The translations under genes and the position numbers were made by a program. The notes beneath the pieces are model-generated. The model did no database searches, was not told the origin of the DNA, and worked only from the letters and a program-made list of their open reading frames with translations. From contig OX597816.1 of the NCBI GenBank assembly GCA_951406725.2, positions 138,446,001 to 138,510,000 of the forward strand: DNA of 64,000 nt, written 5' to 3'. The first letter of the stretch is position 1. Each line of letters opens with the position of its first letter. This document shows positions 1 to 64,000 of this stretch, in pieces. This DNA comes from Octopus vulgaris (Eukaryota).

Positions 1-984
1 TACATACATACATACATACATACTGTGTGCACAGCAGTGAATATGTAAGTACATTTGTTTGCACACTGCGTGTGTGTATATGTGTGTCTGCTTTTGTGTA
101 TGCATTTGTGTATGTTTATATGGAACTGTATGTGTAACTACGCGTGCGTATGCGTGTATGGCACTGAAAACATATATATGTACGTGTATGTTATGTGTGT
201 GAGAGAGAGAGAGTGTGTGTGTGTGTGTGTATGTATTATATATATGTATGTATAAATTTAATATATGCGTGTGTGTGTGTGTTTTTTCAATTTTAACACT
301 CACGACCACACACATGCAATCGCAAGTAATAACACAAATACACACGTATCATACTACACTCTCACACACGCATACATACATACATACATACATACATACA
401 TACATACATACATACATACATACATGCACACATACATACATACATACATACATACATACATACATACATACATACATACATACACACATACATACATACA
501 TACATACATGCACACATACATACATACATACATACATACATACATACATACATACATACATACATACATACATACATACATACATACTGACTAATTGACA
601 TGACAGATAGGCAGACAGACGTACTCACACCAGAACACGTAGAGACATAAAGCCAACACGAGCAAAGAGTGAGGGGAAATGAAAAGTTGTCTCAATCGTC
701 ACGCACATGAAAAACACATAGACACACACACTCACACACACGCCCACAGACACTTCACACTAAATATATTCGCATACAACTACAAGAGTAAGTCAGATGT
801 ATATACACACACACGTAGAATTCAGGTACACCGCACTACCATCACCACCGTCACCAACACCGCCACCTCCAATAGCACAGCCGCCGCCGCCGCCACTACC
901 ACCACCAGTCACACATACGCGAACACTACGCTGAAACGCATACATAAATCCATAGATTTCGCAAACCAGATACACTCACACACA

Positions 985-1023
<39 letters not shown>

Positions 1024-1145
1024 ACACACACATGCACATACACACCACATACAATGCATATGCAGTCATTCACTCAGCCATTATATATTAACACTACACA
1101 CTATCTACACATACATAAACCCATACACATCACACAGCAGACACG

Positions 1146-1176
<31 letters not shown>

Positions 1177-1295
1177 CTGGACTCTTACCACACTTACACA
1201 CATACGCATATACAAACAGCCGTTTACTCACACATACATACATACATATAAACATACATCCATACATACATACATCCATACATATATATATATAT

Positions 1296-1354
<59 letters not shown>

Positions 1355-1377
1355 TATATACACATATATATGTAGAC

Positions 1378-1416
<39 letters not shown>

Positions 1417-1455
1417 GGTATATGTCACCCGCTTCTCTTACAGTTACACAAATAA

Positions 1456-1526
<71 letters not shown>

Positions 1527-2334
1527 GTGAAATGAGGTGTAGTCTCAATTGTCACTTCGGTGGGATTACGCTATCGTTAAAGTTTTTTCTTTCGCGTAGT
1601 TTTTCTCTGATTTACTTGTTCTCGGTTTTGTTAAGATTGACAGATCGGTGTATTTCTGTCTGCGGAGACCCAGGGAAGATGGGATGAGGAAAAAGGAAAA
1701 AGGAAAAGGAAAATGAAAAGAGATTGTGAGAAGGGGAGAAAGAATGATAATAGAGACCAAAACAGAGAGATAAACACAGATAGGTGAAAAAAAGCAGACA
1801 TACGCCACACGGCATAAACGGCAGTCTCAATATAGCAAGAAATGTTTCTGTATTTTTCTGCGCCATTTTCGAAATTCTTTCTCTTCCTTTCGTTTTTTTT
1901 CTTTTTTGTTTCCTTTTGATTGTTTGATTTCTGCTTATTATTGATTATTGATTTTCAGCATGTCATTGACGTTAGCGTTGTTGCTAGTTGAACGTTGATA
2001 ATACTTCAGTGGATTTAGCAAGATTAGCTTAAACATGTAGACTGAAACCTATTCCGGTGTTTCTAGAGGAAAGTAATTTGAGGATATCGTGTGCATACGA
2101 TATTCGATTTTGTTTATATGCACGCACACACACACACGGACGCACGGGCACGCCCACACATGCATACACAAACATACACATGCATACACATACAAACACA
2201 TGTATGTACTACTGTTCCGGCTAAATTTGACAGTTTGCATAAAAAGAAAGGTAGACACAATATACCATCCAAATATAAAAGTACTTTTAAAAAATCAAAA
2301 AATATCAACTAGATTATGGCTGGGTAATAACAGT

Positions 2335-2795
2335 TTACTCAAAGTAGCTAGCTCCAGCTTCCACCATGGCCTCAAGGCGACTCCGGAACCTGGCGCATGA
2401 GGAAATATTCGAATGATATTGGCCACATGCTCTGCCTTGGTGTTGCAGGCAGAGCGGCTGGTGTCTTTGTCAGCCGCACACCATAGCTGGATTCCGTACG
2501 ATTCCAATCGGAGGAGTCAGGAGGTCAGAAATTAGTGCCCGGTGAAGTCGTAGAAGTTCTCCGACAACCACTTTTGACTCTTGCCGGAGTTAGGGCAAGG
2601 AGTTGGATTATGCTGCCACATATATGACCTTTCAGCAGCAATTCTCTCCAGTCAGGGCTTGACAAGTCTCCAGCAGTTTCCCATAGTCGCCTGAGTTATA
2701 TCAAAGGCTCTGTTTAAAGATATGAGGCAGCATGACGTTACCCTCACTGAAGACACATTCAAAGATCACCCCAAGTTGTGAGAACTTGGTTTTCC
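2335..2795 (-). mobile_element. Decayed IS630-Tc1-mariner transposase remnant, maT/DD37D-like (C-terminal catalytic half)
   Basis: Manual minus-strand translation across frameshifts and stops gives VFSEGNVMLPHIFKQ...YMWQHNPTPCPNSGKSQKWLSENFYDF...*PPDSSDWN...WCAADKDTSRSACNTKAE...ARFRSRLEAMVEAGASYFE*. This matches the QQDxAPxH / WPPxSPDxNPxD layout of maT-type transposases. Confidence 0.7.
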
Positions 2796-2804
2796 TGAAG
2801 AAAC

Positions 2805-3821
2805 GTACGAGGAGGATGTGTTGTTAACGAATGAGAAAGCCAGAAGTGGTTTTAAAGATTTCAATCGGGAAACATTTCGGTTCGCGATGCACCACGTTCT
2901 GGTCGGCCGACTGAAATTAACAGCGAAGTGAAGGAGTTAGTCGACACCAGCCCTCATTATACGACCAAGATGAGAGCAGATATTTTCTATATATCCAGTT
3001 CGAGTGTCAGAAACCATCTATATCATGTTGATTACGTCAGTAGACTCGATGTTTTAGTCGCACATGAAGCGAATAAGGCTAACGGCGACCAACGTATTTC
3101 CATCTGCGACTCGTTGCAGAATTGTGAATGAAACGCTCCTTTTTTCAAGAGAATGGTGACAGGGGACAAAAAACTGGATTGTCTATAACAATGTGAAGTG
3201 CAAACGCTCATGGAGTAGGGAGGGCAGTGAACCGCCACAAGCAACATCCAAAGCAGGTCTTCACCCAAAGAAGGTTATGCTTTCATTTTGGTAAGATTGG
3301 AAGGGTGTTGGAAGATTGGAAGCTTTTCACAGACAGGAGCATCAGTTCGGGTGTGTAATATGAGAAGATGGACAAATTAAACGCAGTGATCCGCCAGAAG
3401 CCTACAGCACATGTTAATCGTAAGAGTCCGACATCATGATAATGCCAGACCACACACTTCTTTGCAGACGCGGCAAGAAGTTACTGGTGATTGACTGGGA
3501 AATTTTATGGTCCCCTCCATATTCGCCGGACCTGGCGCCTTCGGATTTCCCACCTGATTCTGTTTCTTCACAATGCATGCATCAAATGAATGGACAGACC
3601 CTTAACGCTGAAGAGGATGTAAAAATTCACATGGAAGAGATTTTCAGCGGTGTAGACAAGAAATTCTTCCAGCAGGGAATAATGGGTCTACCCACAAGAT
3701 TGCAGAAGATATTGGAACAAAGCAGTAATTATGTCTTTGATTGAAAAAAATCGCTTTGTATTTGAAATTTCCATCGTATTTTCGCTTTGAAAACCAAACG
3801 AACTTTTTGGCCAACCCAATA
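2805..3821 (+). mobile_element. Decayed mariner (DD34D) transposon, 5'-truncated, with right terminal inverted repeat
   Basis: Fragments read RMVTGDKK, HDNARPHT and WEILWSPPYSPDLAPSDF (ORF 3436-3744). It ends in AAACCAAACGAACTTTTTGGCCAACCCAA followed by TA (3791-3821), i.e. a mariner-like TIR plus TA target. Confidence 0.85.
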
Positions 3822-3890
3822 TTTGTGTGTGCATGAGTGTGTGTATATATACACACATACACGTATATTTGTGCATGTGTGCGTTTATGC

Positions 3891-3925
<35 letters not shown>

Positions 3926-4005
3926 TCGATTCGATAGACTAAAACCCTTCAAGATGATACTTTAGCATGGCAGCAATCAAATGATTGAAACAAATAAAAG
4001 AAGTA

Positions 4006-4045
<40 letters not shown>

Positions 4046-4046
<1 letters not shown>

Positions 4047-4590
4047 TGTCCCTTTCTCTTGTCTTTTGTTCTCACGTGACCGCTAGCCGCTGTTGAACGC
4101 TCTTTTCGTTCCAGCAGCCGTTGAAGCAACACGTACTTGTTCGTCTCTCTGTGGCCATTAGGCACAACTTCATAAGCTAGCCCCATGCTCAATTCGTCCT
4201 GTCGAAAGACCCTTGTCCTACGTCCTGGTTTTGTTTTGTTGTTTATTCTTTATACTTTATTTTTACCGTTATTGTTTTACGTTTTTGTATTCTTATTGTT
4301 GTCACGTATTCTGTATTTTTGTTCGTGTACTTCGTTCGTTTTCCGTCCTCGTGTTGTATACATTCGAAGCTTTCTTCCAGGGGATCTAATGCACTTGGCT
4401 TAGATTTCCCGTGGCGGGCTGGCCATATCGGAGCAATCTCAAGATTAATCAGCCGAAATTGCTAAGATGATCTGGTTCTTGACTGATGACTGAGGGCTTC
4501 GAATGTCCCGTCCTGTGGTTCTTGTGTCGTCTCTGTGGCGTTTCATGTTCTTGTCCATGTCTGTAATTATTTTTACTGTTTACCTATATA
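4046..4590 (+). mobile_element. Unclassified interspersed repeat flanked by (TA)n; second partial copy at about 45895-46090
   Basis: The segment GGCTGGCC...TCAGCCGAAATTGCTAAGATGATC.GGTTC..GACTGA.GA...GGCTTCGAATG.CCCGTC occurs at both loci. Confidence 0.6.
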
Positions 4591-5187
4591 TATATATGTA
4601 CGTATGTATGTATGTATGTATGTATATATTCTCACATACACGCACGTATGTATCTATGTGTCTATGCATGTATGATATATGGATGTGCGTATGTATGCAG
4701 CGCGTATTCATGCGTGTATATAGTTTAACTTAATTTTTCAAATTTCTCTCGGTTTTTAATTTTTCTTCCTTTATAATTACGTTTGTGCTTTATCATATGT
4801 GTATTTTTTTAAATTTTATCTGCCAGTTATCGTATCGCATTGATTGTAGAGATCATGTTTCTTTTTTTTTTTTTTTGTTAGAAATTTTTTCCTTCCTTTT
4901 AGTAACTACATATTCTACACTTTGTCAACATCCATTAATCGGTTTCCGATCTCGGTACAAATTCCACCGCCAACAACGCTAACAACCGTTCAGATCCGAT
5001 TGCTCTTCTTATTTGCATACACTCCGAAATTTTTCTTGTTTGTTTGTATTTTGTCTTTTGTTGTTTTTGTTGAAGCTATTTTTTGTTGTTACAATTGGTA
5101 TCATTGTTGATATTGTTATTGTTGCTGTTACTCGCTAATGTTGAAGCTGCTGCTGATGTTGACATCTGACATTTTACAGTTGTATTC

Positions 5188-6555
<1,368 letters not shown>

Positions 6556-7594
6556 TTACATTGTCATTATATTAGTGACTTGCTTAAAAGCTGCACTCCG
6601 TGCGGACTTTTTAACCGGCTCCTGTGAAGGGCTATTTAGGCCTGCGGCCCAAAACTATAGATGGCTAAATAGCATGACTATAATACGTCCATAATGACTA
6701 TATGCCCTGATGGTGTTTGATCAGAGGTTAAGAACGGATGAGAATTAATTCTGTAATGCAATCATTCCATTGATCCAGTCCAAAGTTTAATTCCAACTGT
6801 TGACCAATTTGTCCCAAAGTTCCTGTCACGACGTAAAATTAACGAAGTGAATGTCATTTATCTCCCCCTTGATTGCTGACGTTATCTGACAAAGGTCAAC
6901 CAAGATCAGGTTAAGCTTGGCATGAATCAGCCAAACTTAACCTGCTAGAAATAGCAACTCAAATCCTCTTAAATCAGATTCCAATGCTGGATGTTCAAGA
7001 ACTAAATGAAGGGAAGATTTTCATCCTGATTCGAAAAATGTATAATATGTCTTTGTAGAGCAAATGTAGACTGAGATACAAGTGTCCCGGATAGACAGAA
7101 TTTCGCGTTTATTGTTATAGATTATAGAATTTAGTTGATCGGAAACTAGGTATGATGTAGAATATTTTTGTATATACATCTAGCAATGTCCTACATCAAT
7201 CAGTATTATTTATATGTTGGAACGGTAGTAGTAGCTCAACTCCAGGTCATCTTTCATTGGGCAGATCAATAATTGAAAGCGTTCCAAATATGACCATCAT
7301 GTCCTTAACTCAGTCATGATACTTTTTTTTAAAGATTCTAGTTTCCAATATACCTTTCCAATTTTAAGACAACGCTGTAGGATTTTAGGAAGACTTGGCT
7401 GCTTTTTATAATCTGATCGAATAGTCCTGTATAGGCAACCGAATTGTCAGCCTTCTAACCACGTGACCTCTCATAGGTTCGGCATAATATTTAGCATTAT
7501 TTATATTGTTCTTTATACTGTTATTTATATTATATTTATGTTATTTGTATTTATATTATATCATTTAAATTGTTATTGTAATATTCAAATACTA

Positions 7595-7806
7595 TACTGG
7601 CACAAGGCGGCCAGCAAGTTCTGGGGAAGAGTCTGGTCGATTACATCACATCAACCCCAGTGCTCGACTGATACTTATTTTACCGGCCCCGAAAGGATGA
7701 ATGGCAAAGTTGACCGCGGCGGAATTTGAACTCAGGACGTAGCGACAGGCGAAATGCCGGTAAGCATTTCACCCGCCGTGCTAACAATTGTGCCAGCTCG
7801 CCGCCC
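7595..7806 (-). mobile_element. SINE family A copy
   Basis: Reverse complement of the family A head and core (…GAAAGGATGAATGGCAAAGTTGACC…GGAATTTGAACTCAG…GCCAGCTCGCCGCC). Confidence 0.85.
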
Positions 7807-7969
7807 TTGTTGTTATTCTAATGTTCAACAGTGAACTGACTCTCTGACTCACTCAAGCCTCATTCCTGTTCCTTTAGATAATTAAAAGTGTGCAGCCACT
7901 GCATTTGTCCTTCGTACTACTTATCTAAGAAATGATTAATGCTGCTATTGTGGTACCATATTATCTTCG

Positions 7970-8495
7970 CATCGGCATCGCATTCATCACCAACATTATT
8001 GTCATCACCATCACCACCACTACCATCATGGTCATTATGGTGGTCATGGTCATCGTCGTCGTCGTCGTCGTGGTCATCATCATCATCAACATCACCATCG
8101 TCGTGATCAACATCAACAACATTCTTATCGTGTGGGACATCGTCATTACCACAACCACAACTATCACCTCATATCATCATCATCGTTGTCACCGACACAC
8201 ATTATGAACATCGTCGTCAGCGTTCTCCCCGTTATCACTATCATCATCGTCGTCATCATCATCATCGTCATCATCATCATCATCAACGCCATCATCATCG
8301 CTACCACCACCACCACCACCACCACCATCACCGCCACCGCCAATATCACTACCACCACCACTTCCACTACAATCATCGCAACCACACCACAATCATCGCC
8401 ACCATCACAACTACCACCACCACCACCACCACCACCACCACCACCACCACCACAACCACCACCACCACCACCACCATCACTACCACATCATCATC
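7970..8495. repeat. Degenerate (CAT)n/(CAC)n/(CGT)n trinucleotide low-complexity tract
   Basis: Read directly; it produces spurious poly-I, poly-T and poly-P ORFs. Confidence 0.9.
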
Positions 8496-9355
8496 GTCTC
8501 ACTCTACAATAGTTTGCTCGTATTGAACATGGATGGAATAGTGTAAAGAATATGGAAGAGTTCTTTTTACAATAAAAGAACAATAGCAATAATAAAAATA
8601 CACACACACGCGCGCACATACACACACACGAACATACACACACACACACACACACGGACATACACATATTCGACACTGTCACATATACAGATGTACACAC
8701 AAATATGTTATACGAATAATACGAACACATATACAAATACAAAAACATACATACACACATACGCACACAAACAAAGACCATATATAGAGAGAGACCGTTA
8801 TAAGCGCATGCGTATACGCATGTGCAAAAGCTGTGCAGTAGTGTCATTATATTTCACCAGTGACACGTTACATGATGACCTGATAAGCTGACGAGCGATA
8901 AATTGATGTATTAGTCAGCTAGTTAGATCTGGTCAACTGTAGCACATCTTTTCCCATCAGGCAACTGACAACTGAGATTGCTGGGAAATCACACAGAATA
9001 CGTCCATGCATTTTAGTTCTCCGATCTGCCTCAATGGCTGCTAGGGTAACCGGAAGAACTTCCTGTCAACTTCGTTAGAATTTTTTTTTTTAGTTGATCA
9101 TTTTCTCTTTATTCTTATGTCTCTTTTTTATCCTGTTATCTTTACAAATGATGAACATTCAAGCTGAGATTTTCCGCCATCACTTCTTTATCGCTACCTC
9201 AAATGTCTACAGTTCATTTTTTCTATTCTTTTTGTTTCTCTCTTCGTTTTGTTTTCTAACCAGTATTTTCTCTTACGTCCTGCCTCTTCGATCGTCCTCT
9301 TTTTTATCCATCACACGGTCGTTTGCTTTCTCTCTCTTTCCAACTATACACACAT

Positions 9356-9397
<42 letters not shown>

Positions 9398-10406
9398 ACA
9401 TATATACACATGTATGTGTGTTTCTATGTATGTATGTATGTGTGTATGTATTCATATACATATATGTATAATTATATACATATGATCGTATTTATACACC
9501 TATACATATACGCATGTACACACACACAAACGCACACATTCACACACATACACACTCCCATACACACACACACTCATACACATACACACACACACATATA
9601 TATATGCATGTATGTACGTATTTTATATATAAAATATATATTAATATATATAATTGTCTTTATATACATACACATACACATACACATACAGACATGCATA
9701 GACACACACATCCACATACATACATACATACACACATACATACATACATACATACATACATACATACATACATACATACATACATGCAAATACGTATATA
9801 CATATGTACATACACACGCATACATATATGTATGTATCTAGCTATCATTCCATCTGTCGATTTCTCTCTATCTTACTTACAATGTCGTCTGCCCTAATAT
9901 TTCCCTTTCTAGTTATTTTTACAACACTATCCCCGCACTCATGCTCCTTAATAGTCCTTACTTTTCCCTCCGCTTCCAAATCCATAAGTGCTATAATTCT
10001 TTTCGTTTATCGATAAATGCCAACTCTTTCCTCTTTCTGAGAAACACACCATTTTATGCTAATTCTTTCATACCCATCTTTCCCCAGTACCTCTCTGTTT
10101 CTCTCCTCAATTTCCCCCTTCTCTCTTTTTCTGGCTCTCATCGCTTTCTTCTCTGCCATCAATGCGGTTACACACACACACACACACATACACACACACA
10201 CACACACGCACACACACACACACACTCATACATGCACAGACACACACGCACTCACGCGCACACCAAACACACCCACACGTACAGGCACACAGAGTTTGAC
10301 TCCTATTTAACCATTTCGACTTTTTAAAAACCCACTCTCGTCATATTTTACTTTTTATTGTTATAAATACAATCGAACAATAATTTGTATATGAACATAA
10401 TTCATA

Positions 10407-10472
<66 letters not shown>

Positions 10473-10498
10473 ATAATAATTATTATTATTATTATTAA

Positions 10499-10536
<38 letters not shown>

Positions 10537-10569
10537 TTTATATATATCATATATATATATATCGTTTAC

Positions 10570-10611
<42 letters not shown>

Positions 10612-11257
10612 GCTGGCTAAGCGAGCAGGCCAACAGAAGAAAGAGTGGTGAAAGAGTACCTCCTGAAAAAGTGCCTGAGAAACAGAAACCTATGAAGAGG
10701 AACATGAAAGATCACCTCGAATATTTCATTCTTTACAAAACGATTAGACGATATCTAAAAAATGACTTTAAGAATTATAGACTGAAGATATTGATACATA
10801 CTGCAGAGGAAAAGAAAAGTTTAAAGGGATGCAGGAGAAAGTTGAACTTGTAAAGGCTGGAGTTGACGGCGCTTAAGAACAAGGAGAGCGAAAAATATCG
10901 TTGCTGTCCTCATGTAGAAAAGCCCGTTTTGGCAACGTGGTTATTTCCTTTTTTTTGGATCAGAGAAAGAAAAGCATATAAGATGATACACTTCAGCGAC
11001 AGCCTATATTTTTTCATGGGAAACACATCAAGTTTACCTCCCGGAAACTTAAATTATTTCATCAGTTTTTCGTTCCGCTGAACGAACCAGCATTAATATA
11101 AAAAAGGATTCTGCGATTCCAGCCAGCATGTTTTGAAAGGTCTCTGTACGGAACGATCGGTAACATTCTTACCATTTATATGCTATAATTAGGAATATAC
11201 TGGTCCACATTATAAATATATAACCACTTTAGCGTGCTTTTTTTTCTGATTCTATCA

Positions 11258-11294
<37 letters not shown>

Positions 11295-11301
11295 TCTCTC
11301 T

Positions 11302-11375
<74 letters not shown>

Positions 11376-11883
11376 TACATTTAAACACATAAGGAATCCA
11401 CTCGTGGAATTCAACACGTTAGAAAGAACAGCTAGGTCCTATAACCACAAAAATTAGGGATAAAATTCGACAAGAACGAAATGAAAAAATAGAAACATTT
11501 TACCATCAAGTTTCCTGGACCAATTGGTTTCCGATTTTAGTTTAGCAAGCAAATAAATAAAATTTGCTCACGATGTGAAATCGTTCCCAACAGGGACACC
11601 TTGGGTTAAATATATAAACAACGAGGCGATCAAACTATAAGTCTCCCGTTTATATATCCTAATTTTTCAAAATCTACTGCGCAGACGCAGCCCTTTTCCG
11701 GCAATAAAAAAATGCCAACCTTTAAAATCGAAAATTATCCCAAAAACTTATAATACTTAAACATATCAAAGAGAAATGGAAAATTAATTATAATTTTCAC
11801 CTCCGGTGGACTAAAGCCGCTGCTCCAGCATGGCCACAGTCACATGACTGAAACAAGTAAAAGAGTATATATATATATATAGA

Positions 11884-11921
<38 letters not shown>

Positions 11922-12028
11922 ATAACACTATATATGTATGTTTGTACATATGCATATATATATGTATATATATATATATACAATTTATATTATTATATGA
12001 TTGAACGCCACGTATCCATTTCTAAGTA

Positions 12029-12077
<49 letters not shown>

Positions 12078-12158
12078 GGCTAAAATATTCTCCAGAGTGG
12101 TGCAGCATCATGGCCATAGTCTAATGACGGAAACAAATAAATCATGACATATAAAAAG

Positions 12159-12200
<42 letters not shown>

Positions 12201-12816
12201 ATGCACAAGCATATATTCATATTTTCATTTTATTATTATACATACATATTTCTATATTGATACACATCAAGAATTCAAAAGCCTTTTTTTTTTACCATTC
12301 GTATAAACCAGCTTACAACTGCGGTCAGTTGATGAAGATTGAGCTTAATGTACGTCTTGTCTTCGTCTTCTCTGCGACCTTCATACACCAGCCTCCTGAA
12401 TATAGATTTTTAAGGAACACCGCCACACTCCATTCATTATCAACCCCCCGACCGCAATTGTCTCGTTGACTGCAAATGTCATTCACAAGACCAGCAAGCA
12501 GGACCACTGCGGATTACTGGGCTTGGGATATTGACAATTGGATAGGATTACTGCTATACCGAGCCACTTTGAAGACAATAAATATTCTTTCATTTTTTTT
12601 TTTAGCAATAACATATTGCTAATACATACATACATAAACATATACATACATGCATACATACATATATTCATACATACATACATACATACATACATACATA
12701 CATAAAGATAATCATACATGCATACATACAAACATACATACATACATTCATACATACATACATACATACATTCATACATACATTCATACATACATACATA
12801 CATACATACATACATT

Positions 12817-12850
<34 letters not shown>

Positions 12851-12861
12851 TACATACATAC

Positions 12862-12908
<47 letters not shown>

Positions 12909-14262
12909 AACATAATCATACATGCATACATACATTCATACATACACACACACATACACACACACATATCTTACCGACATAAATAACAAAGATTGTGTTA
13001 CAAAATTAAAAAGTATTCATTTTACTGATCATTTAATTGCTAAAGTGACTTCTGAATTTCATTTTATATTTGTGTATATTTGTACATATATACGTGTGTG
13101 TGTCTGTGCATGCGTGTGTCTGTATATATAGGCATATATTGATACTTATTCTTGTTTGTGTACGTGTGTATGTGTGGTATGTATATATATATATATATGT
13201 TACACTCTCTTTTCGAGTGAACACACACACACAAGTACATATATACACAAATACACATATTCACTGACTCACAAAAAACGCATACATATAAAAATAATTA
13301 CATATATATCTATAGACACAAACACGCACGCACACACATATATATATATACACATACATACATACATACATACATACATACATACATACATACATACATA
13401 CATACATACATACATACATACATACTTATAAGTGTGGACGTGGACGGGGCATTTTTAATCAGTGAGAGATTCTGAGACATAGAGAAATAGACAATGATAT
13501 GGTGAATGGAAATGGAAAACGGAAGAAATGTACAGTACAAAAAGAAAAGAAGATCATATACAACAGCAACAACAACAACAACAACAACCAACATCAATCC
13601 GAAAATAAAATAAACCAAAGGCAAAATAAAACCAAAAATAAAAATACATAAAAAAAAAAAAAATTCCATGATTTGCAGAATTCGTGCCTGAAAGCTTCTG
13701 AGTGAGTTAAGTTTGAAGAATAATCGCAATATTTCATTGGTCAGCATCTGTGACAGATCACTCAAGTGGAACAATGCATGCTTATTATTCTTTCGAAAAT
13801 AAATGGCAAGAAAATGCTTGCAAAAGATTTATCCCTTCCCAATGAAGCTAAACATTTTTACCTACTCATTTCTCGTCTCTCTGCTTCCCCGGCATTGTGT
13901 TTTTACTCAGCTGACAAGAGGCTTCAAGAAAATGGTATCAGACGAGAAATGGAAGCTGGCATGCCGGACTTCACTAAAAATATTATGTACGAATTTGCAG
14001 CGGAAAGGGTGGAATTAGGGGTCGGTCGGGGTGGGTGGGACAAAGATACGAATGTGACATAGAACGAAAGTATATGACATGTATTATAAATAGGGTTATG
14101 GATGAGATTTGTAGCGGAATTTACTAATAGAATATAGATGGCTTTGGACAAACAGAAACATATGTAGAAATGAGTGGAGAAATATAAAGAAGAGATAGAG
14201 TAAGTCGTAGACGGCTGGATATGGAGGTAGATAGATAAATAGATTGATAGACAGATAGGTAA

Positions 14263-14655
<393 letters not shown>

Positions 14656-15047
14656 TGGATGGATGGCTTCAGAGATACACAGATAGATGACAGTTGAATA
14701 CAGAATGTGTGTGTATGCGTGTATTTGTTTGTGCGCGTACCTGTGTGACCGCGAATGAAACAAAAGGAGACAAAAAAATGAATTGATCGACAGATATGCA
14801 TAAATATATACATGTAATTGTGAACGTATGTCTTCTTTTTGCCTTGTTATCTAGGTTTGCGCGTATTTTGCCCAATCGATATGCAGACAGAACGGAAAGT
14901 AAAGGATAAAAAGACTGATATAGTGACAGACAGGCCGTATGCACTCACACACACGCGCGCATACATATTGACTTATACACACATATATACTTACACGTGT
15001 GTGTGTGTGTGTGTGTGTGTGCGTGTATGTATGTGTGTCTGTGTGTC

Positions 15048-15091
<44 letters not shown>

Positions 15092-15435
15092 CGTGTGTGT
15101 GTGTGTGTATGTATACATACAAACAATACATACATGCACACACATATATATATATATGCATAACATATGTATATATTTATAAACATATGAGTATGTATGT
15201 GTGTATGTATGTATGTATGGTTGGATGGATGTATGCATGCTAAAGAGAGGTAGAGGCAAGGCAATGCAGGACATAAGGAGTATATAAAAATCGCAACCTA
15301 GATAGCGGCAGATTTTGGTGTTCGAGCTGGTCAACATATATCTATGTATGTATGTATGTATGTATGTATGTATGTATGTATGTATGATAGTATGTATGTA
15401 TGTAGTATGTATGTATGTATGTATGTATGTATGTA

Positions 15436-15482
<47 letters not shown>

Positions 15483-16284
15483 GATAGATAGATAGATAGA
15501 TAGAAAGATAGATAGATAGATAGATATAGACATACATACATACATAAATACATAATACATACATACATACATACATACATACATACATACATACATACAT
15601 ACATACATACATACGTACATACATACATACATAGGTATATGTTTATGGTAAATATAAATAGACAATGATATGAGTATATGTAAACATATATGTCTGAATA
15701 GATATTTACGCACAAACATGTATACGAGCTTGTGTGTACCTGCATGTATTCATACATATATTTGGATGCAGAGAAATCAATCTGGTTATCTATCTGTCTG
15801 TCTGTCCATCACTCTGTTTATGAACTTATGTGTGTGTGTGACTCTGTGCGGTTGTGTGTGTGTGTGACTCTGTGCGGTTGTGTGTGTGTATGCGTATGTG
15901 TTTATGTATATATGTATGCATGGCTGAATGTATATATAATATATATTATATATGTAGATATACATATGCATACAAATATATACATAATGACTTACGCATG
16001 TAGTTATGTGTGTGTGTGTGTGTGTGTGTATTTATATACATATATATATATTATGCATGCAAAACACGCACATACACTCACACACAGACGCACAGGCACA
16101 CATAGACACGTAATGAAGAAGGGGATGAGCGTTTGGAAGGGGTTAGAGACACTAAGGCAAAGCGATCGAGGATGGGTTATAGGTAAGTATGACATTAATG
16201 GGAAGAGAGGGAGAGAGAGAGAGCGAAAGAGAGAGAGAAGGAGAGAGAGAGAGAAAAAGAGACTAAGCGAAAGAAGTTTTCAGA

Positions 16285-16460
16285 GGAAATGTAGTACGTA
16301 TTTTTACGATGAAGAACTTTCCAGTCTGTCAAGACCGATGAAGAGTATGGTGCCAGGATGCCTGCCACACTCTTCTGGCTTCTCTGCAAAATATTCTGTG
16401 ACGGGCAACTGGTCCATGACTTCGCCAGCATCTCGCTCATATACGTTATGGCCATTTCAA
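16285..16460 (-). mobile_element. Short fragment resembling a mariner transposase C-terminus
   Basis: Minus-strand translation LPVTEYFAEKPEECGRH...DRLES resembles the mariner C-terminal YFASKPxEF...LPxRW motif; heavily decayed. Confidence 0.4.
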
Positions 16461-16491
16461 TGCAGTAAGCATTATGCATATATGCATATGG

Positions 16492-16552
<61 letters not shown>

Positions 16553-16608
16553 AACAAAGATGTATATCTATATATAAATATAAATCGATATAATGGTATT
16601 ACGCACAG

Positions 16609-16660
<52 letters not shown>

Positions 16661-16931
16661 GTTGTGTGTGTGTGTGTGTGTGTTGTGGATGTGTGTGTGT
16701 GTGTGCCTCTGTACGTGTGTGTGTTTCTGTTGCATATATATGTCTGTGAGGGCTCGCAAGTATAATTCAATATCATTGTCAACAAAATTTAGATGTATTT
16801 ATATATCTCGCATTCATATGTTTGCTTCATCGTTCGTATATAAGGTCTTAGAAATTTATGAAATCTGTTTCATATTTACATACATGTATACAAACGCACG
16901 TAGACATATGCACATACACACACACACACAT

Positions 16932-16984
<53 letters not shown>

Positions 16985-16988
<4 letters not shown>

Positions 16989-17104
16989 TATATTTATTTA
17001 TAATATGTGTGTGTGTGTGTGTGTTTGTTTGTACATTTATAAGATAAAGACATACGTACGTATATACAATGATATATTTGTGTAAATATGCGTATGTATG
17101 TATG

Positions 17105-17150
<46 letters not shown>

Positions 17151-17243
17151 TACATACATACATACATACGCATATTTACACAAATATATCATTGTATATA
17201 TGTTCGTATGTCTTTATCTTATAATTATATGTACACACAAAAA

Positions 17244-17280
<37 letters not shown>

Positions 17281-17305
17281 CTTATAAATAAACATATATA
17301 TGTGT
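16985..17305. repeat. Inverted repeat (fold-back) with arms at about 16985-17107 and 17151-17305 around a (TA)n(GA)n spacer
   Basis: ATAAGATAAAGACATACGTACGTATATACAATGATATATTTGTGTAAATATGCGTATG (about 17039-17096) is the near-perfect reverse complement of CATACGCATATTTACACAAATATATCATTGTATATATGTTCGTATGTCTTTATCTTAT (about 17165-17222). Confidence 0.9.
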
Positions 17306-17313
17306 GTGTATTC

Positions 17314-17355
<42 letters not shown>

Positions 17356-17472
17356 ACACGCACACACACACACACACATATATATATTTATATAAATATA
17401 TGTAATTACATAAAGATTGTTGGTGACTGTTTTCCTTCGTCTTCCTTTTCTCTTGGACTTTCCTCTGTCTCC

Positions 17473-17509
17473 TGTTTCTGAAGAAGAGCTTTGCTCAAAA
17501 CGTAAAACA
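17473..17509 (+). ncRNA. Minimal type-I hammerhead motif (canonical CUGAAGA core, G12 mutated to A) inside a short element at about 17410-17630
   Basis: TGTTT-CTGAAGA-A-GAGC-TTT-GCTC-AAAAC-GTA-AAACA. Stem I is TGTTT/AAACA, stem II is GAGC/GCTC, and stem III is the palindrome ACGT. Confidence 0.7.
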
Positions 17510-17666
17510 CCCTTTTTCTCATTCCCTAAGTGTGTTTTAATACTTTGCTTGTACCACGTCCTCGCGTTGTTTACGTTCTTATTTTTTTTGTTTATTTTTT
17601 TTTTTGGGGGGGGGCGAGATTAGTTTCATGAACACACACACTTACATGTATGCATATTATATATAT

Positions 17667-17694
<28 letters not shown>

Positions 17695-17699
<5 letters not shown>

Positions 17700-17860
17700 A
17701 CGGATTTCTTTCAGTTTTTCATCTACCACATCCACTTGCAAGGCTTTGCTCGGCCTGAGGTTACAGTAGAACACTCTTGGCCAAGGTGATACGCAATGTG
17801 ACTGAACCTCGAACCATGTGGTTAGTAAGCAAGCTTCTTACCACATAGCCACGCCTGCGC
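17695..17860 (-). mobile_element. SINE family B partial copy
   Basis: Matches the family B head (…GAACCATGTGGTTAGTAAGCAAGCTTCTTACCACATAGCCACGCCTGCGCC). Confidence 0.8.
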
Positions 17861-18129
17861 CTTGTTTAGGTTTACAACACTCTTTGAGAGAAGGTGTTTC
17901 TGTGGCCGGAAACATCTGTTTCTTGCAATAAATACATTTAAAGCAATATTTCCTTCTTGGGCCCTTAAAATACCACTGTAGATCCCTAATTTATTATTTT
18001 GCTTGAGTGAACCCCGACCCCTACCACCACCAAAAAAAAAATTATTATATGTATCCCTAGGTGCCATATGGACCCCGGTTGAAAACCACCGTTCTAAATG
18101 TTCTCTGAGATAGCTCCAACACGGATGTC

Positions 18130-18280
18130 ATTTTCTTTCACGTCAGTAAACGTTTCGACAGTCGGCCGCAGTATTGTGTTGAACAAAAGAAAAGTATCCA
18201 ATTGTGGAATCTATGGAATGCTGCTGCAGTGGATTCAATGTTACTTGGCAAACAGAACCCATGTTATGATCGACACATTT
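18130..18280 (+). mobile_element. Small CR1/L2-like LINE reverse transcriptase fragment
   Basis: Reads VSNCGIYGMLLQWIQCYLANRTHV, like the GIxGxLLxWIxxYLxxR motif of CR1-group RTs. Confidence 0.5.
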
Positions 18281-19739
18281 TACAAAAAAACAACCCAATT
18301 TATCTTATTTCTGTATTGCCGATTGTCTGGGTGGTCGCACATTGTCTTGTATATGGGTCGTTTTCAGTTTCTTAATCGGTCTCTACCATCTCGTTAGTGG
18401 CTTCTCTAAGCTTTATGATTAATTCCAAGTGCTGTTCTCAGTTTGTTGTACATCACGTTCCAGAAAATTCAAGGAAAATCACTGCGACTTTCCGCCCCTA
18501 TCGTTGGCTCTTGAACATCTTGACAGTATGACATCGTTAGACTGGGGACTAAATAAACAAACGTATATGCATCAGCGTCAAACGGTTTCAGTAGATCACA
18601 ACCTTTCACTCTTCTCTCTTTCAAACGGGATGTCAACTGTTGAGGTATATACACTTTCCGATACCCAAAGTTTTCCCTTCTTTGATGCATTCTGACCACT
18701 GTCCAATTGCGCGTGATTCGCTAATCAATCGTGTGACTGTGATGCACGAATGAATTCGCTCAATCGCTAGTAAAGCGTTTCAAAGTCGCACTTGATGGTC
18801 TCTCAATACGTAGCTTGTCTTCATTGCTAGTGTCCCCTTTTTTATTCATTCATCTGTGCATATTGCGTTTGTCATCTTTGTAGACAACCTATAACATTTT
18901 TGTGGATGTCGAACATTTGTATTCCTCCTTCGTCAAGAAATCAATTGAGGCGTTCAACTTAAAAACCGAGAAAAATCCAGTTTTGCGAAATGCGACATCT
19001 CGGCAAGCTGGTTTTGGTCTTAAAATGACCGTGAAGACCTACTCTAATCATTCCACCTATGTAAAATTATTTATTTAAGTATGCAGCTGAGAGATGAAAC
19101 AATGACTGTGTCTTTCTCAGTTTGTAGAATATACCGGTGCTACGAAACAGTGCATCGTATTGCATATTTTAGCGATAATACCGAGAAAAAACAGAGACCC
19201 CACTCTAAAGGTATTGTTTGTGTTTTAATATATCAAGGTAAGTATCTTTAAGAGGTAAGTAAGACAAGATAGTAAGATAATAGCCCATTATCGTTACGAT
19301 GGTAATGAAGAATATTAGAAAATGAGCCATAATACCTCGAAAAACGATACAGGAACCACACCAAAGTTATTGGTTGAGCGTGTGTGCTTATAATGGAGTG
19401 TTACTAAACTCTCTGGTCCAAGTCTGGATGAGTGAGCGTCGTGCCAATAGCGTCGAGGTACAAGTCATTTTCAGTCGGATTTTAGACTTTATTGTAAGAC
19501 TCACCGGTTCTTCCTCCAAACGTCTTCGGACTCTTGACGTCGAGACCAAAGAAAATGATATACTAACCTCGAAAATGGCCGAGGTGGCGCTTACGACACC
19601 CTATTACTAAATGCCTCAATCATAAGAGGTTGCGTTTTATTGGAAACCATTATTTACCTGCAATGAAAAATAGGATGAGGAAGATATTTGAGAGTAAGGA
19701 TTACTCCACCAATATGTGCAATTTGAAAGTGTGTGTATG

Positions 19740-19815
<76 letters not shown>

Positions 19816-19820
19816 GCTAG

Positions 19821-19854
<34 letters not shown>

Positions 19855-19959
19855 GTCTATCTATCTGTCTGTTGTCTGTCTGTTTGTCTGTCTGTATGTC
19901 TGTCTATCTATCTCTAAATACACACACATGCATATATACATATATATATACGCACACAC

Positions 19960-19990
<31 letters not shown>

Positions 19991-20030
19991 TGTATGTATG
20001 TATGTATGTATCTATCTATCTATCTATCTA

Positions 20031-20085
<55 letters not shown>

Positions 20086-20337
20086 GTATGTATTTATGTA
20101 TATATGTATGTGAAGGAGCTGATTTCTAACAAAGATACAAAGTTCTAACTTAGAAATGTAGATAACGAAAGCAATGACACATTTTAAACCTGAGAAAAGC
20201 GTTACATAGGTTTACTGTTCCACTTACAGATTGTATTTATAATGTGCGAATCAGTTGGCTGATTTCTTTTTCTCTATGTATGTATGTATGTATGTATGTA
20301 TGTATGTATGTATGTATGTATGTATGTATGTATGTAT

Positions 20338-21330
20338 GCGGGTTGACCTAAAAGTCCGTTTGGGTCTTTTGAGCGAAAACAACACAAGTTTTAAACACAG
20401 CGATTTATTCAATGAATGATATAAATGCCGTTTTGTTTCCAGTATCTTTTGCCAACTTGTGGGCAGATCCGGTATTCTCTGTTCAAAGCATTTCCTGTAC
20501 TGGCAAATTTCTACATCCTTTTTAGAGACTCAATGAATTTTTAAGAAACCGAAATAGAAATAAATCTGAAAATGCAAGGTTGTGCGAATACGGAGAGAGC
20601 AGAAAAATTCCCGAGTCAGTCCCAGTAAGGAGGAGTGGCTGTGTGGTAAGTAGCTTGCTAACCAACCACATGGTTCCGGGTTCAGTCCCACTGCGTGGCA
20701 TCTTGGGCAAGTGTCTTCTGCTATAGCCCCGGGCCGACCAATGCCTTGTGAGTGGATTTGGTAGACGGAAACTGAAAGAAGCCTGTCGTATATATGTATA
20801 TATATGTATATATGTATATATATGTATATATGTGTGTGTGTATGTGTGTGTGTTTGTCCCCCTAGTACTGCTTGACAACCGATGCAGGTGTGTTTACGTC
20901 CCCGTCACTTAGCGGTTTGGCAAAAGACACCGATGGAATAAGTACTGGGCTTACAAAGAATAAGTCCCGGGATCGATTTGCTCGACTAAAGGCGGTGCTC
21001 CAGCATGGCCGCAGTCAAATGATTGAAACAAGTAAAAGAGTAAAAAGAGTAAAAGAGTAAAGAGTAACTTCTGCTGTGTCTGCAAAGAAGTATGCAGTCT
21101 GGCATTGTCATGATGAAAGGCAATACTTTTACAATTAGTAAGTGTTGCACGCTTCTGGTATATAATTTGTCCCGCTGGTCACAGTACACATCCGAACTAG
21201 TGGTCTCCTGCCCGTGTGAAGAAGCTCGTAAAAAACAACGTCCTTCCAATCCCACCAAACAGAAATTAGGCTGAAGCCTGTTGGATTGTATATGGTAACG
21301 AAGAATATTTCCTTGTTTAACACAACAACT
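20338..21330 (-). mobile_element. Decayed mariner (3' part with TIR), interrupted by a family B SINE
   Basis: Fragments LISVWWDWKDVVFYELL, HDNARLHTSLQTQQKL and PYSHNLAFSDLFLFRFLKNSL. The terminus GCGGGTTGACCTAAAAGTCCGTTTGG (20338) resembles the TIR at 3791-3819. Confidence 0.8.
20628..21067 (+). mobile_element. Full-length SINE family B (tRNA-like head, CORE-like segment, internal microsatellite, LINE-like tail)
   Basis: GAGTGGCTGTGTGGTAAG (A box), GGGTTCAGTCCC (B box), GTGGCATCTTGGGCAAGTGTCTT, an internal (TA/TG)n, and tail GGCGGTGCTCCAGCATGGCCGCAGTCAAATGATTGAAAC(AAGAGTAA)n. AGTAA flanks both ends. Confidence 0.9.
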
Positions 21331-21614
21331 TGGTAAGTGTAGAGAAAACAAAGAAGAGAAGAATGGTTACCATCGCATGACTGATATTGTTATCGACTTC
21401 GTAACGCTAAAATACAACGTGTCCTTACTCTAGAAGAAACAGAGGCGTGTTGAGTTATGGGTTTGGGGTAGTAAAATCTATTTATTTCAGTAGCAAAGAA
21501 AAAAAAGTTGCCTGGGAAGTAACCAGAGAATGTAGGCAGCGTGGACGGGCCGATGGGCTTTTACGACACAGAACATATATGTATATATATATATGCATCC
21601 GTGTATATATACAT

Positions 21615-21814
21615 ATGTTGGAATGTTGTCAGTGAACAGGTCGAGGTCTCAAAGCGACGAAAACATTTTGACAAATAAAATTTAAATGTTGAAGTGAATC
21701 TAACGGTTTTTGTGTGTCTTTAAATGGCTTATAAACACCTTCCACGCTGCAATTGTTTTTGTTTCAGCACGCGACCTCAGATCAGATCACTTGCTATGCT
21801 AGTACATCTCCGTA

Positions 21815-21817
<3 letters not shown>
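21615..21817 (+). mobile_element. About 200-bp non-autonomous element carrying the G3-C8 hammerhead and ending in (TA)n; its 3' end recurs at about 45237-45275 (-)
   Basis: The 3' end TCAGATCACTTGCTATGCTAGTACATCTCCGTAAG(AT)n is present as reverse complement at 45237-45273, also abutting (TA)n. Confidence 0.6.
21626..21674 (+). ncRNA. Minimal type-I hammerhead-like motif with swapped G3-C8 core (GUGAACA)
   Basis: TTGTCA-GTGAACA-G-GTCG-(11-nt loop)-CGAC-GAAA-ACATTT-TGACAA. It has a 6-bp stem I, a 4-bp stem II, GAAA in register and a near-palindromic stem III. Confidence 0.6.
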
Positions 21818-21858
<41 letters not shown>

Positions 21859-21895
21859 TGTGTGTGTGTGTGTGTATGTATGTATATATGTAGAA

Positions 21896-21935
<40 letters not shown>

Positions 21936-21942
21936 CACCTAT

Positions 21943-21995
<53 letters not shown>

Positions 21996-22296
21996 TAGAT
22001 ATGATAGATAGATAGATATATGTTTCTTTATATATAGAGCTTTTCTTTTGATAAAGGAAAAAAATATATAGTTTCGATCAAAGGGATCGTAAAAGGAGAG
22101 AAGAGGACAAAAAAGGAGGTGGGTTAAAAAAAAAAGGGGGAGAGGAAAAAAAAATTGATCAGTAGAGATCGTTATCACAGAAATGTCAATATGAAGTGTA
22201 AAGGGGAGGACAGGTGAGGTTTACCCGTGGAAAGAAAAGCAGATAGATAGATAGATAGACAGATAGATAGACAGATAGATAGATAGATAGATAGAC

Positions 22297-22381
<85 letters not shown>

Positions 22382-22404
22382 TGTGTATATATGTATATAT
22401 ATAT

Positions 22405-22935
22405 GCATCTTTTATCTTTTGTGGGTTTCAGCCAGAAGCCGAGGCCATGCTGGTGCACCGCCTTTACTGCATCCGGGGATGTTTCCAGTATTGCTTCTGG
22501 TGAAGTAGCGAGTTGGACGTTGCCACCCTTCTTTGTGCCTCCTGCCGCGATGTGAGTTCATCCGGTATTGCAGATAAAAAATTATTTAGATGTATTTTGA
22601 AAACGTCCATGTTTACACCTTGCAGATCCCTGAAAGTTCTGTGGTAGGGCATTAGAAAAAGTTGTGGTCCCTTGAATCACAAATCATTACAATATTGGGT
22701 TCGTATCCTCGATGGAGAAGCGGGGACCTTTGCTACTGTGCAGTGCCGTTCAGTTCGGGGATTGTTGTAGATTTCGATTCCGAAATTTGGAGTTAGACCC
22801 TCCATTATTTTATCATATGTATAGCACTCTTTCTGTGAACTCTCTCCTAGTAGAGTCCCAGTTAAGTGTTTTCTGAGTCTATCTTCTTTGTGTAGTGGCG
22901 CTGGATCGCTTATTCCCTTGGGCCCGCAGTCAGTG
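22405..22935 (-). mobile_element. 3' end of a non-LTR retrotransposon (CR1/L2-group-like ORF2 C-terminus plus 3' tail)
   Basis: Reads RTGRHCTVAKVP…KGPQLF…RDLQGVNMDVFKIHLNNFLSAIPDE…ATSNSLLHQ…*. The stop codon is followed immediately by GGCGGTGCACCAGCATGGCC, a hairpin, GAAAC and (AAAAGAT)n. Confidence 0.7.
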
Positions 22936-23144
22936 AGCCATTTTCATCAAACAGTGGCCTTATCGTTTATCGTACAGAGGAAGACTCTTTTGTGAACTTT
23001 TAGCAGGCGTTAAGGGTTTCTTTTATATTTTCCTCCGCCTTAGCTTCTCTGTTACCCTTTCTTTTTCGTGGAAGAGTCCGATTTTATTCTTAGTCTCTAA
23101 GAGCGCCATTTTGAGGCGTGCGTGTATGTGTGTGCGTGTGTGTG

Positions 23145-23190
<46 letters not shown>

Positions 23191-23685
23191 GATATATATA
23201 TATATATATATATGCACAGACATATACATACACTACAAGCACACATACATGTATATATGTATGTATTTGTGTATCTGTATGCATATATGTATGCATGCAT
23301 GTGTGCGTGTATATATGCGCGTGTGTGTGTGTGCGCGCGCACGTGTGAAGTTGGGTTTGTGTGCCTCTGTGACCGAGAAAGTGACAAAGAATACTCATCT
23401 TGCAGTAACCTGAGAAATCGCGTGACTACCGACCGTTTTGACCTACGATGTCTCCTCAGCCACGTGTCCTCTTCTCCTTGAGCTTTTATATGGAGTTTAT
23501 GCCTAAATGTGCGTGATGCTAAAAGGAAAGGAACATTGGTATATACTATTAGTATATATTTGCGTTAACGTCCCATTAAAATACATACATGTATACACAT
23601 ATACAAAGATGTGTGTATGCATGTATATATATTTAAGCATACGCACGTATGTATACGCATATACATATATACATATGTATATATA

Positions 23686-23741
<56 letters not shown>

Positions 23742-23805
23742 TGTGATTAACTCTAATACACACACACACACATATGTGTGTATATTTATACATGTACATG
23801 GATGC

Positions 23806-23868
<63 letters not shown>

Positions 23869-24573
23869 TGTGTATATGTATGAACGCAAGTCGGTATATA
23901 TTTACCTCTATGTATAGTGTACATTCCCTATTTGTAAACGTTTCTGACTCTCACATTTCTTGTTAAGTGTTATCGTAGTAAATGTCATTAAAAAGATATG
24001 ATTTGCATCACTGTTCATGTAGAGGCCATCGGGCTGACAGTTCAAATATATTGTGCGTAGATGTCAATGATTTTGAAATGAGAAGCTAAAGTAATGTTCA
24101 CATTTACGTCTAAACATGAAGACACATGACAATTCGGTTACAGCAAACGAAATTTAACAATCTGAAACATATACAAATTTTGTTTTTCTTTTACGGTTCA
24201 AGTAACGATAATAAACGACGAAAATGATATCAATAATGACGACGATGATGGTGATGAGAATGATGGTGATTCTTTCTACTCTTGGTACTAGGCCTGCAAA
24301 CGTGGGGGAAAATGGGCTTATCGATTATATCTACCACAGTGTTCAACTAGTAATTGTTTTATCGACTCAAAAGGATGAACGGTAGTTGATCTAAGCAAAT
24401 GTTTGTATTTAGAGAGAGAAAAGCTGAAATAAATACCGTAAAGCAAGTACCAATATAGCCTTAATAATCATTCTTGCAATAAAATATCGCTGAGTGTATG
24501 TTCGTATGATGTGACGTTGAGTGCATACATCACTCTCTATATCTATATCCCATATCTATCAATCAATCAATCA

Positions 24574-24628
<55 letters not shown>

Positions 24629-25808
24629 AATCAAACTATCTAGCGACAAGGAACGTTTATGATGACTGCTGATTTGCGCGGTAACTTTGTTTAAAGTGAT
24701 TAATAGTTGCGCGCCATCAACCTCACTCTTTCGTCTGTGACTAACTTTAATCTGGTTAGAAGACCAGCTCAAATTGAATGGGGTAAGAGACGGATGACCG
24801 AGATGTCTTACTTCCCTCACGTTGCTTTCAAAATTCCACAACGTCTTTCTCTTTTAGACCATGAAGGTTTCCTCCAGGTAGACCGCCTTATCTTGTCTTT
24901 ACACGCGTAAGTAGGAGGAAAGCCTTAATATGCTAGGTAATACATAGCAGGGATGCGGACAGATGCTACAATTCCAGGTCAGAACGGAACTGGGAACAAC
25001 AATGGCTTATAGGTGGTTCCACATTCCTCAAAAGCCTGGAACTCCCGAGCCTAGACCCAACTATCAGAGGGGGCTTAATGTCATACCTAGGATTGCGAGG
25101 TACACTAAGACCGTCGAACATAATAAAGGGATATTCTGGAAGGAAAAAATTCAGTTCCCGTGTTGGAGATCAATACTACAACTGTACAAGTTAAAGTCAA
25201 CTGTATGTAAAGATTATTTACTCTATTTTTGCCACATTAGGCAGCGTCATCTTTTGAGAAGTCCACTAATAGTAAGGCTGCTTGGATAGTTTTAGCATTG
25301 ACTCACTCATTGATTTTGCGAGGATCTTTCCAACGCTTGACCGATTTTTCCTGAACTTGCGGTATTTGTCCCGATCTCTGCGTTTAGAGTTCAAATTTCG
25401 CCATGATAAACTTCTGTGGTTTGAATTCAAATTTTCTTGATCCCAACTTTACCCTTAATTCTTACTGATGTGGATGAGAAATGTACCAATCTTGGGCAGT
25501 GTATTGGCAGGGCAGTAAGAATCCCGGACTAGATACTTTGCACTATTTAATTCGGCTCCTTGCGTTCTGTGTTCAAATTCCACTATGTCCCATTGAGCTG
25601 CTATATTTTTGAGCGGTTGAACATTATTACCAGAGAACTAGGGTGCCCACTCTCCTACAAGAAGATATCATAAAACTGGATCACATCACTGAGAATAATT
25701 CCTCCCTCGCTTCCACGGGTCTCGGACGCTCTTTATAGAGCAATAGACAATACCTTCCTTATTAAAAGATAATAAACGCATACATACATACATACATACA
25801 TACATACA

Positions 25809-25840
<32 letters not shown>

Positions 25841-26056
25841 CAAAATTTTATTGCCATTTCTTTTTGCTTTGACACAAGCTACACGGCTCCGAGATATTCA
25901 AGCAAGAAATCACCTGAAGATCGCAAGTGTCGTGAAACTCAGGTTATAAGAGAAAGAAATTTATTTTAAATCACTTACTTCACAACATGCAGTTTGTACA
26001 TTCTTTCTTCTGTCATTGACAAACTAGAACTTTTAGTGTTATATACATACATACAC

Positions 26057-26136
<80 letters not shown>

Positions 26137-27016
26137 ATATATATACATATATATATACATATATGCATGTGTGTGAACACACTAATGTTCTAATGTTGCA
26201 TATATATATATATAGATATGTATGTTTGTTTGTTTGTTTGTTTGTTTGTTTATGCTCAGAGAGAGAGAGAGCGAGAGACAAAGAGAGCGAAACGAGAGAT
26301 GTATACAGACACACACGGTGCACATACCTCATGCACACGAAACAATACTTTTCTGAAATATGTGATTCCATTACATTTCATGAATGTGGCCATTTAATGT
26401 GAAAACCTCTTCGAGCACCCACTGTTTTCGTGACTGTTTATAGCCTTCTCAAATTGCAGTTATCCGGAGATGCTTCGAAATAACACGACGCACTTGTGCA
26501 ATAACTGACGCATCTCCTGTCTAGCTGCTATAATAAAATGATGCTTTTTTAAGAATCGTAGACCTATGTAAGACAATCCGTTTGAATTCAAGTAGATTTC
26601 AAACGCTGTCGGTAAAATTCATACAATGCTTTTTATACGTGTATTGTGTTTCATAATTTCTGGAAGTCTAAATAAATCGTTTACTAATATGAATATGTAT
26701 CTATATATATATTATCTTTCGGTTCTTTTTCTGTCTTTCTCGATTTTCCTCACGCCGAACATCTGCGCTTCAGTCTTCTCGTTTACTCTACCATAACTCT
26801 GTCTTTTTGCATATCAATCTCTCTCCGTTTTCCCTCTCTCTTTCTCTCTCTCTGTCTCTCTCTCTCTCTCACTCTCTCTGTTATTCTCTCTCATTCTATC
26901 TCTCTTTTTCTCTTTCTCTCTTTCTCTCTGTATGTATGTATGTATATACATATATATATATATATATATATCAGTTTACTTATATATTCTCTCTCTTTCT
27001 CTCTTTTCTCTTTCTC

Positions 27017-27057
<41 letters not shown>

Positions 27058-27110
27058 GTAAGGAATATATAACGAAAGTTTAGACACGTATACATACACA
27101 TGCACACACG

Positions 27111-27179
<69 letters not shown>

Positions 27180-27676
27180 GCACATTATATCCACACATTT
27201 ATATTATGTATGTAAAATGTGTGTTTACTTAGGTAGAAACATATAAATGTATATGTATATACACACACACACATACATTTATTTATCATGTTATGCCAAG
27301 ACGTGCTGCACTGTGCAAGAATTTTCAACTCGAGTCAAATTATAACAAACTATTCTAAATCATTGTTAGAGTATGAGCATAAGTAGAGTAAAGAATGGCC
27401 AGTTTGTACTGGCATCGAGTCATATAAGCTGTAGTAACGAAGTGAAACCAAATAGTGATATTTTGAAAACATTTAATACGTACGTTTTAGGTTTGCTTAA
27501 TATATAATAGGAAATGCATCCATTACGTAAAAGTTCCTCAGTTTTAGCTTTCCAAAAATATAATGACATTGATGGAAAATTCTAAATATATGTGGTTAGA
27601 GCAGTAAGTCAGCGTAGTAACGAAGATAGAAAGACATATATATAACTATTATTATATATATGTGTGTGTGTATAAA

Positions 27677-27707
<31 letters not shown>

Positions 27708-27711
27708 TTAT

Positions 27712-28351
<640 letters not shown>

Positions 28352-28544
28352 ATATATATATATATATACATATACGTATATATTCATATATACACACAAG
28401 CATACTTATATACCTACATACACATATACATGCAGATACGCGTACATGGCAATAACAAGACTCGTAACCCCTAAGGGGTTGTTGGGGTGCAGCAGCCGTG
28501 CAGAGTATTTAGGGCGAGAAAGCCTGGTGGAGCCCATCCTTCTT

Positions 28545-28692
28545 CAGGCTAAACTCATTTCTACAGTTGAGTGGACTGGAGCAATGTGTAATAAAGTGTT
28601 TTGCTCAAGAGCACAACGCATCGCCTGGTCCAAGAATCGAAACCACGATCTTACAATTGTGAATCCAACCACTAAGCCAAGCGTCTCCACGC
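28545..28692 (-). mobile_element. tRNA-derived SINE fragment (related copy at about 29620-29865)
   Basis: GAGTGGACTGGAGCAATGTG.AATAAAGTGTTTTGCTCAAG…GAATCGAAACC…AACCACTAAGCCA is shared between the loci. Confidence 0.7.
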
Positions 28693-28737
28693 GTACATAC
28701 GAATACATAAATACATACATATACACAGATACAGGCT

Positions 28738-28787
<50 letters not shown>

Positions 28788-28842
28788 CGTTGGCGATTTC
28801 TTTTCCTCTGTCTTCCCTTCTCTGGATCTTTCCTTCTCCTAT

Positions 28843-28877
28843 GTTTCCGACAAAGAGCTCTGCTCGAAGCGTTAAAC
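28843..28877 (+). ncRNA. Decayed minimal hammerhead motif in a (TA)n-flanked short element at about 28785-28980 (related to 17410-17630)
   Basis: GTTT-CCGACAA-A-GAGC-TCT-GCTC-GAAGC-GTT-AAAC. The downstream CCACGTCCTCGCGTTGTT is shared with about 17554. Confidence 0.55.
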
Positions 28878-28974
28878 CCTCCTTCTTCTCTTCCATCCTG
28901 AGCGTCCAATAATATTATATTTGTTCCACGTCCTCGCGTTGTTGTGTTTTCTCTTTGTGTTTTCATGTTTGGAT

Positions 28975-29029
<55 letters not shown>

Positions 29030-30419
29030 ATATCAGGCCGTTCTAGCTGTATAAGATTGTGTGTATATATATGTATATGTGTGTGTTAGACCTCACCCCT
29101 GCCCATTGCTCGACTGTTTAACAACCAACGTTGGTTTGTTTACATTTCCATAACTTATGGGCTCTGCAAAAAACACAGATAGAATAAGTGCCCCACTTTA
29201 AAAAAATCATAATTACTGTGATCTATTGGTTCGACTAAACTCTTCAAGTGGTGCCCCAGCAGGGCTGCAGTCAAATGAAAGAAAGAAGTAATATATAAAT
29301 GTTTTGTGCTGCTGAAGCAGTCGTCATCGGTTATTTATAAGCGTCCGAGAATTTTCAGTTTCCTCATGATTATGTGATCCTTCCATATTGATGAGGTTGG
29401 TTGATGGCTTATGCGAAACTAATGGGATCAGAGACGAATTGGCGAAGGGCATTTCTCCCTCGATTTTTTTAATTTTTTTTGGAAACGATGTAATTCCAGT
29501 GATGATAGAGTTATGCCAGTTGTAAAAGAATTCTGAGCTTCTGCTTTCAATGTTTTTATTCCAGTAATTTTGAAGAATGAATTTAAAGGCTGACAGGATA
29601 TCCAAAAGGTCTTCGGTAGGTAAAGGTTAGGTAGAGGTTACCTTCTCGAATCATACTGACTCATAAGGGCCTGTTTCCCGGTTTCCATGACGTATAAAAT
29701 CCGTGGCAGGATTACTCATTTTTGCCCGCTGTGTGGACTGAAACAACGTGAAATGAAGTGTTTTGCTCAAGAATACAATGCGTCGCCCAATTCAGGAAAA
29801 AGAACCGGGCGACAATCTTACAATCATGAGTTCAACACCTTAACCATTAAGCCACGCGCCTCCACAACATGGTCTTTATTCATTGGTTAATTCTCTGAAG
29901 AAGATTTTACGAGGAAATCTCTTCCTTCATTCTGACCATAAGTTTAGCAATGTAAACACACATCCATAATTCATGTATTCTCACCATCTTGTCTCACGAG
30001 TGGCAAAACAAGATGGCGATGATACTTGACTGTCTTCAGATAATTTACAAACGCAATAGTCAATGACGAATGGTCGCTCTACATGGTCACTGTATCTGCT
30101 AGTAATAACAGCCGAATCTCTGTCAAATAACACTCTACTGTCTTAAAAATTTAAGGACACAAGGTAAGACGTATGATTGAAGATGGTAAGTATCTTTATG
30201 GTTCAGTTTAGCGATAAATCAATAAAGTGTAGATCTGTAGTATATTATAAGGATTTTATTTGATCCAAGAATCAATTAATCTTAGCTATTTAAAGATTTT
30301 GTTGATACACCATATAATTAACAGATTCCTTGTGATGAATTCTTCAAGTGTTTATTGTTCCATCGTATTGATTTCGCGCCTGGAGGCACAGACGACGGTT
30401 ATGTTAGCTACTGTTAATT

Positions 30420-31521
30420 TATTTGGTAATCCTGCCAAGGAATTGAACATATAAACAGAGTACTCTATAATTAAACACGAAGAACCAAAAGGTGAAGGTC
30501 AAATGTAAAGTTGTTTTTACTGTCTTCAAGTATTCGCCAGAAGCGTTAATTAGCGCGATAAATAAACTCATTCCGAATGTCAGACTAAACCACGCTATGA
30601 ATAAATTTCCAATAGATTATGATGCTTCATATATAATTAATGTGGAGTTGAAGTTTTTTAAAATAATAAATATACTATGATATATATAATCCGAATTCCA
30701 CCGAAATACAACGCCTAAGTACAACGTTCATTTGTCCGGTGAAGCTGAAATAAGAACGGGAAAATTGCTGGCAATAACAAATGCTAACATAGAGCCAGGT
30801 TCTTTCTTTTGCTTACACCAAAACATATTTGTGTGTGTGCGTTTTAGGAATTATGGGCTATTGTTTACACAATGCATAAATCAAATGCATACTTTAATTT
30901 TCAGAGTTGTATAAACAAAAAACAAAAACAAATCCTACATAAATTCTGGTTCTTAGCCAGAGCGTACAAGCATCAGAGAAGCTATAGGTTTGTCCTATAT
31001 CGTAACGCATAAATCATAATCTTGAAAACTATATACAACGTTGAAAATACTTTCACCTGGTGAGAGTTGTAATTGTCTGGAGCTGTAAAAACATCAGCTT
31101 CAGCAATTATGTCGAATATTTTCTTGTTTATTCTTACTACTCGACAGAAAATACATAAAACTTGAGATGTTAGGATTTTCGACAACAAATAAGTCAGTAT
31201 TTGTTGACGGGGAGTTGTAGCTGGGAGTCAGTTTTTGTTATTTATATCATCAGACGCTGTGTATAAATTGATTAGGGGGAAAGTTTCATCTAACAACATT
31301 GCAAGGAAAATAGAGAACAGCAAAAATGTGACGCCGTAATTAGAAAACGGTGAGTAATGAATGTATGTTAACAACTTGGCGGAGAAAGTTAAACAAATGC
31401 TTATGTACATATCATCAAAGTGGGTTATGGTTATAAGAAAACCATTATTATAGGGAAATAGTAATATATCATAGATACCGAGACTATAATAATATTCTAA
31501 TAATACTGCTTTCATGTTCAA
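30420..31521 (-). pseudogene. Possible decayed gene for a multi-pass membrane protein (unidentified)
   Basis: ORFs 31228-31521 and 30982-31188 share one frame separated by a single TGA (about 180 codons in AT-rich DNA). A second hydrophobic frame runs about 30830-30420 with two stops. The region is free of microsatellites and SINEs. No family was recognised. Confidence 0.3.
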
Positions 31522-31883
31522 TTACAAGACCACTCATTTACAGAGGGGAGAAAGAACTTGTGTGAACTTAATGTTTTTTAAAGGGTATTAAAGGCTAATA
31601 CGAAACGAATTAGCTTACGCCAAAGTTGTAAAAACGTTTGGCGAATTTAGTTCAGCGGAATATTATCTCTTATCAACACCTCAAACAGAATAGCAAATTT
31701 GGTAGAAGTGGACTTTATAATCGACTGCATCGGTTCATGTATTTGTGATAGTTGTATAAAGGTTCGAAAGATTATATTAGTACCACTGGGAATTGAACTC
31801 AGAATTTAGAGGTGGCGAACTAAATATTTGTTAAGTTCGGTCTCAATCAAAATTAAAGGTGGTATAAATAATTACTGATTCCT

Positions 31884-32120
31884 AAGGCGGCGAGCTGGCA
31901 GAAACGTTAACACGCCGGCCGAAATGCTTAGCAGAATTTCGTCTGCCGCTACGTTCTGAGTTCAAATTCCGCCGAGGTCGACTTTGCTTTTCATCTTTCG
32001 GGGACGATAAATTAAGTACCAGTTACGCACTGGGGGTCGATGTAATCGACTTAATCCGTTTGTCTGTCCTTGTTTGTCCTCTCTGTGTTTAGCCGCTTGT
32101 GGGTAATAAAGAAATAGGTA
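31884..32120 (+). mobile_element. Full-length SINE family A with apparent target-site duplication
   Basis: Family A consensus. GGTATAAATAATTACTGATTCCT occurs both before (31861-31883) and after (32117-32139) the element. Confidence 0.9.
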
Positions 32121-33144
32121 TAAATAATTACTGATTCCTTTTGAAAGCGTATGAAGGACAGCTTTTGTAGAAGCAATTGAAACGATTCGAGTATTGTACT
32201 GGCATTTATTCTATCAAGTGCAGACAACCCAGAAGGATTTATGAAAATATTGTTTGTCATTTGTCAAAACTGTTGTAACAGTTCGTCTATCTTCCTTGAT
32301 AGTATACAGCCTTTTGGTTTAGGTGCAACTTCCTATATTTGTAAGGGACACCACGTTCATGCGTTTCTCTACATGATTAGCTGTGTAAGTGAAATTAATT
32401 TGGAGCAACATAAAATGGACACAGGGTTGCCATCTCAACACGCCAGCTTTCGTTTGAAAGCTTCTTGACTAGATCCAAATATTTTTTTTATATCTAAACG
32501 AGAAAAAATAAAAAGAATGGCGTTTGTGTTTTCTCAACTACGTTATTTGTTTAAGTGCAAAGTTTTATTTTGGAATTGAATAGATGAATTCAAATTTAGC
32601 ACCTCCATTGACTTATGGTACATAATATACTGGAATAGAAGACCTGGTTGTAGGTGAATTCATAATTTGGTAGGATGTAACTAAATACAAAAGAATGGAC
32701 CTAATGCTTGACTGTTTCTATGACAGTATAAAATTCAAGCCATACAAATATTGATTTGAAGATTGGCAGAAAGGCAGACACCTGAAGGCAATACACGTTC
32801 TCAACAAGTGTAATGAATTTACACGTTGTACGAAATGGATCAGTTACACATACGTGGATTCGTTACATACAGTTGATGTTATTTAACGAAGAAATTTTAG
32901 GCTTTTCATAATCAAACGCTGCTGCATCCAAATGTTTTAACAATTGCGAAAATATTAAGCCGATAGCGAAAGATCCAATTAAAGCATTGCATATGTACAC
33001 AACACCCTAAGTTTCTTCGGACCCACCCTGATGAAGCGACCAAATTACTTTCATTTAATTAATCTTTGATATTTCAGGTATACAAGTTTGCGTTTATTGT
33101 AAATACTGGGGACTAAAAGTGTGAAGACATTTTATATTTGTTTA

Positions 33145-33282
33145 TTCTCTTACTTGTTTCAGTCATTTGACTGCGGCCATGCTGGAACACCACATTTAAT
33201 CGAACAAATCGCCCCCCTCCACCGGACTTATTCTTTGTAAGCCTAGTACTTATTCTATTTGTCTCTTTGCCGAAACGCTAAG

Positions 33283-33352
<70 letters not shown>

Positions 33353-33632
33353 GTACACACGACGGGCTTCTTTCAGATTCCGTCTACCAAATCCACTCAC
33401 AAAGCTTTGGTCGGCCTGATAAGTTCTTTTGCCGAACTGTTATGTTATGGAAATGTAAACATACCAGCGTCGGTTGTTAAACAGTCGAGCAATGGGCAGG
33501 GGTGGGGGTCTAACACACACACACATACATACACATATATGTATAGCTGAATACACTTGCCCAAGGTGCCACTGAACCCGGAACCATGTGGTTGGGAAGC
33601 AAGCTTCTTACTGCACTGCCACGCCGGCTCCT
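33145..33632 (-). mobile_element. SINE family B, rearranged or partly duplicated copy
   Basis: Family B tail, body and head in reverse complement, with an internal (CA)n. Confidence 0.8.
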
Positions 33633-33699
33633 ATTCGTAACTTAAATTAAAATTCACAGTTTGTATATTCAGCCTACAACCGGGTTCAGTTCTAACATT

Positions 33700-33896
33700 G
33701 GATTCAAATTTTTGCACAAAGCCAGCAATTTCGAGGAAGGCGGTAAGTCGATTGCATCGTCCCCAGTGTTCATATGAAACTTATTTTATCGACTCTTAAA
33801 GGATGAAAGGCATTAGAACTCAGAACGAGGAGTCGGAAGAAATTCCGCTAAGCATTCTTTTTCTCCAGAGCGGTAATGATTCCGCCAGCTTGCCGT
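33700..33896 (-). mobile_element. SINE family A, diverged copy
   Basis: AAAGGATGAAAGGCA…GAACTCAGAACG…GCCAGCTTGCCG. Confidence 0.75.
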
Positions 33897-34339
33897 CTAA
33901 GATGCAGCTTTAATAACGAAGCCCTTTTCCATGCAAATATGTATGCTTAATATCCAGATTCTGAGGCCCATAGTGCGGGATCCAATTAGAACCTCATATT
34001 GACATGTTGCTGAGCGCGTTTCCTTGAGAATTTTTAAGTAGTACAGCTTACTTCCAGTAAACCTGGTTTTAGTTAATGTGCTTAAGCGTCTACCATGCAT
34101 GCTTGGTGCTGAAACAATGAAAATTTTATAGACTTCCAAATTTTTGATATCAAATCTTCTAAATTTTTCCCCTCTCCGAACATACATGCATGGGTCGAAT
34201 GATGCAGCCCATTTTATGCCGTTATATTAAACGAATTATATAACTATCCAGATTATAAACCTCAATAATTTTAACCATCTAATTCACAATTATTTCTTTT
34301 CTAAATTATCTCATTTTAATCTAAAATTCATTTTCATAA

Positions 34340-35233
34340 TGTTAACTCCCCTTCAGTATCACTTCCTGTCGATGACGTTCTTCGACTATTGCAAACACAC
34401 GTATGATAAAAACATTGCGGCAAAGCTGTGTGATACTGGTGTCAGACGTGGCTTGCAGACCATCATATATCTTGCTTGACCTTGTTTTTATTCTTCCCTT
34501 CCGTTTTATTTTGGCATGTGCATTGCGTTTTTTCTTGTCTTCTGTTTCACAAATTCTGAATGCACATGCGCATTGCGTGTTCATTCTTCTTTTCCGGTTC
34601 CTACTCAAAACTGTTTATAGATCATAACCATCTCACGAACTACGTTGGGATTGGTCGAAATTCAGTTGCAGCCATCACATACGTATGTATGTATGCATGT
34701 ATGCATGCATGTATGTATGTATGTATGTATGTATGTATGTATGTATGTATGTATGTATGTATGTGTGTGTGTATGTATATGTGTGTGTGTGTGTGTGATT
34801 CAGTTTTACTTATAGATTTCTTGCCAATAGGGAAAGAGCCGGTTTCTAACCTAGATCTAAGCCTGGGCGGCTTTTAGGGCATCTCATGTACAACGTTGGA
34901 AGTTCTCCCGGTTTCTGATTGCCCTAGTGATTCTGAATCCCTTACTCTTCTCATGTTGGCTACATTGGAAGCTCTCCTATATTCAGCTTGTTCAGGTGTT
35001 TCTAATGCCCTTGCTCTCCTCTTAGTAAGAGCATTCGATGCTCTCTTGGATGCAGCTTGTTCAGGAGTTTGAAAGTCCCTAAGTATTTGCATATTCTAAG
35101 CATTGGAAGTTCTCCTGGCTGCCATTTGATCTGGGCTTTCATCTGCACAGGACTTTCTTTCCCTCGCTGTAGCCTTGGCTCTTTTGATTGCAGTCTGGTC
35201 CTCTGTTGGCTGAGATTTATTTCTACGAGGCAT
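34340..35233 (-). mobile_element. Helitron-like N-terminal remnant with 23-aa STPR-type repeats
   Basis: From ATG at 35233: MPRRNK…ESPDQMAARRTSNA*NMQILRDFQ-TPEQAASKRASNALTKRRARALE-TPEQAEYRRASNVANMRRVRDSE-SLGQ (23-aa period). A CACAFRICET segment follows at about 34570. The Helitron assignment is an inference. Confidence 0.5.
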
Positions 35234-36774
35234 ACTGCTGCCGAATGCGATAAGTAACAATAAACTACAGAAGAACTGAAAATTTTTGTTGCATTTAAGT
35301 ATTACATTACTATTTAAGCCTATCTTTTAAAAGTACGACGATAAATCTTCTGCCGCCACTTAATTTAAAAGACAGTTTGATGTACGTAGGTCTTTACGTT
35401 TCGTACAAGTCATTATTTCTATTTCATGGGTGGCTTTCGATGGATTTCGCAATTTACTCCGATTATTCCCAAATTTATTTCCAAGTTATAAAAACTGTCA
35501 TATTAATATGCTAACACTAACGTAGTTACGTACGTACGTACCTGTGGTGCGTGTCACACTTAGTTCAAAGGAAGAGATAAAAAGAGAGAAATAAAACTTG
35601 TTAAGCGGAAGTAGTTGAAGTAAGAGGCAAACCAGCAAAAAATAGGGAGTAGGAGGGAGTGAAAGAATGAGAGAGAGAGATAGAGAGGGGATAGAGGTAA
35701 GAGGTTAAACGCAGGAGAAAGGTTAGAGGCAAAAAGACATAGCGGAGGGAGGAGGAAGAGAGAAATATGTTTAGAGAGATAGATTGAGTGAACGAAAGGA
35801 GTGGATAAAGGAAGATAGTGAAAAGGAATGAAGCTATTCTCAGAGGATAAACGCTGAAAAACTTTTTGTTTTGGATGATATATGATAAAGGCATTGTGAC
35901 AGTTATTTTATGCAGTTTGAAAGGTAATTGTATAAAACTTCATGAAAAAATACTTATTTTCCTGAAAGTTATGAAGCGGAAAATGTCAAGTCGTGTGAAT
36001 TTTCCGAAACTCCTCTCCCTAGCCCATCAGAAATTTTTTCCAACAAATCTTAATATACACTCAATCAACAGGATCTAAGCGATTATTTATGGAATTTATG
36101 AGGCAATAAAGTCGGTGAGGTATATATCTGTATTCATGTAATGCCCTTAACTATTCGATAGTTATTAAATGAAGTTACTATTTACAGATGCTTACATTTT
36201 TTTATATTTTCCGTGAAGTTTTCACAGGTCCATCTAGTAAAAATTATTATCGTACAAAAAATATCATTGTGGATCCCAACTTTATGATTTGGGTACTTGG
36301 ACACCCCACGCAAAAAAATGTGGACCGTCAGCAGCCGTATGGACCTCGATTGAATACCAGTGATCTAACTGTTGTCACAGCACCCTTCTAGGAGAGGAAC
36401 ACTGATATAAAACCTGCGGCTTTATATTATCATTTATTGGTCATCTCAGTTCGGGCTGTCACTAGGTACTAATCACAGAGATTCAGAGAGCAGTACTCGT
36501 GTTGTAGAAGTACAGATGTTCGTTTATGGTGACTTCGTCATTCCATCTACCGAAAGTTCTATGGCAACAGAAGAGGAGCGACGTGTGTAGACCTAACAAA
36601 TTGGATGCGTGCAGTGAGCTATAACTTCTATCACTTATGCTTCAAATACTGCAGATCAGCAACGGGATTGAACAGTCATCTGAGTGGTCATGGATCGTAA
36701 GTCATAAATGCTATTGACAACGTGGAAGCACAAGGAAATAAATATACACACACACACACACATACATATTTTTC

Positions 36775-36974
36775 TATTCTTTTACTTGTTTCAGCCATGT
36801 GACTGCGGCCTTGCCGAAGCACCGCCTTTAGTCGAAAAGATCGACCCCAGGACTTAATTTTTGTAAGCCTAGTACTTATTCTATCTGTCTCTTTTGCCAA
36901 ACCGCTAACTTACGAAGACGTAAGCAAACCAATATCGGTTGTCAAGCAATGGTGGTGAGACAAACTCGGACACA

Positions 36975-37028
<54 letters not shown>

Positions 37029-37190
37029 GATATATATATATATATATATACAACGGGTTTCTTTCAGTTTCTGTCTACCAAATCCACTCACAAAGCTATA
37101 GTAGAAGACAAAGTGCCACATAGTCGGACTGAACCTGGAACCATGCGGTTGGTAAGTAAGCTACTTATCACACAGCCACGCCTACGCCTG
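36775..37190 (-). mobile_element. SINE family B copy
   Basis: Family B consensus in reverse complement. Confidence 0.85.
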
Positions 37191-37288
37191 CGCAACAAAG
37201 TTATTTTATTCCACGCGGATAGAAGTATAAGAAAAATAGAAATTGAAAATGCACTAAGAATAGTTGAAATATTTATTATTATTATTTT

Positions 37289-37336
37289 TGAAGCTTTAAA
37301 CGGTTTCGCAGTTTACACTGATTTTCAAAAAGTTCA
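37289..37336 (-). ncRNA. Decayed minimal hammerhead at the 3' end of the decayed PLE
   Basis: Minus strand TGAACTTT-TTGAAAA-T-CAGT-GTAA-ACTG-C-GAAAC-CG-TTT-AAAGCTTCA. Stem I is TGAA-CTTT/AAAG-C-TTCA, stem II is CAGT/ACTG, and the core is two transitions from CTGAAGA. Confidence 0.5.
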
Positions 37337-38995
37337 ATTAGAAAGACGTGGCTTATGTCTCAGCTGTCTTGCTTTTGACAAGTGTTTGATGTTTGCCTTT
37401 TTTTATAGGGAGTTCATGGCTCAAATTAGTATGTGTTTTGAATAGATTTGTATGGTAGAGAATAGTCACATGACTGGTCATAGAAAAGTTTGTAGGTTTC
37501 CCGCTACGTCCGTGCATTAGTATCAGTGCCAATGTTCGGCGTCATAAGTTAAGGCTGACACAGTTGACTGAACAGATCCAAACAATCAATGCTCTGAATG
37601 TTTTATGTCAAGTGTTTGTAGAGAATGAACACATGATTAAGTTTTTAACCTTTTGTACATTTCCCGCTATGTCCGTGCGTTAGTGTCACATGACAGCATA
37701 TTTTGCACCTAAAAAGACGGGCGACACGGTTGAGTGAACATGTTTAGTTATAATCAGAGCACTCCAAATTTAATCTATCCGGTGGAAGAGTGGACACGAG
37801 TCGTTTGTATGAAGTTCAATGGCTAAAATTTAGATTAATTGTGTAGCTTCCTTGACAAGTGGAAGAATACATTTTATGTGTAAATGGATATTTGTGTATG
37901 TACTCTGTTAAAGTTTAAGTCTTGATTTGTACTTTTGTATGAAATTATTTTCTTTGTCTATCCGTGCTTCATGTGTGGTATTCGCTGAACATAGGTAGAG
38001 TGAGAAGACTTGGAATTTGGGAGATATATTTTTTGCACATATGTCTATGTGACCGCTCAGTGGAATCTGTCTAGTACTCGGGTCTCGTATTTGTCGTAGG
38101 TGAATGGTCGGTCAGTCTATTTCTTAGAGTAAGCTTTGTTTGACCTATGTAATCTTCATTACATCCTTGATATTTGATAGCAAATTTAAAATTCTTCATG
38201 TAAAGTAATTTTTTATGGTAAAAGTCTGTATCGATTTGAATTTGTATGTTGCATCTTCAATAAGATTGACACAGATCCCGCAATTGTGGTGGTCACATAT
38301 TTTGGTGTAGGAATTGTGGAACGTAATTTAGCACTTCTAAGGAATTTTTTTGCGGGACTTTGATTGTCTTTATCATTTTGTGTGTTTCGAATGTTTGTTT
38401 CATTCTTGGATCTTCTTTTAGTAGTGGAACATCCTGGTGGATAATATTGTAAACCTCTGTGTTTCTTGAATTGTGTGTTGTAATTATTTGCTGTATCTGG
38501 AGCGTTTTTCATTTTTCGTAGTTCTTCGATATTTATTGCTTTGGCACGTTCTATTCCGTTGTCTATTAGCATTAATGGATATTGTCTTTTAAGTAGTACT
38601 TGCTTTAGTTCCTGGAGTCTCTTATCGCGAGTTTCAGAGTTTGAGACAATTGTGCAGATTCTTCTTATTAGATTAAGGGGATTATTATCCTACGTGTGTT
38701 TGGGATGGCATGAAGAGAAGAGTGATTATTATGTTGAATCTGATTGTCTGTAGTGAATATCTGTTTCAATGATTTTATTTCCTTTGAGGATTAGTATATC
38801 TAGGAAAGGTAGTTGAGTTTTACAGTATTCCAGGGTAAAGTTAATATTATTGTTTATGCTGTTGCTAAGATTTTTGAAATTTATATGTTGTTCAAATATG
38901 TACGTCTATAGGATTAGGCAGTCATCTAAGTAACGTTTCCAGTTTTCTTGTAGATATTTGTGGAAGGTCAAGCCATATATTAATTTAAATTGTTC

Positions 38996-39220
38996 AGGCG
39001 CAATGGCCTAGTGGTTAGGGCAGCGGACTCGCGGTCGCAGGATCGCGGTTTCGATTCTCAGACCGGGCGTTGTGTGTGTTTATTGAGCGAAAACACCTAA
39101 AAGCTCTACGAGGCTCCGGCAGGGGGTGGTGATCCCTGCTGTACTCTTTCACCACAATGGCGGTGCCCCAGCATGGCCACAGCTCAAGAGCTGAAACTGG
39201 AAAAACAAAAACAAAACAAA
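38996..39220 (+). mobile_element. SINE family C inserted into the RT of the decayed PLE
   Basis: A box TGGCCTAGTGG, B box GGTTTCGATTC, tail GGCGGTGCCCCAGCATGGCCACAGCTCAAGAGCTGAAAC. It splits the RT between the PTYAN and RYLDD motifs. Confidence 0.9.
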
Positions 39221-40654
39221 ATACCTCCATGTATGCCTTGACTACATTGGCGTAGGTTGGAGGAACTTTTGTCACCATTGCTGTCCCAGATATTTGTTTG
39301 TAAGTATTGTCATCGAAGTAAAAAAGTTGTTTTCAAGGATAAATTTTAATCTTTCAACGATGAAACTCTTTTCAATTCTGTCCCGAATTTCATGAGGGAA
39401 CTTCTCAAGCCAAAAATTTATTGCCACTAGTCCATATTGGGGTATGACTGTGGTATATAGGTTTACCACATCAAAAGATACACTAGTGGTATCAGTGTTT
39501 ATGGATTTTGGGAGGTGGTTTAACAGGTCCGGGTCGTCCCCCACTAGACTTGGTACGTATTTTAAAATAGGTTTCAGTATTACATATAAAAAGTTGCTCA
39601 GCTTGTGTGTTTCACAAATGGGGCCTTCTACGATTGGTCTACATTTAAGGTCGGTTGGGTATTGTATGTTTATGTAACTTGACATAGTTTTTTTACATGC
39701 ATTCTTAATATTTTGATTTTTATGGATTTGAGGAGACCGTAGAAGTATCTAGTCTTGCAATCAAAATGGGTTAAGCATTCACGTTCTTTGTTAAACCTTT
39801 TTTATGTCTGGGAATGAGTGTGTTCAGCTTAGTGATTGTCTTCGATTTACCTTTTAGTAGTGGGGTATATCTTGTAATATAGATAAGTTATCTCTTTTGT
39901 AGTGTTCAATATCCATAATAACTATTGCACTTACCTTATCTGCTTCTTTAATTATAATGTCATTATTGTTTTTCAGTTCTTGTATAATATCCCACTCCTT
40001 TCGACTTGTATTGGGCTTGATCTTAGGGTGTGGGAGTTCTTTATAGGGGATAGTTGAAATATAATCACAAAATTTATCTAAAGCTTTATTCTTGCCTTTC
40101 ATAGGCTTGTAATTACTCTTGTTTCTTACATTTGAATCGTCCCTGATGTCTTTATCGTACAATTCCTCAGTTAGGCGTAGTTTTCTACAGAACTGTGAAA
40201 TGTCGTTTTGTATTTCACTGGATATAGGGTTTTGCGGTGTTGGGGTAAATTTTAGGCCTTTTGACAAAATATTAATTTCTTCTATTGAGAAAGTTTTTTT
40301 TTTGATAAGCCAATTATCTTCGGTTTTTCATCTTCGGGTTGTACAATCTGGTGTCGAGTACTCTATTGATTGGATCAAAAACATGATTTTTCAAAGTTTT
40401 CCTTTTATTAGTATTTATATATCCGAGGACATTTTCTTTTGTATCGATTTTGTACGTTTGCTATACTGTATTGTGTTTGTTTCTTTTAAGTCGATATTTT
40501 TTATCCATTGTGTATGTCGTGAATATTGAGGAAAGTGCAGTCCAGTCGGAGGGAAAATTCCAATTGTTTTAGTTGGATTATTTCGTTGTCGAAGTAGTCT
40601 TGAATTGCCCTTATGGAATTGGTGACTATAATTTCCATATTTAGGTGTTTGTCG

Positions 40655-41090
40655 TCCGCCCTAATTGTGGGACCTGCATCAAACTTATTGAAGACAACAT
40701 ACAAATTCAAATCAGGACAGTCTTTTAGCGTAAACAATCACTTTACATGTTCTTCAAAGAATTTAATATACGCTATCAAATGTCAAGGATGTAAATATAT
40801 GTGGGGAGGAGCGTGAGGGTGCACGCTTGCATCAATATAGACATACACACAAAACTATTTGACCGCTCCCACACACCCAGATCGCTAGCCACTACACATT
40901 CTTTATTTTCTCTCTTTATTTTCTCTCTCTGTTTCTTTTTGTGTTCCTTTCTGTGAAAGAGCGTAGGCTCGAAACGTTAAAAACTTTTTCACTTCCCGAG
41001 CGTTATACTAATACATCTGTTTGTTGTCTACATCACTTGTCTTCGTCTTTTGTTTTTTGTTTTTTGTGAATTCTCCCCACATACACAACT
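40655..41090 (+). mobile_element. Inverted PLE fragment: Cys linker/GIY-YIG start followed by a pseudo-LTR copy
   Basis: Reads PNCGTCIKLIE…YKFKSGQSFSVNNHFTCSSKNLIYAIKCQGC, homologous to 38160-38290 on the opposite strand. 40875-41085 matches the pLTR family. Confidence 0.8.
40946..40983 (+). ncRNA. Minimal hammerhead motif, decayed CUGUGAA core
   Basis: CCTTT-CTGTGAA-A-GAGC-GTAG-GCTC-GAAAC-GTT-AAAAA. Confidence 0.6.
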
Positions 41091-41469
41091 ATATACTTAC
41101 ACATAGTGCCGCTTCCTACCTCCCCTCCAACAATCTGACCGACTTCCTGTCCACCACGCGGTCGATTTCCAGTCCACCACGTGATCGATTTCCTGTTAAC
41201 CATGTGGTTTTTTTTCCAACTAACTGTCGTCACTAATATACGGTTATACCGACATTATACCACGACACCATGTGACCTTCTTCGACAAATCTCAGCCCAC
41301 CTTACGGTAATAACAATCAGCTTTCATTCAAATTCAAGATGGCTGAAGATTAGCATCACTCTTGAAACTCTCGGAATACAACGAATTTGAATCACACTGT
41401 TTTGATGCACACGCACACCTACACGCACACGCACACACACACACACATGCACACATATATGTATATATG

Positions 41470-41555
<86 letters not shown>

Positions 41556-41560
41556 GAGAG

Positions 41561-41644
<84 letters not shown>

Positions 41645-42178
41645 GTAATTTTAATTTTAGGTAAATTTGCCTTTTATTTCTAGCAGGTCAGACGCCTCAT
41701 TGTAAGGATTTGATGCTTCATCAGAAACAGCTTTGCAGGTTGTACTAATGACTCCAGATTGGCCATGTTCCCCACATAATGACCTGAAGAACTGTGGCAC
41801 TTAGGACATAAACTGCAGATTGACGGAATTTATTTAATAGCTCAATAAAATTTTAGCAGCAAATAGAATAAATCATGTTTTGAAACATGTATAAGAGTAT
41901 ATTATGTGTCTATGTGTATGTGTGTGTATGCCTGTATGTGTGTGTTTGCCTGTGTGTATGTATGTGCCTGAAGTAGTGTGTGTCTTTGCGTGCGTTTGTA
42001 TTTGTCAGCTCGTTTCTAAATTTCCATACGCGTACTTATTTGTAACCAAACTCCCAAATGTCCTGATTGACACTGAGTGTCATATGTATTAACGACTGTT
42101 TGCGTATGCGGATGTATGTGCGTGAGTGAGAGCGTATATGTGCATATAGCGAACGCGTGTGCATGTATGCATATATAT

Positions 42179-42245
<67 letters not shown>

Positions 42246-42251
42246 ACACAT

Positions 42252-42310
<59 letters not shown>

Positions 42311-42461
42311 AATGTATATATGTATGTATGTATAAATGTATATTCGTATACACCACTATACACAAGAATATATAATCACACATTGTGTGCGTGTGTGTGT
42401 GTGTATATGTGTTAACATATATTCTAGCGTATATGGGTGTATACGAACGTATTTACGAATA

Positions 42462-42540
<79 letters not shown>

Positions 42541-42661
42541 GCGTGTGTGTTTGTGTGTGTGTGTGAGTGTGTATTCATATATGCATACTTGTATACGTAT
42601 ATACATACAAATATAGATACACAGATGCCCATACACTCAGATATACAAAGATACGTATTTA

Positions 42662-42714
<53 letters not shown>

Positions 42715-43338
42715 GCATGTATGCGTTTGTGATTGCGTCTCTATGTGTATCTATATCTGTGCTTTCTTGTGTGTCTATGTGTCTTTGCGTGCGAATGATA
42801 TTCGGTGTATTTTCATTTATAAAGCTGACGTTGATCAAGCACTGTTAATGCCAGCTGTCGGCTCGGAATGAACATGGCGTATATCTTCAACTACATCGAC
42901 TACTGTTAACGTCAGTTGGCGGCGAGAAGTGAACATGGATATATATGTTTGAAAATATATCAGCACCAATGTTTTATGAGTTCTCTGGTCATGAATATTC
43001 AATCACAGCCTGTCATAATATTGGGGAAATTAATGGTTGGAAACATTATATAAAATTTGAAACAAAATCAATAACACTTAAACATTACTGACGGCATCCA
43101 TTCTGCTATAAAAAGAATTAATTTATATTCTTCACCCCCTTTTCTTCCTCTTCCTTCTCTGCCTTTCACTCTGTGTTTCATAAATGCATGCACACACATA
43201 TATATGCACATAGACACACAACACATACACATAGACACACACACATATGCATAGAAATATATATCTCTACACATATATATGTATGTATGTATAAGAAAAT
43301 ATAAATATTATAAATATGTGTATTTGTGCGCGTATTTA

Positions 43339-43382
<44 letters not shown>

Positions 43383-44406
43383 CAAAATCATTTACAGCGG
43401 AAACTTCTCAAATTATTGGTTTGGGTACCGCCATGCCGATATACTTTTGCATATGGTTGGAATCGAAATTAAACACAAGATTGTAGACACATACATAGAT
43501 AACACACACACATACATATACAGATATGTGTGTATGTTTAGACAATTAGTTAGATTTATTAAAGAAATATATAGATGTCTGTTTGCGTTTGTGTCTGTAT
43601 GGTTATTTGCGCGCGCGCGTATGTATTTAGAAATTCCAAACCAAAATCGTGAGTCATATGGTTCGCATTTATTTCAACATTCGCCATGTTGAATTGTCCT
43701 CTGTATGAAGTCTATCTCTGTCATGTTGAAGCTCATTCATCTTTTGATGTTCAATTTTGCTGTTGTCATCCACTTATAAACTGTATGTAGGGGGACTACC
43801 ACTACATCTTTTTGTTTCTTTGTTGTTATCGTTTTTGCTTCTGTTATTAATGTTGTTGCTGTTGTTGTTGTTGATAAGCATCAGATCAGCTCTGGTTTAC
43901 CAGGACTATGTTCAAATACTTTCTAGCTGTGGCCATCAGCTCGTTTTTAAGCTTATGAAAGGACTCTGTTACTAATATGCACGTCTCTTACTTAAATCGT
44001 TAGGATATAATTGAAAAGGACGTAATTGCTTTTCTAACTGTACGAGCGACCGTACAAATACTCACTTAGAATTAGTGCTGAACGTCTTGATCAAAGGTAT
44101 TTAAAAACGGGAAAACTGTCTTTTATGTAACGTGTCTAAATTTTCCAAGCTTGTAGGGTAGAATTGGTTAATTTCTCCTGCGAGTCAGCAGTCGGGTAGA
44201 CATCTAATCATGCACAAAATGCCCAGAGAAATAATAGATTCAGAACTGTGCGAGTGTCTCCTGGTTAAAAAACACGTATCTGTTCTTACTTTAGGAACTA
44301 ACGCTATATTTGTGCTTGAAGTGGTCAAGCTCTGTTTCATGTGTGTGTGTGTGTGTGTATCTGTCTGTCTATCTACATATATGTCTCTCTGTCTATGCAT
44401 GTATAT

Positions 44407-44631
44407 TACTCTTTATACTCTTTTACTTGTTTCAGTCATTTGACTGCGGCCATGCTGGAGCACCGCCTTTAATCGTGCAACTCGACCCCGGGACTTATTC
44501 TTTTGTAAGCCCCATACTTATTCTATCGGTCTCTTTTGCCGAACCGCTAAGTAACGGGGACATAAACACACCAGCATCGGTTGTCAAGCAATGCTAGGGG
44601 GACAAACACAGACACACAAACACACGCACGC

Positions 44632-44662
<31 letters not shown>

Positions 44663-44822
44663 TACGACGGGCTTCTTTCCGTCTACCAAATCCACTCACA
44701 AGGCTTTGGTCAGCTCGAGGCTATAGTAGAAGACACTTGCCCAAGGTGCCACTCAGTAGGACTGAACCCGGAACCATGTGGTTGGTAAACAAGCTACTTA
44801 CCACACAGCCACTCCTGCGCCT
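44407..44822 (-). mobile_element. Full-length SINE family B
   Basis: Family B consensus in reverse complement with internal (CA)/(TA). Confidence 0.9.
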
Positions 44823-44952
44823 ATATGTGTATATATAAATATACATACAGAGAGAGTGTGAGAGAGAGAGACAGAGAGAGAGAAAGGGAGAGAAATGAAT
44901 ATATATATACCTATATACACACACACACAGACACACACACACACATATATAT

Positions 44953-45023
<71 letters not shown>

Positions 45024-45158
45024 TATAACAAATGAGAGAAAATAGCGAAGTGAGAGAATATATGGTTATTCCACTTGTAAGAGCTGTTTCATAATCTTGT
45101 TAGTCATATCTTAGGTATTACATAACAGGTATATAATATATATATCTATCTATCTATC

Positions 45159-45197
<39 letters not shown>

Positions 45198-45599
45198 ACA
45201 CACACACACATACACACACACATATATATATATATATCTTACGGAGATATACTTGCATAGCAAGTGATCTGACCATGAGTCGTTTCGAAGATTAGTCTGT
45301 TGACTTTACTTCTCATTATACTTGTGCACATGGGTGTACACACGCATATATATTTATATGTACATTTATATATACGTTCGAATGTTGAATTCAATAGCTA
45401 TTATATAAATATTTGTTCTGTTCATACATATTCTCTCCACCTTTGTTTTCAGAACGACGCTAAGGTTTATCGCAACCTCACCTTTAAGCAAGAAGCTTAA
45501 AGTGAGATCTGTTTCGTTCTTTGAATCCCAACTAGGAATATAATAATATATACATACGTAAATACACACAGACACACATATATATATATATTCTATTAT

Positions 45600-45790
45600 T
45601 ATTCTATTTGTTTTAATCGTATGACTGCGGCCATGCTGGGGCACCGCATTTAACCAAACAAATCGACACCAGAACTTATTCTCTATAAGCCTAGTACTTA
45701 TTCTATCGGTATCTTTTTGCTGAACAGCTAAGTTACGGGGACATAAACACACCAGCATCGATTATCAAGAGATGTTGGGGAACAAACACA
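45600..45790 (-). mobile_element. SINE family B, 3' half
   Basis: Tail and body match the family B consensus. Confidence 0.8.
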
Positions 45791-46090
45791 GACACACAAG
45801 TATATGCACACACACACACATATATATATATATGTATATATTTATATATACATATATTATTTATATATACATAAACATACATATACATAAATATATGCTC
45901 GTAGCTTACTTTTTCTTTGGGGCTGGCCGTATCGGAGCGATATCAGGATTAATCAGCCGAAATTGCTAAGATGATCCGGTTCCCGACTGAAGATTAGAGG
46001 CTTCGAATGACCCGTCTGTTTTTTTTTTTTGTATCGTCTCTTTGTGTGTTTTTGCGTTCTCGTCTCATTTTGTAATTTATATTTAATTTC

Positions 46091-46217
<127 letters not shown>

Positions 46218-46254
46218 GTATGTATATACATACATAAATATACATACACATATG

Positions 46255-46657
46255 GGCGCAGGAGTGGCTGTGTGGTAAATAGCTTGCTTAACAACCACAT
46301 GGTTTCGGGTTCATTCCCACTGCGTGGCACCTTAGGCAAGTGTCTTCCACTATAGCCTCGTGCCGACCAAAGCCTTGTGAGTAGATTTGGTAGACGGAAA
46401 CTGAAAGAGGCCCGTCGTATATATGTAGGTGTGTGTGTGTGCATGTGTGTGTATGTGTGTGTTTGTCCTCCCATCATCACTTGACAACCGATGCTGGTGT
46501 GTTTACGTCCCCGTAACTTAGCGCGTCGGCAAAAGAGACTGATAATATAAGTACTAGGCTTCCAAAGACTAAGTCCTGGGGTCGATTTGCTCGACTAAAG
46601 GCGGTGCTCCAGCATGACCGCAATCAAATGACTGAAACAAGTAAAAGAGTAAAAGAA
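46255..46657 (+). mobile_element. Full-length SINE family B
   Basis: Family B consensus. Confidence 0.9.
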
Positions 46658-46664
46658 TATACAC

Positions 46665-46710
<46 letters not shown>

Positions 46711-46731
46711 ACGTATATATATCTACGTATG

Positions 46732-46781
<50 letters not shown>

Positions 46782-48292
46782 CACGTATATATTCATAGAG
46801 ATATTGACATATATACTCAAGCATATGCAAATACGTATATGTACATGCATATGTTGTGTATTTATAGCTGATTATAGATGTGACTGGTTATTACAGAACT
46901 GACATAACTGTTTGTTTGTAATCTATCAACTGTTAATCATACTTCGTGCTTATATAGAGATGTGTGTGTATGTTTGTGTGTGTGTATGCGTGTGCCTCTG
47001 TGTGTATGTGTGTGTGTGTGAGTGTGTACCACACAGATGCTCTTTGCTAAACTCACAAAGCATTAGACGATGCGAGGTTATAGTAAAGGACATTGCCACT
47101 GAACTGAACTGGGGGCTACGTCCATTACGAAGTGAACTTCTTAACCATAGACCCATATCTGAGTCTATAACACTAATCAGGGAATAATAGATAAACGCAG
47201 GATGGCGGCAAGTGTCAAACGTTCTAGTCGTAAGTCCTGTGAGAAAAAAAATTTCTGCGAATTTTTCTAAAATAATAAATTATCAGTAATAAAACAGGAA
47301 TCGACTTAGACCCTCCCTTAAAAATTACTGGCATAAGCTGAAATTTGAAACAATTTCACTTGTCTGAAAGACAGCAATCCTACGATTTCAAATTATTTGA
47401 TTACTTAAATAATAAAAAAAAAATATGTGAAAAATAAAAGAGCCATAATATCTTTTATAGACATATACACACATGCTACAAGTTAGAGTGAATGGGGTGA
47501 CTAATCATATATAGGAGAAACACCAGTAACCAGCTGGTACTGATCATATCGACCCCAAATGAAAACAATTTATGTATTTATATATGCACGCATTTATATG
47601 AATGTACGTATGTATGTCATTATTCAGTTTTATTTCATGATTTCTTGCCAATAGAGAAAGAGCCGGTTTCTACATTAGATCCAAAGCTTCTTCATTGGCA
47701 GTTCAACATCAACAACAGGGTACTTTTGAAAGTATGTATGTTAGTATGTATGAATACGTACATATTTGTGTCTTGTTTTAGATATGTATTCTAATGCATA
47801 AAGTTGCTTATCTAGACAAGTACATGTACTTAAATGATAAACTTCTGGAATGTTTTACAGATTTTTACAGTTCCAGTGATGGGTTGACTCTATAATATTC
47901 AAATCAGCTTTCTCCTTCCTGCTTTTGAGAAGGTTAATTTCTCAAGATGGGTATTTAGATGGTAATTACAGGTATAAACCTGAACCTTTAATCAGGGTAG
48001 AGAAACTGCAAACTTCTCAATAGTTCAGGGTAGGTATTTTCTTCTTCACTTTAGCTTTATGTTAACATTTGCATGTATGTATGTATGTATGTATGTATGT
48101 ATTTATGTATAAATGTGTGTATGTATGTATGTATGTATGTATGTATGTATGTATGTATGTATGTATGTATATATGTATGTATGTATGTAGGTATGTATGT
48201 ATGTATGTATGTATGTATGTATGTATGTATGTATGTATGTATGTATGCATGTATGTATATAAATATATATGTGTGTGTACGCGCGTGTGTCC

Positions 48293-48328
48293 CTTTCTGT
48301 AGAAGAGCGTAGGCTCGAAATGTAAAAG
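48293..48328 (+). ncRNA. Minimal hammerhead motif, CUGUAGA core, in a short pLTR copy (about 48285-48420) ending in (TA)n
   Basis: CTTT-CTGTAGA-A-GAGC-GTAG-GCTC-GAAAT-GTA-AAAG. Confidence 0.65.
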
Positions 48329-48639
48329 ACTTTTATTATTCCTGAGCGTTATACTAATACATCTGTTTGTTTTGTACACCACCTGTCTTCGTCTTTTGCT
48401 TTTTTCGTAAACTCTCCCTATATATATATGTGTATATTTATATCTATACCTATACCTTTATTTATATCTATCTATGTTTGTATGTACATGAATGTATGTA
48501 TATGTGTATATATGCATGTATTCATACATACGTGTGTATATATATTAGTACCGAAAAGCAGTCTTTACATCCTACTGAACGTCGATATATTTGAAAAACG
48601 GAATAATTCTGTGTTATTTGAGTTGAATATTGAATTATA

Positions 48640-48922
48640 GCACTGTGTGCAAGCACTCCGTCGGTTACGACGACGAGGGTTCCGGTTGATCCGATCAACG
48701 GAACAGCCTGCTCGTGAAATTAACGTGTAAGTGGCTGAGCACTCCACAGACACGTGTACCCTTAACGTAGTTGTCGGGGATATTCAGCGTGACACAGAGA
48801 GTGACAAGGCCGGCCCTTTGAAATACAGGTACAACAGAAACAGGAAGTAAGAGTGAGAGAAAGTTGTGGTGAAAGAGTACAGCAGGGATCACCACCACCC
48901 CCTGCCGGAGCCTCGTGGAGCT
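48640..48922 (-). mobile_element. SINE family C-related body fragment
   Basis: 48867-48922 is nearly identical to 27767-27823; the remainder is a segment absent from the copies at 27712 and 38996. Confidence 0.75.
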
Positions 48923-49120
48923 TGCAGAAAAGTATTTGCACTTCCAATGGTGGGACTGCTGAATCGTTATTTTTGCATGTTACATCTTTATCAGCAATAG
49001 GTTTCCACTGTCACCGCATGTGAGCCAAACTTCGTCCGTACCGATATACAAACAGCTGGTGATAACATTTATAGCGTTCTCACAGTATATCCCCGTTAAG
49101 TAGGATTTTATATATATATA

Positions 49121-49538
49121 AGTAGTGGCTGTGTGGTAAGTAGCTTGCTTACCAACCACATGGTTCCGGGTTCAGTCCCACTGCGTGGCACCTTGGGCAA
49201 GTGTCTTCTACTATAGTCTCGGGCCGACCAAAGCCTTGTGAGTGGATTTGGTAGACGGAAACTGAAAGAAGCCCGTCGTATATATGTATATATATATATG
49301 TATATGTATGTGTGTGTGTTTGTGTGTCTGTGTTTGTTCCCCCAACATCGCTTGACAACCGATGCTGGTGTGTTTAATTCCCCGTTACCTAGCGGTTCGG
49401 CAAAAGAGACCGATAGAATAAGTACTAGGCTTACAAAGAATAAGTTCTGGGGTCGATTTGCTCAACTAAAAAAGGCGGTGCTCCAACATGGCCGCAGTCA
49501 AATGACTGAAACAAGTAAAAGAGTAAAAGAGTAAAAGT
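49121..49538 (+). mobile_element. Full-length SINE family B
   Basis: Family B consensus. Confidence 0.9.
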
Positions 49539-50341
49539 GAATATATATATATATATATATATAAAGAGAGAGAGAGAGAGAGAGGGGGGGGGAGAGACAG
49601 ACAGACAGACAGACAAACAGACAAACAGAGAGACAGATAAATAGATAAATAGATAGATATAAGCGCAAGCATAACAATCTGTGTTGCGCATCTTGAAAGA
49701 GTCGTCCACCAAAGAATCATGGGGGACAAAGAGTTCTAATTCAAATTTACTAGAACGAGACTGGGCAAAATCCAGTGTGTGCGTGTGTGTGTGTTTGTGT
49801 ATTGGTATGAATGGGTTTGTGTCTGTGTATGTGTCTCTCGGAATGCGCACGCGCCCGTGACCTGTATGGAAGCATGAGTGGAAGCATGGAACGAACTCCT
49901 ACTATTTTTTTAGACTCACGCTTCTTAGTGTATCCCTATTTCTCCAACACATTTCCACATTTAAATATGCACATATATATGTATGCATATATGTATAAGC
50001 ATACATACTTATATACATTTATACATACGTCTAAACTCGCATACGTACATATATATATATATGTATATATATATGCATATATATATGTATATATGTGTGT
50101 ATATATATGTATATATATAAATATATATCTATATACATATATATATGCATATATGCATGTATTTATATGTATATATATACATATATATGTATATATATAT
50201 GCATATATATATGTATATCTATATATGCATATATATATATATGTATATATACATATATATGTATATATATACATATATATGTATACATATATATGTATAT
50301 ATATACATATATATATGTATATATATATATATATGCATATA

Positions 50342-50410
<69 letters not shown>

Positions 50411-50559
50411 TATATATATATATATATGTTTATATATACACATATTCTTATATGCATGCGCATATATTCATACATACATACGTGCTTAACATAACCGTAT
50501 TCCATTGAATACATATATACAGTACACTCAAACACACATACATGCACGCATACACACAC

Positions 50560-50604
<45 letters not shown>

Positions 50605-51587
50605 GCTGAAGCCACAACTACTTATAGCTATCAAGAGATTTAGTGGAGGTTAGAAGCAAAAAAGCACTTATACTATAATAAATGTAGAACTAAATGCCAC
50701 ATTTCTTCATTTATTCTGACCCTCCCTCAACCTCATTCAAAAATCAACATTTTCCTGTCCATTTCAACTCGACCCAGCATAAATTTTGTTACATTTTTCG
50801 TTTTTCAGACGATTCTGTAACTAATCTCAGGAGAAAATACGTTATTGCCTGCCAAGATATATTACCTCAGCTAATCTGCATTCTTTTGTCATATAACATC
50901 ACAATCCTATTTTCTGTCATGTCATCTTTACCCATAGCGCCAATCCATCAAGTACTTCTCAGAATAGCTGGGTACATGAAAAAAGATTGGCGCAGGAAAT
51001 GCATCCGAGTCGCCATCTTGTTTTCTTGTTGCTTCCGTTTATGTGCTAATCAGAGTGTCCAGCTTCATTAGCATATTGCAGTCTTGCTATGATCCCCTAG
51101 TGTATGTTTATTGAAGATAACTGACTACAAATTGAATTAGCGCGCCAACAACCATTCGCAATCAGGCCGCCATATTTCTTCCATTTTCGTTATTTTATTT
51201 TATTTTTTTCCTTGTTCACTTTCTTCTTTGTTCGTTCAGTTATTTTCTATTTCGTATCGACTTACACTCTTCAAATGTAAGTGCTGCCGAAGGAGCCTTC
51301 CACAACATTCAACACCAAATAGCATTAATCTGTTTTTTGCAATTAGTTTCGACTTGTCTTCAGCAAATACATTTTCTGGCAGTGATGTGGAATGATGGGT
51401 AATGGAAGGAGGGAGGAAAGAGAAAAGAAAATATGTTTCCTTTCAAAAAAATAACGCAATACCCCGCTTGTATATATATATATTTTTTTGAAATTTTCAT
51501 AGCGAAAATTTCGTTTGAACATTGATTTTTATTCACCGGCTACTTCGTGAGCATACGCGAAGTCTCGTATATGTATACGATTCCTAT

Positions 51588-51642
<55 letters not shown>

Positions 51643-51752
51643 TAATATGTAGTTTCATTGTATATTTAGAGAAGGTTGTGTGTATGTGTGTGTATACGTT
51701 GTTACCAGTGTGTAGGGAAAGCAGTAATCTATGTATATATACTGCCTTCTCT

Positions 51753-51814
<62 letters not shown>

Positions 51815-52673
51815 TGTCTTTTTCTCCAAGGTTTAAAACTTAACCATCTTTGACATAATCATTGTCGTCGTTTTCTCTCCAGGCTCCACCGCTCCTGTCA
51901 TTGATGATGCTGACAGTAATTGAAATATTGACATCCTCATACTCCTTTATCCTCCTCAACTGTCACTGCTCCTTCTATTGCTGTTTCTCCCTCCTTGACT
52001 TTTCTGACATTTCCGCCTCCTTTACTTTACCTCTTCATCATGTTTTCAGGACAATATACGCTATTTGTGAAACACTGAGGTATGAGCAGATATACTCTCA
52101 TTACCAAAATGTCAGAATTGTCACCTATCGTGAACGCTATCTTATTCAACCACCTAATTTTGACAAGGTTACTTAAAGGAAAGTTCGTGTCAAAGAAAGC
52201 AACTGCAGTGAATTGGCGCGGAGATCAAACTCAACTTTTCCTTTCACAGCGATAGCCCGTTTCCTTCTCAATAAGCACTCTCTCAAGCTATTTTGTTATT
52301 TATTAAGATGCACAGCTGAGACCACAAACTGATTCGTAATCAATAATAATAGAGTTACTGATTTCTCTTTGCTAATAGTGAAGAATATGACGGAGGAATA
52401 AAGACAGGTCAATGAATACGGTACCAGGGTTATTGATGAAGTGTCTTCTCATTGGCATAGTATTGTCATAGCATTGTTACACGATACAAAACAAAACATG
52501 TATTCTAACTTGAGAGAGAAGGTCAACAGACCGAGCATTGTGCAGTTCTTTAGTCTTATCTATCCGCTGCTACACGTGCACACGACTCACGGCAACAACA
52601 CCAAAATACACACACACACATCCATATATATATATATATATATACATATATACATATACATACACACACACCG

Positions 52674-52720
<47 letters not shown>

Positions 52721-52731
52721 CACACACACCG

Positions 52732-52760
<29 letters not shown>

Positions 52761-52764
<4 letters not shown>

Positions 52765-53268
52765 ACGGGAAGCTTTATGAAAATAGACAAAAGACGAAGG
52801 CAGGTGGAAAACAAACGAACAATTGTATTAGTATGGCGCTCAGGAAATATAAATAAAACAAGTCTTTAACGTTTCGAGCCTACGCTCTTCAACAGAAAGA
52901 TACACAGAGAGAAAAAAACACAGAAAGAAGGAGAGAAAAAAAATGCGTGCAGTAGCTAACGAATCAACATGGCGATCTGATTTCGGCCAGAGGTCAAAGA
53001 TCAAACATGAGACGCGAGAGCGAAATAAGGGGAGATAATAGGGTTGATAATATGGTTGAAGGACCAGCTAATAGTGCGTAGGAGGGGTCTGGACGTGTGT
53101 ATGTATAGGGTTGGTGTATGTATTAGTATGTATAAGGGTGTGTGTGTGTGTGTGTATGAGAGAGTATTAGTGCGTAGGATTGGTGTGGACGTGCGTATGT
53201 ATGGGGTTGGTGTATGTATTAGTATGTATTAGTATGTATTAGTACGTATTAGTATGTATAAGTGTGTG
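52761..53268 (-). repeat. 3' pseudo-LTR
   Basis: Matches 57234-57720 except for an 8-nt indel, one visible substitution and microsatellite or 10-mer copy numbers. Confidence 0.95.
52863..52900 (-). ncRNA. Minimal type-I hammerhead ribozyme motif (CUGUUGA core) in the 3' pLTR
   Basis: Minus strand TCTTT-CTGTTGA-A-GAGC-GTAG-GCTC-GAAAC-GTT-AAAGA. Stem I has 5 bp, stem II has 4 bp, and stem III is the loopless palindrome ACGT. Minimal hammerheads in PLE pLTRs are established. Confidence 0.8.
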
Positions 53269-53450
53269 TGTGTGTGTGTGTATGAGAGAGTATAAGTGCG
53301 TATGAGGGGTCTGGACGTGTGTATGTATAGGGTTGGTGTATGTATTAGTATGTATTAGTATGTATTAGTACGTATTAGTATGTATTAGTTGGTGTATGTA
53401 TTAGTATGGCACATCATATATGATGTGATGTGTGAAGTCGTGTGGTGTAG

Positions 53451-53732
53451 TGAGGAGAAGAGAGGGAGGGGAGGGGAGGGGGAGGAGAGGGGGAAGAGGA
53501 GAGGAGGGGAGGAGGAAGGGGAGGGAGGAGGAAGGAGGAAAGAGGGAGAGGGGAGGGAGGGAGGGAGGGAGGGAGGGAGCAGAGGGAAGGGGAAGAGGGA
53601 AGGAGGGAGGGAGAAAGAGGGAAGAAGGGAAGAGGAGTAGGGGTGAAAGGATGAAGGACTGAAGAAGTAGGGGTCGGGGGAAAAGGATGGGTGAGGAGGG
53701 GGAGAGGGGGTTTAGATGAGGAGGGGGGGAGA
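53451..53732. repeat. G/A-rich polypurine tract (polypyrimidine in the PLE 3' UTR)
   Basis: Almost pure purine over 53451-53637 with many GGG runs. Confidence 0.9.
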
Positions 53733-56617
53733 GTTGAGACCAAATGGCGTATAAGAGCGAAGAGAGAAGATTAATTCCTGTTCACGGCGCAAACGGGAAT
53801 CCGGATGGCCTCTGTGTAAGGACAAACCGAACACAGATAGGTGTTGCAAGGAGTGACCGGTGGAGCGGAAATGGCGTGAGACCGGTGTGTCGTTCGCAAG
53901 GTGGATGTCACGAAGGTGTTCCGCGAACCTCTCAGCCAAGCGGCGTCCCGTTTGTCCGATGTACAAGGAATTGCAGAGAGAGCAAGAGATGCAATAGATA
54001 ATATTGCTGGAGGTGCAGGTGAAGGAGTGGATGATGGGATAGGGTCGATGGTGGGTGCTAGTGAGGCGGGTGGTGTTGGAGAGGTAAGGGCAAGTGCGGC
54101 AACGTGGGCGGGAGCAGGGGAACGAGCCGGGTTGGGAGGTAGGGTCAGGGAAGGAGCTATGGACCAAAAGGTCTCGAAGGTTGTGGGCTCGTTTGAAAGA
54201 GGGGAGGGGTCGGTTAGGGAAGAGGTGTGAAGTGGACGGGTCGGACTGGAGATGACGGAAAGCTCGAAGAATGGTGCGTTGGAGACGTAGGGTCGTGGGG
54301 TGGTAAGTGAGGGGAAAAGAGAGGCGGGAGACTACAGGGCGGGTTCGAGGAGAGAGAGCAGATACACGGTCCACGGACCGTGCTCTGGCAAGGGCGGTGT
54401 GGATAGTGGTGAGGGGGTATCCACGTAGGGTGAAGTGGTGAGCCATACGTTGAGACTGAGTCTCAAAGTCATGGTCGTCACTACAGAGCCTACGTAGACG
54501 GAGGAATTGGGAATAGGGGATGGAAAGCTTGGTGTGTTCTGGGTGGGAGGAAGAGAAGTTGAGGTATGAGTGTGAGTCTGTGTGTTTGTAGTGAATGGAG
54601 GTGGTAAGAGTGGAGTGAAGAATGCTAACCGAAATGTCGAGGAAGGAGACAGAGGTGTTGGAGATAGTGGAAGTGAAGTGGAGGGCTGGATGGAAAGATT
54701 GGACGAAAGAGAGGAAGGAATCTAGATGTTCGCGGGAGAGTGAGGTGGCACCGATAATGTCGTCGATGTAACGACCATATAGTTCGGGAGTGGGACCAGT
54801 GAAATTAGAGAATATTTGGGCCTCAACATAGCCAACGAACAGGTTCGCATAGTTGGGGCCCATTCGCGTTCCCATGGCCACTCCCGAGACCTGATGGTAG
54901 AACTCGCCCGCGAACGAGAAGCAGTTCAGAGTAAGGACAAGTTCGGCCAGACGAATGAGTGTAGAGGTGTCAGGTACAGGGTTAGAGCGGAGGTCAAGAA
55001 AGTGTCGAAGGGCCTGCAGTCCTTCGTGGTGAGGGATAACAGTATAGAGGCTTTGGATGTCCATAGTAAAAAGGATTTTGGAGGAGCCGGGAGGAAAGGA
55101 GAAAGGGTTGAAAAGCCGGAGAGCATGGTTGGTATCGTGGATGTGGGAGGGAAGAGATGCCACTAGGGGGGCAAGGACACGGTCGAGGTATTTAGAGATG
55201 AGCTCCGTGGGGCAGTTACAGGCGGAGACGATGGGGCGGCCAGGGTTGTTGGGTTTGTGGATTTTGGGGAGGAAGTAAATGGTGGGGGTACGTGGGGTTC
55301 GCACAATTAAGTTGGATGCGGTGCGGGGGAGACGGGAGGACGAGATGAGGTCGTGGACAGTAGAGGATACCGTCTGTTGGTAGCTACGTGTGGGGTTAGA
55401 GGGCAGAGGGGAATAGAAGGAGGTGTCATTGAGTTGGCGGAAAGCCTCGACCCTATAGAGGTCCGCGCGCCACACCACTACAGCTCCACCCTTGTCAGCC
55501 GGTTTGATGATAATGTCAGCGCGCCGTTGGAGGGAACGGAGAGCCAAGAGCTCAGCCGGGGAGATGTTGAGGCGGCGTTGGCGCCTGGAGAAGTTGAACC
55601 GCTCCAATGCACGCTGACAAGCGCCCGCGAAAAGATCCACTGCTAGGATCTGGCCAGGGGCAGGCGTCCACGGGGATGGTCGGCGGCCCAGGCCAGTGAA
55701 GCAGTCCTCTTCGTTGGGTGTGGGTGGCGAGTCGTGGTAATGCGCACCCAACCGGACACGGCGCACAAAGCTGTGGACATCAACTCGCGTCTGGAATTCC
55801 TTACAGGATGGAGTGAGGGGGATGAAACGCAGACCCCTACCAAGGACGGAGCGTTCAGCCGCAGAGAGGGGAAGATCGGGGGGAATGGTAACAACAGACG
55901 GAAGTGGAGAAGGGGTGGGTGGAATAGAAGTAGGAGGGGTGGTAGGTCTCGTGGAGGTCTGAGGGGGAGGGATTGGGGAGGTGTGTGGAGGGTGGTTGGG
56001 CGGGGCAGTAGGGTTAGGTGTAGGTGGATGGAGCCTATCGGGAGGGGAGAAGGGGTTGTAGGGAGGGGCAGTGGGGTTAGGTGTGGGTGGATGGAGCCTA
56101 TCGGGAGGGGAGAAGGGTGGTGGAGGAGTTGGGGTAGTGGCGTCGGGTAGGGTGGAATGGAAGAGTGATTGGAGTTTACGAAGTTTGGTATCAGAAATAA
56201 ATTGATGGAAGAGTTGATTCAAATGGATAATGAAGCGTAGCGTGTTTGGAGCATAGAGAGGCGGCAGAGAGGAGAAGAAGGTGGAGAAAGCAGGAGGAAG
56301 AAGGTGGTTGATGGCATGTAGTTTGGAGAGATTGGAGCGAATGGTGGCCCGCATAAGGCGGTAAGATGTGGTGCGGAGTATGGGTAAGATGGAAGAATCC
56401 GAGTGGAGAGCAGGGTGGAAGTGGAGGCGGAAACCTTTAGAGATGAGTCGGTGATGTAGGCAGCGGCTTAGGAAAGAGACATGGCTAGAGAAGCGGGTTT
56501 TTTAAAAAGAAGTAGAGAGAGATTAACGGACGGCTGAAGGCAATATACAGGAAGAGAACGGAGATGATCCTTCAAACGGTGATGGAGGGTGAGGAGGTAG
56601 GACCTAGGATCCGGCAT
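53712..56617 (-). CDS. PLE polyprotein: reverse transcriptase, Cys-rich linker and GIY-YIG endonuclease (880 aa open from 56354; about 968 aa from ATG 56617 if one frameshift at 56498-56503 is bridged)
   Basis: Motifs GLRFIP, IKPADKGGAVVV, YFLPKIHK…GRPIVS, MDIQSLYT, GVAMGTRMGPNYANLF, RYIDD, SFLD, CSRPRCRTC, IIYCISCSLCNSLYIGQT…RFAEH and PFGLN. In-frame upstream of 56354 it reads HVSFLSRCLHHRLISKGF. Confidence 0.95.
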
Positions 56618-57233
56618 GATGGGATAGCGGGAAAAAACGTTCGAAAAAACAAAAAAAAACAAAAAAAAACAAAACAAAAAACAAAAATTATCGTATGAAA
56701 AAAATAGAAAAAAAGGGAAAAAACAAACGTTCAAAAAAACAAAAAATAATAATCGTATGAAAAAACTAGATAAGTAAGCGATAGGGGCAGAAAAGACGGG
56801 GCAAACGGAAAAGGGAAAGAAAGAAGAGAAGCAGAGAGAGGGAGGCAAAAAAAGGGGGGGGCAGGCAGAGGAAACGGAGTATGGACATCCAGAGAGGGAA
56901 GAAAGACAGAAAGGAGAACAAAAATGCAGGAAAATGTGGAAAGCGTGAAATGAATGTAAAAAAAGTGGTAATATAAGAGAAAATAAAAATACAACAAACG
57001 GGACAGTTTATGCGAACAAGTTCAAGGTTGAAAGTTCAAGGTGAGAAATGTGTAGACGTCGTGGTATATTTTTTAAGGATTTCACATCAATGCAAAGTCA
57101 CTTTGATCCGCGAAAGAGAGGTGCAGCCAATGGTAAGTATCCAAGAGGTAAAGAAAATCCAAGGTAGAGGTAAGTGTTGATAGTGGTATTGGTAGAATAT
57201 AGGATGAAAGTGAGACCACGTGAGCGCATAATA

Positions 57234-57720
57234 TATAACGGGAAGCTTTATGAAAATAGACAAGGCAGATGGAAAACAAACGAACAATTGTATTAGTATG
57301 GCGCTCAGGAAATATAAATAAAACAAGTCTTTAACGTTTCGAGCCTACGCTCTTCAACAGAAAGATACACAGAGAGAAAAAAAACACAGAAAGAAGGAGA
57401 GAAAAAAATGCGTGCAGTAGCTAACGAATCAACATGGCGATCTGATTTCGGCCAGAGGTCAAAGATCAAACATGAGACGCGAGAGCGAAATAAGGGGAGA
57501 TAATAGGGTTGATAATATGGTTGAAGGACCAGCTAATAGTGCGTAGGAGGGGTCTGGACGTGTGTATGTATAGGGTTGGTGTATGTATTAGTATGTATAA
57601 GGGTGTGTGTGTGTGTGTGTGTGTGTGTATGAGAGAGTATTAGTGCGTAGGATTGGTGTGGACGTGCGTATGTATGGGGTTGGTGTATGTATTAGTATGT
57701 ATTAGTATGTATAAGTGTGT
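57234..57720 (-). repeat. 5' pseudo-LTR
   Basis: Direct repeat of 52761-53268. Confidence 0.95.
57328..57365 (-). ncRNA. Minimal type-I hammerhead ribozyme motif (CUGUUGA core) in the 5' pLTR
   Basis: Identical to 52863-52900. Confidence 0.8.
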
Positions 57721-57917
57721 AGGTATATGTAAATACACACACACACATTCACACACATATGCATATATATACGTGTGAGTGTGGGAGATGTGTATGGTTG
57801 GGAATATGTGTATTACTGTATAATTAAAACCTTCATTTAATTATGCTGATGGTTTTGATAGATATTGTCGGGAGAATCATATACAATTTTACTTACTCAG
57901 CATCATAGGGTTGAATA

Positions 57918-57993
<76 letters not shown>

Positions 57994-58087
57994 TACATAC
58001 AAGTATTTTTAAATACGTATATATAAATACATATGCTCAAATATATATATATATTTTTACACGTGTGTGTGTGTGTGTGTACATATA

Positions 58088-58508
58088 TTACTCTTTTACT
58101 CTTTTACTCTTTTACTTGTTTCAGTCATTTGACTGCGCCCATGCTGGAGAACCGCCTTTAATCGAGCAACTCGACCCCGGGACTTATTCTTTGCAAGCCC
58201 AGTACTTATTCTATCGGTCTCTTTTGCCGAACCGCTAAGTGACGGGGACGTAAACACACCAGCATCGGTTGTCAAGCAATGCTAGGGTGACAAACACAGA
58301 CACGCAAACACACACACATACACATACATATATATATATACATATATACGACGGGCTTCTTTCAGTTTCCGTCTACCAAATCCACTCACAAGGCTTTGGT
58401 CGGCCCGAGTCTATAGTAGAAGACACTTGCCCAAGGTGCCACGCAGTGGGACTGAACCCAGAACCATGTGGCTGGTAAACAAGCTACTTACCACACAGCC
58501 ACTCCTGC
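58088..58508 (-). mobile_element. Full-length SINE family B
   Basis: Family B consensus in reverse complement. Confidence 0.9.
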
Positions 58509-59269
58509 TGTTATCAATGTCACATACATAATGTATTCTATGACTTATTTAAACGGTTTTAGGCTGAGGTATTTCGTCCACTTTAAAGATGTAGTGTTAC
58601 AAAGCACAGTACACAACACATGTACTTATGTATGCACGTATGGTTGTGTAAATGCATGTATGTATGATTGTGTGTATGTATGTGTGTATGCATGTATGTA
58701 TGCATGCATGTATGTATGCATGCATGTATGTATGCATGTATGTATATGTTTTTCATGAAGCCAAAACATTGCAAGTTTATAAGAACTAATTTAGGTCGAT
58801 GGTTAATAATTTTAACTTGTATTTCAATATTTCAGGTTTATGATCCCTTCATCAGAAAATCTTAGCAGTCGTGTCATTTTGAGCCGACTCATATGCATAC
58901 ATACACGCGCACACACCTATGTGCACGCACAGACACACACACACACACGTACACACACAGTTATAAAGCCCACATTCTTACGAATAATATTTTGTATATA
59001 TTTCTCCCACAATTCATCCCATCTAAAATGCATCTTGTTCCTTCTCTTTGTCCGTTCTTTCTTCTTCTGATGCTGACTACTGAGAGTTCTGTCTGCATCA
59101 GATGTTGCTAGGAGTAAAGCAGCCAACGTGACGAAACCAATTCTATTTACCCCACAGACAGAGTTGAGTGATACATTTGAAAGAACAATTTCCAAATCAG
59201 TGATTTTAGCGAACCATCCTGATGTGACAACGCAACTGTTCTTTATCATTCATCCACCCATCTTATCCG

Positions 59270-59660
59270 TCCCCTATATCTAGGAGAGTCGTAGGAGCAA
59301 AGTCTTCAGAAACTGTTTCCATAGATTCCTATCAGAAACAACCGTCATTAGATTTTCCAGTTGAATTTCCAAGTATGACTAGCTGAAACTATGAATGTTA
59401 TCCAACCATCTCTTTCTCGGTATCCTCCTAGGTTTTCTGCAGGTTGGGCCGATTTGAAGAAACCGCCTTGCAATTTTTTACTGTGACCTCCGTAGTCCGG
59501 AGCTGTGACCTCTCAATGCAGATACATAGCGGCTTGACTTGGATCTACGAGGTACGCAACCTATCGCGTGCTATCACTTCAGAGATACTCGGAAAGAACT
59601 CTTGTTTCCACCGTTTGTATTAGCGATCGTATACTTTCGGTCATTACCCAATTGTCATGA
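59270..59660 (-). mobile_element. Decayed 3' end of an RTE-like LINE
   Basis: Minus strand reads RKPRRIPRKRWLDNI…LENLMTVVSDRNLWKQFLKTLLLRLS*, like the RPRGRPxxRWxDxI…DRxxW C-terminus of RTE ORFs. Confidence 0.6.
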
Positions 59661-59834
59661 CGATTGGTGAAGACAGGCACAGAAACCAAATCGAAGATAG
59701 CAAGTTTGGCTTTTCTATCAATCGCACACACACACACACGCGCGCGCGCGCGCGCACAGACAGTCATACGCACAGACAATTACATATATCTGCATAGCTA
59801 ACTACTTAGCTAGTTAGAGACAGACAGACAGATA

Positions 59835-60335
<501 letters not shown>

Positions 60336-60968
60336 TACATATATGCGCGTCCAGAGGTGCACATAATGCACATGCAAAATAAAACACAGATGCAGGCTGT
60401 TTGTATATGTTATAATATACTTCTGTTTATATTATAAATATCATATATTGCTGTATACACAAGTGTTTGCGAATATAAGATATGCAACAGTCGTGAAAAG
60501 ATACATATTGAAGTATAGTTGACGTATGACATATTACATATGCATTATCATATAAACAAGTGCAGTATATACTTATATTCTGAATACATTTCGAACAATA
60601 TTTACGCAAAAATATAACCTGAAAGTAGCACAGATATACATACATATACTCTATATTATATTGGATGTGTTAAGACATGTAGCACATATACATACATATA
60701 GATACACACATATATTCACCAGTGGATATATGCATTTAGAATATTACATATGAGCATAGGAATACGAACGTTGGCACATTCACCTATACGCGTCTGTTTG
60801 AGAGTTTTATGTATGAATATGTATATTTGCGTATGTGCTATGTGAACGTGTATATAAATGGATATATTGTATGTACGCATATATACGTACCTCGACACAT
60901 GCACATATATATACATCTGTATATATATCTGTATATATATGTGTGTGTGTGTATGTATATATATATAT

Positions 60969-61031
<63 letters not shown>

Positions 61032-61195
61032 TATATACATACACATGTATGTATGCACATACACTTACGCATACAAACGCACAATATTCATGTATACATG
61101 CATACTTTCATAAACGCACACGCACGCACACACACACACACACGAAACATATGTATAATTATATATATATATATACATGTATATATGTATGTGTG

Positions 61196-61259
<64 letters not shown>

Positions 61260-61334
61260 TATTTCGGAATGGTCATGTGCCAATAAAAACACACGTATAT
61301 ATTTGGTGTTATTTTTTCAGTGATATTTATTTTT

Positions 61335-61393
<59 letters not shown>

Positions 61394-61426
61394 GTATATG
61401 TATATATATATGTATATATATATATG

Positions 61427-61458
<32 letters not shown>

Positions 61459-62070
61459 TGATTAATGTTCGTACAGTCGTGAACGCTAATAATCGTTTTG
61501 TTCAGTACATTATACAACATACCAATTCTCGTATTACATAGCAATGCTAAGCTGTACCGATCGTTTTGAAGTTTCTCTCACTCCCTGAAGACTCATTTGG
61601 CTCTCAGCAATATCAAGGCGTAGAAGAGTTGGGTGGTGAAACCAAAGAGGTGTGGAGATTAGAAATTGTAAAATGAAACAAGAAACTTGGCAGTTGGAGG
61701 CTAGGAATATAAATTATGAAGATTTTACGGTAACATTCTTTCGTTTCAGAGACGAAAATTACATTGCAATATGCATAACGTTAACTTTTATGCGATTATT
61801 ATTGTTACTTCTGTTAGTATTATTTTTACTGTTGGCTACATTGTTATTGTTGCTATTATAGTTATTTTTGTTGTTATTGTTTTTGTTGCTGTTGTTGTCC
61901 TTATGGTCGTTGTTGTTGCTGTTAATGTTCTTGCTTTGTTGCCTTTGTTTTCTCATATAATATTCCTGTATGTGTAGCAGCTGCTGTTTCTCTTGATATT
62001 GTTGTTGTCTTATTATTTGATTACGTTACGTTTTTCTTGTTCTTTCTTTCTCTGTTATGTATTTTCATGT

Positions 62071-62111
<41 letters not shown>

Positions 62112-62340
62112 TATATACCAGGTCAACTTTAATTATGTAGACCCTTGATCAAATATAATCCAGTCGTGACCATCACGTCTGTTGTAACTGTTTTATATCT
62201 AGAATTACATTTTACAAGATGATGAGATGTTTTGCGGGATATTGTCGACTCTGTCGATTGGGTCACGGCGTTCAGTTTTCATCTTTGGTTGTTCTTGCAG
62301 TTATTTCATAATGGAGATAAAGAAAAATAAAATGCTTGTT

Positions 62341-63560
62341 TAAGGCGGCGAACTAGCAGGACCGTTTCGCCGAGGTCGACACTACCTTTCATCCTTACGG
62401 GATCGATTAATTAAGTACCAGTTAAGTACTGAGGTTTACGTAAACAACTTACCCTTCTCTTCAAATGTCAAGCTTTGTGTCTGCAGCAGAAAGGAATATT
62501 AAATTCTTTTGGAGTCGAATTGACAAAGTCAATAGAGCAATGGATGCCTCGAGATAGTTTTTTTCAACTCTATACGTTTCGCGTTCAAATTCCACTGAGA
62601 TAAAAATTTCGTCTTTCATACTTCTGAGTTAGGTAAAGAAAAAAAAAACACAATTAAAGGCAGCTGATTGAGGGAAGTTTTAGTGTGTCGATGATAAGAT
62701 AAGATGGGTGAGGTGTGTGATCTCTGTTCTGGCTATTTCTATTCTGACAGTAACGCCTATGATGACATGCTCCCGTGCTGTATAGACCTTTAGTCAGTGA
62801 TGTTGCCCTTGAATAAAATCGGTGACGTAAGTAGCTACCAGTCATCCGTACATACAGACACACAAAAAGGAAAATAAAATTTGACTAGACCTGAGCAAAC
62901 ATAAACAGACGAGCGGTCGACCTTGAACAATGGAGGCCTAAAATTCTTACTTCTTTTAGCTGATGTAATCATGTTTCAAATTTTGGCACAAATTTTGGTC
63001 GATTACATCGACCCCACTATTCAACTGCTACTTTTATCAACTTCGAGTGGATGAAAGGCAAACTCAACCTCGGCGGAATTTGAACTCAGAACGCCAAGAC
63101 GGATGAAACGCCACTAAGTATTTTGCCCTGCCTGCTAAAGATTCTGCCAGCTCACCGCCTTTTTAGCTGATGTAGTAATAGCGTCCATTATTATCAATCG
63201 CTAAAGAGGTGAGCTTGGCAGAAACGTTAGCGCGCAGGACAAAATGCTTAGCAGAATTTTTTCAGGCTTTTTACGCAATGAGTTCAAATTCCACCATGGT
63301 TGACTACCCTTTTCGTCCTTTCGGGGTCGATCAAATAAAGCGCAGTCAAATACTGGGGTTCATATGTTCGACTTCTCCCTCCCCGCAAAACTGCTGACTT
63401 TGTGCCAAAATTTAAAACCATATCTATTAACCCGTCAGGCGAACTACCATTATGGCTATATTGTATATATTGGTGTATTATTTCAGGCTTTTTGTGTCCT
63501 GAGTCCAAATTCTGCCGAGGCCAGTTTTGCGTTTCATTCTCTCCGTTTGAATAAAGATTA
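62341..63560. mobile_element. Cluster of diverged SINE family A copies (about 62341-62500+, 62975-63160-, 63205-63420+, 63480-63560+)
   Basis: Family A head and core motifs are recognisable in each copy. Confidence 0.75.
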
Positions 63561-64000
63561 TGGCCAGTGTCAATTTTCTGCCACTGTAACAGAAATGTTC
63601 TAAACAGTTTCAGACATATCTCACTCAGATATATATATACTCTTTTAACCTAAAATATAATTCTGTTGGTATTTCGTTGTTAATAAATTGTCGTTGTTAA
63701 AACGGATGAGCAGTCGATTTAAACCAACGCCAGTTCTTGACTGGTTATATTATTTTACCGACCTAATGATGGAGAAAAGCAATGTTGACCTCTGTGAGAT
63801 TGGAACTCAGAAGATGAAGAGAGGAAATAAATGCCACAAAGTAATTTGTCCAATGCTAAACGATACCGTCAATCTATTACATTATTATTGTTGCAGCTGT
63901 TGATACAGATTATTGTATATTTTCGCTGCTTTATGCTGCTTCAATTGTTGCTATTGTTTTTGTTGTTGCAGTTCTGGTTGGTGCAATTACTTCTGCAACA

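Follow-up and report, generated by a model that had tools for sequence, protein, structure and literature searches.

The window analysed here is a 64,000-nucleotide stretch of the Octopus vulgaris genome (2.8 Gb, rich in microsatellites) and carries on its minus strand a Penelope-like element (PLE) bounded by two pLTRs (Table 1). The pLTRs are direct repeats that differ by 2 substitutions and 18 gap columns in an alignment of 495, and a comparison of copy ends placed the end of the element near 52765, approximately 100 bases downstream of the predicted ribozyme cut and running into (TA)n. The 929-codon frame exhibited an RVT_1 match above the Pfam cut-off (E = 4e-07), a GIY-YIG match just under it (E = 3.4e-04; 21.3 bits against a cut-off of 22.6) and, in translation, a CX4CXXC linker between RT and EN at approximately 54090–54116. 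In the accessible part of PMC8557442, a CX2-5CxxC linker between RT and EN together with a microsatellite insertion bias defines the Neptune/Nematis type. These features are present (RT then a C-terminal GIY-YIG between direct pLTRs, the CX4CXXC linker, (TA)n ends), and by the linker criterion the window element is classified as an EN+ PLE of Neptune/Nematis type. All 74 copies scored in a protein search, among 28,231 candidates, showed 98–100% protein identity and were free of stops; as judged from sequence, the family is recently active and the most recently amplifying.

The N-terminal start of the window copy, an ATG near 56617, is out of frame with the 929-codon frame because an A-run near the start of the open reading frame (approximately 56495–56510) is one base shorter than in 16 of the 23 young loci that span it. 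The length of this run differs between copies of the young element, and its shortening in the window copy is either a mutation or a homopolymer assembly error.

Other repeats lie in the same window. An older, broken element at 38159–40794 on the minus strand has an inverted end repeat and RT-like fragments that look Penelope-like by eye; a Pfam search of this element returned no match. Dispersed repeats of approximately 410 bases occupy 17698–17862, 20628–21029, 33133–33634, 36763–37189, 44407–44837, 46239–46660, 49121–49537 and 58097–58509, and a family of 170–240 bases occupies 5187–6209, 7634–7808, 31882–32118 and 62996–63383; both are probably SINE-like.

Table 1 Features in the window, and genome loci of the second U6 family.
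Feature	Position	Strand	Basis
3' pLTR	52758..53243	minus	self-BLAST, 96% to 57231–57716
5' pLTR	57231..57716	minus	self-BLAST and pairwise alignment
RT, CX4CXXC linker and C-terminal GIY-YIG endonuclease	53712..56501	minus	929-codon stop-to-stop frame
Minimal type I hammerhead motif with U6 core, 3' pLTR	52863..52900	minus	sequence and predicted stems I and II
U6 hammerhead motif, 5' pLTR, identical to the 3' copy	57328..57365	minus	sequence comparison
Older truncated copy, core CUGUCGA, decayed 16.2 and 3' stem I arm	28209..28246	plus	self-comparison
Older truncated copy, core CUGUAGA, GUA triplet	48292..48329	plus	self-comparison
Older truncated copy, U6 and G7, G8 changed to A (decayed core)	40946..40983	plus	self-comparison
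Second U6 family	L256:4325–5480 (G000:C2, approximately 201.000–201.0015 Mb); L257, L258, L212, L221		

A hammerhead motif with U at position 6

Both pLTRs carry the motif on the sense strand, as do the minimal type I hammerheads of metazoan PLEs. Read on the minus strand from 52900 to 52863, it consists of a stem I arm (UCUUU), the core CUGUUGA, an extra A, stem II (arms GAGC/GCUC around the loop GUAG), then GAAA, CG, U, U (U17) and the second stem I arm (AAAGA), and both stems appear in the predicted fold. In the 3' pLTR, C3 falls at 52895, U6 at 52892, N7 at 52891, G8 at 52890, G12 at 52875 and H17 at 52868, with the predicted cut between 52868 and 52867; U6 of the 5' pLTR is position 57357. 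The family motif retains C3, U4, G5, G8, A9, G12, A13, A14 and A15.1-U16.1, together with the unpaired base between 9 and 10.1, the G10.1-C11.1 pair closing stem II and a palindromic C-G at 15.2/16.2. Folding stability was z = −2.2 for the motif alone and z = −0.3 for the motif plus flanks.

An alternative register shifted by two bases (U3-U4-G5-A6-A7-G8-A9) restores A6, and was rejected because the variable site then becomes U4, stem II drops to two pairs and stem I is left open. An Rfam search of 52780–53060 (E ≤ 10) gave no hammerhead or other match, the 150 Rfam matches listed of 542 for the whole window were all microsatellite-driven miRNA models, and a solved-structure search with the motif returned no match.

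The sequence-only reading had reported CTGTTGA in both pLTRs and three dispersed copies with the same type of core. The pLTR motifs (52900–52863 and 57365–57328, minus strand) are indeed identical, the copies at 28214 (CTGTCGA) and 48297 (CTGTAGA) read as it had them, and the GUU and GUA triplets it predicted are both present. The copy at 40951, listed there as a CUGUNGA member, reads CTGTGAAA, with G at N7 and G8 changed to A, and is a decayed sequence outside CUGUNGA.

The motif resembles the minimal hammerheads of Cervera and De la Pena 2014 in its occurrence in both pLTRs on the sense strand, its short stem I, the extra base between A9 and G10.1, the G10.1-C11.1 pair, the palindromic 15.2/16.2 that replaces helix III, and thousands of dispersed truncated copies. 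It differs in U6: A6 is present in each of the 56 motifs in their Fig. S3, though the descriptor of that search required it, and the core variant they describe is U3-A8. The closest natural precedent is the A6C hammerhead of phage Bcep176 (Perreault 2011, PMC3088659; Naghdi 2020, PMC7151607; both accessible in part), which likewise has a substitution at position 6 in an otherwise intact core; its substitution is C, not U, and it is one phage motif, whereas here approximately 19,000 copies of an animal retrotransposon carry U, which has stayed fixed from one subfamily to the next. The phage ribozyme is slow in Mg2+, whereas the slowness of the window motif is predicted.

A literature search on hammerhead A6U, natural position-6 variants and Penelope hammerheads retrieved no natural A6U in the text that was accessible, and an earlier record is possible, for example in Lunse 2017. 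Literal matches to the core string, among those listed, were unrelated miRNA papers only. The Lunse work is said to comprise approximately 150,000 variants. The novelty is limited to one base of a known motif, of which cleavage is a prediction.

Position 6 across the genome and along the lineage

A 16-base anchor (stem II plus GAAA) occurs 24,016 times in the genome, and its reversed control 0 times, so the motif does not arise by chance. Among 20,091 copies whose core is otherwise intact, position 6 was U in 19,249 (approximately 96%), C in 511, A in 267 and G in 64, and because of this U in place of the A6 of minimal PLE hammerheads we file the motif as a variant and not as a canonical minimal hammerhead. 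So that copies were not chosen by the motif itself, we also searched with a downstream flank word, which has 20,661 matches; the first 100 of these listed yielded 92 copies. A first inclusion rule retained 33 of the 92, with U6 in 33/33; a fairer rule retained 72 and dropped 20 (18 truncated, 2 with the U6 motif). In these 72, which extend past the motif, position 6 was U in 70 and A in 2, N7 was U29/A23/C14/G6, and H17 was A in 56, U in 13, C in 1, G in 1 and a gap in 1. The identical U6 motif was present in all 30 loci with near-intact RT/EN, the window locus included, and the exact young 34-mer has 3,147 genome copies. Four public runs carrying four organism labels supplied contigs in which position 52892 showed no other letter at ≥3%; only N7, H17 and the outer stem I base varied at that level within the motif, and summed depth was highest over the motif. 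These results bear out the earlier claim that U6 is a family trait and not decay, the family consensus being U6. Its description as a trait of the youngest element holds in that U6 is fixed there, but U6 also extends to older subfamilies up to approximately 11% diverged from consensus.

A tree of 161 pLTR ends, built with position 6 masked and with A6 and C6 copies over-sampled by design, took the form of a ladder of subfamilies. We drew eight of these by hand, with mean divergence falling from 11% to 2%. Across their successive consensuses, 3 of the 38 hammerhead columns change, compared with 80 of 159 flank columns; for ungapped columns only, the counts are 3/37 and 46/120 (Fisher p = 4e-4). 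The hammerhead columns are more conserved than adjacent pLTR sequence, as the earlier claim required, with the qualification that the flanks are low-complexity and may simply mutate faster than the motif. The three changing columns are N7, with five steps, H17, with three, each between A and U, and one outer stem I base; the sites that change are those which a cleaving hammerhead leaves free. Thirteen core columns never change, and loop II and the extra A are equally constant; the constancy of U6 is not significant alone, since 74 of the 120 ungapped flank columns are likewise unchanged.

N7 had been described as varying freely. It does differ, but between subfamilies, in five successive changes, rather than freely among copies. 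Along the ladder N7 (52891) runs U, C, G, A, C, U, compared with a maximum of four changes in any of the 120 ungapped flank columns; diversifying pressure or a hotspot is possible.

A sister family (loci L228–L253 and L410–L499; at least 9,155 copies) has the same stem II, the loop UCC or UUU, and canonical A6, which was found in 79 of the 79 readable among 90 flank-picked copies, and it provides a natural control for the U6 motif. Stem covariation amounts to one compensatory stem I pair (C-G to G-C) against this sister family and none inside the U6 lineage, while other families have different paired stems. The deepest copies with the GUAG loop and one old side group also have A6. As the sister family has A6, U6 is probably derived; it most likely arose from A6 early in the lineage, long before the youngest subfamily. 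A single origin of U6 was neither established nor rejected (p-AU 0.124, in a tree that over-samples A6 and C6 copies).

A second U6 family and other hammerheads

U6 cores with other stems gave 200 genome matches compared with 38 in the control, and many of these belong to one family. Its motif has stem I UUGAAC/GUUCAA, stem II GGCA/UGCC, U-A at 15.2/16.2 and C17, and in 78 pattern matches position 6 was U in 75, A in 2 and C in 1. Units of approximately 160 bases lie within (TAA)n, arrayed in tandem or as inverted pairs, and have a predicted extended stem I containing an internal loop; a tblastn search for RT beside this family found no match. The family appears to be non-coding and non-LTR retrozyme-like: the animal non-LTR retrozymes of Li, Clavereau and Pollet 2026 (bioRxiv 10.64898/2026.07.22.740005) likewise have a non-coding tandem unit of approximately 160 bases with a type I hammerhead, while no core variant such as U6 was found in the accessible part of that work. 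From the unrelated stems and flanks, we infer that U6 in this family is independent of the first. Both families retain G5, G8, A9, G12, A13 and A14.

A general A6 minimal-hammerhead pattern gave 10,305 genome matches compared with 73 for its control. The U6 motifs of the young-element family (19,249) outnumber these matches, the two patterns differing in strictness, and descriptor searches that fix A6 therefore undercount hammerheads.

In a metagenome scan (119 loci listed), stems of at least six pairs occurred in 4 compared with 0.5 expected. Five of the 119 resembled minimal U6 hammerheads, and as the inverted partner has A6 in three of those five, the metagenome matches are not shown to be fixed families on present data. 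In the contigs L329, L403 and L388, hammerheads lie head to head, one of each pair with U6 and the other, inverted, with A6; except at position 6, L329 and L403 agree with the coral Neptune motif of Cervera 2014 Fig. S3. Another family, similar to L232 and L252, has left a decayed hammerhead of the canonical A6 minimal form (CUGAUGA) in the window itself, at approximately 58825–58860 on the minus strand.

Proposed slow cleavage and competing readings

The sequence-only reading left two options, a slow ribozyme or a fold kept for RT recognition. Sequence cannot decide between them, and modestly favours the slow ribozyme. With a probability of about one half, the U6 hammerhead may still cut RNA at a slow rate, needing dimer formation or the protein of the element to do so. 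Replacement of A6 by U throughout the lineage would weaken catalysis, since published A6C and other CUGA mutants are slow: the natural A6C cleaves at <0.1 per minute (PMC3088659, accessible part), prefers Mn2+ and cleaves well in it (PMC7151607, accessible part), and a deep scan of a type III hammerhead found low activity for every single mutant of the CUGA turn (PMC9901934, accessible part). Minimal PLE hammerheads cut weakly as dimers (PMC4209133). In addition, U4-G5-U6 may pair with A15.1-15.2-16.2, closing the monomer and hiding the palindrome needed for dimers. The predicted 6:15.1 pairing probability was 0.98 for the young motif, 0.34–0.63 in four older or second-family motifs, 0.0 with A6 and only 0.04 when U6 was placed into the sister motif; this lock is a nearest-neighbour prediction, and other closed folds arise with A6 in some motifs. 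When two monomers were cofolded the active dimer was not the lowest-energy fold, in models that carry no tertiary terms.

Slow cutting would cost little and be tolerated or even favoured if reverse transcription needs uncut RNA. The ends of copies lie approximately 100 bases beyond the cut site and 72 of the 92 copies continue across it, which suggests that the templates are uncut and that reverse transcription would start at that distance downstream. An occasional cut could serve to trim transcripts that are tandem or read-through. The Anolis Poseidon element PAc (Frangieh 2024, PMC11167929, accessible part) likewise has a pLTR hammerhead upstream of an internal reverse-transcription start, and as its hammerhead cuts only with protein it is a model for protein-assisted cleavage; it belongs to another clade, its hammerhead has another position relative to the start codon, and no position-6 variant was found in the accessible text. 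The second U6 family lies in tandem arrays, a layout believed to depend on a pair of functional hammerheads (bioRxiv 2026.07.22.740005, accessible part). The avoidance of G at H17 across its three changes is weak evidence.

We searched copy 5' ends for a cleavage footprint and observed no pile-up at the predicted cut (1/92 in the U6 family, 2/90 in the A6 sister); an automatic count of downstream starts in the U6 family was inflated by alignment breaks in old copies. This test gives no support to cleavage, and it does not separate the readings because the A6 sister also has no footprint.

The missing footprint is consistent with a motif that does not cut at all, whose hammerhead-like fold or sequence would be kept as a binding or positioning site for RT/EN near the internal reverse-transcription start; we regard this as possible but rather unlikely. 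In Anolis, catalytic mutants had no effect on insertion in vitro and no RNA reads ended at the cut site (PMC11167929, accessible part), so catalysis is dispensable there; CUGA mutants were near-dead in the deep scan (PMC9901934, accessible part), and the U6 family is nonetheless very successful. The invariance of loop II and of the extra A, equal to that of the core, would also suit conservation of the sequence itself for protein or DNA binding. However, among core positions only the catalytically free N7 and H17 change, a pattern that a pure binding site need not follow, and the six core bases shared by both U6 families are retained although their stems are unrelated.

It is improbable, in our estimate, that A6U is near-neutral in minimal dimeric hammerheads, cutting about as well, or as poorly, as A6 and fixed twice by drift in a master lineage. 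The side-by-side A6 and U6 copies in the oldest part of the lineage, the amplification of the A6 sister family, the sporadic U6 beside A6 partners in elements of other animals and a U6 constancy within neutral expectation would all fit; against it, published position-6 changes slow cleavage in Mg2+ (PMC3088659, PMC7151607 and PMC9901934, accessible parts), and the published representatives are A6 in 56/56, a count conditioned by their descriptor. We hold equally doubtful the boldest extension of the slow-cleavage reading, in which selection would have favoured A6U repeatedly, as a tuning switch, in two or more independent retroelement families: the core would pair with its own dimerisation palindrome and lock the monomer until an element protein opens it, timing cutting to the transposition cycle, and U6 hammerheads, outnumbering canonical ones here, would form a large class invisible to CUGANGA-based searches. 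Least probable is a dead passenger, or a motif conserved for a DNA-level reason such as a promoter or endonuclease site, with the flank contrast due to pyrimidine-tract mutability: low-complexity flanks with 74/120 ungapped columns unchanged and the fall in z on adding flanks would fit, but the substitution-only contrast is significant, a stem I pair is compensatory against the sister family, and other families combine this core with entirely different stems.

The finding bears on why PLEs keep hammerheads. In this genome the family that amplified most recently carries a core expected from mutagenesis to be slow, beside an A6 sister family, and a comparison of the two offers a natural way to learn whether these elements require cleavage. 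Cleavage by U6 would add to the natural cores known to be tolerated, and a lack of it would mean that the motif serves something other than catalysis.
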